Positions 1-64,000 of a stretch of 64,000 bases of DNA are shown here, piece after piece. The notes under the pieces are model-generated. The model did not search any database. It saw only the letters and a list, made by a program, of their open reading frames with translations, and was not told where the DNA came from. This stretch comes from Deltaproteobacteria bacterium (GTDB taxonomy: Bacteria > Desulfobacterota > Dissulfuribacteria > Dissulfuribacterales > QOAL01). The position numbers were made by a program, and so were the translations under genes. The stretch spans positions 4,379 to 68,378 of the forward strand of contig JAMOVK010000149.1 of NCBI GenBank assembly GCA_027067775.1, given 5' to 3'. Each line of letters starts with the position of its first letter. Within the stretch, counting starts at the first letter, position 1.

Positions 1-423
1 CTTGGCAACAGCCATGAAATGCTGATAGAGTCCTTCCTGGCTTGGCTTGTTGTAATACGGGGTAATAACCAGGGCAGCATCGGCTCCAGCCTTTTTGGCA
101 TGCTTTGTAAGCATGATGGTCTCTTCAGTCGAGTTGGAGCCTGTGCCTGCTATTACTGGCACACGACCTCTTACCTGATCTATTGTTACCTCCACAACCC
201 TCATATGTTCATCATGTGAAAGGGTGGCAGACTCTCCAGTGGTTCCGCAGGGCACTATGCAGTGGGTCCCTGCCTTCACATGCCATTCAACAAGGTTTCT
301 GAGGCCTTGCTCATCCACCTGACCGTCTTTAAAGGGGGTAACAATGGCAACAATGGCCCCCCTGATCTCCTTCTTTGCACTGGACTTTTTCTTTGTCTTT
401 TTGGCCCTGGATGCACATGCCAT
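1..423 (-). CDS. dapA: 4-hydroxy-tetrahydrodipicolinate synthase, N-terminal 141 codons (gene runs off the left edge)
   Basis: Not in the ORF track because there is no stop in the window. Own reverse translation from ATG 423..421 gives [102 protein letters not shown]. These are DapA hallmark motifs ([21 protein letters not shown]). GGGAGG lies ~9 nt upstream of the ATG. Confidence 0.85.
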
Positions 424-570
424 GACTCAAAACCTCCCTATCTCTATTTAAGTTTATAAGTATGGATAATTAATTTTTTTTCTCTTAAAGGGCAAGTAAC
501 AGGTAAAAATTTTCTTATGTAACCACAAACAGCTCTCCTGCCTGAAGCTTGCCGAAAACCAACAAGAACG

Positions 571-1125
571 TTACTTAAACCTCTTGTGACACGATTTTGT
601 CATCTGATCAATTTGTTTACAGAGCTCCAGTGCCTCCTCCACCCTGCCTTGACCTGAAAGCTCTATGGTCCTTCCTATCATGTCCGTACACTCTTTCCAC
701 TCATGTGCCCATTTCTTGTCTGCATCTTTTCCATAGGTGTCAAGAGCCTTTAGAAAACCCTCTTTATCCCTAAAGGTCTCACCAGTTTTAATACATCTCT
801 TAAGGGCCTTCCACATCATGCCTATGTCCTTTTTTAGCCTTTTGGCCTTGTATGGACGCTTAGACGATTTCTGCCTGTTGGTTGAAGGTGAATCCTTTTT
901 CTGCAAAGGCCTTTTTTGTTGCCTGTCTGCCCTGATCTTCAAGACAAGTTCAAAAGCAATCTCGTTTTTTTTGACCTTTAGTGACCTTTTCAAGAAAAAC
1001 TCGTCTGGCAACTCCGCCCTGGTTGACCCGATTTCTATGAATCCATCTGCCACCTGTCCAGAAAGACGTGCAAGCTCCTGCGCCGCCTCCATTCTTGCGA
1101 TCTTCTTTTCTTTTTTAGACCCCAT
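571..1125 (-). CDS. hypothetical Lys/Arg-rich protein (184 aa)
   Basis: Track ORF, 21 nt downstream of and co-oriented with the 1147..2196 gene. No motif recognised. The opposite-strand ORFs look like antisense artefacts. Confidence 0.5.
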   Translation of the reverse strand: MGSKKEKKIARMEAAQELARLSGQVADGFIEIGSTRAELPDEFFLKRSLKVKKNEIAFELVLKIRADRQQKRPLQKKDSPSTNRQKSSKRPYKAKRLKKDIGMMWKALKRCIKTGETFRDKEGFLKALDTYGKDADKKWAHEWKECTDMIGRTIELSGQGRVEEALELCKQIDQMTKSCHKRFK

Positions 1126-1146
1126 TTGGACTCGCTGTCTCCTGTC

Positions 1147-2196
1147 TTACTGACGAATTTTTTTAGACAACTGACTTGTAAAGTCAAGGGCCCTTTGGGC
1201 CTGTTCAATGGACAGCAGGCCTGTACCACAGCTTGGAGTAACAAGTGCCTGATCCAAAAGTTTTTCGTAGGGATACCCCAAGGCGTCTGTGCAATCCTTC
1301 CATTTTGAAAAGAGTGTATCTGCATCTTCCCGTTGAAGATCATCAGGATTCAGGGTAGGAACAAGCCCCCAGGCAACAATGTTTCCCTGATCCAAAAATT
1401 CCATAAGCCTTGCCTTATACAAGATCAGTTTGTCAAAATAACTGTAGGCATCAAAGCTAAGAACCGTAACACCGGTATCAATAACCAAAGACCAATCCGT
1501 GTTGGCACATACGTGTATGCCTGATACTGCCCCGGCCTGATTTACCTCGTCCACTACGGCCTTCAAATCGGCAAGGGCCTCTTCCCTTGTGATTCCAACC
1601 AGTGCAGATGAACCAAACCCTGCCAGAGCCGGCTCATCTAAAAACAGTATTACAGTATCACAGAGCTCTTTCATCTTTTTGATCTGATAAAGGGCCTTAA
1701 GAGAGATAGCCTTTACCACAGCATCCCTTAATATCGGATTGAAAAAGCTGAGCTTTCCATCCTGATCCTTTATCCCGGTAAGCATGGTAAATGGGCCAGT
1801 GATCTGCCCCTTTAGTGCCAACGGTTTATGCTCCATCCTTGAGATTTCGTCCAAAAATGCATCAAAGCCCCTGGAAGTAGAAGAAGAAAAGGCAAACCGT
1901 GAACTTTCAATCGGAGCGCCAGCCTCCTTTATGGCGAGATAATCCTCGAAAAAGGATAGAACCTCCTGATCAAATTGTGGTGAAGCGGTATCAAAGTAGA
2001 GCTTGTCATCTTTCTCAACTATTCCAGGAAGCCCCTCTGCAAATTGACTGAGCAACCTTTCCTCTTTGTAGTATGGAAGCTGGGGCCAAAGGGGTATCTG
2101 TGGGGTATATTTTAAGATGAGCTTTACCGCCTCGTAATGATCCTTCAACGGTATACTCCCTATAAGGGTAGGCAAAGCTTTTGGTTTAAAGGTCAT
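1147..2196 (-). CDS. uncharacterised protein, possibly URO-D / MetE-C-terminal-like (TIM-barrel) superfamily
   Basis: 349-aa ORF tightly packed between rng and the 571..1125 ORF. The overall pattern (..FLDEPALAG.., ..HVCANTDW.., ..PSCGTG..) resembles cobalamin-independent MetE-like/URO-D-like proteins. The family assignment is tentative. Confidence 0.55.
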   Translation of the reverse strand: MTFKPKALPTLIGSIPLKDHYEAVKLILKYTPQIPLWPQLPYYKEERLLSQFAEGLPGIVEKDDKLYFDTASPQFDQEVLSFFEDYLAIKEAGAPIESSRFAFSSSTSRGFDAFLDEISRMEHKPLALKGQITGPFTMLTGIKDQDGKLSFFNPILRDAVVKAISLKALYQIKKMKELCDTVILFLDEPALAGFGSSALVGITREEALADLKAVVDEVNQAGAVSGIHVCANTDWSLVIDTGVTVLSFDAYSYFDKLILYKARLMEFLDQGNIVAWGLVPTLNPDDLQREDADTLFSKWKDCTDALGYPYEKLLDQALVTPSCGTGLLSIEQAQRALDFTSQLSKKIRQ

Positions 2197-2223
2197 TTCA
2201 ATCTCCCTAAACTATTAGATTTC

Positions 2224-3801
2224 TCAACTGTGAGAATGTTTCTGCTCCTTGTCCAAGTGGATGTAACTTATTTCAAACTGTTCCAGATGAAACTCTGGTC
2301 TGGGAACTATCACTATCTCTTTGTCTAAGGCCTTTTCCAACATCTCCACAAAGGAAGACTCCTCCTTCAACAGCATATCTCCAATCCTTGGATGAACCGA
2401 CACCTGGATACCGTTGGTCATGTAGGAAGGGGCGTCCCTGTTGATCTTTCTGAAGATATCATAACAGATGGTCCGTCTGGATTTCAAAACGCCTGCACCC
2501 TCACAGTAAAAACAGCGTTCGGTAAGCAGTCTCTTGAGACTCTCACGGTTTCTCTTTCTGGTCATCTGAATGAGACCAAGCTCGGACATTCTAAGGATAT
2601 TGGTCTTGCACTTGTCCTTTTTAAGAGCATCCTTCAAGGTCTTAAAAACCTTTTCCCTGCTCGAGACATCAGACATGTCTATAAAATCTATTATTATCAG
2701 CCCACCTATGTTTCTGAGCCTAAGCTGATAGGCAATCTCTTTTGCTGCCTCCAGGTTGGTTTTTAGTATAGTGTCTTCCAGGTGCCGCTTTCCCACAAAC
2801 TTACCTGTATTGACATCAATTGCAGTAAGGGCCTCGGTACTTTCAATCACGATGTAACCACCAGATTTCAGCCACACCTTTTTCCCAAGGGCCCGAGACA
2901 TGTCCATCTCTATGCCAAAGGCATCAAAGATGGGAAGGGACTCGCTGTAAAGCTCCACCCTTGGCTTGAGATCAAAGGCAAAGGTATCAATGAAATGGAT
3001 TATTCTTTCATATGCCTGACGCGAGTCCACTACCAGCCTTTGCACATCACCGGTAAACAGGTCACGCACCGCCCGCAGGGTAATGTCAAGATCTTCGTAC
3101 ACAAGGCTTGGAATGGGAAGGGCGGTGGCCTTTTGCTGAATGCTCTTCCAGAGCCTCAAGAGAAAGTCCATCTCCGCCTGAAGGTCTGTCCTGTTGGCAC
3201 CTTCACTTGCAGTGCGCGCAATAAAGCCCATGCCCTTTGGCCTAAGCTCACTGATTATTTCCTTCAGCCGTACCCTTTCAGCATCATCCTCTATACGCCT
3301 TGATATGCCAACGTGATTCATGGTGGGCATAAGGACCAAATGCCTGCCTGGAAGAGATATGTGGGAAGTGACCCTTGCACCCTTGCTGCCAACCGGTTCC
3401 TTTGTGACCTGAACCAGTATTTCCTGACCCTCATGAAGGAGATCTTCTATCCTAAAAGGAGGTGGCGTGTAATGAAGCTTGGATTCATCCGCCTCGTCAT
3501 CGTGCATACATGGCAGTTCATCTGGCTCTTCGCTGCATTCAGCACGTCCTAGCATGTGTTCAAACTCTGTAAGGTGATCGTAAACATCCGTAACGTAAAG
3601 AAAGGCTGTACGGTCAAGCCCGATGTCAACAAAGGCTGCCTGCATGCCGGGAAGCACACGAACTACCTTGCCCTTATAGATGTTGCCCACATGCCCCGGA
3701 CGCCCTGCCCTTTCCACATGAAATTCCACAGCACTCCCGCTTTCAAGAAGGGCCACCCTTGTCTCCCAGGGAGCAACATTTATAATGAGTTCAGATGCCA
3801 T
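2224..3801 (-). CDS. rng: ribonuclease G/E family endoribonuclease
   Basis: 525 aa. The N-terminal S1 domain (GNIYKGKVVRVLPGMQAAFVDIGLDRTAFLYV) and the catalytic core (..TEALTAIDVNTGKF.., ..GGLIIIDFIDM..) are typical of RNase G/CafA. Confidence 0.85.
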   Translation of the reverse strand: MASELIINVAPWETRVALLESGSAVEFHVERAGRPGHVGNIYKGKVVRVLPGMQAAFVDIGLDRTAFLYVTDVYDHLTEFEHMLGRAECSEEPDELPCMHDDEADESKLHYTPPPFRIEDLLHEGQEILVQVTKEPVGSKGARVTSHISLPGRHLVLMPTMNHVGISRRIEDDAERVRLKEIISELRPKGMGFIARTASEGANRTDLQAEMDFLLRLWKSIQQKATALPIPSLVYEDLDITLRAVRDLFTGDVQRLVVDSRQAYERIIHFIDTFAFDLKPRVELYSESLPIFDAFGIEMDMSRALGKKVWLKSGGYIVIESTEALTAIDVNTGKFVGKRHLEDTILKTNLEAAKEIAYQLRLRNIGGLIIIDFIDMSDVSSREKVFKTLKDALKKDKCKTNILRMSELGLIQMTRKRNRESLKRLLTERCFYCEGAGVLKSRRTICYDIFRKINRDAPSYMTNGIQVSVHPRIGDMLLKEESSFVEMLEKALDKEIVIVPRPEFHLEQFEISYIHLDKEQKHSHS

Positions 3802-3881
3802 AATGGCTTAGACAATAAAGGCATATCCCACAAAGTACAAGTGGCTGTTTGGAGCGTTTTTACTTAAACTGGAGGTACTCG

Positions 3882-4331
3882 ATGAGGGCGGTTTGGCAAA
3901 GGGTAAAAGAGGCCAAGGTTTCGGTAGACGGCAGGGTGCATGGCTCCATTGGCCATGGGGCCCTTGTGTTTATAGGCATGGAATCTGGAGATACCACAAA
4001 GGATCTAGATTATATAGTTGACAAGTGTGTAAACCTGAGACTTTTTGAGGATGAACAGGGCAGGTTTAACCGTTCAATAGTTGACGTTGGGGGACAAATC
4101 CTTATGGTTTCGCAATTTACCCTTCTTGGAGATTGCCGAAAGGGAAGGCGTCCATCCTTTTCCAGGGCCATGGAGCCTGGAGAGGCAAAAAGAATGTACA
4201 AACTGGCCATCAAAAAGGTAAGAAGCCGCGGTATAAGATGCGAAGAAGGGGTATTCCAGGCACACATGGAGGTGAGTCTGATAAATGACGGACCTGTAAC
4301 CGTGCTGCTCGACAGCAGGAAGGTCTTCTGA
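3882..4331 (+). CDS. dtd: D-aminoacyl-tRNA deacylase
   Basis: MRAVWQRV..VSQFTLLGDCRKGRRPSF..INDGPVT is the Dtd signature. I moved the start to ATG 3882, which has GGAGG 7 nt upstream, instead of the track start 3849. Confidence 0.9.
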   Translation: MRAVWQRVKEAKVSVDGRVHGSIGHGALVFIGMESGDTTKDLDYIVDKCVNLRLFEDEQGRFNRSIVDVGGQILMVSQFTLLGDCRKGRRPSFSRAMEPGEAKRMYKLAIKKVRSRGIRCEEGVFQAHMEVSLINDGPVTVLLDSRKVF

Positions 4332-4806
4332 GCATCTCTTCTGATCCACGTAACGCCAGAACGCTTTTGCCTTTAAAGTAGCGATTTAAAACTATTGCAA
4401 ATCCTTAGAAATTTATTATAACATCTGTTTAAATCGTCATTTTTATGATAGTCAACAGGTCTGAGGCAGGACAGTTTCACATTATCCTGACTCCGATGAT
4501 TCTTCCTCTTCATCTGTTTAGAAGGCATATGGATTATCTCCGTCTCTTTTTTTGTCATCTTGTCTTCTCCACAAAGGTAGTTTTGCTCTTAAAATCCTCG
4601 TATCCATCTCCAGTTTTTCACCTTTAAAAACATCTGCGGTAGAGACGCATCATTCCCGTTTACCAGCCTGGCATGATTTGTTTTTTCCAAACGGGGAAGT
4701 TGCCTAGAGAAGCGGCCTTGGCTTAAGAAAGTTCAGTTGTAGACAGTATGACAACCTTGTTTATCTTATCGACCAGATCCTGTCTGCCATAAATTTTGAT
4801 CCCATG

Positions 4807-5277
4807 CTAAAAATTTAGCATCTCAAACCCCTTTGTAACCTGCCGGTAAGCTTCATAAACTACAATACCTGCTGCTGTGGAAAGATTCAGACTACGTGTG
4901 CTTCCCCACATGGGTATCTGGTAGCACCTGTTAGGAAACCTTTCAATCAACCAGTCTGGAAGGCCCAGGGTCTCTTTCCCAAAAACCAGATAGCTGTCTT
5001 TGCGAAAAGGGGCCTGAGTATAAACCATCTTTGCCTTTTTGGAAAAAAGAAGAAGCCTTTCGTGGGATACATGCTCAAGAAACTTCTCCAGACATTCATG
5101 ATATTCAACATGAAGATGCCTCCAGTAATCAAGCCCGGCCCTTTTCAGCGCCTTGTCGTCGGTACGAAAACCAAGGGGTTTTACCAGGTGAAGCCTTGAA
5201 TTTGTGGCCACGCAAAGCCTGGCTATATTTCCCGTATTTGGAGGTATCTCAGGTTCTACTAGGACTACATTGAGCAT
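4807..5277 (-). CDS. trmL: tRNA (cytidine/uridine-2'-O)-methyltransferase, SpoU/TrmL type
   Basis: 156 aa. MLNVVLVEPEIPPNTGNIARLC.. and the C-terminal ..IPM.GSTRSLNLSTAAGIVVYEA match TrmL (YibK) motifs. Confidence 0.85.
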   Translation of the reverse strand: MLNVVLVEPEIPPNTGNIARLCVATNSRLHLVKPLGFRTDDKALKRAGLDYWRHLHVEYHECLEKFLEHVSHERLLLFSKKAKMVYTQAPFRKDSYLVFGKETLGLPDWLIERFPNRCYQIPMWGSTRSLNLSTAAGIVVYEAYRQVTKGFEMLNF

Positions 5278-5315
5278 GACACTGTATCAAGATGTAAGCA
5301 AGCTGGCTTAGACAG

Positions 5316-5780
5316 CTAGATCTTTCCTGCCTTTTCCCGGCATTCTTTGCAAATGCCAATCACCTCCAACTTATGCCTGATGATTTTATAATCGAAACGT
5401 TTCCCTAGATCCTTTTCTATCTGGGCAATCCTGTTATCACTAAACTCCTCGATCTTTCTGCATGTCTGGCATCTCAAGTGACAGTGGTGCTCATGACCAA
5501 AGACATGCTCGTAGTGCATCTGGCCGTTTTCAAAAAAGACCTCTTCTATCAGGTCTGCCTTGATGAGAAGGGGTATCAGGCGGTATATAGAGGCCTTTGA
5601 AACCCTGAGCCCTTTCTGTCTGATGGATATATAAAGGGAGTCAACGTCAAAATGTTCCTGCGTAGAAATTATCTCCTTTATAATGGTTTCCCTCTCTGGA
5701 GTATACCTCATGCCCTGACGTTTGAGAAAATTCCTGAAAATCTCAAGCTCAGAGGATTTTTTATTCTTTTGGACACCCAT
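5316..5780 (-). CDS. fur: Fur family transcriptional regulator
   Basis: 154 aa. It has a winged-helix N-terminus and metal sites HEHHCHLRCQTCRKIEEF ... ICKEC. Confidence 0.85.
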   Translation of the reverse strand: MGVQKNKKSSELEIFRNFLKRQGMRYTPERETIIKEIISTQEHFDVDSLYISIRQKGLRVSKASIYRLIPLLIKADLIEEVFFENGQMHYEHVFGHEHHCHLRCQTCRKIEEFSDNRIAQIEKDLGKRFDYKIIRHKLEVIGICKECREKAGKI

Positions 5781-5978
5781 TTACTATGGCCTTTTAAGAC
5801 AAGAAGTTTCCTCTTTTCAAAAGCATCTTATCTTATTACCATACCCCGTCAAGGCTTATTGACACTGAATAGCAATCTCTTTAAGGCCACCACAGGACAG
5901 CCTTACCGTTTTAAAACAGATCGCAGTGATGGCATTAAATGCAGAAAACGCCTATTTTAAAAAGGGAGGGCCCATAGG

Positions 5979-6773
5979 GTGCTTCAAAAGCTTATTGGAA
6001 AGATAAAATCTGGATGCAGCACATGTGAAAATTGCAAGGATGATCCAGACTCCCCTTCAGATCTCCAGGTCAAAAGCCTCTGTTTTGAAAAACTGCATCA
6101 AAACGAAAAAGAACAGTTTTTAAACCTACTGAAACAGACCGGCAGGGTCCTGTCTAACAAAGAGATGGACGTTGTGGATGAATTCCTTTCCCATGAAGGC
6201 CATATGTCTGGGGACTTTATCAAAAAGAGGCTCTTCCAAAAGGGAAACGATCTTCCATTGGAAGAGGTGGAAGAAATTCTTGACCTTCTTTGCAGATACG
6301 GTCTGGCACAGAAGGTACAGTTGAACGGTACAGGGCCATGGTATGAACATCTGCACCTTGGTGAAAAACATGACCATCTCATGTGTACCAGATGCGGGAA
6401 GGTTATAGAGTTTGAGGATGAAGAATTTAAAAACCAGATGAAAAAATCCGCCAGCCTTCACGGATTCCAGCCCCTTTTTCAAAAAACCACCATCTACGGC
6501 ATTTGTCCTGCCTGCAAAAAAAGACACCGTGGCGCCATTCCCCTTTCAGCTCTAAGTCAGGGAGAAAAGGCCGTCATTGTGAGTTTCTCAGGAGGTTCCA
6601 ATCTCAAGAAAAAGCTCTCGGATATGGGCCTTTTGACAGATGAACCGGTGGAGGTACTCAGTAAAAGCGGGCCAGTAATCCTTGGGGTTAAAGGCTCACG
6701 GATAGCCATTGGAAAGGGAATCGCCCAAAAGATTCTTGTCTCCCCTATAGTTAATGACAAGGAGAACTCCTGA
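5979..6773 (+). CDS. Fur-like regulator fused to a C-terminal FeoA-like domain
   Basis: GTG start with GGGAGGG ~7 nt upstream. The middle part has a Fur-type metal motif (HDHLMCTRCGKVIEF ... GICPACKK). The last ~75 aa (GEKAVIVSFSGGSNLKKKLSDMGLLTDEPVEVLSKSGPVILGVKGSRIAIGKGIAQKILV) match the FeoA/DtxR SH3-like pattern. The N-terminus adds an extra CSTCENC motif. Confidence 0.7.
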   Translation: MLQKLIGKIKSGCSTCENCKDDPDSPSDLQVKSLCFEKLHQNEKEQFLNLLKQTGRVLSNKEMDVVDEFLSHEGHMSGDFIKKRLFQKGNDLPLEEVEEILDLLCRYGLAQKVQLNGTGPWYEHLHLGEKHDHLMCTRCGKVIEFEDEEFKNQMKKSASLHGFQPLFQKTTIYGICPACKKRHRGAIPLSALSQGEKAVIVSFSGGSNLKKKLSDMGLLTDEPVEVLSKSGPVILGVKGSRIAIGKGIAQKILVSPIVNDKENS

Positions 6774-6774
6774 A

Positions 6775-7611
6775 ATGACCGGCAGCATGAAAAGTGAAAA
6801 GAGGCTTGGAACCATATGCTTTATAGGTGGTGGCCAGATGGCAGAGGCACTTATAAAGGGCCTTTTGAAAAAACAGGTCTTTGAATCAAAGGACATCTAC
6901 TGTTCCGAACCTGTTGAAAAAAGAAGAAAATATCTTCAAGAACAGTACAGAATCACTACCTTTTCCAACAACCAAGAAGCTGTAAAGAACGCAGATATTG
7001 TTCTCCTTGCAGTAAAACCCCAGGTTATGGACTTGGTGCTTGAGGAACTGAAAGCCGCAGTTCAGGCGCATCACCTGGTCATATCCATAGCTGCAGGCGT
7101 AACCATTAAAAGACTTCAGGCACTTCTTGGCCAGGACAAAAGAATAATTAGGGTAATGCCCAATACCCCTGCGCTTGTCCTGGAGGGTGCTGCAGGCATT
7201 TCAAAAGGAGACAATGCCACCCAGGAAGACCTTGACACGGCCCTTTACATATTTAATGCAATAGGAAAGGCAGTAGAGGTGCCAGAATCCCTTATGGATG
7301 CAGTTACAGGCCTGAGCGGAAGCGGGCCTGCTTACTGTTTTCAGTTCATTGAGGCCCTTATCCAGGCAGGCATTAGGGAGGGTTTGCCCCAGCCCATAGC
7401 TTCAACCCTGGCAATACAGACTGTAATCGGCTCGGCCAAGATGTGTGAAAAGACACAAAGACACCCCATAGAGCTCTTATCCATGGTAACAAGCCCGGGT
7501 GGAACAACTATTCAAGGGGTTTACCAGCTTGAAAGGAGTGGCTTTTCTGGCATCGTCATGGATGCCGTTAACGCTGCAACCAGACGTTCAAAAGAGCTTG
7601 GTGAAGAGTAA
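6775..7611 (+). CDS. proC: pyrroline-5-carboxylate reductase
   Basis: ICFIGGGQMAEALIKGL (Rossmann fold), ..RVMPNTPALV.., ..SPGGTT... Start set to ATG 6775, which has AAGGAG upstream and lies just after the upstream stop at 6771-6773. The track start 6754 overlaps the previous gene. Confidence 0.9.
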   Translation: MTGSMKSEKRLGTICFIGGGQMAEALIKGLLKKQVFESKDIYCSEPVEKRRKYLQEQYRITTFSNNQEAVKNADIVLLAVKPQVMDLVLEELKAAVQAHHLVISIAAGVTIKRLQALLGQDKRIIRVMPNTPALVLEGAAGISKGDNATQEDLDTALYIFNAIGKAVEVPESLMDAVTGLSGSGPAYCFQFIEALIQAGIREGLPQPIASTLAIQTVIGSAKMCEKTQRHPIELLSMVTSPGGTTIQGVYQLERSGFSGIVMDAVNAATRRSKELGEE

Positions 7612-7629
7612 CTGACTGATTAAAACCAG

Positions 7630-8880
7630 TTGAAAAAAGAAACGGCTCCAATAAATACCAATCTTCACATCAGGATCCTTGTTGCAATATGTTTGGCCAT
7701 TCCAGCTGGCCTTCTTTTTCATGACCCCTGGTTTACAGAAGGGTGTAGCTTTACAGGGAACCTGTTTCTTAACGCCCTGAAGATGCTGATCGTCCCTATA
7801 ATCCTTTCATCCATTGTTGCTGGAATACTGAATCTTCCCGATGTAAAAGGCCTTGGCAGGATAGGTGCTGCCACCGCCTTGTACTATCTGTCAACCAGCA
7901 TACTTGCCGTAATAACAGGCTGCATGTTTGTATTTGTCATAAAACCAGGGCTTTCGCACTCCATCCCTGCAGGACAAATCCTTGGCCTTTCGAAACAGGC
8001 CCTTGCCGATACGGTAAATCTGACCTCGAGCTCGCTTTCAGACATGAAAGACATATTTATCAGGATGATTCCTCCAAATATCGTAGCCGCTGCCGCCAAG
8101 GGACAGATGCTTGGAATAATCTTTTTTGGAATCCTCTTTGGAATATCTGGCCAGCTAATCAATCCAGACAGAAAAAAAATACTTGCCACATTGGTGCAGG
8201 CCGTCTTTGAAACCACCATGAAGATGACAGAGATAGTGATGCATTTTGCACCTGTAGGAATATTTGCACTTGTAGCAAAAGTCTTTTCCCAAACAGGCAT
8301 TGAGGCCCTAAAACCCCTTATGATCTTTTTTCTTACTGTGGTTCTGGCCCTTGGCTTTCACTTCTTTGTTTCCCTTCCCTTGCTTTTGCGTCTTTTTAGA
8401 GTTTCAGGATTTAAGCATATGAAGAATATGGCGCCAGCACTCCTGACAGCATTTTCCACAGCCTCATCTTCTGCAACATTGCCAATAACCATGGAGTGTG
8501 TTGAAAAACGGGCGGGGATCCCGAACAGGATATCAGCCTTTGTTTTGCCCCTAGGAGCAACTGTCAACATGGACGGCACGGCACTTTATGAATGCGTTGC
8601 CGCCCTTTTTATAGCCCAGGCAATGGGAATAAAGATCGGACTGTTCAAGGCCTTTGTGGTGGCCTTTACTGCAGTAATTACCTCCATTGGTGTTGCTGGT
8701 ATCCCAGCGGCAAGCCTTGTTGCCATAGCGGTGATTTTAAAGATACTTGGCCTGCCTGTCGAGGCCATCGGACCAATATTGGCAGTGGACAGGATACTTG
8801 ACATGCTAAGGACCAGTGTGAATGTCTTCAGCGATTCATGTGGAGCTGTAATTGTGTCCAGAATTGAAAAAGATGGATAA
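7630..8880 (+). CDS. dicarboxylate/amino acid:cation symporter (DAACS family)
   Basis: 416 aa and polytopic. The motifs ..TASSSATLPITM.. and ..VNMDGTALYE.. are typical of the GltP/DctA family. TTG start as in the track. Confidence 0.85.
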   Translation: MKKETAPINTNLHIRILVAICLAIPAGLLFHDPWFTEGCSFTGNLFLNALKMLIVPIILSSIVAGILNLPDVKGLGRIGAATALYYLSTSILAVITGCMFVFVIKPGLSHSIPAGQILGLSKQALADTVNLTSSSLSDMKDIFIRMIPPNIVAAAAKGQMLGIIFFGILFGISGQLINPDRKKILATLVQAVFETTMKMTEIVMHFAPVGIFALVAKVFSQTGIEALKPLMIFFLTVVLALGFHFFVSLPLLLRLFRVSGFKHMKNMAPALLTAFSTASSSATLPITMECVEKRAGIPNRISAFVLPLGATVNMDGTALYECVAALFIAQAMGIKIGLFKAFVVAFTAVITSIGVAGIPAASLVAIAVILKILGLPVEAIGPILAVDRILDMLRTSVNVFSDSCGAVIVSRIEKDG

Positions 8881-10171
8881 AAAAAAGCATGAAAAGCCTG
8901 GCCTTTTGGTTGTTGGAGAATGGCAGGCAGTCAAAAAAAAGTGTCTTGAAAAGGCCTTCCAATTTCTTGGAGAAAACGAAAAGGACAACATAACCATACT
9001 GAGGGGAGAGGAGGTATCAGAGGCACAGGTAATCGAAGCACTAAAAACAAGGGGGCTGTTTGGCAACAGAAAGGTGGTGATCTACCAAAATCCTGACTTT
9101 CTGCTTGCTGGAAAGAAAAAGGACCCTGTCAAAAAACTCGTTGGTGCCCTTGAAAGGTCCCAGATGAAGAGGGCGGCAAGGCTTCTTGGATCTGTACTTG
9201 CCGAAAAGGGCCTCTATCCTGATACCATTTCGAACCATGAGCCTCATGAATTGCTTTCCTTGCTGGAAACAGATGCCATTAATATTGAACAGGTCCAGGA
9301 ACTTTTGGCCTACCATCTAAAGGAAGTACAAAAGGGACTTGAGACAAGAGGATCAGATGGGCATCTGCTTCTTAACTGGTTAAAAAAAAGAGACAAAGTA
9401 AACAGGCCAGGAAACAGCTTTGTCATAATATATCTGTCACAAAAGCCGCCTGCATCTACCATATTCAAAAAATTTGCTGAACTTTGTCATGTTGAAAATC
9501 TTACGCTTCCTACAGGCAAGGGACAGGAAGCAAAGGCACAGCTGCATCTTTTTGTCAGAGACATGCTGAAAGAACAGGGCAAGGAGATAGACAGCCCTGC
9601 CCTTGAACGCTTCCTGCAACTTGTTGGCACAGGATCTGTTTCTGCCATAAGAAATGAACTTTTAAAGCTTGTGCATCTTTGTGGCGAAAAGGGCAGAATC
9701 TCTGTCCAAGACGTGGAAAGCCTTGTTGTTCGTCACAAGGAAGAAGAAATCTTCAGGCTAACCGAAGCATTTCGGCAAAAAAGGCTTGGCCAGGCCCTTG
9801 AAAGCCTTGATCTTCTTATAGAACAAAACATCCATCCCCTTGCCCTTTTGTCAGCCATCAGAAACAGCGTGCTTAGAATCCTTGCCATAAAGGCTGCTGC
9901 AAATACACTTCAGATCAGCCCGGGATGTCCCTACAACCAGTTCAAAAATACGTGCTGGCCAGACATGAAAAAGACCCTCTCAAAATACAGTGCAACCTCC
10001 CTATCAAAAATGCATCCCTACAGTGCATTTATTCATCTTGGATCACCACACAAAATTCCTACCCTGTATGACATGATAGAAGAGATGGCAGAGCTTGACC
10101 TAGCCCTTAAGGGGAGTAAATTGGATCCTCGTGTCATAATAGAAAAATTTTTTTTCAAATATCTTTCTTGA
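8873..10171 (+). CDS. holA: DNA polymerase III delta subunit (long form)
   Basis: N-terminal ..TRGLFGNRKVVIY.. and C-terminal ..IRNELLKLV..GRISVQDVESLV..EEEIFRLTEAFRQKRLGQALESLDLLIEQNIHPLALLSAI.. follow the HolA layout. The ATG at 8873 overlaps the upstream stop. Confidence 0.65.
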   Translation: MDKKKHEKPGLLVVGEWQAVKKKCLEKAFQFLGENEKDNITILRGEEVSEAQVIEALKTRGLFGNRKVVIYQNPDFLLAGKKKDPVKKLVGALERSQMKRAARLLGSVLAEKGLYPDTISNHEPHELLSLLETDAINIEQVQELLAYHLKEVQKGLETRGSDGHLLLNWLKKRDKVNRPGNSFVIIYLSQKPPASTIFKKFAELCHVENLTLPTGKGQEAKAQLHLFVRDMLKEQGKEIDSPALERFLQLVGTGSVSAIRNELLKLVHLCGEKGRISVQDVESLVVRHKEEEIFRLTEAFRQKRLGQALESLDLLIEQNIHPLALLSAIRNSVLRILAIKAAANTLQISPGCPYNQFKNTCWPDMKKTLSKYSATSLSKMHPYSAFIHLGSPHKIPTLYDMIEEMAELDLALKGSKLDPRVIIEKFFFKYLS

Positions 10172-10210
10172 AGGTTTTTCTTTTTACTCTGCTAAAAAAG
10201 AGGTGAACAG

Positions 10211-10783
10211 TTGTCAGATAATATAAGGGCCATAGGCAAGCTCCTTTTTGAAGTAAGCATGCTCAAGCATACCATGAGAACTGGCTACGCCTTTCTTGGT
10301 AGTGGCAAGGAGAGTGCGGCAGCTCATAGTTTTAACACGGCCTTTATCGCCTATGTACTTGGAAGGATGAGCCCTGGCGTTGATGTCAACCGCATGGTGC
10401 TCATGGCGCTTATCCACGACATACCAGAGGCAAGGACAGGAGATGCCAACGCTGTACACAAAAGATATATAAAAAGAGACGAGGAAAGAGCCTTTGAAGA
10501 TGCAATCAAAGACACCTTTCTGTCAAAGGAACTCTTGGAACTCTACCAGGAATATGAACAGGCCGAGACCCGTGAGGCCATGCTTGTCCAGGATGCAGAC
10601 CAGATAGACATGCTCCTTTCTCTTAGGGAACAGGAAGACTGCGGTAACCCCAACGCCTCTATGTGGATTCCCTTTGTCAAAAACAGACTCAAGACAGAAC
10701 AGGCAAAGAGCCTTGCTGATACGATAATAAAGACCCACTGGGCCAGTTGGTGGATGGACGAATTCAAAAAGGACCCTTCATAG
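10211..10783 (+). CDS. HD-domain phosphohydrolase (YfbR-like 5'-deoxynucleotidase family)
   Basis: H..HSFNTAF.., LIHDIPEARTGD, DADQIDMLL. TTG start with GAGGTG upstream. Confidence 0.75.
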   Translation: MSDNIRAIGKLLFEVSMLKHTMRTGYAFLGSGKESAAAHSFNTAFIAYVLGRMSPGVDVNRMVLMALIHDIPEARTGDANAVHKRYIKRDEERAFEDAIKDTFLSKELLELYQEYEQAETREAMLVQDADQIDMLLSLREQEDCGNPNASMWIPFVKNRLKTEQAKSLADTIIKTHWASWWMDEFKKDPS

Positions 10784-10800
10784 ACTAGGAGGACAGCATC

Positions 10801-11703
10801 TTGAAAAAAACACTTTTTATTTTTTATGCCGCCCTTGCACTTGGTATCCTGTTTTTCACTTACCCTCAAAAGACGTTTGCCAAAGAGAAGACGCATGCAG
10901 ATCATTCAGTCACTCTGTACATAGCGTACACATGCAACACCTGGGGTCAGCTGCAGCCATGTCCTTCCTGAGGAGGCAAGAAAGTCGGGGGAATCACCCG
11001 CCGGGTCAGTTGGATCCGCCAACAAAAAGAACACCACAAGATAGACCTGCTACTTGATGGAGGAAGGACGCTTTTCATACCAGGTAAAAGGATACAACCC
11101 CATGATCAGAAAAAGGCAGAAAAACTTATCAAGTATTATGAAAAGATGGGTTATCAAAACATTTGTGTTTCAAGCACAGACCTTGGAGCAGGACCAGCCT
11201 TTTTGAAAAAACTGGACTACTCGGGAAGCCTCTTCCTGTCTGCCAATGTGCTTGACGAATCAGGCAAAGCCATCTTTGAACCTGGAAGGCTTTACACCGT
11301 CAAGGGTATTAAGATAGGCGTAATAGCCCTTACGGACAGAAGTCCCACAACAACTCTTAGTAAGGGTGAATCCACAATAGTGGCAGACACCATTTCATCC
11401 TTACAAAAAATCTGGAATGCTACTAAGAAAAATGCAGATCTCATCATCCTTCTTACCAGTCTTGATCAAAGAAGTATCAAGAGGCTGGTAAAAAAATTTC
11501 CTGACATAGACCTTGTCATATCAAGCGGCCTTGGAATCCCGACCTATTCACCCTTCAAAGCTGACAAGACCTTAATCGTATCCACCCATCCAAAGGGAAA
11601 ATCCGTTGGCCTTATTGCCCTTAAGATAAAAAAAGGCATCATCTATAAATACGATAACAGGCTTGTAATGCTTAAAGAGTCGCTATTGGAAATGAATTAC
11701 TGA
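10801..11703 (+). CDS. secreted UshA/5'-nucleotidase-like protein with in-frame TGA (candidate selenocysteine at 10969-10971)
   Basis: TTG 10801 is preceded by AGGAGG (10787-10792). The signal-like N-terminus is LKKTLFIFYAALALGILFF. A single in-frame TGA sits inside C-P-S-TGA-G-G. The same frame runs without further stops into track ORF 11146..11703. The joined product follows the UshA N-terminal domain layout (..LLLDGG.., MGYQNICVSSTDLG, LSANV, IKIGVIALTD, DLIILLTSL, DLVISSG). Confidence 0.55.
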
Positions 11704-11896
11704 GATCACCTGGACAAATCAGACTCTTCTTGTCAACAAATCACGGCCTCAACTAGTCTACTAAAAAATAATTTGACCACTCCTGTCCAAATAACGTCAG
11801 GGAAATTTGAAGTTTGAATAGAAAACTGACGAAAGGTCTAAAAGGTATCTGACTGTTTTTTTACAGAAGACTCTTTTAGGGAGGAAATAAAAAGAG

Positions 11897-12670
11897 ATGA
11901 TTAAAAATATAACCTTGGCCCTTTTCTTTTTTGTGACAGCAAGCCTTGGCAACTGTCTTGCCGACTACTCCGGCCTCTGGTGGGATCCATCAAAAGGCGG
12001 ACAAGGGGTGTCGATCTTTCAGAATCAGAATTCCATATGCGGTGCATGGTACCTTTATGATTCTTCTGGCAAAGACATGTGGCTTGTATTTACTGGCGTT
12101 TTGTCACCCGGCAGCACCTTTACTGCCCAGCTTTTGCAGTACACCGGACCGGCTCTTGGAACGCCCTGGGATATAAATCAGGTTAAAAGCAGCAACAAAG
12201 GAACCGTTACCTTGGCATTTAACACCGACACCAGCATCACAATGAACTACACGGTCAACGGTATTAGCGGCACCCTGAATCTGGAGCCTTTTGCAAATGA
12301 TATCGCCTCTATGTACTGGGATCCGGACCAGCCAGGACAAGGGGTGGGGGTATTTATGGAAGGCAAAAACGTGTATGTTGTCTGGTATCTCTATGACAAA
12401 GACGGCAAAGACATGTGGGTAACAACAGGAGCAGACCTGAGCTTGACATCCAGAAAGGCCAACCTCTATGAATTCACTGGCCCAATTTTGGGCAGTGTCT
12501 GGGATCCTTCCCAGGTGCGCCCTTCTGTAGCAGGAAATGCGTCATTGATACTTGGCAATTCTGGCAAAATCCAGATAGTTTATGAAATCCAGGGAATTAC
12601 CGGAACCATGAATCTCGTACCTTTTGTATGCAGCGTTTCCCAGCGGACAAGTGCTGCATCCGGGTCCTAA
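11897..12670 (+). CDS. secreted protein made of two copies of an uncharacterised ~110-aa 'WWDP..GQG' domain
   Basis: Signal peptide MIKNITLALFFFVTASLGNCLA. There is an internal duplication: YSGLWWDPSKGGQGVSIF..AWYLYDSSGKDMW..TG..GTLNLEPF versus ASMYWDPDQPGQGVGVF..VWYLYDKDGKDMW..TG..GTMNLVPF. Confidence 0.7.
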   Translation: MIKNITLALFFFVTASLGNCLADYSGLWWDPSKGGQGVSIFQNQNSICGAWYLYDSSGKDMWLVFTGVLSPGSTFTAQLLQYTGPALGTPWDINQVKSSNKGTVTLAFNTDTSITMNYTVNGISGTLNLEPFANDIASMYWDPDQPGQGVGVFMEGKNVYVVWYLYDKDGKDMWVTTGADLSLTSRKANLYEFTGPILGSVWDPSQVRPSVAGNASLILGNSGKIQIVYEIQGITGTMNLVPFVCSVSQRTSAASGS

Positions 12671-12813
12671 ACAGGCTTCGGCCTTTGAGCCAAATCAATA
12701 ATTCTGTCCTGATAAACAAAAATCGGCAGACTGGCTTATTCCAGCCAGCCTCCTTTTTGGCTGGACACTGATGCTCTTCGTGATTTTCATTTTTTCCCTA
12801 CACTGTTATTCTT

Positions 12814-15219
12814 ATGAGCATGAAATGCAAAAATCTGAAAAAAACCTGCTGGAAGGGATTTGTTTTATTAGCTATTGGCCTTTGGCTTCTTTCATATCCA
12901 AGGCCTAGTCAAGCAATGGCTAAAGGTGGTGATGAAAAAGCCCTGCTGGAACAGGCTGCCATTGATAAAGCAAAAGAACTTTCCATGAAAAAAGTACCAG
13001 ACATGGACTGGCGGCTTGCCGAAATGCTTCGCTCAGGCGTTCATCACCACGCCCAGTCCCGTGACGGTCAGCTTTTTACAGTTTCATTGACAGTAAAAGA
13101 TGATGATTTGAACAAGATCGTCAACAGGCTCAAATTTTTTGGGGTGCAAATCCAGTCCAAAAGAAAAAACAGGCTTCAGATTAAGGTGGACAAAGGCCGC
13201 CTGAGACAAATCGCTTCCTGGAAAGAAACGGCCTACGTCCGCATGCCTTCTGTTGCCAAGGCCCAGGAAATAATTTCAGAAGCCGTATCTGCAACCGGAG
13301 CCCAGGCTATGCAGCAGGCAGGTTTTAGTGGAAAAGGGGTAAAAATTGGCATAATTGATCTTGGTTTTTTTGGCTACAGCCTTCTTCTTGGCTTGGAACT
13401 GCCTGATTCTGTAAAAAAGAAAAATTTTCGTCACGATGCGTGTGAATTTTCGTTTTGTCCAAGCCAAAAACACGGGACAGCGGTAGCTGAGTTAATCCAT
13501 GACCTTGCTCCAGAGGCAGAGCTCTATATGGTTTCTGTTGCGACTGTAGATGAATTCATGGACGCGGTCGACTGGTTGGAACACAGGGGAGTTGACATCG
13601 TTAGCTGTTCACTTGGATACTGGTTATGCGGCCCTGTAGATGGTACCGGATGGTGCAGCAAAAAGGCTGGCGAAATGAGAGGTAAAGGCATACTACCCGT
13701 ATTTGCAGCAGGAAATGCCGCCAAAAGCCACTGGTTTGGCCCGAATAAGGACGAAGATGGTGACTCCTTGATAGAGGTTGATGAACAGGTCCAGGCTCTC
13801 TTTTTCTCCTCTTCTTCGTATCAGGAAGTAACTGTTGCAGCAAACTGGAATGACTGGGGAAAAGACCCAGAGGATGCCCATTCTGATCAAGACATAGATC
13901 TTCTTGTGCTAAGCCCTATTCCCTACAGTACGGAGGTTGAAACTGTCGGAGCCTCCTTTAATAACCAGTCTGGCAGACATGGACATATGCCCATAGAGGC
14001 TACAACCTTCAATGCAGAGCCTGGAAGGCAATACTACATTTTCCTGGTAAACTCAAACACCAACAGACAGGTAACCGTGCATGTTTATCTGGAATGCAAA
14101 TGGAACAGTGAGATTACTCCACATATTGAGGCCCAATCCATACTGCAGCCAGCAGACAGTCCTGATGTTCTTACTGTAGGTGCTGCGGATCTTTCAAATC
14201 ATCTCCTTGACTATTCAAGTCACGGGCCTACCTGGAACGGCGTTGTCAAACCAGATGTTACCGGCCTTTCCGGTCTTGCTACGCTTAGCATATGGGATTT
14301 TGCCGGCACAAGCGCTGCGACCCCCACTGTTGCAGGAGCGGCAGCATTGTTGAAAGAGGCACATCCAAAGTGGGGGCCAGATCAGCTTCAGGCCGCCCTT
14401 GAGCTTCTTTCTAAAGATATCTACAAACCCGGACAGGACAACGGCAGTGGCTGTGGGCTTATAGATGTCTCTAGGGCGGCAAATCTTGGACAAGGACCTG
14501 CTGCCGGCTTTTGGTGGAATCCTCAAAAGGACGGATCAGGTTTTAGTATGGAAAGAGCTGAAGGGACGGATTTTTTGGCTGTTTACACTTACAAGCCCCA
14601 GCAAAACGACTCCATACCGGTATGGTTTACTGGTTCTGGAAAGGCATTTTCATCCCTGACAGGGCCCCTTAATCTTCTTACATGGACAGGATGGCCTCTT
14701 GGCAGCGCTCCAGGTAACTTTGCATCCTCTTATGTGGCTGAGATATCTTTAATATATCTTGACGAAACACACGGGCTTTTGCAGGTGAGGGATACAGCCA
14801 CCAACACAGTAGAAAAACAGCCTGTTGAAAGATTTGTATTCGCAAAAGGGGCCAGCAGCAGTGACAGCCGGACCGGCTGGTGGTGGGACCCGGCCTTTCC
14901 AGGCAATGGCATATTCATGGATTTTCAGTCAGGCACACTCTTTGGCGCCTGGTATCATTACGATGAAAAGGGACTTCCGCGGTGGTGGACCTTTTCCGGA
15001 AGGTTACCAGACCAAGATCAAAAGACTCTAAAGGCCGACATAATCCAGTGGCACGGCGGCCCTTGTCTTTCGTGTCCCCAGATTAAACCCTCTGCTTCGA
15101 TTGTAGGTACTGTGGAAATTGCATTCAAAAATGGTTCACCATCCATCCTAAAATGGCACACAGCTGGAGGCCTATCTGGCAGGTATAATCTTGAACGGTT
15201 TCATTTTTATAAAAAATAG
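12814..15219 (+). CDS. S8 family (subtilisin-like) serine peptidase with two C-terminal 'WWxP..GxG' domains
   Basis: Signal peptide. The catalytic triad is in frame: Asp in GVKIGIIDLG (gat 13357), His in HGTAVAEL (cac 13471), Ser in GTSAATPTVAG (agc 14311), plus the oxyanion AAGN. The C-terminal ~240 aa repeat the domain of the upstream ORF. Confidence 0.85.
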   Translation: MSMKCKNLKKTCWKGFVLLAIGLWLLSYPRPSQAMAKGGDEKALLEQAAIDKAKELSMKKVPDMDWRLAEMLRSGVHHHAQSRDGQLFTVSLTVKDDDLNKIVNRLKFFGVQIQSKRKNRLQIKVDKGRLRQIASWKETAYVRMPSVAKAQEIISEAVSATGAQAMQQAGFSGKGVKIGIIDLGFFGYSLLLGLELPDSVKKKNFRHDACEFSFCPSQKHGTAVAELIHDLAPEAELYMVSVATVDEFMDAVDWLEHRGVDIVSCSLGYWLCGPVDGTGWCSKKAGEMRGKGILPVFAAGNAAKSHWFGPNKDEDGDSLIEVDEQVQALFFSSSSYQEVTVAANWNDWGKDPEDAHSDQDIDLLVLSPIPYSTEVETVGASFNNQSGRHGHMPIEATTFNAEPGRQYYIFLVNSNTNRQVTVHVYLECKWNSEITPHIEAQSILQPADSPDVLTVGAADLSNHLLDYSSHGPTWNGVVKPDVTGLSGLATLSIWDFAGTSAATPTVAGAAALLKEAHPKWGPDQLQAALELLSKDIYKPGQDNGSGCGLIDVSRAANLGQGPAAGFWWNPQKDGSGFSMERAEGTDFLAVYTYKPQQNDSIPVWFTGSGKAFSSLTGPLNLLTWTGWPLGSAPGNFASSYVAEISLIYLDETHGLLQVRDTATNTVEKQPVERFVFAKGASSSDSRTGWWWDPAFPGNGIFMDFQSGTLFGAWYHYDEKGLPRWWTFSGRLPDQDQKTLKADIIQWHGGPCLSCPQIKPSASIVGTVEIAFKNGSPSILKWHTAGGLSGRYNLERFHFYKK

Positions 15220-15291
15220 ATCATTATATATACCCGGATTCTGGATTGATAACATCTGGCGCAAATAAGGTCTAAAAATGGCAACAGAATC

Positions 15292-16257
15292 CTACAGTAC
15301 TACAGTCCTATTTCGGCCATCTTTCTTGGCCTTGTACAGGGCCTTGTCCACCCTATCAATAGAGTCCTGCACAGATTCATCTGGCCTGACCTGGGTTACT
15401 CCCAAGGACACGGTAATGGTGATAAATTTGTCTGGAGGCTCTACTACGAACCTGTAGGTACTTACCTTTTTTCTCAGCCTTTCAGCCAGCTTGAAACTGT
15501 CTTCCTTGGTTGTGTGTGGAGCAATTATCATGAACTCTTCGCCACCATAACGGTAGACCGAATCGGTCTCCCTCACGCTTTTTTTCCAAATAAGGGCCAT
15601 GTTTTTAAGTACCTTGTCTCCTATTCCATGACCATAGGTATCGTTTATTGTCTTGAAACGATCTATATCGCACATTATCAATGACAGAGGATAGTGATAT
15701 CTTTTTACCTTCGAGAGCTCTTTTTGAAGATCATTTTCAAGGGCACGCCTGTTAAGCAACCCGGTTAGACTGTCTATCCTTACTTTGGCCCTGAGATCCG
15801 CTATTATCTTTGCCTGTTCCCTAACCTTTTCCTCGGTCTGCCTTGCCTGCTCCTCAAGCTGTTTATTTTTCTGCCGAAGCTCTGCTATATCATCACGGAA
15901 TATCTTCTCTTCATCCTTTTTGTCCATGGACTTGAGAGAAAGTTTCACCTCATTCACATGGTCTTTGGTGACCTGAACAAACTCCTCGACTGTCTCTCGT
16001 ACTTCCCCAAGTATCTCATTGGTCTCGTCCATGAACTCTTGCAGTAGCTCTGGGGAGAGGTCAGGCTGATTGTGCCTGAAACTGCTAACTGCAGAAAAGC
16101 CCTCTGAAACTGCCACGTCCCAAAATTCCTTGCTATAGATCTGAGGCCAAGGAAGAAGCCCCTTGCCAACAAGGTTTTTAAGGGCAATCCTAGCAATAGA
16201 CGTAACCTGTTCAGCCAAAAACCGTTTTGAAGCTATATCTATCTCCATTAAACGCAT
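15292..16257 (-). CDS. diguanylate cyclase (GGDEF domain, active-site GGEEF) with coiled-coil N-terminal region
   Basis: ..DSLTGLLNRR.., ..DIDRFKTINDTYGH..GD.., RYGGEEFMII, ..ALYKAKKDGRNR... Confidence 0.85.
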   Translation of the reverse strand: MRLMEIDIASKRFLAEQVTSIARIALKNLVGKGLLPWPQIYSKEFWDVAVSEGFSAVSSFRHNQPDLSPELLQEFMDETNEILGEVRETVEEFVQVTKDHVNEVKLSLKSMDKKDEEKIFRDDIAELRQKNKQLEEQARQTEEKVREQAKIIADLRAKVRIDSLTGLLNRRALENDLQKELSKVKRYHYPLSLIMCDIDRFKTINDTYGHGIGDKVLKNMALIWKKSVRETDSVYRYGGEEFMIIAPHTTKEDSFKLAERLRKKVSTYRFVVEPPDKFITITVSLGVTQVRPDESVQDSIDRVDKALYKAKKDGRNRTVVL

Positions 16258-16324
16258 CTATCCTGGGAAAAAGTCAGAAACTTTTTTTTCTTATCGAACG
16301 TAATTGAAATTTATTAAAGAAAAA

Positions 16325-19300
16325 TTATATCATCTTTACTGTTACCAGTTTGGAAACCCCTTTTTCTTCCATAGTAACTCCGTAAAGACAATCTGCCATC
16401 TCCATAACCTGCTGGTTGTGAGTGACCAAAATAACCTGACAGGAGGCAGAAATTCTGCGCACCAGACTGTTGAATTTTAGGGTGTTAGCCTCATCAAGTG
16501 GGGCATCCACCTCATCCAGGAGACAAAATGGCGTAGGCTTTATAAGAAAAATAGCGAATATTAAGGCAAGGGCGGCAAGGGCCTTTTCACCACCAGAAAG
16601 GAGAGACAGGGTATTAATGCGTTTACCTGGCAGCCTAAGCCTGTATTCCACACCAGTTTCAAGAATGTTTTTCTCATCTAGTACAGACAACCAGGCCCTA
16701 CCACCATCAAACAGGAGGGAAAAGACCTTTTGAAGGCTGACATTGATATGTTCAAGGGCTGAAATAAACTTCTCCTTGCATTCTTTGTCTATCTTTGTGA
16801 TGGCATCCTTTATGTCAGCCAGTGATTTTTTTACATCTTCCCTTTGCTGAAGAAGATATTGAAGACGTTGGTCAAGCTGATTGAACTCCTCCATAGCCAT
16901 CAAGTTTACAGGTCCAAAGGACTCGACCTTTTCTGCCAGCCGGTTAAGACGCCTTTCAAGATCAGAAATACCGGCCTCTGAATCAAGGGCTTCGTCTGTC
17001 AGCACCTCATCAATGGACCTTCTAAACTGTTTTAAACACAGCTCTGTCATGTACTTCTTGCCACGAACAGATTCAGAAATATCCATCTCCAACTTATTGA
17101 TTTCCACATTAACTTGAGAGAGCTCTTTTTGGATAGCAGCCCTCTTTTTCTCAACAACAAATCTCTTTTCCCTCAAAGCGTCCATATCCAATTCGATGGC
17201 TTTCAGATCCTTTTCAATATCTTCGATTGTTTTGGTCAGAGATTCGAGCTCCTTTTTCTTGCCATCAAGCTCACCGTGAAGGGTCCTTAATCTGTCTGCG
17301 AGTCTTTTTAAGCCGGCTTGATTTTTTGCAAATTCCTTTTTTGCCCTGTCAATGGCTGCTTCCATACGCTCAAGCTCCGCCTGTCCAGATCCTATTCGTG
17401 CTTTTAGCTCCTGGAACTCAAGGGTCCATCTGTTCTTGTCAGCTGTGGCCTGCTGCAGCCCTTTCTCCCCGTCTGAAAGTTCGGCCTCTAACTTGCCAAG
17501 CCTGGCTTTTAGCTCAACTTCCTGCCTGACAACGTCATCAAGAGCTGTTTCAAGGATTGAGATGGCTGGTAGCAGATCGTCAAGTTCCCTTTTGGCCTCA
17601 TCCAACTCGAATTCCATGAGCTCTAGCCTGTCCTCTATCCCTTGAAGATTTGAGCTGGCCCTGTAAAGTGCCTTTTCAAGATCCCCTTTCTTTTTTTTAA
17701 GATTTCTTAAACCCTGCTCTGCAATTTCAACCTGTTTTTGGGCATCATTCTCCAGCTCTAAATATTCCGCCTCTTTTTCCGTTATTGACTGAAGAGACTG
17801 CAAAATCAAGCCCCTTTCTTCCTCTAATCTCTTTATTTCCTTCTTTCTGGCAATAAGTCCCGCATCCTTTGACCTTTCTCCAAAAACAAAACGCAGCTCC
17901 CTCCATGGAGTAAAGACAAGGCCGTCTTTTGAAATAATATGGAATCTGCCTGAAAAAAAGGCCGTCAAATCCAAGGACAAAACCTCTGACATTTGATCCA
18001 CAACGATCCAGGATGAAAGGAGATCCCTTACCTTCTGGGCTACAGGATCCTGACCAATCACCTTGTCTTTAAGAAACTCAAAGCTGTTGTTGTCAATGCG
18101 AGGCCCTGTCTGGCTGTCGTTCATTAAGCCTTTCGACAAGATCATACTGGCCCCTTTCAGCCTCTGGCCATCCCTTGCCACCTTTTCCAAGATCTTGACC
18201 ATCTCCCTTTTTTCATCAAGGACCACGGACTGAATGGTCTGGCCAAGAGCAGCCTCTACAAGTTCTTCATATTCATCTTCGACTTCAATAAGATCTGCAA
18301 CTATCCTGGCTTTGCTTCCAGATATTGTTTTCAAAAGCCTTGTTGTTTCCAAAAGGCCTGCTCCTTCTTCTTCTATCTGAATAAGCGCCTGAAGACGTGC
18401 ATCTGTTTCTGAAAGACGGCTGTTCCATTTCTGTTTTTCCCTTTTGACCCTTTCAATGGAAATCCTTGCTGAAAAAAGGCCCTTTTCCTTTTCCTGCAAA
18501 CCCTTCTGAGCCTCTCTCATTTCATCTTTACAACTGCTCAAGGCCTTTTTTATCCTAAGGATTTCCTCTTCGATCCTTTCCTTTTGAAGGAAAATTTCAT
18601 GCCTCTTTTCATTCATTATCTCGAGCCTGTCTTCGAGATGGGATTTCCTGTTTTTTCCAGATGTAAGTCTTTCAAGAACCTGTGCCTTTCTAGAAGCAAC
18701 GACCACAAACTGATCCTTTGTGTCCTCACGCCTCATCTTGAGTCTAGAAACCTTCCGGGAACATTCCCTGATCTTTTCCTCAAGACCCTTTGCCTGTTCC
18801 TTCAAAAGGGAAAGGCCCTGGCGATCTTCATCAAGCCCGGACCTGCGCCTGGAGATACTGTCTGAAAGCCCGTGAATCTTGCTTTCAAGCGCATTCTGGG
18901 CCTGTTTCAGGACATTATCTTCATGATGTATCAGAGCAATTTCCTTTTCCAGGGATGAAAGAATCTTAAAGACCCTGTTTTTTTGAGCTATGAGACCTTC
19001 AAGATTTTGCCGTTTAACCCTTTGCCTGTCTAAAAGCCCCTGAAGTTCCATATCCAGCCTTGAAATCTCTAGATCAATACCTGAAATCTCCGTCTCAAGA
19101 GCTATGCTTTTTTGATTCCATTTTTCAAGACAGGCCTTCAGATTCTGTTCCTTTTCATCAAGCTCCAGGTACCGGACCTTTAATATCATGAGACCCAGCG
19201 TGTCTTCTTCCTTTCTGAGCCTGGTAAAACGTTCTGCTTTCCTTGCCTGTCTCTGCAGGGTCCTGGCCTGTCTTTTGACCTCGGCAATTACATCTTCTAG

Positions 19301-19876
19301 CCGTTCAAGATTCTCAAGGGTGTTTTTCATCCTTGACAGGGCCTGGATACGCCTCTGCCTGTATCTGGCAATGCCGGCAGCCTCTTCTATTATGAGCCTC
19401 CTTTCATCCGGGGTCATGGTGACAAACTGCCCTACCCTGCCCTGGTCTATTATGGAGTAGGCCCTGGCTCCCGTGCCAGTATCGAGAAAAAGATATCTTA
19501 TTTCTTTAAGCCTGCAGTTCTTGCCATTTAACAGGAACCTGGAGGTACCATCTTTGAAAAGTATCCTTTCTATGTCTATCTGAGAAAAATCCTTTAGTTC
19601 TGGAGGGGCCATGTCCTGGCACTCAACCAGGCGCAGCTTTACCCTGGCTGAATCTACCATGCCCTTAGAGTTGCCACAAAAAAGCAGCTCCTCCATCCTT
19701 TCTGCCCTGAGAAATCGTGGATTTTGCTCTCCCAGAACCCAGCGTATTGCATCGACTATGTTGGACTTTCCAGAGCCGTTTGGTCCAACAATGGCGCTGA
19801 CCCCTTGGGAAAAATTTATTATCGTACGTTTTGGAAATGACTTGAAACCAGAAATAACAAGACTATGGAGCTTCAT
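16325..19876 (-). CDS. smc: chromosome segregation protein SMC
   Basis: 1183 aa. Walker A GPNGSGKSN, long coiled coils, a hinge, the signature LSGGEKALAALALIF and Walker B CLLDEVDAPLD. Confidence 0.95.
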   Translation of the reverse strand: MKLHSLVISGFKSFPKRTIINFSQGVSAIVGPNGSGKSNIVDAIRWVLGEQNPRFLRAERMEELLFCGNSKGMVDSARVKLRLVECQDMAPPELKDFSQIDIERILFKDGTSRFLLNGKNCRLKEIRYLFLDTGTGARAYSIIDQGRVGQFVTMTPDERRLIIEEAAGIARYRQRRIQALSRMKNTLENLERLEDVIAEVKRQARTLQRQARKAERFTRLRKEEDTLGLMILKVRYLELDEKEQNLKACLEKWNQKSIALETEISGIDLEISRLDMELQGLLDRQRVKRQNLEGLIAQKNRVFKILSSLEKEIALIHHEDNVLKQAQNALESKIHGLSDSISRRRSGLDEDRQGLSLLKEQAKGLEEKIRECSRKVSRLKMRREDTKDQFVVVASRKAQVLERLTSGKNRKSHLEDRLEIMNEKRHEIFLQKERIEEEILRIKKALSSCKDEMREAQKGLQEKEKGLFSARISIERVKREKQKWNSRLSETDARLQALIQIEEEGAGLLETTRLLKTISGSKARIVADLIEVEDEYEELVEAALGQTIQSVVLDEKREMVKILEKVARDGQRLKGASMILSKGLMNDSQTGPRIDNNSFEFLKDKVIGQDPVAQKVRDLLSSWIVVDQMSEVLSLDLTAFFSGRFHIISKDGLVFTPWRELRFVFGERSKDAGLIARKKEIKRLEEERGLILQSLQSITEKEAEYLELENDAQKQVEIAEQGLRNLKKKKGDLEKALYRASSNLQGIEDRLELMEFELDEAKRELDDLLPAISILETALDDVVRQEVELKARLGKLEAELSDGEKGLQQATADKNRWTLEFQELKARIGSGQAELERMEAAIDRAKKEFAKNQAGLKRLADRLRTLHGELDGKKKELESLTKTIEDIEKDLKAIELDMDALREKRFVVEKKRAAIQKELSQVNVEINKLEMDISESVRGKKYMTELCLKQFRRSIDEVLTDEALDSEAGISDLERRLNRLAEKVESFGPVNLMAMEEFNQLDQRLQYLLQQREDVKKSLADIKDAITKIDKECKEKFISALEHINVSLQKVFSLLFDGGRAWLSVLDEKNILETGVEYRLRLPGKRINTLSLLSGGEKALAALALIFAIFLIKPTPFCLLDEVDAPLDEANTLKFNSLVRRISASCQVILVTHNQQVMEMADCLYGVTMEEKGVSKLVTVKMI

Positions 19877-21615
19877 TGTTTGAAAGACGGGCTCTTTCTA
19901 GCATCCTTCAGGATGAGCTGAACGCTTTTTCTACCGTTCCACCTGTTTATACTGGGTGTAAAAGCTAGCTCAATACCATTCCATGAGATATCCACCTTGT
20001 CCCCATGACCCCAAGCAAGAAGTTCCAGGCAGGGGTTCCCATCAGCCGGTTCTACAGGTTGGATAGACATCTTGAGATGGTTCTGGCCCACAACCTTGGC
20101 CCCGTTAATGACGAAATCTCTGGCTGAAAACAAAGGAGGCTCATACCCTGGCCCGAACGGTTCAAGCTGTTCAAGAATCTGCAGATAGGACCCTGTTGTC
20201 AACTCCGCAAGATCAACTTCGGCATCAATTTTTAGATCAACAGGCTGAATACCGCGAGAAAGTTGCTCAAGAACCGCTTTTTCAAACCTCTTGATAAACT
20301 CGTCTATTTTCTCAAAGGGTAACTTGACCCCGGCAGCACCCCGATGTCCTCCAAAACGAAGGAAAAGGTCGTAACAGGAACCAATTGCTGAAAAAAGATC
20401 CACCTCTTCCGGGGCTCGTCCCGAACCGGTAAGCGTATCTCCATCCCTTGCCAGCAAGATTACAGGACAGTTTGCATACTCTACGGCCTTTGACGCCACA
20501 AGACCAAGGATCCCCTTTCTCCAACCACTGCCATAGAGGACATGAGCTGGCCTTTCTCCCTTGTGCTTTATGACTTCCAGTACCTCTGACAGCAGCTGGC
20601 GTTCCTGTCTTTGACGTTCCTGATTGTACTGATGAAGTTCTTTGGCAAGTTCCAAGGCCCTTGAATGCTCTTTTCCGACAAGGAGATGAAAGGCTGTGTC
20701 TGCATGATGGACCCTGCCTGCAGCGTTGAGCCTAGGACCAATCCGAAAAGCCAGATCAAAGGATGAAACCGAGCCGGACAGGCCTGCCGCTTCCATCAAG
20801 GCCTTCATGCCAGGACGGGGATCGTGGGAAAGGACTTGCAGCCCAGCAGATACGAGAATCCTGTTCTCCTTGTAAAGCGGCATCATATCGGCAACGGTTC
20901 CTACTGCTACCAGATCCAGATACTTTTTGAGATTGGGAGGGGAACCTCTGAAAAAGCCACTGGAATGCAGGTTTCTCCTCAAGGCCCATGACAGGTAAAA
21001 GGCCACACCAACTCCTGAAAGCTCCTTAAAGGGAAAGGCACAGTCTGCCCTTTTGGGATCGATGCAAGCAATCGCCTTTGGCAAAAACTCATGTGGCTGA
21101 TGATGATCAGTAACGATGACGTCCATACCGAGAGAAGCTGCATAATTAACCTCTTCCACATTTGTTATTCCACAGTCAACACTCACCATCAGCTTGCAGC
21201 CCTTTGAGGCAAACCAGTCTATACCGCTTTGGTTCAGCCCATAACCTTCATTTTCCCTGTGGGGAATGTAATGAAAGGTCTCCAGACCAAGTTCCTGTAA
21301 GAAAAGGCTGACAAGCGCACAGGCCGTAACACCATCTGCATCAAAGTCTCCAAATATGCCAACCTTTTCTTTATTTACCACCGCCCTTGCCAACCGGTCC
21401 ACTGCCCGGTCCATATCTTTCATAGAAAAGGGATCAGTCAGTCGGGACAGGGTTGGCGTAAGATGGTCCTCTATGGCCTCCCTTGATTCAAGCCCGCGGT
21501 TCACCAAAAAGGCAGTCAGGCTTCTTGGGAAGGAGAGCGTGCGGGAAAGCTCGCTAATCAGGTTCTCTTTTGGCTTTCTAAAAGACCAGGGACGTTTTAA
21601 AATGAGGGACGACAT
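19873..21615 (-). CDS. recJ: single-stranded-DNA-specific exonuclease RecJ
   Basis: 580 aa. DHH motifs (IFGDFDADGV, VTDHH) and DHHA1 (GGHRGAAG). There is a 4-nt overlap with the smc start. Confidence 0.9.
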   Translation of the reverse strand: MSSLILKRPWSFRKPKENLISELSRTLSFPRSLTAFLVNRGLESREAIEDHLTPTLSRLTDPFSMKDMDRAVDRLARAVVNKEKVGIFGDFDADGVTACALVSLFLQELGLETFHYIPHRENEGYGLNQSGIDWFASKGCKLMVSVDCGITNVEEVNYAASLGMDVIVTDHHQPHEFLPKAIACIDPKRADCAFPFKELSGVGVAFYLSWALRRNLHSSGFFRGSPPNLKKYLDLVAVGTVADMMPLYKENRILVSAGLQVLSHDPRPGMKALMEAAGLSGSVSSFDLAFRIGPRLNAAGRVHHADTAFHLLVGKEHSRALELAKELHQYNQERQRQERQLLSEVLEVIKHKGERPAHVLYGSGWRKGILGLVASKAVEYANCPVILLARDGDTLTGSGRAPEEVDLFSAIGSCYDLFLRFGGHRGAAGVKLPFEKIDEFIKRFEKAVLEQLSRGIQPVDLKIDAEVDLAELTTGSYLQILEQLEPFGPGYEPPLFSARDFVINGAKVVGQNHLKMSIQPVEPADGNPCLELLAWGHGDKVDISWNGIELAFTPSINRWNGRKSVQLILKDARKSPSFKQ

Positions 21616-21643
21616 GGCGCAAAACTAATAGGCGGTAAAATCT

Positions 21644-21845
21644 ATGTCAATCAGGAGGTTGACCCTCAACATAAAGCCTTCAATGGTCTTTCTTCTAAGG
21701 TTCATTCTGGAAGGTTATGACAACATGTTTGTTCTGACCACGCTTGACAAGAAAGCCGGCCTGGTAGAGATTCAGTACTGCCAGTGCATGGAAAAGGAGC
21801 TTGCGACAATCCTTAAAGAGATAGGAGATGAAATTGGCATTAAAG

Positions 21846-21859
<14 letters not shown>
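21644..21859 (+). CDS. small conserved hypothetical protein (71 aa; possibly DUF4911-like)
   Basis: Track ORF. Its stop overlaps the ATG of the next gene, which suggests translational coupling. The family assignment is from memory of similar ~70-aa deltaproteobacterial proteins and is tentative. Confidence 0.45.
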
Positions 21860-24814
<2,955 letters not shown>

Positions 24815-24848
24815 TAAATGAGTATAAATTGAATGTAAAAATAGGCAA

Positions 24849-25535
24849 TCAGTCAAGACCAAGCTCTGCCATGAGATCGCCTATATCTTCCTGGGAATTC
24901 TCCTTTTTTACAGAGCCCTTATCAAGGCCGTTTTCAAGCACGTCATCCACATGATCCTGAATGGCCTTGGACTGGCTCGATGCCTGGGGCTCCAGAAGAA
25001 TAAACTCTGTCTTTTCCAGGTTCATCTCCACATAAAAGGGGTTTCTATCGTCAGTCCGAAAGGCAATCTTTCTACACTCTGGTTTGTCCAACATGGTTGC
25101 TACAGAAAGGGTAATGGCAGAGGATATGGTAATGGCCTTGGGTTGGTTGTTGTTGGCAGAAAGTCCATATCTTGTCTCGATTTTCTGCCTGGCCTTTCCT
25201 ATAACCTGATTGATGATTTCACCAATATAATTTACAACCTCGTCCGAATCGAAATCCTTAGAGATATCCTCTTCGGGGAGCCCCATAAAGGACATTGCCT
25301 TTGTATAAATCTCAAGGGATGCCTCCCTGGACAAATTCATAATGAAAAGGCCAGAATAATCTCCTGTAAACTGTACAAAACAGCCGAGATCTGGCTTAAG
25401 ACTGATGGATGGAACGTCCTGAATGGTGGGTGCATATCCCACTGACATGCCTGTGGAGGCATCTATCACCTCCTTTACTGCCGCACAAAATATCTTTGCC
25501 ACCTTGTCAACTGTCTTGAGAGATTGTTCCTGCAT
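24849..25535 (-). CDS. CheX-like fold protein (DUF3334-like), function unknown
   Basis: 228 aa. The pattern ..FCAAVKEVIDASTGMSV..FTGDYSGLFIMNLS..EVVNYIGEIINQVIGKA.. resembles CheX/CheC-type phosphatase folds. This is tentative. Confidence 0.5.
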   Translation of the reverse strand: MQEQSLKTVDKVAKIFCAAVKEVIDASTGMSVGYAPTIQDVPSISLKPDLGCFVQFTGDYSGLFIMNLSREASLEIYTKAMSFMGLPEEDISKDFDSDEVVNYIGEIINQVIGKARQKIETRYGLSANNNQPKAITISSAITLSVATMLDKPECRKIAFRTDDRNPFYVEMNLEKTEFILLEPQASSQSKAIQDHVDDVLENGLDKGSVKKENSQEDIGDLMAELGLD

Positions 25536-25592
25536 TCTTGCCCCCTTGAAAGAACCTTTTTAGACAGGCGGCTGCAAAATATCTTTGGGCGA

Positions 25593-25847
25593 TCAGTCAC
25601 AGGAGTCTTGATCTTCCTTGAACTCCACCTCTTCTGTGTCTGCCTCCCACCGCCGTCTTTCATTTACATAGCCAAGCCCAAGGGCTGCTGCTGCTCCAAC
25701 AAAAAGGCCCATAAAGCCTGCAAAAACCCAAAGAGAGGAGCCGCAGTTGCCGTTTTGTGATGGGTCAAGCTCTTTATGACAGTATCGGCAGATGAGAGCA
25801 TCTTTCTTAATGCGTTCTTTGCAATAGGGACAGATTTTTCCAAACAT
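25593..25847 (-). CDS. small zinc-ribbon membrane protein
   Basis: CPYC..(x13)..CRYC zinc-ribbon followed by one hydrophobic helix (LWVFAGFMGLFVGAAAALGLGYV). Confidence 0.5.
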   Translation of the reverse strand: MFGKICPYCKERIKKDALICRYCHKELDPSQNGNCGSSLWVFAGFMGLFVGAAAALGLGYVNERRRWEADTEEVEFKEDQDSCD

Positions 25848-25870
25848 ATCCTTCCTCCATGAGCAAATTT

Positions 25871-26584
25871 CTATTTACTGCAGATGGCTATCTCTTTTAT
25901 ATACCAGATAAAACCGTCTTTGTATTCAAGACCAACAGGATATACCTCAACTCCCTGTTCAATAACATGATAAAAGGTCTCATAAAAGAGAGGATCCGTC
26001 TGGTTATTGGCATCAAAACAGCCTGCTCCTGGGCATAAGATCAGAAACATCACGCAGGCCCGATAACCTTTTTTTCGCAAGGCCAAGAGCTCCAGAAGAT
26101 GCTTTCTGCCCCTTTTGGTAGGGGCATCGGGGAACAACGCTGTACCCTCCTTAACAAGGGTGCATCCTTTGACTTCCATGTATATCTTTTCGTTATTTTC
26201 AATATCAATCAAAAAATCAAGCCTGCTATGTCCAACCCTAACCTCAGGCTGGATTTTCCTTGCCTTTCCAAAAGGTGAAAGCTGACTGTCTAATAGTATG
26301 GATGTGGCTATGGCAGAATGGAAACCGGAATTTACCAACACCCACCTGCCAGAAGAGGCCTTGGCTGCAACAAGATCCCAGTGCGTCTTTCTTGTCTGGC
26401 CCTTTGCCCTTTTTAAAAGCACTGTATTGCCAGGATACAAAAGTTCTTTAAGTCTGCCAGGGTCACGAACATGAACCATTAACTCCCCGCCCTCTTCAGT
26501 GTCAGAACAGATGGCAAGAAATCTGTTTGGTCTACTGATGAAAATGGCCCTTTTATCCCAAGGCACTTCAATCAGCCTCTTCAT
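25871..26584 (-). CDS. sfsA: sugar fermentation stimulation protein SfsA (DNA-binding/nuclease-like)
   Basis: ..FISRPNRFLA..VHVRDPGRLKELL..SRLDFL..EVKGCTL.. is the SfsA pattern. Confidence 0.85.
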   Translation of the reverse strand: MKRLIEVPWDKRAIFISRPNRFLAICSDTEEGGELMVHVRDPGRLKELLYPGNTVLLKRAKGQTRKTHWDLVAAKASSGRWVLVNSGFHSAIATSILLDSQLSPFGKARKIQPEVRVGHSRLDFLIDIENNEKIYMEVKGCTLVKEGTALFPDAPTKRGRKHLLELLALRKKGYRACVMFLILCPGAGCFDANNQTDPLFYETFYHVIEQGVEVYPVGLEYKDGFIWYIKEIAICSK

Positions 26585-27281
26585 TGGCCTTCTTCTTCTC
26601 TTCAGCCTCGGACAACCTGAGATAAAGGGGAGAAAGTGTAACAGGATCCTGAGGCCCCTGCCCGGCCTTTATCATTTCCTTCCCCATGTTTGCACACAAA
26701 AAGGGGCGCGGATACCACAGATGTTTTGGGGCTATCACAGCCCTGTTACCAAAAAGCTCTGCAATAGTCTGTTTGTAAGGCGCAAGACCAGTACCAAGAA
26801 ACACTATTTGACAAGTTTCTGATACCTTGCCTACAAGCTCCCGAGGGTTAATCACCAAGTAATCAGAGATCCGCCTTGCCAATCCCTGGCCGGGCCTGTA
26901 AAGGGCACAGTAGATTTGGCCCCTCCTTGCGTCAATGACCGGACAGATAAGGCTGTCCTTTGGGGCAAGGGCCGCATTCTGTGCAAGTATGTCAAGGGTT
27001 GGTACACCTACTATTGCGGCACCTGTTGCAAGACACAATCCCTTGGCAGTAGAAAGACCAATTCTCAAACCAGTGAAACTGCCAGGGCCAAGGCTAACGG
27101 CCACTGTATCGATATCTTTCCAGCCCAGACCTGTCTCTTCAAGGATGAATATGATGGCCCTCATGAGCCTTCTGGAATAGGTGCTTTTTGAGCCAACCGT
27201 CAACTCGGCCCACGGGCCTCCTTCTTCTGAGACTGCCACGCCTCCGGTAAAACCAGATGTCTCTATTGACAAGACAGCCAT
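26568..27281 (-). CDS. tsaB: tRNA threonylcarbamoyladenosine (t6A) biosynthesis protein TsaB
   Basis: LSIETSG..GGVAV.., ..VSLGPGSFTGLRIGLSTAKGL... Confidence 0.85.
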   Translation of the reverse strand: MAVLSIETSGFTGGVAVSEEGGPWAELTVGSKSTYSRRLMRAIIFILEETGLGWKDIDTVAVSLGPGSFTGLRIGLSTAKGLCLATGAAIVGVPTLDILAQNAALAPKDSLICPVIDARRGQIYCALYRPGQGLARRISDYLVINPRELVGKVSETCQIVFLGTGLAPYKQTIAELFGNRAVIAPKHLWYPRPFLCANMGKEMIKAGQGPQDPVTLSPLYLRLSEAEEKKKANEEAD

Positions 27282-27284
27282 AAA

Positions 27285-28370
27285 TCAAGGCGTTGGAACC
27301 GATGGAATAAGCCCAAGGAGCCTTGCTATGTCGTTGTAAAACACCAACAGCATTAAAGAGCCCAAGATAAAAAGACCAATTTGTTGGGCAAGTTGCATCT
27401 GCCTAGCAGTAAGAGGGCTTCCTTTAATGGCCTCTATGGCAAAAAAGAGCAGATGTCCTCCGTCTAGCACGGGTATAGGCAGCAGATTCAGGATCCCAAG
27501 ATTTACCGACAGTACGGCCATGAAATAGAATAGGTTTACCAATCCCTGCTGGGCCTGCTGACCAGCCATCTGGGCAATCATGATGGGGCCGCCAAGAGTG
27601 GTAAGCGGAACAACCCGTTCAATAATCTTTACAAAGCCCTCCCATGTGAGCTTTGTAATCTCCCATGTCCTTTGAAAGGACATGAAAAACGCCCTTATGG
27701 GATCGACCTTTTCAATTTTTATGTTTCCCGAGGCTGTAACCCCAATAAGAGGAACCTTAACCTTCTCGCCGAATATATTCTTGATGGTGCTGACCTTTGG
27801 CCTGACTTTCACGGCAAGCACCTTCTGGCCCCGTTTGATCTTTAAGAAAATCTCCTGCCCTTTACTGGCCTTTATGGCTTTTGAAACATCGTCCCACGTT
27901 CTGACCTTTATATGATTAACCTCCAAAAAGACATCGCCTTTCTGAAGGCCGGCCTGGGCAGCGGGAGAGTCCGGCTTCACAGAGCCTATCTCGGGAAGAA
28001 GTATCGGATTTCCATAGATAAGAAGGATGAAAAAAAAGATTACCTGGGCCAGAAGAAAGTTGGCAAAAGGACCTGCCGCCACAACCAGGGCCCTCTGATA
28101 GACTGGTCTGTGAGAGAATGAAAGATGACGTTCTTCAGGAGGAACCTCCTCATTTGGAAGCTCACCTAGCATCTTTACAAAGCCACCCAGCGGAATGGCT
28201 GAGATACAGTAGTCTGTGCCATTTTTTACAATACCCCAGATCCTTGGACCAAAACCGATGGAGAATTTGAGAACCCGTATGCCAAAGAGACGGGCCACTG
28301 TAAAATGGCCAAGTTCATGAAAAAATATGAGTCCACTTAGAACTAGTAAGAAGGACCAAATTGTCGTCAT
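27285..28370 (-). CDS. rseP: RIP (site-2) zinc metalloprotease RseP
   Basis: HELGHF, a PDZ region (AAQAGLQKGDV) and NLLPIPVLDGGHLL. Confidence 0.9.
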   Translation of the reverse strand: MTTIWSFLLVLSGLIFFHELGHFTVARLFGIRVLKFSIGFGPRIWGIVKNGTDYCISAIPLGGFVKMLGELPNEEVPPEERHLSFSHRPVYQRALVVAAGPFANFLLAQVIFFFILLIYGNPILLPEIGSVKPDSPAAQAGLQKGDVFLEVNHIKVRTWDDVSKAIKASKGQEIFLKIKRGQKVLAVKVRPKVSTIKNIFGEKVKVPLIGVTASGNIKIEKVDPIRAFFMSFQRTWEITKLTWEGFVKIIERVVPLTTLGGPIMIAQMAGQQAQQGLVNLFYFMAVLSVNLGILNLLPIPVLDGGHLLFFAIEAIKGSPLTARQMQLAQQIGLFILGSLMLLVFYNDIARLLGLIPSVPTP

Positions 28371-28380
28371 GTCTGATTCC

Positions 28381-29547
28381 TCAATCCAGCAGGCCTGCCA
28401 GAAGCTGGGCCTTTAGTCTTGCCATGGCATCGGCCTGAAGCACATCGTCCAGACTGTTCATTTCCTGGGCTCCGACCTGTGAAAGCACCTCTGAAATGAT
28501 CTCTGGGATCTTCAGATACGGTATCTTGCCCTGGAGAAAGGCCTCCACAGCCACCTCGTTTGCCGCATTCAATACAGTAGTGGCAGTACCTCCCATTTCC
28601 AGGGCCTTAAAGGCCAGACCAAGACAAGGGAATTTGTCCATTTGTGGAGATTCAAAGGTCAAAGGACCCATGTTTACCAGATCAAGAGAAGGCAGGTCCA
28701 GCTCCATCCTGTCTGGCCAGTAAAGGGCATAGGATATGGGTACCCTCATGTCAGGGATTCCCATTTGGGCAATTATGGAGCCATCCACATATTCAACCAT
28801 GGAGTGGATTATAGACTGCGGGTGCACCACCACATCTATTTTTTCAGGAGGCACTGAAAAAAGCCATTTTGCCTCTATCACCTCAAGTCCTTTGTTCATC
28901 AAGGTGGATGAATCAACGGAAATCTTTGCTCCCATGGACCAATTAGGATGTGCCACTGCCTCATCTGGGGTAATGGAGGCCAGCTCTTCCACTGGCTTTT
29001 GCCTGAAAGGGCCGCCAGAGGCAGTAAGTATGATCTTTTTCACCATGGAATCCCGATAACCTTGCAGACACTGGAAAATGGCAGAATGCTCACTGTCTAT
29101 AGGAAGCAGGTTGACCCTGTATTTCTCAACCAGGCGCATGACAAGGGGACCGGCAGCCACCAGGGTCTCCTTGTTGGCAAGGGCCACATCTTTTCCCGCC
29201 TCAATCGCTGTAACAGTAGGAATGAGCCCGGCAGCTCCAACCATAGACGAAACCACAAGGTCTGCCGCAGCCATGGAGGCCAGCTCATTGTATCCCTCTT
29301 TTCCCCATAATACCTTTACACTCTTGTTACCCAAAAGGTCTTTTAAATCTTGCGCCAGATCCCTGGTCATGACGGCAACCTTTTGGGGAGCAAACTCGTC
29401 TATCTGCTGTGCCAGAAGCTCAAGATTTTTTCCAGCGGCAAGTCCAACTATGTTGAGCCTGCCCCCGGATCTCCTAACGATGTCTGCTACACTTGTTCCA
29501 ATGGAACCTGTGGAACCAAGGACTACTATATTTTTTTGTTGATTCAT
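28381..29547 (-). CDS. dxr: 1-deoxy-D-xylulose 5-phosphate reductoisomerase
   Basis: VLGSTGSIGTS, LANKE(T)LV, IDSEHSAIFQCL, HPNWSMG. Confidence 0.95.
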   Translation of the reverse strand: MNQQKNIVVLGSTGSIGTSVADIVRRSGGRLNIVGLAAGKNLELLAQQIDEFAPQKVAVMTRDLAQDLKDLLGNKSVKVLWGKEGYNELASMAAADLVVSSMVGAAGLIPTVTAIEAGKDVALANKETLVAAGPLVMRLVEKYRVNLLPIDSEHSAIFQCLQGYRDSMVKKIILTASGGPFRQKPVEELASITPDEAVAHPNWSMGAKISVDSSTLMNKGLEVIEAKWLFSVPPEKIDVVVHPQSIIHSMVEYVDGSIIAQMGIPDMRVPISYALYWPDRMELDLPSLDLVNMGPLTFESPQMDKFPCLGLAFKALEMGGTATTVLNAANEVAVEAFLQGKIPYLKIPEIISEVLSQVGAQEMNSLDDVLQADAMARLKAQLLAGLLD

Positions 29548-29561
29548 AAAGATCAGCCTTT

Positions 29562-30377
29562 CTACCCAATATAAAAGTTGCCCTCACTAAAATAGAGAAC
29601 CCAAAACAGAACAGGACCAGCAAGAAGCAGCGCATCAACCCTGTCAAAGATACCGCCATGACCTGGAAGAATACTGCCTGAATCCTTAAATCCGTATGCC
29701 CGTTTCACTATAGATTCCACAAGGTCCCCTGCCTGACTAACAAGGGCAAGGAGTATTGCAAGGGGTACGAGCAGTCTCAGGTCAAAAAAATTGAAAAAAA
29801 GGGCCCATGAAAAAAGGGCACCCATAGCGCTAAAAAACAGGCCTCCCAGGGCTCCTTCTACTGTCTTTCCCTTGCTTATGGACGGACAAAGTTTTCTTTT
29901 ACCTATGGTTTTACCAATGTAGTAGGCTCCTGTATCCGCTGCAAAAACAACTATCAGCAGAAAAAGTATCCACAGCCTTCCATATGGCATGAACCTGACA
30001 AGGGCAATGAGACCAGAACATATTCCAATATAGGCTGCCCCAAACAAAAAAGACAAAAGTGCCTCAAAGGGCCTCTCATGGGAACCGTATGAGAAGAGGA
30101 TGGTTAGGGACGAGATAAAAAAGACCAAAAAAATTCCAAAAAGGACATAGATTTCCTGCTTGAAATATATGGTAAGCAGTGGGGTGCCAATACCAGTTAT
30201 TATTCCCCATGCCACGAGAGCCGGACGATTTTGAAAGGCCATGTGATAGTATTCATACAGACAGAGCCCTGCGACCAACAGCACAAGTCCACTGAAAAAG
30301 GACTCTCCTCCCCATACAAGCCCGCTTACAAGTACCGGGAGAAGAATAAGGGCTGTCAGGACTCGCTGCCTGTGCAT
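29562..30377 (-). CDS. cdsA: phosphatidate cytidylyltransferase
   Basis: Polytopic. C-terminal signature S..KRAYGFKDSGSILPGHGGIFDRVDALL. Confidence 0.85.
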   Translation of the reverse strand: MHRQRVLTALILLPVLVSGLVWGGESFFSGLVLLVAGLCLYEYYHMAFQNRPALVAWGIITGIGTPLLTIYFKQEIYVLFGIFLVFFISSLTILFSYGSHERPFEALLSFLFGAAYIGICSGLIALVRFMPYGRLWILFLLIVVFAADTGAYYIGKTIGKRKLCPSISKGKTVEGALGGLFFSAMGALFSWALFFNFFDLRLLVPLAILLALVSQAGDLVESIVKRAYGFKDSGSILPGHGGIFDRVDALLLAGPVLFWVLYFSEGNFYIG

Positions 30378-31123
30378 CTTAAAAGTATCTGTTCGCTGGT
30401 CTTGCCAAAACGGCGCTCGCGTCTGGAATAGTCGTGAAGGGCCTTTAAAAGTTCTTTCCTGTCAAAATCCGGCCACAGGGTCTGTGTAATATAAAACTCG
30501 CTGTAGGCTGCCTGATAGAGAAGAAAGTTACTAAGCCTCTGTTCGCCACTTGTGCGAATGATGAGATCCGGATCTGGTATGTCTGAGGTATAAAGATAAG
30601 AGGCAAAAAGCTCCTCATCAATCTGGGAAGGGGTCAACTCACCATCAACACACTTTTGGGCAATCTTTCTTGCCGCTTCTGTTATCTCGCTTCTGCTGCC
30701 ATAACTTAGTGCGAGGATCAGCTGCATCTCAAAGTTCTTGGATGTCTTTTCCATTGTGTCAAAAAGAAGAGTTTTTACCCTGGGAGGCAGCCTGTCAAGC
30801 TCTCCAATAGCCCTGAGCCTTATCCTGTTTCCTAAGAGTTCGTCCACCTCCTTTTGAAGATAATCGTAAAGAAGGTCCATAAGAGCATCCACTTCTTCCC
30901 TTGGCCTGGACCAATTCTCCTTGGAAAATGCATAAAGGGTGAGGTATGGAATATCAAGTTCCCGAACAGCCGTAACTATCTCCTTTACGGTTTTGGCGCC
31001 CTGCCTATGCCCCATTATCCTGGGCATGAATCTGCGCTTGGCCCACCGTCCGTTTCCATCCATGATAATGGCAAGATGGCGCGGGAGATTGTCAGGCCTT
31101 TCAATGGATACGGTCTTGGTCAT
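30356..31123 (-). CDS. uppS: isoprenyl transferase (undecaprenyl-diphosphate synthase)
   Basis: HLAIIMDGNGRWA, YLTLYAFSKENW.R, IRTSGEQRLSNFLLYQ. Confidence 0.9.
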   Translation of the reverse strand: MTKTVSIERPDNLPRHLAIIMDGNGRWAKRRFMPRIMGHRQGAKTVKEIVTAVRELDIPYLTLYAFSKENWSRPREEVDALMDLLYDYLQKEVDELLGNRIRLRAIGELDRLPPRVKTLLFDTMEKTSKNFEMQLILALSYGSRSEITEAARKIAQKCVDGELTPSQIDEELFASYLYTSDIPDPDLIIRTSGEQRLSNFLLYQAAYSEFYITQTLWPDFDRKELLKALHDYSRRERRFGKTSEQILLRCTGSES

Positions 31124-31128
31124 CCGAT

Positions 31129-31686
31129 CTAAAACTCCATGATCTCCTTTTCCTTTGCCCCGAGAACTTCCTCCACCTTCTTTATATGATTGTCAGTAAG
31201 TTTTTGGACCTCGTCTTGAAGCTTGTACATCTCGTCTTCTGAAATGGCCTTGTCCTTCTTTTGGGTCTTGAGTTTCTCTATGGCATCCCTTCTGATGTTC
31301 CTTATTGCAACCCTGCAGTCTTCTGCCATCTTTTTAACCAGTTTGACTAGTTCCTTTCTTCTTTCCTCGGTTAGAGGAGGAACACTGACCCTGATTATCT
31401 TGCCGTCGTTGGAGGGCGTCAGTCCCAGGTCGGAAGAGAGAATCGCCTTTTCTATGTCGCCAAGGATGTTGCTATCCCAAGGTTGCACGGTAATAAGACG
31501 GCTTTCTGGCACAGAAATAGAAGCAACCTGGTTAAGTGGCATGCTGGTGCCGTAGTAATCCACAGTTATGCCCTCAAGCAGGGCTGCAGATGCCCTGCCA
31601 GTTCTTACATGTGAAAGTTCCTTTTCAAAGGCAGCAATGGCCTTGTCCATTCTTTTATCTGCATCCTTTATCACCTGGTTGGTCAT
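31129..31686 (-). CDS. frr: ribosome recycling factor
   Basis: 185 aa. ..[27 protein letters not shown]... Confidence 0.95.
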
Positions 31687-31714
31687 AATATCCTACCTCC
31701 TTAGAACAGGAACT

Positions 31715-32431
31715 TTATTCGGCCACAATCAGGCTTCCAATATCCTGGCCGGCAACTGCCTTTTGTATGTTTCCCTCTTTAAGCATATTGAACACCATAA
31801 CAGGAAGCTTTGCATCCTTTGCCAGGGCAATGGCAGCGGCATCCATAACCCTAAGCCCTTTTTCAAGAACCTGGGAATATGTAATCTTAGGGATTCTGAC
31901 TGCATCTTTATGTTTGTAAGGGTCCTTGTCATAGACCCCATCGACCCTTGTGGCCTTAAAAAGTATCTCAGCACCTATTTCCAGGGCCCTGAGGGCTGCA
32001 GCCGTATCGGTAGTAAAATAGGGATTACCGGTTCCAGCAGCAAAAATGACCACCCTTCCCCGTTCAAGGTGCCTTATGGCCCTTGGACGTGCAAAGGGTT
32101 CTGCCATTGTGCCTACTTCTATGGCCGAAAGCACCCTGGCTGGAATGTCCTTTCTCAAAAAGGCATCCTGCAGGGCAAGACTGTTGATGACCGTAGCGAG
32201 CATTCCCATCTGATCTGCAGATGCCCGGTTCATCCCCTTTGCAGCACCAGAGACCCCACGAAATATGTTTCCACCACCTACAACTATACCAAGTTCGACA
32301 CCTTGTGCCCTGGCCTTTGCCAGTTCATCAACCACCTTGTCCATGAACTGGGGACTTATGCCATAGGGCTCCTCACCCATAAGGGCCTCGCCACTAAGCT
32401 TAATAAGAACCCTTTTGTACTTGGCAGACAT
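31715..32431 (-). CDS. pyrH: UMP kinase
   Basis: [43 protein letters not shown]. Confidence 0.95.
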
Positions 32432-32437
32432 TTGCTC

Positions 32438-33037
32438 TTACTTTTCCCCTACCTGATAACGAACAAAACGACGTATGGAGATGTTCTCTCCCATCTTTGC
32501 CACAAGCTCGTTAAGAAGATCCTGAATGGTCAGGTCTGGATCTTTTACATAAGGCTGCTCAAGCAGGCAGATTTCCTTAAGATATTTTTCAATCCTTCCC
32601 TCAACTATCTTATCAACTATATGCTCGGGCTTGCCAGATTCAAGGGCCTGCTGCCTGTAAATCTCCCTTTCCTTGTCCAGTACATCCTGTGGGGCATCCT
32701 CCCTCTTGATGCAAAGGGGATTTGTGGCAGCAATATGCATGGCAACATTCCTGGCAAACTCAACAAACTGGTCTGTCTTTGCCACAAAGTCGGTCTCACA
32801 GTTTACCTCCACCATAACGCCAAGCTTGTTGCCGGCATGAATATAGCTTTGCACCACGCCTTCGCTGGTAGCCCTTCCAGCCCTCTTTGCAGCAACTGCA
32901 AGACCCTTCTGACGCAGGTAATCCACAGCCTTGTCCATGTCTCCGTCACACTCCTGCAGGGCCTTTTTACAATCCATCATACCAGCATTGGTCCTTTCCC
33001 TAAGCTCCTTGACCATTGCAGCTGTTATCTTTGCCAT
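32438..33037 (-). CDS. tsf: translation elongation factor Ts (short form)
   Basis: [28 protein letters not shown]...LR.KG. Confidence 0.9.
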
Positions 33038-33175
33038 GATATCTCTACCTCCGTATCTTCATCATTGTGGGATAAAAATGTTTAAATGGCCGTTTAAGCC
33101 AACCTTAATGCAAAAACGGCATCTGATACACCATCACCTGGATGGCACTCTAAAAATCTGGATTACTCCAAACGG

Positions 33176-34018
33176 TTAAGCGGTTGTTTCTTTGACAACC
33201 TCTTGGGTAGCAGGTTCCTCACTGCGCACTGGCTCGGTATTGGACTGTGCTTCTGCCTGATCCACAGCCTGGCCCTGATCTTCAACGGCCTCTTCTTCCA
33301 CCTCTTTGTCAGTTGCGGCCTGAACTGCCTCTTCGTAAAGTTCCTTGCCCTTCAACACGGCATTGGCAATGAGAGAGGTGAGCAGCCTGATAGCCCTGAT
33401 TGCATCGTCGTTTCCCGGGATGATGTAATCTATTCCGTCTGGATCACAGTTGGTATCGACGATGGCAACAACAGGGATTCCTAGCTTGTTGGCCTCTTTA
33501 ATGGCAATCTGTTCATATCTAGAATCCACTACATAGAGTGCTGAAGGAAGGCCGTCCATGTCTTTGATACCACCAAGATTTCGCTCAAGTTTCTGCTTTC
33601 TCTTTTCAAGCTTAAGGATTTCCTTTTTGGGAAACCTTTCAATGGAGCCATCCTCAAACATGGATTCTATTCTCTTGAGCTTGTCTATGCTTTTGCTGAT
33701 GGTATGAAAATTTGTAAGCATGCCGCCTAACCACCTGTGGTTTACATATGGCATGCCGCATCTTGTGGACTCTTCATAGATGGACTCTTGCGCCTGCTTT
33801 TTTGTGCCAACAAAGAGAATGTTGCCTCCATTGGCAACCGTGTCCACTACAAACTCATAGGCGATCTTGAAAAGCCTGACCGTCTTTTGCAGGTCAATGA
33901 TGTAGATTCCATTTCTTGCTCCGAAGATATAGGGTTTCATCTTCGGGTTCCAGCGGCGGGTTTGATGACCAAAATGAACGCCAGCCTCAAGAAGCTGCTT
34001 CATAGTTACGTAAGCCAT
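33176..34018 (-). CDS. rpsB: 30S ribosomal protein S2 (with acidic C-terminal tail)
   Basis: [27 protein letters not shown]..; start placed at this Met (34018) rather than the track start 34093. The last ~50 aa are Glu/Asp/Gln-rich. Confidence 0.95.
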
Positions 34019-34356
34019 AAAAAATCTCCTTTCTGTGGTTTGTTCTTCCGCCCCAAAACATAGCTTGCCTTTTAACCGAGCCAACGGCACCACAAGGCAA
34101 CTGGAGCGTGTTTTATCTGGATAAAGTGGCGTCTTTCTAACATCTTAAAACCGTTTTGACAAGTAAGTTGCCAACAAATCTCATAAAATCGTGAAAACCA
34201 TGAAATACAGACTGGCAAACTGACGCGACATCACGGGCCCGAAAGCAACGAATCATGCGCTGATTTGAAAGAAATCCGCCTTTGCATTCAAAAGGTATTG
34301 ACATTTTTAAAAGGAGGTTTATCTTAAATCAAACTTATAAGATAAATAGGATTAAA

Positions 34357-34575
34357 ATGGTAGAAAATATTTTAGTCGCTGGAACGGTAATAACTGCCTT
34401 TTACTTTATAGTCAGATTTATACTCAAGCGGCTTGCAGGAGGCAACCAGGCAAATCCTTGCCAAGGTTGCAGCAGCTGCGGCCTGGGATCAAGAAATCAT
34501 ACGGATGGTTGTCCAGGTGCGAATCTTGAACCAAAAGATGGCGTAAAGGCACCCAGTTCCAGGATAGATAATTAA
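34357..34575 (+). CDS. small Cys-rich membrane protein (72 aa; resembles FeoB-associated Cys-rich membrane proteins)
   Basis: MVENILVAGTVITAFYFIVRFILKRL (one TM helix) followed by CQGCSSCG..GC. Start chosen at the Met preceding the helix. The family resemblance is tentative. Confidence 0.4.
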   Translation: MVENILVAGTVITAFYFIVRFILKRLAGGNQANPCQGCSSCGLGSRNHTDGCPGANLEPKDGVKAPSSRIDN

Positions 34576-34771
34576 AGATTTTCCTAACTTACAAAAGGAC
34601 AGTAAAAAATGAAAAACCAAAGACCTAGAGTATGCATAAAGACTGGCCGTCCGGTTGTGCATGAGGTCATATGCAAGATGTGTCATCGCAGATGCCCCCA
34701 TGCGGGGAAACAGGGCAGAAGACGCAGCTCTTCCCCAAGGAGGGCATAGGACTGTTGGCTTATTTTTTTTC

Positions 34772-35710
34772 CTAAGAGCTCTTGACCCACTCAAGAATGA
34801 AGGTCGGCCTCTTGCGAACGGCCTGAAATATACGGCCTATATACTCTCCAAGCAGTCCCAAAGCAAAAAACTGACACCCCACAAGGAAAAAAAGCGCTGC
34901 GAAAAGGGTGAATACCCCCTCTGCAGCCCATCCTGGCCCATAGTAAAGTCTCAACCCAATAATTACTACAGCAGCGACCATTCCAAATAGGGCCATGAAC
35001 AGTCCCACAAAAAAAAGAATGCGAAGGGGCCACATGGAAAACCCTGTCATAAGATCAAGCTGAAGACCAAACAGTTTCAACAAGGAATACTTGGAACTAC
35101 CCCCAGCCCTTTCTTCATGACGAACGTAAATCTCTATGGGATTTCTTGCAAAAAACGTGGCAAGGGCAGGTATAAAGGTGCGATACTCGGGATTTTCAAG
35201 TATCCCCTTTACCACTTCCCTGCTGTAACCTCTCAGCATGCATCCAAAGTCATGAAGCGAGATACCAGATATCCTTGCAACGAGCCTGTTTGTGATTCTA
35301 GAGGCAATTTTTCTGAAACGGCTGTCTTGTCTTCCTTCCCTGATAGTACCAATAAGATCGTGCCCATTTTCAAACTGCTCAACAAGTTTGGGTATCTCTT
35401 CTGGAGGATTTTGAAGGTCGGCATCCATGGTTATGAGCCAGTCACCCCTTGCCCTTGAAAAACCGGCCATAACTGCTGCATGTTGGCCAAAATTTCTTGC
35501 AAGGTTGACAATTACAAGTCCTGACCTTCTTTTCAGCTCGCTTTCAAGGATTTCCAGGGTCTTGTCTGTTGACCCATCATTGATGCAGATGACCTCAAAG
35601 GGCATGTCAAGGCCCTGAAGCACAGGAAACAGCCTGTCAAAAAGAGGACAGATGTTATCCTCTTCGTTGTACATGGGAATTATTACAGAAAGAAGCCTTT
35701 TCTTTACCAT
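34772..35710 (-). CDS. family 2 glycosyltransferase, polyprenyl-phosphate sugar transferase type (GtrB/ArnC/DPM1-like)
   Basis: LSVIIPMYNEE.., ..INDGSTD.., ..MDADLQNPPEEI.. and two C-terminal TM helices. Confidence 0.85.
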   Translation of the reverse strand: MVKKRLLSVIIPMYNEEDNICPLFDRLFPVLQGLDMPFEVICINDGSTDKTLEILESELKRRSGLVIVNLARNFGQHAAVMAGFSRARGDWLITMDADLQNPPEEIPKLVEQFENGHDLIGTIREGRQDSRFRKIASRITNRLVARISGISLHDFGCMLRGYSREVVKGILENPEYRTFIPALATFFARNPIEIYVRHEERAGGSSKYSLLKLFGLQLDLMTGFSMWPLRILFFVGLFMALFGMVAAVVIIGLRLYYGPGWAAEGVFTLFAALFFLVGCQFFALGLLGEYIGRIFQAVRKRPTFILEWVKSS

Positions 35711-36711
35711 TTCTTTACAACAAGGAGGGATTCAAAGGCCTCCTTAAGTCTGATAAAGGATTCATGTTCTCCGCCCTTGTCGGGATGAAGTCTCTGGGCC
35801 TGTTTTTTGTAAAAACGCACAAACTCCCTTTCACTCATGCTGTCAAATTCTCTTTTTGACATTCCCATAACCCTGAGATTGTCTTCTTGAGTGTAAGAAG
35901 GTGTCTCTGATGAGGCGGCAGAAACATATTCCCTTCCCCAGGCTGTACCAGCCCCCTTGAATGCCACATCAAAGTAACGAATGGCATAGCGCCTGAGATA
36001 AGGGTGAAGGCCCACAAAAGAAACCGGACGCGCACCGGCGTCTAAATAAGAGGGGTCGGAATTCATGCGACAAAGCTCTTCTATGAAATAGTCATCCATA
36101 AGGCCCTGGTCTTGGGCATCAGGCACGAACCTGGAGAGCCTGCTGGAAAAACGTCCAGGAAGGGCAAAAATGGCATATACATATGCCTTTAGCTCCCATG
36201 GCCTAAGATCCATTTCCATGAACTTAAAATTTTGCTCCAACTCGTCTCTTGACTTGTTAAGGAGCCTGTTTAGAAAGACAAGGGGCTCGCCCATTAAAGG
36301 TTCTATATTTATTTGGAGAAACTTCAAAAAAAGCATCCTGCGCCTGTCAAAGGGGTGAATGGAACCCTGCATCTGCCTCAGTTCTTCCCTTGAAAAACGG
36401 CTTTTTTTACGCGAACCCCTGCCCCGGATGCCACCAAAGTCATCTATCCTCTGTCTAATCACCGGATCTATAAATGGCCAGAATATCTCTTCCAAGTCCG
36501 CATAATCGTATTTGATCCCCCTTTCATAAAGGGCATCCTCGATCTGGGAAGAGATAAGAAAGACCCGTTCGTCAATATACTCCACATACTCTTCTGGATC
36601 GCTTCCAAGATCAAACACGTCTGTACTTATCCAGACACCGTCCTTGTTCTTGGAGGAATGGCGAAGAAAGAATCGCACCCCTTCAGACTCTCTTTCCATT
36701 GCAAGATACAT
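35704..36711 (-). CDS. C-terminal J-domain protein with uncharacterised ~270-aa N-terminal region
   Basis: C-terminus ..FYKKQAQRLHPDKGGEHESFIRLKEAFESLL carries the HPD tripeptide of J domains. The stop overlaps the GT2 start (ATGGTAA). Confidence 0.7.
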   Translation of the reverse strand: MYLAMERESEGVRFFLRHSSKNKDGVWISTDVFDLGSDPEEYVEYIDERVFLISSQIEDALYERGIKYDYADLEEIFWPFIDPVIRQRIDDFGGIRGRGSRKKSRFSREELRQMQGSIHPFDRRRMLFLKFLQINIEPLMGEPLVFLNRLLNKSRDELEQNFKFMEMDLRPWELKAYVYAIFALPGRFSSRLSRFVPDAQDQGLMDDYFIEELCRMNSDPSYLDAGARPVSFVGLHPYLRRYAIRYFDVAFKGAGTAWGREYVSAASSETPSYTQEDNLRVMGMSKREFDSMSEREFVRFYKKQAQRLHPDKGGEHESFIRLKEAFESLLVVKKW

Positions 36712-36842
36712 AGACTATTTTTGTTGAGATCAAAAAGGTTTTATAATTAAATCGAATCAAGGTCCTTGGCACATTTAAGCTGCCTGACAAAATATATTCT
36801 GGCCTGGCAAAAGTAAAGCCAAAGGAAGGAGAGACAGCTACA

Positions 36843-37415
36843 ATGAAGGTAATAGCATTTAATGGAAGTGCAAGAAAAAACGGAAACACCCACACTCTTC
36901 TAGTCTCTGTACTGGAAAGGATCGAGGCTGCCTCCATTAAGACCGAACTGGTTTGGCTTGGAAACAAGCCGATTGGTGGTTGCGTGGCCTGCTACAAGTG
37001 CCTAAAAAACAAAGATGCTAGGTGTGCCCAGAATGATATAATAAACCACTACCTTCAATTGATGCTTGATGCAGACGGAATAATACTCGGGTCTCCAACC
37101 TATTTTGCCGATGTCTCCTCAAATATGAAGGCACTGATTGAAAGATGTGGCATGGTCAGCCGGGTAAACGGAGACCTGCTTAAAAGAAAGGTTGGAGCAG
37201 CAGTGGTTGCAGTGCGAAGAGCAGGAGCCTATCATGTCTTTAGCTCGCTTAACAGCTTTTTCCTGATTGGCCAGATGATTGTGGTCGGGTCTTCATACTG
37301 GAACCTCGGAAGAGGAAAGGATCCAGGTGAGGTAAGAGACGATCCCGAGGGCATGAAGACTATGAAGGACCTTGGCGATAACATGGCCTGGCTGATAAAA
37401 AGACTAAAAAAATGA
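36843..37415 (+). CDS. NADPH-dependent FMN reductase / iron-sulfur flavoprotein (Isf)-like protein
   Basis: MKVIAFNGSARKNGNT (flavodoxin-like fold), the compact Cys cluster GGCVACYKCLKNKDARC and GSPTYF. Confidence 0.75.
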   Translation: MKVIAFNGSARKNGNTHTLLVSVLERIEAASIKTELVWLGNKPIGGCVACYKCLKNKDARCAQNDIINHYLQLMLDADGIILGSPTYFADVSSNMKALIERCGMVSRVNGDLLKRKVGAAVVAVRRAGAYHVFSSLNSFFLIGQMIVVGSSYWNLGRGKDPGEVRDDPEGMKTMKDLGDNMAWLIKRLKK

Positions 37416-37684
37416 AGGCCAAAAGGTCAGTCATAATATTGAACAGGCTTGGCCTTCATGCAAGGCCAGCGTCTCGTTTTGCCAAGACTGCAAGTAATTT
37501 CGAGTCTGATATCTGGGTGGAAAAGGATGGCATTAGCGTGGACGGAAAGAGCATACTCGAGGTCCTTACGGTGTCATGTCCTTCTGGTAGCCAGATAACC
37601 ATAATGGCAGAAGGGCCGGACGCCACGGAAGCAGTAGAGGTACTTGCTGCCCTGGTAGCAGACAGGTTTGGAGAGATAGACTAG
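37412..37684 (+). CDS. ptsH: phosphocarrier protein HPr
   Basis: 90 aa. NRLGLHARPAS contains the active-site His. The ATG overlaps the upstream stop (ATGA). Confidence 0.9.
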   Translation: MKAKRSVIILNRLGLHARPASRFAKTASNFESDIWVEKDGISVDGKSILEVLTVSCPSGSQITIMAEGPDATEAVEVLAALVADRFGEID

Positions 37685-37764
37685 ATAGGCTGAAAAGATC
37701 CAAGATAAAAATTCTTTTACAGATTAACCTCTAACCTTAACTCTCAACAGGTAATATTCAAAAA

Positions 37765-39540
37765 GTGGACACATTTAAGGCAATAGCAGCGTCACCAGGC
37801 ATAGCCATTGGACAGGTCTTTCTTCTCAATCCGAAACGGATAAAGACCGTAAAGAGAAGGATCGGCCAGGAACAGGTCCAAAAAGAACAGGAACGTTTCC
37901 GGCAGGCTGTCTTGGCTGTAGAAGAACAGCTCAAGAAACTCATATCCGAGCTTCCGGAAGAAATTAAGGAGCACAGCAACATACTCAAGTCCCACATCCT
38001 GATGCTCAGGGACAAGATGGTCCACGACAGATGTCTGAGGCTCATTGAAAAAAGACAGGTCAATGCGGAATGGGCCCTTGAGCTTGCCATGGATGAGATC
38101 CAACAGCTATTTCGCACGGTTAAAGATACATACATCAGGGAAAGGCTAGAGGACATAGGGTTTGTGGTTAACAGGGTAAAGGCTGTTCTTGCAGGAACTG
38201 AAACAAGGCTGGATCTTTCATCCATAGAAGAACCTGTCATTATAGTGGCACGAAACCTTTCCCCAGCAGATACATTGCACATAAGCAAGGAAAAGGTGCT
38301 CGGCTTTGTGACAGAGCTTGGAAGCCGCACCTCTCATACAGCCATTCTGGCCAGATCCCTGGGCATCCCTGCGGTGGTTGGTCTTGATGACATCACCTCG
38401 AAATGCCTGTCCGGCGAGATGATGATAGTGGACGGGCTGAAGGGCCAGGTGGTTGTAGAACCAGACGAACAAACCCTCTCTGATTACAGGCTTAAACATG
38501 AAAAATACCTCAAGTACAGACTAGAGGTTATCCACAACAGCAATCTGCCGGCAGAGACAACAGATGGCTACAGGATAAAGGTAAAGGCCAATATGGAACT
38601 AGTGGAGGAAATACCCATTGTCATCCAACATGGTGCAGAAGGAGTGGGCCTTTTTAGAACCGAATTCCTCTACATGACCTCAAGGACCCTGCCCACCGAA
38701 GACCAGCTATTTTTTGCGTATAAGGAAGTTGTAGAGCGGCTCAAGCCATATCCTGTTACGATCAGGACACTGGATATAGGAGGAGACAAATTGGCCTCTG
38801 GTCTTAACTGTGAAGAGGAGATCAACCCTGCCCTTGGCCTCAGGGCCATCAGGTTCTGTCTGCGTGAAAAGGGCCTTTTCAGGGCCCAGCTTAGGGCTAT
38901 ACTAAGGGCTAGTGTCTTTGGAGATCTGAGGCTCTTGTTTCCAATGGTTTCTGGAAAACACGAGATGGTCCAGGTAAAAAGACTCCTTGGCCAGATAATG
39001 GACGAGCTTAAGGCCGAAGGCAAGCCCTTTAATAAAGACATCAAAATAGGCATAATGATAGAGGTGCCAACCGCGGTCCTTACCTCTGACATACTTGCCA
39101 AGGAGACAGACTTTTTCAGTATTGGAACAAACGACCTAATTCAGTACTCGCTGGCGATCGACAGGGTAAACGAGGCCGTGTGTCACCTGTACGAGCCGCT
39201 TCACCCAGGGGTGTTGAGGATGATCAAGATGACCGTTGATTCAGGTCACAAAGAGGGCATAGAGGTGGGCATGTGCGGTGAAATGGCAGGTGAACCCCTC
39301 TATGTGCCCATACTGCTTGGAATGGGTCTTGATGAGCTGTCCATGAACGCCATGGCCATTCCCAAAACAAAAAAAATAATAAGGCAGAGCAACCAGGAAG
39401 AATGTGCAGACTTTGTGCAGGAACTGCTAAGCCTGGATTCTGCCAGGATGGTTAGGGAAAAGGCCATTGAGTTTTTCAGGCAAAACTATTCTCCTGATAT
39501 GGAAACCATGGACCTTCTGGAACTCGGACTAAATATATAA
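37765..39540 (+). CDS. ptsI: phosphoenolpyruvate-protein phosphotransferase (PTS enzyme I)
   Basis: 591 aa. ..GSRTSHTAILARSLGIPAVVG.. holds the phospho-His. ..GLFRTEFL.., ..FFSIGTNDLIQY.., ..CGEMAG... Confidence 0.95.
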   Translation: MDTFKAIAASPGIAIGQVFLLNPKRIKTVKRRIGQEQVQKEQERFRQAVLAVEEQLKKLISELPEEIKEHSNILKSHILMLRDKMVHDRCLRLIEKRQVNAEWALELAMDEIQQLFRTVKDTYIRERLEDIGFVVNRVKAVLAGTETRLDLSSIEEPVIIVARNLSPADTLHISKEKVLGFVTELGSRTSHTAILARSLGIPAVVGLDDITSKCLSGEMMIVDGLKGQVVVEPDEQTLSDYRLKHEKYLKYRLEVIHNSNLPAETTDGYRIKVKANMELVEEIPIVIQHGAEGVGLFRTEFLYMTSRTLPTEDQLFFAYKEVVERLKPYPVTIRTLDIGGDKLASGLNCEEEINPALGLRAIRFCLREKGLFRAQLRAILRASVFGDLRLLFPMVSGKHEMVQVKRLLGQIMDELKAEGKPFNKDIKIGIMIEVPTAVLTSDILAKETDFFSIGTNDLIQYSLAIDRVNEAVCHLYEPLHPGVLRMIKMTVDSGHKEGIEVGMCGEMAGEPLYVPILLGMGLDELSMNAMAIPKTKKIIRQSNQEECADFVQELLSLDSARMVREKAIEFFRQNYSPDMETMDLLELGLNI

Positions 39541-39558
39541 AAATTGAATAGAGATATT

Positions 39559-40578
39559 ATGAATAATAAAAAGATACTTGTCACAGGTGGTTGCGGATTC
39601 ATAGGAACAAACTTCATTCGTCTGTTAATGAAAGAACGTGACTATCATGTCACAAATCTCGACGCCCTGACCTACGCAGGAAACCTTGAAAATCTGGCCG
39701 ACCTGGAAAAAAATCCTCGATACAGGTTTGTAAAAGGCCGCATAGAAGACGAAGGGCTTGTAGAATCTCTCATGAAAGAAGCAGAGGCGGTGGTGAACTT
39801 TGCTGCTGAAAGCCATGTTGACAGGTCTATAAAAAGCGCAAGGCCCTTCATAACGACAAATGTTATGGGCACCCAGGTCCTTCTTGACTGTTTCCGCAAG
39901 GCTGGCTGCCATGGTCCGTTTGTTCATGTATCCACCGACGAGGTTTATGGCAGCCTACAAAAGGAAGACCCTCCCTTTAGAGAAAACAACCATCTGCGTC
40001 CAAACAGCCCCTATTCTGCCTCAAAGGCCTCATCTGATCTTCTTTGCCGGGCGGCATGGAAGACCTTTCAGGTGCCGGTTATTATAACACGATGCTCCAA
40101 CAACTACGGCCCGTATCAGTTTCCTGAAAAACTGATACCCCTGATGATAATAAACTGTCTCCAGGGCAGGAAACTGCCCGTCTACGGAGACGGCCTCAAT
40201 ATCAGGGACTGGATATTTGTCAAAGACCACTGCAAGGGCGTGCTTTGTGCCCTTGAGAAAGGACGTCCTGGAGCCATTTACAATCTTGGTGGAAATTGTG
40301 AACTGACAAACCTTCAGGTGGTTGAGACCATATTGAGACTTCTTGGAAAGCCAAAGGACTTGATAGAGTTTGTTAATGACAGACCTGGCCATGACAGACG
40401 CTATGCCATGGATATCCGTTTGGCCCAAAGGGAACTGGACTGGAATCCTGAGACAGACTTTGAAACAGGAATGGAAAAAACCGTTAAGTGGTACATGGAC
40501 AATCAGAGCTGGTGGGAAAACATACTGTCAGGCCAGTACCGTTCCTACTATAAAGACCACTATGGCAGGGACTTATGA
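39559..40578 (+). CDS. rfbB: dTDP-glucose 4,6-dehydratase
   Basis: ILVTGGCGFIGTNF, ..STDEVYG.., ..YSASKA..D. Start taken at ATG 39559. Confidence 0.95.
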   Translation: MNNKKILVTGGCGFIGTNFIRLLMKERDYHVTNLDALTYAGNLENLADLEKNPRYRFVKGRIEDEGLVESLMKEAEAVVNFAAESHVDRSIKSARPFITTNVMGTQVLLDCFRKAGCHGPFVHVSTDEVYGSLQKEDPPFRENNHLRPNSPYSASKASSDLLCRAAWKTFQVPVIITRCSNNYGPYQFPEKLIPLMIINCLQGRKLPVYGDGLNIRDWIFVKDHCKGVLCALEKGRPGAIYNLGGNCELTNLQVVETILRLLGKPKDLIEFVNDRPGHDRRYAMDIRLAQRELDWNPETDFETGMEKTVKWYMDNQSWWENILSGQYRSYYKDHYGRDL

Positions 40579-41459
40579 GACCCAAGGCGGTTGTCACAGG
40601 TGCATCTGGCATGCTTGGAAAAGACCTTTCCAGGTCTTTAGAAAGGGATTTCCATGTAATTCCCCTTTCAAGGGCAGAGCTTGACATCACAGACATGGAT
40701 CAGGTGATGCATGTGCTTGGAGACACAACACCGGCTGTTGTTGTTAACTGTGCAGCCTTTACAAATGTGGACCTGTGTGAAAAAAAAAGAGAAAAGGCAT
40801 TTCTTGTAAATGCAAAAGGACCTGAAAACCTGGCTAAGGCGTGCAGTGCTATTGGTGCAAAACTTGTTCATATAAGTACCGATTACGTATTTGATGGCAT
40901 GTCCCAAAGACCGTACAGGGAAGAGGACCCAACAAACCCCATCAATGTTTATGGCCAGTCCAAGCTTAAGGGAGAGAATACCATTCAAAAACATAGTAAA
41001 GACTATTTGATTGTCAGAACCTCATGGCTGTTTGGCAAGGAAGGCCCTAACTTCATCAAAACCATGCTGGAGCTTTCCAAGGAAAGAAAAGAACTCCAGG
41101 TGGTTCATGACCAAAGAGGGCGACCAACATCTACAAAGGACCTTTCCAAGCATGTCTGCCAGCTTATAAGATATAATGCAACAGGGACTGTACACTGTGC
41201 TAACATCGGTACATGCACCTGGTTTGACCTGTGCTGTTTTGCCCTTGAAAAGGCCGGCATAGGAAATGTAAAAGTCACACCTGTAACATCCGACTGTTTT
41301 AAAAGGCCTGCAAGAAGGCCTGCCTATTCCGTCCTTGACCTCAAAAGATTCAAAAAGATCACAGGCGAATTACCACGGCCTTGGCAAGATGCAGTGCTTT
41401 CATACCTTAACGACACAGACAACCTTTGCCACAGCACTAAAGCCCCTGATGTTCAGTAA
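40575..41459 (+). CDS. rfbD: dTDP-4-dehydrorhamnose reductase
   Basis: VVTGASGMLG.., ..ISTDYVFDG.., ..YGQSKL.GE... 4-nt overlap with rfbB. Confidence 0.9.
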   Translation: MRPKAVVTGASGMLGKDLSRSLERDFHVIPLSRAELDITDMDQVMHVLGDTTPAVVVNCAAFTNVDLCEKKREKAFLVNAKGPENLAKACSAIGAKLVHISTDYVFDGMSQRPYREEDPTNPINVYGQSKLKGENTIQKHSKDYLIVRTSWLFGKEGPNFIKTMLELSKERKELQVVHDQRGRPTSTKDLSKHVCQLIRYNATGTVHCANIGTCTWFDLCCFALEKAGIGNVKVTPVTSDCFKRPARRPAYSVLDLKRFKKITGELPRPWQDAVLSYLNDTDNLCHSTKAPDVQ

Positions 41460-42555
41460 CATTGTCACAAAGATGATTCTCAAGGAGGTTGCCCTGCCCT
41501 TTTTCTTTTGCCTCGGGGCCATGAGCCTTCTTTTCCTCGTAGGAAAACTATTTACCCATCTTGAGCCCTTGCTTGCAGCAGGCATAAGCCTGAAAGAATT
41601 TGTAAAACTCAACCTGCTTATGCTGCCCATATTTCTGTACATTCTCATCCCCATATGCACCCTTCTAGGTGTCCTGATTGCCTTTATAAGGCTTTCCAGG
41701 GACAGCGAGATCATAGCCCTGTATGCATGTGGAACTGGCCCTTCAAGGCTCCTAACACCTGTGGCCCTGATAAGTGTCTTTGCCTTTGTTGCAGGTCTTT
41801 TCATATCTGGCATGGTGGTGCCACAGGCCAAAAGACAGACAAGCAGGTTTATGGATGACATAACTGAAAAGGCCCTGATGAGAGGGCTGCCTGAAAAACA
41901 GTTTTTCACCCCGATAAAGGGCCTCACCTTTTTTGTGGACAAGGCCGTGAAAGGCACGAGAAGATATCAGGGAATTTACATAAGAGATGCACGAAGCAAG
42001 GGCATGACATATTCCATATTGGCCAAAAGAGGAAGCCTGTCTACAGACATCAAGTCTGGAAGGATGGCCCTTGAACTTACAGATGGAGAATTGGTCAGAG
42101 TTGATCAGAATTACAATCTGTCTGATACCATAACATTTGCCAGGTATATCCTTTCCCTTACTGCAGCATCACAAGCCAACAAGAAAAGACGGGGCGAGAT
42201 GACGACATTTGAACTCTACACGGCTGCCAGGACGCCGGGAATATCGCCAAGGGACCAGATAAAATATCTCATAGAATTCCACAAACGCATAGGAGTGCCC
42301 TTTGGGGCGCTGCTCCTTGGAATGCTTGCAGCTCCCCTTGGCATTTATTTTGGAAGAGGTGGAGTATCGGCAGGAATCTGCGCTGGACTGAGCGCCTTTC
42401 TCGTCTATTATCTTTCTATACTCTTTGGCACAACCATGGCAGAAGAAAGGATCCTAAGCCCAGGCCTTGGCGTGTGGCTTCCAAACCTGGCCTTTTCCAT
42501 ACTTGTTGCCTACTGTGTAAGTCTTCTCTATAAAAGAGGACCCATATTCAGATAA
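41449..42555 (+). CDS. lptF: LPS export ABC transporter permease LptF (YjgP/YjgQ family)
   Basis: MFSNIVTKMILKEVALPFFF.. The six-TM layout with a large periplasmic loop is typical of the family. Start at ATG 41449, overlapping the rfbD end. Confidence 0.8.
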   Translation: MFSNIVTKMILKEVALPFFFCLGAMSLLFLVGKLFTHLEPLLAAGISLKEFVKLNLLMLPIFLYILIPICTLLGVLIAFIRLSRDSEIIALYACGTGPSRLLTPVALISVFAFVAGLFISGMVVPQAKRQTSRFMDDITEKALMRGLPEKQFFTPIKGLTFFVDKAVKGTRRYQGIYIRDARSKGMTYSILAKRGSLSTDIKSGRMALELTDGELVRVDQNYNLSDTITFARYILSLTAASQANKKRRGEMTTFELYTAARTPGISPRDQIKYLIEFHKRIGVPFGALLLGMLAAPLGIYFGRGGVSAGICAGLSAFLVYYLSILFGTTMAEERILSPGLGVWLPNLAFSILVAYCVSLLYKRGPIFR

Positions 42556-42558
42556 GCC

Positions 42559-43620
42559 ATGATAATCCAACGATATATAGCAAGGAGATACTGTGCCTAT
42601 CTGGGAATATTGTTTTTTGGCCTCACGGGTCTTTATCTTCTAATAGAGGCATTTGAAAGGCTTCCAGACTTCCTTGGAAAGGGAGTCAGTTTTCTCACAA
42701 TACTGGTCTACTTTGCACTGTTATGCCCTAAGATCATATATCAACTCTGTCCCCTTGCCATACTCCTGGCTGGCCTTCTTACCATGGTCACCCTTGGAAA
42801 AAGCAAAGAGATAATGGCCATGCGTTCGGTGGGCATCTCACCGAGGCGGATTTTCATGCCCGTAATGGCCTCTGCCACATCTTTTGCCGTTCTCTTTATG
42901 GCAATGAACCTCTTTTTGGTGCCAAAGGCACAAGAGGCAGCGGGGTTTATTCTCCAGATGGAACTTGGAGCGGGCAAGAAAAAAGGGATTATGGTTCGAG
43001 GAGGACAACTGTTTTACAGGGGCAAGGATTCCATCCTGTCTGCAGAGCTTATTGTACCAGATGCACAGGAGCTTTCTGGCATCCAGTGGCTGTTTTTTGA
43101 TCCAGACTACTCCTTGAGGGAGTTCATTGCAGCCCCAGCTGCAAAATTTCTTAAAGGAAAATGGTATTTTTTTAATGGCCTTCATCAGACCAAAAATCAG
43201 GTGAACTTTTTCAAGACCCTAGAAAAGATACTGCCAGTGTCTCCAAAAGATCTTGCAGCCATTGAGACTCCTGTGGAAGAAGCCAGTCCGTGGCTCCTGC
43301 TGAGGGCTGTAAAAAGACTAAAAAGACTGGGCCTGCCTGCCTACAGCCAAGAGATGGTTCTTTTAAGCTACTTTTTTTATCCTTTCCTTGGCGTCTCCTT
43401 ACTATTTTTCTGCCTGCCAGTGGCCTTTTACAGGCTCCAGGGAGGGGCTGCCTTTGGCCTGATACTCGGGACCCTGGTGGCCTTTTCAGTATGGGCGCTA
43501 TGGAATATGCTTGTATCAATGGGAAAAACAGGAACGATTCCACCCGTGGCCTCAGCCATGCTTCCCCACGCCTTTCTTATAGGTAGCGGGATATGGCTAA
43601 GAAAAAAAATGAAATTTTAG
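42559..43620 (+). CDS. lptG: LPS export ABC transporter permease LptG
   Basis: MIIQRYIARRY.. Same YjgP/YjgQ architecture, immediately after lptF. Confidence 0.8.
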   Translation: MIIQRYIARRYCAYLGILFFGLTGLYLLIEAFERLPDFLGKGVSFLTILVYFALLCPKIIYQLCPLAILLAGLLTMVTLGKSKEIMAMRSVGISPRRIFMPVMASATSFAVLFMAMNLFLVPKAQEAAGFILQMELGAGKKKGIMVRGGQLFYRGKDSILSAELIVPDAQELSGIQWLFFDPDYSLREFIAAPAAKFLKGKWYFFNGLHQTKNQVNFFKTLEKILPVSPKDLAAIETPVEEASPWLLLRAVKRLKRLGLPAYSQEMVLLSYFFYPFLGVSLLFFCLPVAFYRLQGGAAFGLILGTLVAFSVWALWNMLVSMGKTGTIPPVASAMLPHAFLIGSGIWLRKKMKF

Positions 43621-43631
43621 GGGATGTGACA

Positions 43632-44264
43632 ATGGACAAAAAAACACTTGTAGAAGAGATAATAAGGCGGCTTGAAAAAGAGTACGGCCAGGTCCGTACT
43701 GCCCTCAAGTTTAACAACCCCTTTGAGCTCCTTGTTGCCGTTGTACTTTCTGCCCAGTGCACAGACGAAAGGGTCAATGCCATAACGCCACAACTTTTCA
43801 AACGATTTCCAGGCCCAAGGGAAATGGCCCAGGCGGACCTTTCGGAGATCGAACAACTCGTGCGGTCCTGCAGCTTCTTCAGGAACAAGGCAAAAAACAT
43901 ACACGAGGCAGCCAAAATGATTGTTGGTGAGTTTGGAGGCAAGGTGCCGGATACCATGGAGGACCTCATCAGACTTCCTGGAGTTGCCAGGAAAACCGCC
44001 AACGTGGTTCTTTACAACGCCTTTGGGAAAAACGAGGGGATTGCAGTAGACACCCATGTAAAAAGATTGGTGAACAGGCTTGGCATTACAGAGCAGACCA
44101 ATCCGGTAAAGATTGAACAGGAACTGATGAAACTTGTACCAAGAAAATACTGGGGCCTTTTTACATATCTTTTGATCGAGCATGGCAGAAAGGTCTGCAG
44201 GGCCAAAAGGCCTGATTGCAAAAGATGCGTATTGAAAGACATCTGCCCGATGGGAAAGTCTTGA
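43632..44264 (+). CDS. nth: endonuclease III
   Basis: ..NPFELLVAVVLSAQCTDERVN.., HhH-GPD (..LPGVARKTANVVL..) and the 4Fe-4S cluster CRAKRPDCKRCVLKDIC. Start 43632 preferred; 43593 is possible. Confidence 0.9.
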   Translation: MDKKTLVEEIIRRLEKEYGQVRTALKFNNPFELLVAVVLSAQCTDERVNAITPQLFKRFPGPREMAQADLSEIEQLVRSCSFFRNKAKNIHEAAKMIVGEFGGKVPDTMEDLIRLPGVARKTANVVLYNAFGKNEGIAVDTHVKRLVNRLGITEQTNPVKIEQELMKLVPRKYWGLFTYLLIEHGRKVCRAKRPDCKRCVLKDICPMGKS

Positions 44265-44270
44265 GGAAGG

Positions 44271-45110
44271 TTGAAAATGAAAGATTACGTCCTTCAGGTT
44301 CAGGATGCTGTTGAATTTCTGAAAGAAAAACTACCCTTTGTCCCCACTGTAACACTTATAGTAGGAACAGGCCTGGGAGAACTGGTCCAGGCCATGGAGA
44401 CAGAGGTTGTAATGGATTATGGCGAGATTCCAAACTTTCCGGTATCAACGGCCCCTGACCATGCAGGAAGGCTTCACGTAGGCAGAATAGGCGGTACAAG
44501 ATGTGCCCTTTTCCAAGGCCGTTTTCATTTTTATGAAGGCTATTCAACAAAACAGCTGGCCCTTCCTGTAAGGGCTATGTCTCTTTTTGGCTCCAGGGTG
44601 CTCATTGCATGTAATGCAGCAGGGGGGCTAAATCTGGACTTTGAATCAGGCGACCTCATGCTCATAAAAGACCATATAAATCTCATTCCAGAAAGTCCAT
44701 TAAGGGGAGAAAACGTGGATGAATGGGGTCCGCGTTTCCCTGACATGTCCAGGGCCTACAGCAAAAGTCTGAGAGAGCTTGCAAGACGAGTTGGGGCAAG
44801 CAGTGGAGTACTTCTCAGGGAAGGGGTGTTTGTTGCAGTGCCTGGCCCTCAGCTTGAGACACCGGCAGAGACTAGATACCTGAGGCTTATAGGTGCTGAC
44901 GCCGTAGCCATGTCCCTTGTACCCGAGGTCATTACAGCGGTTCATGGAGGCATGAAGGTGCTAGGGATCTCCGTTATTGCCAATGTCAACAATCCAGATG
45001 ATTTCACACCTATATTCATAGAAGATGTAATAGCCCAGGCCAAGAAGGCCGAAGTCAGGCTTGAACGACTGCTAATAGGAATTCTGACAGAGTTTGAAGA
45101 CCATGAATGA
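44271..45110 (+). CDS. purine (or methylthioinosine) nucleoside phosphorylase, trimeric PunA/MTAP class
   Basis: ..GTGLG.., ..HAGRL..G.., ..FQGRFHFYEGY.., ..NAAGGLN.., ..GPQLETPAE... Confidence 0.85.
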   Translation: MKMKDYVLQVQDAVEFLKEKLPFVPTVTLIVGTGLGELVQAMETEVVMDYGEIPNFPVSTAPDHAGRLHVGRIGGTRCALFQGRFHFYEGYSTKQLALPVRAMSLFGSRVLIACNAAGGLNLDFESGDLMLIKDHINLIPESPLRGENVDEWGPRFPDMSRAYSKSLRELARRVGASSGVLLREGVFVAVPGPQLETPAETRYLRLIGADAVAMSLVPEVITAVHGGMKVLGISVIANVNNPDDFTPIFIEDVIAQAKKAEVRLERLLIGILTEFEDHE

Positions 45111-46431
45111 AACCAAGGAAGAGTTGATCCTTAGAGGAGAGTTCGTTCTTGCCTCTCCCTTTGAAGAGCCCATAAAAGGCGGGGCGGTAGTAATAAAGAA
45201 AGACCGCATTGTTGAATGCGGCCCATGGACAGATATTGAATCAAAATACCCTGGGGCAAGGCTTTTAGAACGCTCCAGCGGACTGATAGCACCAGGTCTG
45301 ATAAACTGTCATACCCATGCACCCATGGTGCTTCTAAGGGGCATGGCTGACGACCTGCCGCTCAAGACCTGGCTCGAGAAATACATATTTCCTGCAGAGG
45401 CCTGTCTCACCAAAGAAATCGTAAAGACTGCCACCCTTCTTGCCTGTGCTGAAATGATAAGGAGTGGCACCACTACCTTTGTGGACATGTACTTCTTTGA
45501 AAGACAGATGGCCCAGGTTGTTGAACAGGTAGGCCTTAGAGCCTACCTTGGTGAAGGAATATTTGACTTTCCCTCCCCTGCCTTTGAAAACGCAGAAAAG
45601 GTAATGGAGGAGACCAGGGATCTTGTTGTCCATTACAAAGACAATCCACTCATAAACTTTACCGTTGATCCCCACACCCCATACACCTGCAGCTCAAACA
45701 TCCTCGTTGCATCGGCAGAGTTTGCCAGGGCCCACAGGCTTCCCATTGTAACCCATCTTTCCGAGACAAGGTGGGAGTTTGACGAAACCCGCTCCATTCA
45801 CTCAAAAACCCCGGTAAAATACCTTGACGAGCTTGGGCTTCTTGGCCCTGACCTTGTCGCTGTGCACTGTGTGTGGCTTGAAGAGTCTGACATAGACCTT
45901 CTGGCCCAGAAAAATGTAAACGTTGTCCACTGTCCTGAAAGCAACCTGAAGCTAGGCTCTGGCATAAGCCCGCTGGCAAGGCTTCTTGACGCCAGGGTAA
46001 ACGTGGCCCTTGGAACCGACGGGGCTGCAAGTAACAACAATCTTGATATGCTTGGCGAGATGGATGTTGCGGCAAAGTTGCCCAAGGGGATCCTGCAGGA
46101 CCCGTCTGTTGTTACTGCTGAACAGGCAATGTATATGGCAACCGAGGCCGGCGCCAAGGCAATGGGAGCAAAAGATCTTGGAAGGCTTGAACCTGGATTT
46201 CAGGCGGATCTTATTGTCATCGATCTTGATCGGCCACATCTGAGACCTTGCTACAATCCTGTATCACAAATGGTTTACTCTGCCACTGGTGGCGATGTAT
46301 CAGATGTAATGGTGGCTGGAAAGTTCGTAATGGAAAAGGGCAGACTTGTCACGATAGACGAAGAAAAACTGCTGTCACAGATCAGATCTTTCCAGAATCA
46401 GCCATTTTGGCAAGAAGGGCCTTGTAGCTGA
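45094..46431 (+). CDS. mtaD: amidohydrolase, 5-methylthioadenosine/S-adenosylhomocysteine deaminase-like
   Basis: ..PGLINCHTHAPM.LLRG.ADD.PL..WL.. and ..HLSET.., ..VHCV.., ..LGTDGAASNN.. match the MtaD/guanine-deaminase-class layout. Confidence 0.8.
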   Translation: MKTMNETKEELILRGEFVLASPFEEPIKGGAVVIKKDRIVECGPWTDIESKYPGARLLERSSGLIAPGLINCHTHAPMVLLRGMADDLPLKTWLEKYIFPAEACLTKEIVKTATLLACAEMIRSGTTTFVDMYFFERQMAQVVEQVGLRAYLGEGIFDFPSPAFENAEKVMEETRDLVVHYKDNPLINFTVDPHTPYTCSSNILVASAEFARAHRLPIVTHLSETRWEFDETRSIHSKTPVKYLDELGLLGPDLVAVHCVWLEESDIDLLAQKNVNVVHCPESNLKLGSGISPLARLLDARVNVALGTDGAASNNNLDMLGEMDVAAKLPKGILQDPSVVTAEQAMYMATEAGAKAMGAKDLGRLEPGFQADLIVIDLDRPHLRPCYNPVSQMVYSATGGDVSDVMVAGKFVMEKGRLVTIDEEKLLSQIRSFQNQPFWQEGPCS

Positions 46432-47176
46432 TACCGGCCTGCTTAAAACCCTGCCGTCCAAAGTGTATATTTGCCTCAAAGATCAGGGGCCCCCTGTCTG
46501 ACATACAGATATCAAAACCAGCATGATCAATGGAACAGCGTTCTGCTGCCAATAGGGCAAGATCTACAGCCTGCCCTGGCACATTATGAAAATCAATGCA
46601 TGCACCTTGGGCCACGTTTGTTTTGAACTCGTCTCCTGCAGCCTTCTTCCAATAAGAGAGAACCGCCTCCCTGCCTATAACTACTACACGGATATCTTTG
46701 TCCACAGGGATATACTCCTGGATATAGGCAACAGATACCAGATCTAAATAGCTCTCAAGGACCTGCTCGTTCCTAATCAGGTACACCCCCTGCCCCCTTG
46801 ATGAACCAACAGGGATCTTTGCCACAAAGGGAAAGGAAAAGTGGTCAAGGATCTCTTCCTTTTTATCAGGACCTGTAAAGAGCCTGGTGCAAGGTATAGA
46901 AATGGAGGCTGCCTCAAAGGTCTGGAGTTGGCGGATCTTGTTTCCAAGAAGCAGGTAGCTTGAAAGGCTTGGAAAAATCTCTTTTCCTGTACATGAAAAA
47001 ACAGGGGCGTAGTGTAGGGTTGGGAAATAGATCCTCTTTGCATCTCTTATCAAGCATCTTTCTTCTTCGAGATAATCAGACCAGTTATATCTAAGCGGAA
47101 TACAGCGTACAGAAGAGGCCTTTAGAAGTTTTGAACCAAGGCAGACTTTATTATTATCGGATCGGGGTTCTGTCAT
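46382..47176 (-). CDS. ATP-grasp domain protein (RimK-like ligase family)
   Basis: 264 aa. ..FPFVAKIPVGSSRGQGVYLI.., ..YIQEYIP..KDIRVVVIG.., ..GFDI......PLIFEAN.. is the ATP-grasp pattern. Last gene of the 51817->46382 operon. Confidence 0.7.
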   Translation of the reverse strand: MTEPRSDNNKVCLGSKLLKASSVRCIPLRYNWSDYLEEERCLIRDAKRIYFPTLHYAPVFSCTGKEIFPSLSSYLLLGNKIRQLQTFEAASISIPCTRLFTGPDKKEEILDHFSFPFVAKIPVGSSRGQGVYLIRNEQVLESYLDLVSVAYIQEYIPVDKDIRVVVIGREAVLSYWKKAAGDEFKTNVAQGACIDFHNVPGQAVDLALLAAERCSIDHAGFDICMSDRGPLIFEANIHFGRQGFKQAGISYKALLAKMADSGKI

Positions 47177-47211
47177 TTAATCTGTTAAAACCATTAACTT
47201 TCTCTACTTAA

Positions 47212-49497
47212 TCAAAGAAGTCTTTCAAGCTCCACCTTCACCTGTTGAATTACATTATTGGTTGTATTTGACGTGGACAATCTAAAAATTTTGGCTGTTG
47301 GATACCAGGATGATTCAGAGCCGTGAACAGGCCAGCACCAATGACTTTGACCCTTGATCAGGATCCATACAGGTATTCCCAAGCCCCCAGCCAGATGTAC
47401 TACAGGACAATCAATAGTGATTACCAGATCAAGCTGCGTAATAAAGGCCGCCATATGCGCAAGATTGACCATTTTACGATCTAGAGGTTCCATTCCACAT
47501 TCTCCAGCCATCTTCTCGTGGACAGGATTTGACAGGCTTTGAAGACCAAAAAAATCGATCCCTTCTAAACTTGTTAATGGAATAAAATCTTCTAGACCAA
47601 ATGGCTGGAATAATGAACTTTCATTAGACCAAAAAAGTCCGACCTTCAATTCCCCATGTCCTTTAATAGGGGAAACCGCCACCTCTGATGGCACCTTTAG
47701 GTAAGGTGGTCTTTCTCCTGCATCTGGAACCAAAGGGTCAAATATAGATTTAAGACATGGAAGTCTCAACAAAGGACAGTAAACATCAAACTCATGGTCA
47801 TGAATATTAAACGGCAACCGGGCCAAAGAAACTCCAGGAACCTCTTCCATAAGAACCTGGAGCGGTTCTGGTGATGCTATTATCAAATGTTCACAAAGTT
47901 GAGATACAACAGAAAAAAGCCTGGCTAAAACTATGGCGTCTTGAATGCTTTGCTCCAGATGGATCAGCAGTTTCTTCCTGCCAAGGGCCTCACCAGACCA
48001 GATGGGATTCAAAGAATTAAATGCCTGAAAACCGGCCGTTTTTCTCCGCCACTGATATTCTTTCCAGCCCTGGCGGAACCTTCCAAGGCGCAGTAAAAGC
48101 CTGCCTTTGGCATAGTGGGCTGCAGCATAACCCCTGTCTGCCTCTAGAGCCCTGTCATAAAATTCAAGTGCCCTGTTATACTGTTCAAGCTCTACAAAAC
48201 AGTTTCCAAGAAGCAGACAGGCACTGGCATTTTCTGGATTATCTCTGTAGACCTTTTCCAAGATGTCAACAGCCTCTTCCCAATTGCCAAGGGCTGCTAA
48301 CGTATCTCCAAGAATATATGCGGCCCTGGTGTTATGAGGAGCCATCTTGAGTAACACCTTTAGCTTCTCTGCAGCATCCCGCAGCTTTCCATCCCTACGA
48401 AGAACAATGGCCTCATTAATCCTTGCCTCATCCGGGTCCTGTTGGGCCAAATCCTTGAGAGCCTCCTTTGGCAAAGAATATGACGTTCTTACAAGTGGAT
48501 CAGCAACATCTAAAATTACAGGGTTCTTCCATGGCAAAATCTCAACTGCAAAAATCTCATGAACCCCTGCATCAAACTGCAACCACCCAAGAACATTGCC
48601 CTTTCTCAAATCTACCAACCAAATACCACAAAAACGTTCTGAAAAACGTTTTGTCAGCGGAAGTCCTGAAAATACTGCAGTCTCTCTGACCCTAGAAAGT
48701 CCAATCAGGGCATAAGGCCCTACGAATGATATCCCCCTGCAGAAACCAGGAACTTCAGCAACAGTTTCTGATTTGCCATCTTCAGGATTTACAGTGATGA
48801 TCTTGCCTGTACCAGACTCAAGTACATAGAGCTTACCATTATACCATCGGGGAGAATGTGGCATGGAAAGACCTCTGCGGATTATTCGACCAGTTTCTAT
48901 ATCCACCAGGATTCCTCCAGAGGTCTTTGTCTCTCTCCATCCTCCAGGTGTATCAGCCTCTCCAAGGGCTGTAACGTAAGCAGGCCTCCCATCTCGCATG
49001 GCTATACCATTTAGATGGCACCTGTCACTCAAGTCATAGGCGCTAATGAAAGGAGGCCTCCATCGTGGCACTACACTATGTTCATGGTCTAAAGTACACA
49101 GACAGGACATTCGCGTATTTAAAAACCACAGTTCCCCTTCACTATCAAAAGCCATTTCGTGAATATCTATGTCTCCAGTTATATGTAACCTTCGGGGAAT
49201 AAAACATGCATCGTGACAGGTGGCAGAATCTACCTTAGAGGCCACATCTGGCATATTAAAATAGTCCCAGATCTGATATCCGGTCCCTACGGATAGTCTT
49301 GCTCCATTTGCTGCCATGCCCATTGGTTTTGACATGGCCACAAAATGGGTATTAAGCACCCTACCAGGCCTGAGAAGTATTAGCCTGCCTGCCTGATATG
49401 TGGAAATCAAGACAGAAACCCCTGCCTTAAGCAGAAATTCATTAAAGACAGGGGTATATTTGCTAGAAAAATTTGCTTGAGAGGGATGATTAGCCAT
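47212..49497 (-). CDS. three-part fusion: TIGR03032/DUF4915-like N-terminal domain + TPR repeats + GT9-like (heptosyltransferase-fold) C-terminal domain
   Basis: The N-terminal ~340 aa (..ISTYQAGRL..., ..HEMAFD..G.LWF.NT..SCL.., ..DRCHLNG.A...G.P.YVTA.., ..[19 protein letters not shown]..) match my memory of the uncharacterised TIGR03032 family. The middle has TPR-like repeats (..[14 protein letters not shown]...). The C-terminus ..[28 protein letters not shown]....[10 protein letters not shown] has the GT9-like pattern. The ATG overlaps the stop of the upstream surface-protein gene (gATGGCTAA). Confidence 0.7.
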
Positions 49498-51817
49498 CCT
49501 CAGACATTTTCTTTTTCTGTCTGAAAAAGACTGCTCCCAGCAACATAAGGCCTATCATTGATATCTTTTTACCCAGACCAGATACGGTTGGCACGCCAAT
49601 AATTGCATTTGCCTCTGTTCTGTCCTCATTGCCTGGAGCCGTCGGGTCATCGCTCAGAACACTATGTTGTCGATCATCTGAGCCAATATTCCCATCGTCA
49701 TCCGCGTCCCAGTATCCTGTTGCCTGATTGTAGACCGATGTTACACCATCTCTTACTGTGGTTTTAAATGTAATAACTACTTCATTAGAGGCACTGTTTT
49801 CATCTGTTGCACCAGGATCGGGAGCTATTCTGCCCTCCCAGACAACCATATTGTTTGCAGCATCATATTCACACCGGGACGTAACCGACGCTCCCTGCGG
49901 AATGCATTGTAAACTTCCGCTAATATAAGTTAATTCTGGTTGGACAGGATCTTCTACAAGAACATGTTCAGCATCTGCGTTGCTGTTATTTATCCATACC
50001 ATTTTCCATTCTATTTCTGGCCAACCGGCAGGATCAACCACCTTGATTGCAAAAGGCGGATCAAATACCCGGGGTGCTCGATTGATTGTCAGGCTCACAC
50101 GGGCCGTATCGCAGTCTCCATTGGAATCACAGATCTGGTATTCTAGCTTGTCATCGCCAAAGTAGTCGGGATCAGGGGTGTATTCTATATAATCGTCAGT
50201 AGGATCGTCTGGCGTACCACTGTCTTTTACTTCTGCCGTACCGTGTTGAGGACCCGCGGTGATTGTAATGGTCCCGTTGGAAGCTCCATCTCCTCCAAAA
50301 TCATCGTTGGCCGTTACAGGTATATCTACAGGGGTATCCTCATCGGTAGACGCCACATCGTCGCTGGCAGAAGGCAGATCATTGATTGGCCTGATCGTCA
50401 GGCTCACATGGGCCGTATCGCAGTCTCCATTGGAATCACACAATCTATACTCAAAAACATCTTTGCCATTATAGTTGGCATCTGGCGTATAAGTGATGGT
50501 ATCGTCAGTAGGATCATCTGGTGTGCCTTTATCATTTACTACTGCCGTACCATGAGACGGGTTGGTGGTCACGCTGAGTTTCCCTCGTGGGCCATCCCCT
50601 GTAAAATCATTATTGAGGACGCTCACCTCAACTGGGGTATCCTCATCCGTCTGAGCAGTATCATCAGCAGCATTAGGTAGCTGGTTTTCAAAGGCTCCGA
50701 TATCACATGCAACCGTACCGTCTCCATTTCCATCTATCGGTCTTAAAACATCTCTCTGGTCTGTTGTTACACTAACAGGAGCCTTGGTACAGTTTCCTGC
50801 AGCGTCAATTGCATCAGAGCCAGGAAGAAGGGCATGAGTTTTAGTAAGACCTCCGTTGTCTCTAAGATTGGTATCAAGGTTTAGATTGCCACTTGTAGCT
50901 ACTCCATTGCAACTGGCGTCTCCAAACCAGTTATTGCCCATATCATAAATAGAATTATAATTCACGGGAGCACAGTTTCCAACTCCACCCGTATTTTCAG
51001 CTACTATCGAATTCCATATCTTTAGATAGTCTTCATTATATACACCACTTGCACTTTTTGAATCATTCCCGTTTGATTTATTATGGGTAATGGTTGAATG
51101 TATTATATAACCATAAACATCGTAGCCATTACTGACGCCTCCACCTTTTTGTGCCGTATTGCCTGAAACAGTGGAATTTATAAGCTTGAATAATCCAAAG
51201 GTATCTGTACCAATACCTCCTCCCGTCTGGGCCTCATTTCCAGTAATGGTTGAGCTAATGATAGTTAAAGAACTTCCATCATAATGACCAACACCTCCTC
51301 CAATCCAGTGTGCCGTATTACCGGTTACAGTACAATTTATTATTGTGGTGTTGCTCGAACCAGTATTCACAACACCACCACCTATATGGGCTGCACCACC
51401 TTTAATTGTCATATTGTCAAGTATAAGGTCTCCATTACTTTTGGTCGTAAAAATACGAAATTCTGACGCATTTGAATCTCTTTCTACAGTAGCCCCATTT
51501 CCCTGAATGGTGATCTGCGATGTAATGGCAGGAAGTTCGGAAGTAAGGGTAATTGTACTGTATCCTGGCAATACTATGGTGTCTGCACCATTACCGGCGA
51601 CACATCCTCCTGTGGCAGTATCGCTGTTGGCTGATGTAATTGCATCCGCCAAGGTACAGCTGGCATTGTCTACGGTAATAGTTGCAGCTGTTGTTGTGTT
51701 TGCCGCTGCCAGAGAAAAAGCCGCTGCTGCAAGCATTCCTTTGCCAACCTTGCCTAAAGATCTTCTCTTTTTTCTTCTTTTGACCTTTTTGCGCTTTAGC
51801 GACTCCCTTTTAGTCAT
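49490..51817 (-). CDS. large secreted surface protein: right-handed beta-helix (Pmp-repeat/choice-of-anchor-type) + 2 cadherin/Ig-like repeats + DUF11-like domain + C-terminal TM/basic sorting tail
   Basis: Start taken at ATG 51817, which has AAGGAG upstream; the track TTG start is at 51847. Signal peptide ..[17 protein letters not shown](V/I)..N beta-helix repeats (..[14 protein letters not shown].., ..[16 protein letters not shown].., ..[16 protein letters not shown]..). Two 103-aa repeats [27 protein letters not shown]-terminus [29 protein letters not shown]. Confidence 0.75.
50080..50700 (-). repeat. tandem ~309-bp (103-codon) intragenic repeat, two units
   Basis: tcaggctcaca(c/t)gggccgtatcgcagtctccattggaatcaca occurs at 50089 and again at 50398 (period 309 bp). 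The encoded units are the cadherin/Ig-like repeats of the surface protein. Confidence 0.85.
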
Positions 51818-52133
51818 TACTCCTTCTCCCTTCGTCCTGGCAAACAACGACCCAAAGGAGGTTGGTTTTTCAGAATTGCTGTCCCCTGAAAAGAAACAAT
51901 GTAGTACCCAAAAAGTAGTCGTTTTTGCCGTGAATAAAGCTATAGATCTTTATGTTACTTGCCCATCACTAAAATACCCACCGAGTTCTTTAAAAATAAA
52001 CAGCTCCTTTTTATGCGCAGCAAGAGCTTCATTCCTTAATATTCAAGGGTACCATTGTCAATATATAAATGGGAAAGGGGAAAATACAGCCATCTCCAAA
52101 GCAAACAATCCCAATAACAGTGAATAGAACTTT

Positions 52134-53426
52134 CTAAGCGTTTCTGAGTATCTTGGAAGGATCTATGCTGGCTGCCTGTCTTGCCGGATATATGGTTGCA
52201 AGTATACAGATAACAAGGGCAGAGGCAGCAATTATAACAACGTCTGAACTGTAAAGAAGAATTGGTATACTGTCTGTATAGTAAACCTCTTTTGGAATTT
52301 TAATAAACTTATACCTCTTTAACAGCCAGCAAAGTCCTATTCCACCACAAACACCCAGAAAAGTGCCCATTATTCCTATCATGGTGCCGTTTAACATGAA
52401 GATTCGTAATATTTGGCTATTGGTAGCGCCCATGGCCTTAAGTATGGCTATATCCGCTTTTTTCTCCATCACCATCATTGAAAGGGTACTAATGATGTTA
52501 AAGGCTGCAACCAGGACTATGAGTGTAAGAACAACAAACATGGCAAACTTCTCTAGCTCCATTGCAGAAAAAAGATTCCTGCTCATCTGCTGCCAGTCCA
52601 TTATCCAGAAAGGATAGCCAAGAAGTCTCTGAAGAGCCTTTACAAAACGGTCTGCCGCATAGATGTCAGATATCTTCACCTCAAAGGCATGCACCTTGTT
52701 ACCAATGCCAAGAAGCCTTTGGGCAGCCCCTATTGGCATGAATGCCAGGGACATGTCATACTCATACATGCCCATTGTCTGAACACCAATAACCTTTACG
52801 GTCCTGATCTTGGGCATCATGCCAACAGGAGTTATGGTTCCGCTTGGCATTACTATACGAATGTAATCTCCTGCCTGAACTCCAAGGGTGAGGGCAAGCT
52901 CCTTGCCTATAAGGATGGGGGCAGGCCCATCTGAAGGATATTCAGAAAAGCCCTCCACGCCCTTTCCTTGCAGCACCTTGCCAAAGGTTATCACCTTTTT
53001 GACGCTTTCAGGGTCCACTCCCCTTATGGCCACACCGCTGACTGCCCTGCCTGAGCTTAAAAGGGCCTGAATGTAAACTACTGGCGTGGCTGCGACCACA
53101 TGAGGCCTGGAGCCTTGACCCCTAAGCCTGGATAGAATCCCGGAAATCCCTCCCTCTGGCTCTACAATGGTCCCTTCTATCTGCCTTTTTAGCTGCTTCA
53201 CGGAGTCAAAAGGCCCTTCATAACTCCTAATAAGCAGATGGGCATTCACCCCAAGAATTTTTTCCTTGAGATGGTTTTCAAAACCTGCCATCACCGCAAT
53301 GACGACAATAAGGGCCATTACCCCTACGGCAACACCACCAGTTGATATTACAGAGATGAGAGAGATGAACTTGTGCTGTTTTTTTGCCCTCAGATACCTG
53401 AGGGCCATGTAGAGTTCATATCTCAT
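52134..53426 (-). CDS. lipoprotein-releasing ABC transporter permease (LolC/LolE family)
   Basis: MRYELYMALRYLRAKK..FISLISVIS..GVAVGV.ALIVV..VM.GF is the FtsX-like LolC/E N-terminus. There are four TM helices and a large periplasmic loop. Confidence 0.85.
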   Translation of the reverse strand: MRYELYMALRYLRAKKQHKFISLISVISTGGVAVGVMALIVVIAVMAGFENHLKEKILGVNAHLLIRSYEGPFDSVKQLKRQIEGTIVEPEGGISGILSRLRGQGSRPHVVAATPVVYIQALLSSGRAVSGVAIRGVDPESVKKVITFGKVLQGKGVEGFSEYPSDGPAPILIGKELALTLGVQAGDYIRIVMPSGTITPVGMMPKIRTVKVIGVQTMGMYEYDMSLAFMPIGAAQRLLGIGNKVHAFEVKISDIYAADRFVKALQRLLGYPFWIMDWQQMSRNLFSAMELEKFAMFVVLTLIVLVAAFNIISTLSMMVMEKKADIAILKAMGATNSQILRIFMLNGTMIGIMGTFLGVCGGIGLCWLLKRYKFIKIPKEVYYTDSIPILLYSSDVVIIAASALVICILATIYPARQAASIDPSKILRNA

Positions 53427-53443
53427 CTAAAGAAAAACTCCCT

Positions 53444-54943
53444 CTAAGATGCAGTACGCCTGCCACTTTCTGGACGAAGCTGTGGGAAAAAGATGACATC
53501 CCTAATGGAAGGCGAATCTGTAAACAGCATAACAAGCCTGTCAACGCCTATACCTTCACCCGCCGCCGGAGGCATGCCTATTTCCAAGGCCCTGACATAG
53601 TCGTAATCCACCTCTGGTGGAATCTCTTCGTCATCTCCCCTCTTGGCAACCTGCTCTTCAAAGCGCGCCCGTTGATCCCGGGGATCGTTGAGTTCTGAAA
53701 ATGCGTTTGCTATTTCCCTGCCGCTGATAAAAAGCTCAAACCTGTCCGTTACGCTCGGGTCCTCAGCGTTTCTTCTTGCAAGCGGGGATATGTCCGTAGG
53801 ATAGTGGGTTATAAAGGTTGGCTGTATAAGCTTTGGCTCAACCAGTAGATCAAAAAGCTTGGTGAGATACTTGCCAAGAACAAGGTCCTTTCCCATCTCC
53901 ACTCCAAGCTCTTCCAGCCTTTTGTTAAGGGCCTCCCTGTTGTCAAGCTCCTCCTCTGGAATGCCACCCACCTCTACCAAAGACTGTCTAAGGGTCATTC
54001 TTTTCCACGGGGGAGTCATGTCTATTTCATGCCCTTGATACTCAAACCTGGTGTCATCCTTTATGTCCAGGGCTATCTGGGCGAAAAGCTCCTCTGTGCG
54101 AACCATAAGGTCTTCGTAGGTTGCATAGGCCTCGTAGAACTCCAGCATCGTGAACTCGGGATTGTGCTGCAGAGAGATACCCTCGTTCCTGAAGTTTCTG
54201 TTTAGTTCAAAGACCCGGTCAAAGCCTCCAACCAAAAGCCTTTTTAGATAAAGCTCGGGGGCGATTCTCATGTAAAGATCTATTCCCAGGGCATTGTGAT
54301 GGGTTACAAAGGGCCTTGCCGTCGCCCCTCCCACAATTGACTGCATCATGGGAGTCTCAACCTCCAGAAAACCGTTGGAGGTAAAATAGTGTCTCAGCAT
54401 CTGGATAATTCTCGCTCTGGCACGAAAGGTCTCTGCCACCTCATCGTTCATGATCAGGTCTTCGTAACGCCTTCTGTAACGAAGTTCCTTGTCTTTGATA
54501 CCGTGGTATTTTTCCGGAAGCGGTCTCATGGACTTGGTGACAAGCCTTATCCTATCCGCCTCTATGGTAAGCTCGTTGGTCTTGGTGCGAAAAAGGCGGC
54601 CCTCCACCTCTACAATGTCCCCAATGTCAAACTTTTTAAAGATCTTATAGGCATCTTTTCCTATACGGTCCCGCATTACATGAACCTGGATGGAACCGGA
54701 GCTGTCCTTGAGACTGAAAAAGGCCGCCTTGCCAAACCGTCTAAGGGCCATTATCCGGCCTGCCACCCTAAAGGTATCTTCTACCTTTTTAAGGGCTTCT
54801 GCATCATAATCTTCGTATACCTTTTTTATTGCTCCGGCCTTTTCCGGGGTGCTCACATCGTTTGGAAAAAGGTTTATTCCCAGCCTTTCAAGTTCCTCAG
54901 CCTTTTGCCTGCGCTGTCTGATTATCTGACTTTCTTCACTCAA
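53444..54943 (-). CDS. lysS: lysine--tRNA ligase (class II)
   Basis: ..FRNEG.S..HNPEFT.LE.Y.., ..GG.GIG.DRLVM... Start proposed at TTG 54943 (M/LSEESQIIRQRRQKAEEL..), which has GAGGAG 9 nt upstream and gives ~499 aa. ATG 54997 and the track start 55051 are alternatives. Confidence 0.9.
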   Translation of the reverse strand: MSEESQIIRQRRQKAEELERLGINLFPNDVSTPEKAGAIKKVYEDYDAEALKKVEDTFRVAGRIMALRRFGKAAFFSLKDSSGSIQVHVMRDRIGKDAYKIFKKFDIGDIVEVEGRLFRTKTNELTIEADRIRLVTKSMRPLPEKYHGIKDKELRYRRRYEDLIMNDEVAETFRARARIIQMLRHYFTSNGFLEVETPMMQSIVGGATARPFVTHHNALGIDLYMRIAPELYLKRLLVGGFDRVFELNRNFRNEGISLQHNPEFTMLEFYEAYATYEDLMVRTEELFAQIALDIKDDTRFEYQGHEIDMTPPWKRMTLRQSLVEVGGIPEEELDNREALNKRLEELGVEMGKDLVLGKYLTKLFDLLVEPKLIQPTFITHYPTDISPLARRNAEDPSVTDRFELFISGREIANAFSELNDPRDQRARFEEQVAKRGDDEEIPPEVDYDYVRALEIGMPPAAGEGIGVDRLVMLFTDSPSIRDVIFFPQLRPESGRRTAS

Positions 54944-55080
54944 TTTGCAAAACTCCTCAAATATTTCTATGTGCTTGAAACATGCATCAAAATCCATCTG
55001 TGACAGCTTGCAATTCTTAGTGTACTCTTTAAATGGAGTCAAGTTTCCCAAAATATAAGGACAACAGTTTGAGTCTTAGA

Positions 55081-55476
55081 ATGACAAATAAGAGGGGTAT
55101 ATGGGTGCTAGTATGGATGACGATCATCTTCATAGGCTCATCCATACCAGGGGACGACATCCCTAGCGAGATGCCTCCGGACTATCTTATGCACTTTACA
55201 GAGTACACAATCCTTGGAGGATTGATATACTGGTGGTGCATAGAAAAGATATTGGTGTCCAGGGCCTCTATGTCCATTCTCTTCTCTTCGATACTCAGTT
55301 CAGGCTACGGGCTGTTTGATGAATTCCATCAATATTTTGTGCCAGGAAGATCTCCAGATATGGCAGACTGGATGGCAGACACCATGGGTGGGCTGTGTGG
55401 GGCAGCTATTAACATGGTCCTGTTATCGATCCTGAAAAGACGACGCTCATGGACAGAGAAATCATACGGGGGCTAA
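55081..55476 (+). CDS. VanZ family membrane protein
   Basis: Small four-helix membrane protein. ..DE.HQ.FVPGR......D...D..G.. is typical of VanZ-like proteins. The start is uncertain (55033 or 55081). Confidence 0.65.
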   Translation: MTNKRGIWVLVWMTIIFIGSSIPGDDIPSEMPPDYLMHFTEYTILGGLIYWWCIEKILVSRASMSILFSSILSSGYGLFDEFHQYFVPGRSPDMADWMADTMGGLCGAAINMVLLSILKRRRSWTEKSYGG

Positions 55477-56201
55477 AAAACATAATGTTTCTCCTCAAAG
55501 GCATGTCTGCCCTGGGGGTAAAGCATGTTCCAAGACATTATATGGACAGGATTAAAAAAATAGAAAAGAAAATACAAGGTTCCAAGGCCGCACGTGCAAA
55601 CTCTGCCATGTTGGTTTCAGACCTGTCTGAGCTAGAACAAATGGTACGAAACTGCACCCTTTGCGATCTTGCAAGAACCAGAAAGAACGTGGTTTTTGGT
55701 GAAGGTGCCAGGAATCCCATCTTGATGCTTGTTGGAGAGGCGCCTGGCCGGGAAGAAGACAAGCAGGGCAGACCCTTTGTAGGCCGATCTGGTGAACTTC
55801 TGACAAAGATGCTAAGGGCAATAAACCTTGAGCGGTCGGAAGTCTTTATTACAAGCGTTATCAAGTGCAGACCTCCCGGAAACCGTACTCCCAAAAAGGA
55901 GGAGATAGAGGCGTGCCTTCCCTACCTTCTCAAACAGATAGAACTCCTTGACCCTAGACTGATACTGTGCCTTGGTTCAACTGCAGCAAAAACCCTCCTG
56001 AATACAGACGGCCCGCTATCTGGCCTTAGAGGGAAATTCCACAACTTTAATGGAAGAAAACTTTTGGTTACTTATCATCCTGCCTACCTCCTCAGGTTTG
56101 GAGGGGCAAAACTTCTTAACCTCAAAAGACAGGCCTGGCATGATCTTCAAATGCTTCAGAAAGAGTATGACAAAATCAGGAAAGAGATGGAAACCCATTA
56201 G
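55449..56201 (+). CDS. uracil-DNA glycosylase, family 4
   Basis: ..C..C.L...R...VFGEG......M.VGEAPG..ED..G.PFVG.SG.LL.. and the C-terminal ..HP..LLR.. are family-4 UDG motifs. Confidence 0.85.
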   Translation: MDREIIRGLKNIMFLLKGMSALGVKHVPRHYMDRIKKIEKKIQGSKAARANSAMLVSDLSELEQMVRNCTLCDLARTRKNVVFGEGARNPILMLVGEAPGREEDKQGRPFVGRSGELLTKMLRAINLERSEVFITSVIKCRPPGNRTPKKEEIEACLPYLLKQIELLDPRLILCLGSTAAKTLLNTDGPLSGLRGKFHNFNGRKLLVTYHPAYLLRFGGAKLLNLKRQAWHDLQMLQKEYDKIRKEMETH

Positions 56202-57528
56202 GCTTTTGGTATTAACCGTGGCCTTTCTTGCCCTAACTCTTGTCAGTGGGCAAGGAGTGGACGCCAAAAACCCAACTGACACCTTGGAAAAACCAGAGGT
56301 CAGGACAGGGCCCGTTGTGGCAATCAAACTGGATGTATCTATTAATCCAGCCACCTACGAGCTACTAAAAAGGGCACTAAATGAAGCCCAGAAAAGGGAG
56401 GCCTCCCTGTTTGTCATTGTCCTTGATACACCAGGAGGGCTTGTAACCTCTGTGCGAAAGATGGTCCAGCTTATAATGTCTTCCAAGATTCCAGTAGCAG
56501 TGTTTGTATATCCGCCAGGGGCAAGGGCTGCTTCAGCCGGAGCCATCCTTACCCTGGCAGCAGATATTGCAGCCATGGCCCCGGGCACTAACATTGGAGC
56601 AGCCCATCCAGTCGGATTAGGTGGAGATATGGAAGAAAACAGCACCATGGCCTCCAAGGTTGAGAACGACCTGGCGGCTCTTGCTATCAGCATTGCCGAA
56701 AAAAGGGGCAGAAACTCCAGGTGGGCAGAGGATGCGGTAAGAAAAAGTCTGTCTTCTTCAGCACAAGAGGCGTTAAAGCTTCATGTAATAGACCTGATGG
56801 CCAAAGACGTGGAAGACCTTGTCTCCAAGCTCAGGGGCAAGGTTATTACCCTTGCCAATGGACACAAGGTGATGATTGCTCCCAAGGACCCAAGGCCCAT
56901 TTATATAAAAAGGGACCTGAGGGAAAAGATTCTTGGGATCATAGCTGACCCAAACGTGGCCTATATCCTCATGATGCTTGGCATGGTGGGGCTCTACTTT
57001 GAGCTTGCCCATCCAGGCGTCATATTTCCTGGAACTGTAGGGGCCCTGTGCCTGCTACTTTCCCTCTACGCCCTGCACACACTGTCAGCAAGTGCAACGG
57101 CAATACTTCTCATACTGCTTGCCTTTCTGCTCTTTGTTCTGGAACTCTTTATAACAAGCCACGGAATACTGGCACTGTCTGGCACCGTGTCCCTAATCAT
57201 GGGTTCCCTGATGCTCTTTGATTCAGACAGTGCCCTTTCGATCTCCACGTCCGTACTCTGGTCAACGCTGGTAACAGTCAGCCTGTTTTTCCTCATTGTT
57301 GCCTTTGTCGCTGCCAGGGCCGCCCTTTCAAAGCCAAAAACCGGTATGGAGGCCCTTATAGGCAGCACAGGTACCATCAAGGAGGTTACAGGCCCTGGAA
57401 ACTACCTGGTCTTTGTACATGGGGAACTTTGGAAGGCCTTTGGGCCAAAAGGTTTGCACAAAGCTCAGCAGATAAGAGTTGTAGGGGTTGAAGGACTCAA
57501 ACTTAAAATAGAATCAAAGGAGGAATAA
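56167..57528 (+). CDS. NfeD family membrane-bound ClpP-class serine protease
   Basis: Signal/TM, a ClpP-like domain (..VIVLDTPGGLV..), a multi-TM block and a C-terminal NfeD OB-fold. It lies immediately upstream of an SPFH gene, the classic pairing. Start at ATG 56167. Confidence 0.8.
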   Translation: MTKSGKRWKPIRLLVLTVAFLALTLVSGQGVDAKNPTDTLEKPEVRTGPVVAIKLDVSINPATYELLKRALNEAQKREASLFVIVLDTPGGLVTSVRKMVQLIMSSKIPVAVFVYPPGARAASAGAILTLAADIAAMAPGTNIGAAHPVGLGGDMEENSTMASKVENDLAALAISIAEKRGRNSRWAEDAVRKSLSSSAQEALKLHVIDLMAKDVEDLVSKLRGKVITLANGHKVMIAPKDPRPIYIKRDLREKILGIIADPNVAYILMMLGMVGLYFELAHPGVIFPGTVGALCLLLSLYALHTLSASATAILLILLAFLLFVLELFITSHGILALSGTVSLIMGSLMLFDSDSALSISTSVLWSTLVTVSLFFLIVAFVAARAALSKPKTGMEALIGSTGTIKEVTGPGNYLVFVHGELWKAFGPKGLHKAQQIRVVGVEGLKLKIESKEE

Positions 57529-57531
57529 GAC

Positions 57532-58296
57532 ATGCCCTTTGCACTAATTCCAATAGTCTTTTTCTTGATCGTGTTTCTTGCCTCGTCCATAAGAATCCTC
57601 AAGGAATATGAAAGAGGTGTAATCTTCAGGCTTGGAAGGGTCCTCAAGGCAAAAGGACCAGGGTTAATCATTCTGATACCAATTATCGATAAGATGAAAA
57701 AGGTGGACTTGAGGACCATCACCCTTGACGTGCCACCCCAAGACATAATTACCAAGGACAATGTTTCTGTGAAGGTAAGCGCGGTGGTTTACTTCAGGGT
57801 AATAGATCCCGTAGCAGCGGTAATAGAGGTGGAAAACTTCTATTTTGCAACCTCCCAGTTGGCCCAGACCACCTTGAGAAGCGTATGCGGGCAGGAGGAA
57901 CTTGACAGCCTCCTGTCAGAAAGAGAACAGATAAATGCCAAGATACAAAGCATTCTTGATCAGGATACTGAACCTTGGGGGGTAAAGGTCAGCAAGGTTG
58001 AGGTCAAGGAGATAGACCTGCCAGATGAGATGAAAAGGGCAATGGCAAAACAGGCAGAGGCTGAAAGGGAGAGACGCTCAAAAATCATAAATGCTGAAGG
58101 CGAATATCAAGCAGCCCAGAAGCTTGCAGACGCCGCCAGGATAATAGAAAGCGTGCCTGCAGCCCTGCAACTCAGATATCTCCAGACTCTGCGTGAGGTC
58201 TCGCAGGAAAACAGCTCCACTATCCTGTTCCCAATCCCAATTGACCTTGTAAGACCTTTTGTCGAAAAGGAAATAATAAAAGATTCGTCAAGTTAA
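57532..58296 (+). CDS. SPFH/band-7 (stomatin-like, slipin) protein
   Basis: ..[23 protein letters not shown]....VDLR......PQ..ITKDN V.V.V.AVVYFRV.DP... Confidence 0.9.
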
Positions 58297-58323
58297 AGAG
58301 TATAATATAAAAGGATCTAAACC

Positions 58324-59202
58324 ATGAATCCGGAGACACGGCCTGAGATAAAACGGCAGCCACTTCTTCCCATTGACTGGAACAGTTCAGAGCTTCCTAC
58401 CATGCCTTCTATTGCCCAAAAGCTCATAACTCTACTTTGTCAGGAAGAGGTTGAAACCCAGCAGCTATGTGATCTTATAGCCAGTGATCCTGCCCTTACT
58501 GCAAGGCTTTTACAGATCTCAAACAGTGCCCTTTACTCCTTAAGCGCAGAGGTCACCTCTATCAGACAGGCCGTGGTTCTCCTTGGTCAGCAAGAGGTTA
58601 TACAGCTTGCCATAAGTAGCCTCCTTGCCAAGAGACTCCTTACCGTACCGGAGGCGATAAAATCCCATGCAGAAAAGCTTTGGAAACATCTTATGACAAC
58701 GGCTGTGCTTGCACAGGATTTTGAATTCGATGTGGAAGAACCCGATCTTTACACCCTGTCCATGCTTCACGATGTAGGCTGGCTGGTCCTGATGTCTCAG
58801 GCGCCTACCCTGTTTGTCTCTCTTTTTGAAGACAAAGGCCGGACGCTTAACGAACTTGAGGCAAGCTGGGGGGTTGATCATGAACTTTGGGGAGCAAAGC
58901 TGCTTGAAAAGTGGGGCCTTCCAGAGCCGTTTCAGATCACTGCCTACAGACATCACCATCCCTTTGCAGATACCGCTCCTCCCAAATACCTGCTGATTGT
59001 AAGCCTGGCAAACTTTCTTGCAAATTCCATGGGAAATTGTCTGTTAGACACTGAAGAACCAGAACCGTCTGATGCCCTTCTGGAACGGCTTGGCCTTGAC
59101 AGGCAGGCCCTTTACGAGATGGTCCAGTGGGCTATTTCTGAAAAAGACAAGATAGATATGAAGTGCGCGCTTGTTTCTGATATTACCCGCACATCAAGAT
59201 AG
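58324..59202 (+). CDS. HDOD domain-containing signalling protein
   Basis: ..LPTMPSIAQKLI.L......DLIASDPALTARLLQISNSALY.. and ..LHDVG.. form the HDOD pattern. Confidence 0.8.
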   Translation: MNPETRPEIKRQPLLPIDWNSSELPTMPSIAQKLITLLCQEEVETQQLCDLIASDPALTARLLQISNSALYSLSAEVTSIRQAVVLLGQQEVIQLAISSLLAKRLLTVPEAIKSHAEKLWKHLMTTAVLAQDFEFDVEEPDLYTLSMLHDVGWLVLMSQAPTLFVSLFEDKGRTLNELEASWGVDHELWGAKLLEKWGLPEPFQITAYRHHHPFADTAPPKYLLIVSLANFLANSMGNCLLDTEEPEPSDALLERLGLDRQALYEMVQWAISEKDKIDMKCALVSDITRTSR

Positions 59203-59373
59203 CCAATACCATATTAGAGGCCCTTTCCAACAGTCGTCATTCTTCACGATGAGCATGGAGAAAAAATGAAGAAGAATCTGGCAGACATGACTGCAACAAC
59301 CCATGCCATAAATGAATCACAAAAAGCCTTCTTCCTTCTCAAGGAATGCAGATTGGCAGGAGGTGACTTTCAC

Positions 59374-59504
59374 AGACTGGAAAGCAGGCCCAAGAGCTTC
59401 TAAGGTTCGCTTCGCTGAAACGCTCCAAAACCGCTCGCTCACGCTCGCTAAATGGAGGTTTCAGCCGCTTCGCTTCACCAAGAATCTCTAGGCCCTGTTC
59501 CCAA
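59374..59504. repeat. 131-bp inverted repeat, left copy (IR-L)
   Basis: The reverse complement of 59374-59504 equals 60440-60570 at 129/131 positions. The mismatches are at 59442/60502 and 59389/60555. Confidence 0.95.
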
Positions 59505-60439
59505 CGCCTGATGAAAAGCCACCATCCTGGCCAATCTGCAACCGATCTAGAACCTTTCTCCTGTAACATACAGCTAGAACCAGAAAATCAATGTGGGACA
59601 TCCGGTGCGGGCTTCAGAAATAACGGCCTTAATAACAACGCAATTTTAAGGCGCCACCTTTCACCCTCGATTGCATAAAACGGAGGCATTCTGGAAAGTA
59701 CAAGTAGTAACGGGCTGGTCCTCACCCCTAAATCACAATTTAACGGTATTGCTAAGACATTTAATAAAATCAAAAACATGGAACGGCAGGGTTAAGCCGC
59801 CGGCTTGAACCCATTGTTGGGCCTCTTAATTTTCTACCGTTTGTTTTGACAAGTTCCTTAATTCCCTTTGCACCCTTTCTGCCAAAAATTTGAGCTCATT
59901 CAATAGAGTCTCTGGCAACCTCAATGATATGGTCTTCACAGACGGCTTCAAATTGGGCAATACTAACCTCTCTCCACTGCTCCAATCTATGTACTCGGTG
60001 GAATCGTTTGATGACCAGAACTCTCTTTCTTGATCTCGTTGTCAAATATTGGTATCTCTTTTTTCCTCATCATAGTTTTCTGTATATCTCTCGTTCTTTT
60101 CGGCTCATTTCTCTTGCTGAAATAATCCGGATTTTTGTACCCCTGATGGTAAATACAATGAAAAGCGGCCTATTAAAAAATATCTGTTCACACTCGAAAT
60201 TACCGACCCGATGCCTTAACCGCATCGTCTATGTATTAAGTATATGCTCTATATACTTGACGCAAGAAAAGATTTATCCCTTTTAACTCAACTGCTCCAA
60301 CCTACTAAATTTTAAAGAATTATGCTGATTCACCACCATTTTAGGTCCAACTTGGGTAGTTGCCAGTTTTTAAAGGTAATGGTCTGAACCAACAGAATTA
60401 TCAGGTGGATAGGGCAAGGATAGGGGTTTGATTAGACAT

Positions 60440-60570
60440 TTGGGAACAGGGCCTAGAGATTCTTGGTGAAGCGAAGCGGCTGAAACCTCCATTTAGCGAG
60501 CATGAGCGAGCGGTTTTGGAGCGTTTCAGCGAAGCGAACCTTAGAAGCTCTTGGCCCTGCTTTCCAGTCT
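60440..60570. repeat. 131-bp inverted repeat, right copy (IR-R)
   Basis: ttgggaacagggcctagagattcttggtgaagcgaagcggctgaaacctccatttagcgagcatgagcgagcggttttggagcgtttcagcgaagcgaaccttagaagctcttggccctgctttccagtct. See IR-L. The unit is itself an imperfect palindrome. Confidence 0.95.
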
Positions 60571-61066
60571 AGTCAAGGCCCTTCCTTGCCCTTCCTTTTA
60601 CCCCGAAAAGACTGGGTGAACAGGATGTTATCCTGTCTGTCGTTTTCCTCTTAAATCATGTCATGCAGAAAGATTGTCTCTTGGTGAAGTCTCTTTATTG
60701 AAACAGGTCCAGGCCTAGGTCTAGTATTTCATTACGGAGTTACAGTAACAAGTTGAATCCACAAGTTCGTCATCTCTTTCATGTTCCCAGTTACAACCCC
60801 GACTAGACTATTTTGTTAGCCGTTTTCGATTTTACTTAATATCCTCAATATTCATATGAACCAGCAATCCAAGGCAGCCATTTTTTTAAAAAAATTCCTT
60901 TGATATGATCTTTTTTATTTAAGTATAAAACCAGTTTAACCGATGAATTACTTAACTTATGGGTCGTTAATAACATTATGATATTTTTGTATATTTATCC
61001 TTCACCCTGGCTGCAAGAGACGTGGGTATTGAAAACAGAAGAGGTCTTTTAGGAGGAAATTGGAAG

Positions 61067-63340
61067 ATGAGAAAAAAAAGAGCCCGATCAGCCTCATTGT
61101 CACTGTCACATCGACTTGCAATGGGCATTTCGTTTTTGATTATAATCATTTTAGGCATACAAGGCTTCTTTTCCTATAAAACTGCACTGGATAAAAAACA
61201 GGAAGAAATTGCAAAGGCACTTAAGGGAAAAGACGCTTTCATGATAGAAGCTGGAGACTTGTCCTCGGTACTCTTAAAGCAGGCAATTATAATTGCCAGC
61301 ATTCCTGAAATCAAGGAAGCACTACTTGATCGGGACAGACAGGGTCTCCTGTCCCTTGTAAACTCTATTGAGAATAAACTGGTAAAGGAAACCAAGGAAT
61401 CCATTAAAATTCACTTCCACATCCCTCCGGCAACATCCTTTTTGAGAAGCTGGAAACCTGATAAATTTGGAGACGATCTGTCATCCTTTCGTCCATCGGT
61501 AGTAAAAGTCCTGCAGACAGGACAACCGGTGAAAGGAATCGACTCCGGAAAAAACGGGCTTTCTATAAGAGGTATCGCCCCTATAAGAGCAGATGGCAAG
61601 ATAGTTGGAAGCGTAGAAATCATCAAAAATTGTGCCCAGGTAGCAGAAAAATTGGGCAAAATAAATGGAATAATCAATCACATTTTTATTCTCAAGAATC
61701 CTGGACGAAACGGAGGTAGCAAGAGGTTTACAGCTATCACAGACATAAATGAAGACCTTTTAAAACAGATAGACGAGGATTTCCTTGAAAAGGCCCTGAA
61801 GCAGGGCTGGGCCAAAAAAATGACAGGACGTCATGTCATAACTGCCGCTGCTATCTCTGACTTTTCTGGCAAACCGGTGGCAGTATACACGAGATATATT
61901 GATTTTACAAAGATAAACCAGGAATTGAGAAACAACCTGATTGAGCTTGGCCTTGTCCTGATCGCATTTCTGACAATTTCATTGATCACAGCAGTTGTTT
62001 TTTTAAGGAAAACACTGTCAAATCCGTTAACTAACTGTATTCAGACATTAATTTCGGCTTCGGAAGGGAACCTAAACAAAGCCGCAGTCCCCAAGGGAGC
62101 ACCGGAAATAAAAAACATTGCCACCGCCACCAATAACATTATTTACAACACCGGAATGTTACTAGAAACTCTCAAGTCACAGAGCGACAGTCTTAACATA
62201 CTAGGGGAACAGCTTAAAACCATCGTTAACAAAATCCATGATGGGGCAAAAGCCATAGACCATGCTGCCAATGCCATGGTGGACTCCTCTGCCAAAGCCT
62301 CTTCAACACTTTCCACTGTTGCCAGCGCATCCAATGAACTGAATGCCGCCACCAGTGAAATAGCTCAGAATGTTTCAGAGACAGCCAGGATAGCAAATGA
62401 GGCATCCGAAGAGGCGGAGAATACCAATGAACTGATGAAACATCTTGGAGAACAGTCCGAAAAGATCAAAGACATCATAACAGTCATAAACTCTATTGCT
62501 GAACAGACAAACCTGTTGGCACTCAATGCCACAATAGAGGCAGCCCGAGCTGGAGAGGCAGGAAAAGGTTTTGCCGTTGTAGCTAACGAGGTCAAAGAGC
62601 TTGCCAAGCAGACCGCCTCTGCAACCGATGAAATTACCGATATCATAAGCTCGTTAACAGATGGAATCTCAAATGCAGTCCTGGCTGTCGGCAACATCAC
62701 AGAGACAATAAACAAGGTCAATGACCTTGCAAACACCATAGCCAGTGCTGCTGAGGAACAAACTGCTACGGTTTCCGAAATAGATAACAGTATTACCGAT
62801 GGTGCAAGCAGCGTAGAAAATCTGGAACAAGAAGCAAGAACTCTTGCAAAAAGATCCAACGATTTCCTAACCTACTCTGGACGGATCAGGTTTGCTGAGG
62901 AATCCATAATTGATATTGGTAAAAGACTGGATTCTGTTACTGGTATGTACTCTGTAGAAAGACATGCCCTTGAACAGGCTGCAAAGGATGCTACAGACAA
63001 GGTTAAACTGATAGTAGCTTTCCTGGCTCACTTCAAATGGCTTGAGAATTACCGTGTGGCAATATTTACACGAAAAAAACCGGAAATCGAAAGAGACCCC
63101 AACAAATGCCTGCTTGGGCAATTCCTCAATGAACAGGCAGACCTTCTAAATGTCATTACAAGTTCAGAACTGACAGAAGCCCGAACCATTCATAATGAAA
63201 TCCATAAAAGTATTGACTACATGGAAAAAATGATAGACAGCGATGCTGAAGACCTGGAACTGGTTAACGAATTTGATTCAAGGGTGACAAGCAAATTGCA
63301 TCGACTTATAGAACTCATAGGCAAGGCTATAAACAACTAG
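61067..63340 (+). CDS. methyl-accepting chemotaxis protein: periplasmic Cache-type sensor + MA signalling domain + C-terminal CZB (zinc-binding) domain
   Basis: Start at ATG 61067 with GGAGGA upstream; the track GTG start is at 61022. Cache_3/Cache_2-like motif [30 protein letters not shown] domain [36 protein letters not shown]-terminal AHFKW..(x)..[17 protein letters not shown] is the CZB pattern. Confidence 0.9.
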
Positions 63341-63425
63341 GCCGCTGACAACGATATTAAAGGCCTACCCAAAGGCCTTGACAAGCCCCACTGGCCACCT
63401 TATTATTGGCTCTGGATTTGACGGG

Positions 63426-63500
<75 letters not shown>

Positions 63501-63521
63501 CTGTATGTCTGGTATCAATCA

Positions 63522-63551
63522 GGGCAGCATGAAAGCTGCCCTTTTCTTTTT
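63522..63551 (+). terminator. rho-independent terminator after tRNA-Gly
   Basis: GGGCAGC-atgaaa-GCTGCCC followed by TTTTCTTTTT. Confidence 0.7.
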
Positions 63552-63556
63552 CACTT

Positions 63557-64000
63557 ATGATTAAACTCTCCTTTTTCATCTATTTGCCAGTAAAATCTTT
63601 GATAAGAGCCTCCTTTATCTTCCTTGCCTCCATGATTTATACATGTTTCCCATGCTGTACCCTAACCACTGCCATAGCAGGGACAAAACCTGCCCAAAAG
63701 GCCAGGATGGTTACAAGAACCCTTGCTGGACAGATCGACATGTGTCTTTCATGCCATCCAGAAAGGCCAGACAGGGCCCATGGAAGGAGGGTTATGGGCT
63801 GCTTTTCATGTCACCTTGGCAATCCTCTTGCCGGAACACCTGAGGAGGCACACAGGGGCATGGTACTTAATCCGGGAGACCTGAGGGTGGCACAGAAGAC
63901 ATGCGGTCAAGAAGGCTGTCATGTTGAGCAGGTAAAACATGTGAAAAATACCCTAATGGCCACAAACCGGGGCATCATTAGCACCCTGCAGTACTACTGG
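63557..64000 (+). CDS. multihaem c-type cytochrome, N-terminal part (runs off the right edge)
   Basis: Not in the ORF track because there is no stop. The frame is open from 63533 to 64000. Own translation: MIKLSFFIYLPVKSLIRASFIFLASMIYTCFPCC..QIDMCLSCHPERPDRAHGRRVMGCFSCHLGNPLAGTPEEAHRGMVLNPGDLRVAQKTCGQEGCHVEQVKH... Haem motifs are CLSCH (63743-63757), CFSCH (63800-63814) and CGQEGCH (CX4CH, 63902-63922). The start is uncertain: ATG 63557, TTG 63599 or ATG 63632. Confidence 0.75.
   Translation, partial: MIKLSFFIYLPVKSLIRASFIFLASMIYTCFPCCTLTTAIAGTKPAQKARMVTRTLAGQIDMCLSCHPERPDRAHGRRVMGCFSCHLGNPLAGTPEEAHRGMVLNPGDLRVAQKTCGQEGCHVEQVKHVKNTLMATNRGIISTLQYYW

What the first reader, a model, noticed from the sequence alone, without database searches (positions are those of the whole stretch)
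60440..60570. Each 131-nt repeat core folds (by eye) into a long three-helix hairpin: candidate structured RNA or MITE-like unit
The following uses IR-R numbering 1-131. Helix 1 pairs nt 2-14 with 114-127, about 12 bp with one bulge (GGGAACAGGGCC / GGCCCTGcTTTCC). Helix 2 pairs nt 16-27 with 100-112 (AGAGATTCTtGG / CCttAGAAGCTCT). Next comes a symmetric purine-rich internal loop in which both strands read GAAGCGAAGCG / GCGAAGCGAA. Helix 3 pairs nt 40-51 with 79-91 (GCTGAAACCTCC / GGAGcGTTTCAGC). It is capped by a ~27-nt loop containing the direct repeat AGCGAGC-ATG-AGCGAGC. High conservation of exactly this unit, while both flanks have diverged, suggests constraint or gene conversion on the hairpin itself. 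One reading frame is stop-free through the unit (..LEILGEAKRLKPPFSE(R/H)ERAVLERFSEANLRS..). Both differences between the copies are non-synonymous in that frame, and the right copy has no start codon, so I favour a non-coding role.
Basis: seen in the sequence. Interest (0 to 1): 0.6.

Follow-up and report, generated by a model that had tools for sequence, protein, structure and literature searches.

The report
Dispersed giant-hairpin DNA repeat family
The flagged 131 bases are the inner part of a ~190-base self-pairing, non-coding repeat scattered between genes in one uncultured sulfate-reducer lineage; it is most likely a small parasitic mobile element, a new family of a familiar kind, not a protein or a known RNA gene.

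Summary
The hairpin is real: 60440-60570 folds at -63.4 kcal/mol (z -5.7). It is only the inner two thirds of a 189-nt hairpin, 60407-60595 (-107.9 kcal/mol, z -10.3). Its inverted twin lies in a second ~190-nt hairpin, 59350-59537. The family has 18 units at about 12 intergenic loci in two metagenomes, in two subtypes (A, B). They share two near-invariant 27-nt blocks but differ in their outer and apical stems. Pairing is kept across subtypes: 94.8% of cells are paired, and 25 of 72 pairs changed on both sides. Units usually sit as an inverted A...B pair around a conserved spacer, with a conserved tail. In the window they also bracket a decayed brnT/brnA toxin-antitoxin pair. The "98% core with diverged flanks" is a gene-conversion tract. 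The left unit has an A-type outer stem (98% to other A units) and a core copied from the neighbouring B unit (98.4%, against about 72% to A cores). There was no hit in Rfam, GTDB genomes, plasmids, phages or viral contigs, and no protein family exists for the open frame. Three relatives have about 110 nt at this site. Best reading: a lineage-specific, non-autonomous foldback repeat, MITE/REPIN-like. Its mobilising enzyme, exact ends and any RNA role are untested.

The parts
59350..59537 (-). Left hairpin unit. It is a mosaic of an A-type outer stem and a B-type core. Its sense orientation is the - strand.
   Evidence: CM hit at 164 bits, E 4.9e-35. Fold -97.8 kcal/mol, z -7.19. Outer stem matches A units of other loci at 59/60; core matches the neighbouring B unit at 127/129 and A cores at about 72%.
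59374..59504 (-). Inverted copy of the flagged 131-nt core, read here as a gene-conversion tract copied from the right-hand unit.
   Evidence: 131 nt at 98.5% to 60440-60570. The B-type sequence runs 5 nt past the conserved block on one side only (CCAGTCT instead of CCTGCCT) and creates a G-T wobble.
59538..59800 (.). Spacer S, left part. It is conserved next to A units in L003/L012, L008, L009 and L013, and no coding signal was found.
   Evidence: Alignment A1. Identity is 57-77% between loci, lower than for the hairpins. Pfam found nothing. No protein homologue for the stop-free translation of the equivalent spacer in L003.
59801..60348 (-). Cargo segment present only at this locus: decayed brnA (about 59826-60068, frameshifted with an internal deletion) and brnT (60070-60225, C-terminal third only), with a terminator-like hairpin at 59782-59801.
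   Evidence: Pfam CopG_antitoxin 6.1e-07 and BrnT_toxin 1.8e-08, both partial profile matches. Three-frame translations. Terminator scan. Absent from the other loci.
60349..60406 (.). Spacer S, right part. It is conserved to the left of B units in all loci, including the otherwise solo L007 copy.
   Evidence: Alignment A2 and sequences.
60407..60595 (+). Right hairpin unit, B type, 189 nt. Its sense orientation is the + strand. It contains the flagged 60440-60570.
   Evidence: CM hit at 225 bits. Fold -107.9 kcal/mol, z -10.25. Eight further B units in other loci are 89-95% identical.
60596..60755 (+). Tail T, a conserved non-coding stretch that follows B units in 6-8 loci. Its right limit is approximate.
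   Evidence: Alignments. A promoter-like TTGAAA-N18-TAGTAT at 60698-60727 is a consensus match only.

Best explanation
The flagged sequence is part of a lineage-specific family of non-coding, hairpin-forming interspersed repeats in an uncultured Desulfobacterales-type bacterium. I read it as a non-autonomous selfish element of the MITE/REPIN kind. Each unit is a ~190-nt imperfect palindrome. Two near-invariant 27-nt blocks, TTGGGAACAGGGCCTAGAGATTCTTGG and CCTTAGAAGCTCTTGGCCCTGCTTTCC, pair with fixed imperfections: T.T and A.G mismatches, a G.T pair and a bulged C. Around them, an outer stem and an apical stem differ between two subtypes (A, B) while keeping their pairing. Units occur mostly as an inverted A...B pair around a conserved spacer and with a tail, giving a 0.9-kb mosaic. 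At the window locus this mosaic also holds a decayed brnT/brnA pair, and it lies in an intergenic gap that is about 110 nt in three relatives that keep the gene order. The near-identity of the two 131-nt cores is a recent gene conversion from the B unit into the A unit 0.9 kb away. Shown: the repeat family, its hairpins, pair-preserving divergence, intergenic dispersal, the mosaic left unit, and absence from relatives' loci and from databases. Inferred: the conserved paired blocks are the recognition site of a trans-acting enzyme that acts on the folded single strand, as proposed for REPIN/RAYT, and the variable stems serve only as scaffold. I give the single-strand mechanism about 0.3. Side effects on neighbouring transcripts (termination, RNase III or exonuclease barriers) are likely but secondary.
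For: There are 18 units at about 12 loci in two metagenomes: ENA ERZ27262658 (window, L002, L003) and JGI Ga0256835 (L004-L014). All are intergenic, in every gene configuration. Contigs L005, L010 and L011 end inside units, as expected of multi-copy repeats. Every full unit folds into one hairpin of about -95 to -110 kcal/mol (z -10.25). On the CM alignment 94.8% of cells are paired. 25 of 72 pairs changed on both sides. 0 of 500 shuffles reached this, and slid controls gave 2-6 such pairs. Both arms also carry matched indels in L002 and in L004/L014. The hairpins are better conserved than the spacer between them: B units 89-95% against S 57-77%. The mosaic structure of the left unit is shown. 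Truncated and deleted copies (L004, L006, L008, L009) have junctions at short direct repeats. Relatives L018 and L026 have about 105-110 nt between the HDOD and MCP genes, L019 is also short, and none of the relatives' loci holds a unit. There is no Rfam family. No protein family exists for the open frame. No match was found in GTDB species genomes, plasmids, phages or viral contigs. REPINs show the same logic of two invariant blocks, a spacer that needs only to pair, and common compensatory changes (PMC3116915, read).
Against: No transposase, RAYT or recombinase was found next to any unit or among the small ORFs tested in the window. No target-site duplication or exact end could be defined, because no sufficiently close empty site is available. 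The outermost ends of the mosaic are not inverted repeats of each other. The invariant blocks lie in the middle of the hairpin, not at its tips as in classical MITEs. The copy number seen (18 units) is low compared with REP or ERIC families, although only fragments of the genome were searchable. The fixed mismatches and the purine-rich internal loops on one strand would also fit a functional RNA.
Confidence: 0.55

Rival explanations
1. The hairpin is a functional structured RNA. It could be cis-acting (terminator, transcript stabiliser, RNase III site) or a small RNA, kept by selection on the RNA fold; the repeats would then be multiple gene copies or regulatory modules.
For: Folding is very strong. 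Divergence preserves pairs. All 18 units fold better in one orientation than in the reverse complement, by 4-23 kcal/mol. The imperfections are of RNA-tolerated kinds on that strand: G.U at 15 pair positions (49 cells) against A.C at 8 (14 cells), plus A.G and purine-rich symmetric loops. T.T, A.G and the bulged C are invariant across subtypes. Many units lie just beyond 3' ends of genes.
Against: No Rfam match. Orientation relative to neighbouring genes is inconsistent, and the two units of a pair face opposite ways. Promoter-like sites are at the chance level. Private recent changes show only a weak G.T over A.C excess, about 11:7. Matched multi-base indels in both arms and the A/B conversion point to DNA-level copying. 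Truncated and deleted copies are tolerated. No expression data exist.
Confidence: 0.15
2. The mobile unit is the whole A-spacer-B(-tail) mosaic. It would be a passenger-carrying cassette whose two ~190-bp hairpin modules act as long terminal inverted repeats, like a mobile insertion cassette or MITE-flanked composite. The window copy would keep remnants of the original brnTA cargo, and the 0.9-kb form would be a deletion derivative that went on spreading.
For: A and B are homologous and always inverted relative to each other. The same spacer junction, ATGGAAC|TTGGG, is found at four different loci: L003/L012, L008, L009 and L013. The window cargo sits exactly at that junction, flanked by AAC/AAC. 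A different internal segment (S') lies between A and B in L004 and L014. Toxin-antitoxin pairs are typical passengers of mobile DNA (general knowledge).
Against: The tail T lies outside B and has no counterpart beyond A, so the extreme ends are not inverted repeats. A B unit without an A partner occurs in L006 and L007, and an A unit without B in L002. No TSD was found. The TA cargo is seen at one locus only, so it may equally be a later insertion.
Confidence: 0.25
3. The two inverted 131-147-bp repeats are the arms of an invertible DNA switch that flips the 0.9-kb segment between the HDOD and MCP genes.
For: Near-identical inverted repeats flank a segment that contains promoter-like sites next to a chemoreceptor gene. 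Gene conversion between the arms shows that they recombine.
Against: No recombinase gene is nearby. An independent contig from the same sample has the same orientation (L001/L027). In other loci the A and B cores are only about 72% alike. The same units occur singly elsewhere.
Confidence: 0.03
4. The units are integron attC sites bounding a toxin-antitoxin gene cassette.
For: They are imperfect palindromes of attC-like size, with fixed extrahelical features, flanking a TA remnant.
Against: No RYYYAAC / GTTRRRY core sites are present; the ends read TTGGGAAC and GTTCCCAA. The two units are inverted rather than direct. The copies are dispersed at about 12 unrelated loci rather than in one array, and no intI is nearby.
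Confidence: 0.02

Closest known systems
REPINs (REP doublets forming hairpins) mobilised by RAYT Y1/HUH transposases
   Same: Non-coding, intergenic and lineage-restricted. Two highly conserved blocks in inverted orientation are separated by a part whose main constraint is to pair. Compensatory changes are common. The hairpin is predicted in ssDNA or mRNA (PMC3116915; compare).
   Different: The units here are about 190 nt, against roughly 80-110 nt. The conserved blocks contain no short REP palindrome. An extra 30-bp outer stem lies outside the conserved blocks. No RAYT was found. Only 18 copies were seen so far.
Bacterial MITE-type palindromic repeats such as ERIC (about 127 bp) and Neisseria Correia elements (about 100-155 bp) (from my own knowledge)
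   Same: Whole-element imperfect palindromes, dispersed in intergenic DNA, often near gene ends. They can fold in transcripts and affect mRNA processing. Subfamilies and internally deleted variants exist.
   Different: There is no sequence similarity. The conserved blocks are internal rather than terminal. No TSD (such as TA for Correia) or parent IS was identified. Units are longer and arranged in A/B pairs with fixed linkers.
BIMEs (bacterial interspersed mosaic elements of E. coli) (from my own knowledge)
   Same: Mosaic architecture: two types of palindromic unit in alternating orientation, joined by conserved linker motifs and flanked by tail motifs.
   Different: BIME palindromic units are about 35 nt; these are about 190 nt. 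The linkers here are 280-360 nt, and one holds a TA remnant.
Mobile insertion cassettes and MITE-flanked composite structures (from my own knowledge)
   Same: Two related inverted end modules bracket variable non-transposase cargo, here a brnTA remnant or the spacer variants S and S'.
   Different: The ends are themselves long hairpins. An extra tail lies outside one end. No transposition footprints were demonstrated.
Integron attC sites
   Same: Imperfect palindromes thought to act as folded single strands with fixed extrahelical features, and often flanking TA cassettes.
   Different: The core-site motifs are absent, the orientation is inverted, and the copies are dispersed without an integrase.

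Membership tests
Rfam structured RNA families | Covariance-model match at or near a family's gathering score | tested here: not met
   cmscan with permissive E-values over window 58500-61500, L003 9300-10400 and L014 6050-7150 gave only chance-level hits far below gathering scores, none on the units.
REPIN / REP-RAYT | [quoted passage not shown] | tested here: met
   The 27-nt blocks are near-invariant in 17 distinct units. The apical and outer stems covary: 25 of 72 pairs changed on both sides and 94.8% of cells are paired.
REPIN / REP-RAYT | Each conserved block contains a short (about 20-35 nt) REP palindrome | tested here: not met
   Reading the 27-nt blocks shows no internal palindrome beyond 3 bp.
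REPIN / REP-RAYT | A single-copy RAYT (Y1 transposase) gene flanked by the repeats in the same genome | not testable with these tools
   Only the 64-kb window and about 180 kb of related contigs are available. No Y1_Tnp domain was found among the 10 window ORFs scanned, and none of the genes called beside the units carries a transposase Pfam domain. The whole genome could not be searched.
REPIN / REP-RAYT | High copy number (tens to hundreds) in extragenic space | tested here: inconclusive
   18 units, all extragenic, but from fragmentary assemblies in which contigs break at the repeats.
Classical MITE (DDE transposase-dependent) | Terminal inverted repeats at the very ends of the element | tested here: inconclusive
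   The whole unit is an inverted repeat, but the best conserved blocks are internal and the tips (outer stems) differ between subtypes. The mosaic's extreme ends are not inverted repeats.
Classical MITE (DDE transposase-dependent) | Target-site duplication flanking each insertion | tested here: inconclusive
   Flanks of nine A ends and eight B/T ends show no shared direct repeat. Exact ends cannot be set without an empty site, and relatives' intergenic DNA is too diverged.
Classical MITE (DDE transposase-dependent) | A parent IS with matching ends | tested here: not met
   None in the window or the loci held. The IS21 fragment in L002 has unrelated ends. There were no matches in plasmids, phages, viral contigs or GTDB genomes.
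Integron attC | R''/R' core sites RYYYAAC ... GTTRRRY, direct orientation in an array next to intI | tested here: not met
   The ends read TTGGGAAC ... GTTCCCAA-type sequences. Units are inverted and dispersed, with no integrase nearby.
Protein-coding gene | Homologues with a conserved reading frame | tested here: not met
   Only three spurious ORFs over other copies were found. Indels between copies break the frame. Pfam found nothing.

The most novel reading that the evidence does not exclude
The ~190-nt hairpin could be a new class of structured single-stranded element. Its conserved, deliberately imperfect central duplex (fixed T.T, A.G, G.U and a bulged C) would be recognised by a dedicated, so far unseen protein. 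One option is a new hairpin-dependent mobilisation system that moves cargo such as toxin-antitoxin genes between paired hairpin ends. Another is a new family of long-hairpin RNAs transcribed outward from the spacer. The strand asymmetry of all 18 units and the conservation of the imperfections across both subtypes are not excluded by anything found here.
Probability: 0.12. Interest if true: 0.7.

Novelty: new member of a known kind. Interest (0 to 1): 0.35.

Why it matters
Repeats of this kind break metagenome assemblies, drive local rearrangements and can alter expression of neighbouring genes. Conversion and microhomology deletions are visible here. This family adds a large, well-structured example from a poorly studied, uncultured sulfate-reducer lineage. 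Its architecture is clean enough to look for the partner enzyme once a complete genome exists: invariant paired blocks, covarying stems, and A/B pairs around cargo. It does not reflect selection on a 131-nt RNA.

Tried and rejected
- Rfam on three loci: nothing.
- Protein reading of the open frame: only three spurious ORFs over other copies, from both the word-indexed and the exhaustive HMMER search. Other frames gave nothing. A stop-free translation of the spacer also gave nothing.
- Exact-pattern scan of 185,579 GTDB species genomes for the conserved 21-mer: 0 hits.
- IMG/VR scans with two conserved blocks: 0 hits.
- blastn against plasmids and phages: no match.
- Empty-site search through the orthologous HDOD-MCP locus: relatives lack the element, but their intergenic DNA is too diverged to set exact ends or a TSD.
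- Look-up of the exact HDOD and MCP proteins: only the same contig was returned, so no insertion polymorphism could be seen.
- A plain MAFFT + RNAalifold run on A and B units together misaligned the variable stems and saw only the invariant middle helix. It was replaced by a CM-guided alignment.
- Idea that the 131-nt core is itself a MITE inserted into two older palindromes: rejected. No core occurs outside an A or B outer stem. No empty outer stem exists; L008 is a microhomology deletion. The B-type tract in the left unit is asymmetric.
- Integron attC and invertible-switch readings: rejected (see rivals).
- Search for a nearby transposase among small window ORFs: only housekeeping domains.
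- Sigma-70 promoter scan: at chance level.

Full report
**1. Checking the observation**

- The window holds one long inverted repeat: arms 59358-59504 and 60440-60586, 147 nt, 94% complementary, 935 nt apart.
- Within it, 131 nt (59374-59504 against 60440-60570) differ at only two positions (98.5%).
It has three helices, purine-rich symmetric internal loops and an apical loop with the AGCGAGC repeat.
- As RNA the + strand gives -63.4 kcal/mol, z -5.69, with no shuffle as good. The - strand gives -53.1 kcal/mol, z -4.81.
- The open frame and the two non-synonymous differences are also as stated.
Pairing continues for about 30 bp on each side.
- The right unit is a 189-nt hairpin at 60407-60595: -107.9 kcal/mol, z -10.25 as RNA and -53.5 kcal/mol, z -9.76 as DNA.
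- The left unit is 59350-59537 on the - strand: -97.8 kcal/mol, z -7.19.

**2. Surroundings**

- The repeats lie in a 1.8-kb gap between an HDOD-domain gene (58324-59202) and a methyl-accepting chemotaxis protein gene (from 61022 or 61121).
- Between the two units, on the - strand, are the remains of a type II toxin-antitoxin pair.
- The BrnT match covers only the last third of the Pfam profile (1.8e-08). The CopG/BrnA match is partial (6.1e-07). Stops, a frameshift and an internal deletion are visible in the three-frame translations.
- Rfam finds nothing on or near the units.

**3. Other copies**

- A protein search with the spurious 76-aa ORF over the left unit returned three equally spurious ORFs. 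An exhaustive HMMER search of 1.84 billion representatives found the same three and nothing else.
- Their contigs carry further copies: two from the window's own ENA sample and one from a JGI metagenome.
- A 21-mer from the best conserved block found ten more contigs, all in that JGI metagenome.
- The same 21-mer found none in 185,579 GTDB species genomes and none in IMG/VR. The plasmid and phage collections have no similar DNA.
- A covariance model built from six full B units finds 18 units in the sense orientation, with E from 6e-49 to 2e-13.
- The model finds no further unit in the 64-kb window. It finds none in twelve loci from related MAGs.
- All copies are intergenic, between genes in every relative orientation and often just past a gene's 3' end. 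Three contigs end inside a unit.

**4. Anatomy of the family**

- Units fall into two subtypes, nine A and nine B.
- Both share two near-invariant 27-nt blocks: TTGGGAACAGGGCCTAGAGATTCTTGG and CCTTAGAAGCTCTTGGCCCTGCTTTCC.
- These blocks pair with the same imperfections in every copy: a G.T pair, T.T and A.G oppositions and a bulged C.
- Outside the blocks lies an outer stem of about 30 bp, and inside them an apical stem-loop. Both are recognisably homologous between A and B but differ at many positions.
- Units normally occur as a mosaic: A in reverse orientation, a spacer S of about 280 nt, B, and a tail T of about 160 nt. This is seen in the window, L003/L012 and L013. L014 and L004 have an alternative spacer S'. 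L008 and L009 have the B hairpin deleted.
- A B unit without an A partner, with part of S, occurs in L006 and L007. A diverged A unit without B occurs in L002.
- Deleted variants have junctions at short direct repeats: CAAGG in L008 and GAAGCGAA in L004.
- The spacer shows no coding signal.
- The window's toxin-antitoxin segment (59801-60348) is unique to this locus. It sits exactly where the other mosaics have the junction ATGGAAC|TTGGG, inside a small bidirectional terminator-like hairpin.

**5. Why the 131-nt core is so sharply conserved**

- On the CM alignment, the window's left unit has an outer stem identical to A units of other loci at 59 of 60 positions. That stem is only 56% like the stem of its neighbour B.
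- Its core is 127/129 identical to the neighbouring B unit. That is closer than to any other B core (88-97%) and far from A cores (about 72%).
- The B-type tract overruns the conserved block by 5 nt on one side only and creates a G-T wobble there.
- This is the signature of a recent gene conversion from the B unit into the A unit 0.9 kb away.
- It is not selection on a 131-nt entity, and it is not two insertions of a 131-nt MITE.

**6. Is the hairpin maintained?**

- On the CM-guided alignment, 94.8% of the 1112 pair cells are standard pairs.
- 25 of 72 pairs carry changes on both sides, 17 of them in the outer helix.
- No shuffle out of 500 reaches the observed values, and sliding the partners by 1-3 columns gives only 2-6 such pairs.
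- One pair runs U:G, U:A and C:G among B units.
- Caveats apply. The alignment is fitted to the model. Most double changes trace to the single A/B split. For a DNA palindrome, concerted evolution of the two arms gives the same picture.
- Matched multi-base indels in both arms (L002; L004/L014) suggest that arm-to-arm copying does occur.
- Against pure homogenisation, the imperfections of the central duplex are invariant in all copies.
- The hairpins are more conserved between loci (B units 89-95%) than the spacer beside them (57-77%).

**7. Which strand, RNA or DNA?**

- All 18 units fold better in one orientation than as reverse complement, by 4-23 kcal/mol.
- On that strand the non-Watson-Crick oppositions are mostly G.T, A.G and G.G rather than A.C, C.T and C.C. 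G.T occurs at 15 pair positions against 8 for A.C.
- The excess among private, recent changes is weak, about 11:7, so this is a hint and not a proof of a single-stranded functional form.
- The two units of a mosaic face outward on opposite strands, and orientation relative to flanking genes is not consistent.
- Promoter-like matches are at the chance level.
- No expression data can be consulted with these tools.

**8. Insertion status**

- Related MAGs with HDOD proteins 61-86% identical are labelled uncultured Desulfobacterales, Deltaproteobacteria or Thermodesulfobacteriota.
- L018 and L026 keep HDOD directly followed by the chemoreceptor gene, with about 105-110 nt between them. L019 also has a short gap.
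- None of the relatives' loci contains a unit.
- The 1.4-kb mosaic is therefore an addition in the window's lineage.
- The flanks are too diverged to read exact ends or a target-site duplication. Look-ups of the exact flanking proteins returned only the same contig.

**9. Interpretation**

- The best-supported reading is a lineage-specific family of non-coding, non-autonomous foldback repeats.
- Its logic matches that described for REPINs: two invariant blocks in inverted orientation, an intervening part that needs only to pair, common compensatory changes, and a hairpin in ssDNA or mRNA (PMC3116915).
- It is not a REPIN by membership. The units are twice as long, lack REP palindromes and have an extra outer stem, and no RAYT was seen.
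- It is not a demonstrated MITE, since no TSD, parent IS or terminal conserved blocks were found.
- The mosaic of two unit types with fixed linkers recalls BIMEs on a larger scale. The A...B pair around variable cargo recalls mobile insertion cassettes.
- I infer that the conserved imperfect duplex is a protein recognition module and that the other stems are scaffold. This step is not shown.
- A functional RNA remains possible (about 0.15). An invertible switch and an integron attC reading are unlikely. A coding reading is excluded for practical purposes.

**10. Verdict**

- The thing is a new family of a known kind of bacterial repeat, of moderate interest.
- Its chief open question is which enzyme copies it, and whether the folded form that matters is DNA or RNA.

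Noticed in passing
window 59826-60225 (- strand): Decayed brnT/brnA toxin-antitoxin pair between the two hairpin units. BrnT keeps only its C-terminal third. BrnA is frameshifted and has an internal deletion. The segment 59801-60348 is absent from all other copies of the mosaic.
   Followed up: yes
window 50083-50554: Two direct-repeat families with a 309-nt period (73-96% identity), lying inside a large ORF (49490-51847, - strand) whose product carries Cadherin/Big_9-type domains in the L001 gene table. These are probably tandem domain repeats.
   Followed up: no
L008 about 5600-5640; L009 about 2400-2440; L004 346-471: Copies in which the B hairpin, or its apex, has been deleted, with junctions at short direct repeats (CAAGG in L008, GAAGCGAA in L004). 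This is typical instability of long palindromes.
   Followed up: partly
L003 9772-9788 (equivalent point in window: 59800/60349): The spacer S contains a small hairpin, GGAACTTGGGTGGTTCC, with T runs on both strands, so it resembles a bidirectional terminator. In the window the toxin-antitoxin segment is located exactly at this point, flanked by AAC on both sides.
   Followed up: partly
window 60596-60755: A conserved tail T of about 160 nt follows B units in 6-8 loci. It contains CATGCAGAAAGATTG, which resembles the AATGCAGATTGG at the outer end of A units. It also holds a small GTTAC...GTAAC palindrome and a promoter-like TTGAAA-N18-TAGTAT facing the chemoreceptor gene. Its function is unknown.
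   Followed up: partly
L002 1-170 and 427-606: The contig starts with the 3' end of an IS21-type istB gene, next to the most diverged A unit. That unit has matched 3-nt insertions and a matched T-to-A change in both arms of its outer stem.
   Followed up: partly
L003 10972-11076 and 11252-12112: Two + strand genes are called here: a 34-residue product and a 286-residue product with release-factor domains (PCRF, RF-1). I read this as prfB split by its well-known programmed +1 frameshift (recalled, not tested). It lies about 0.8 kb downstream of the repeat mosaic.
   Followed up: no
L015 8858-9790: In the closest relative (HDOD protein 86% identical), the gene after HDOD is a different ORF on the opposite strand rather than the chemoreceptor. 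Synteny at this junction is therefore variable even without the repeat.
   Followed up: no
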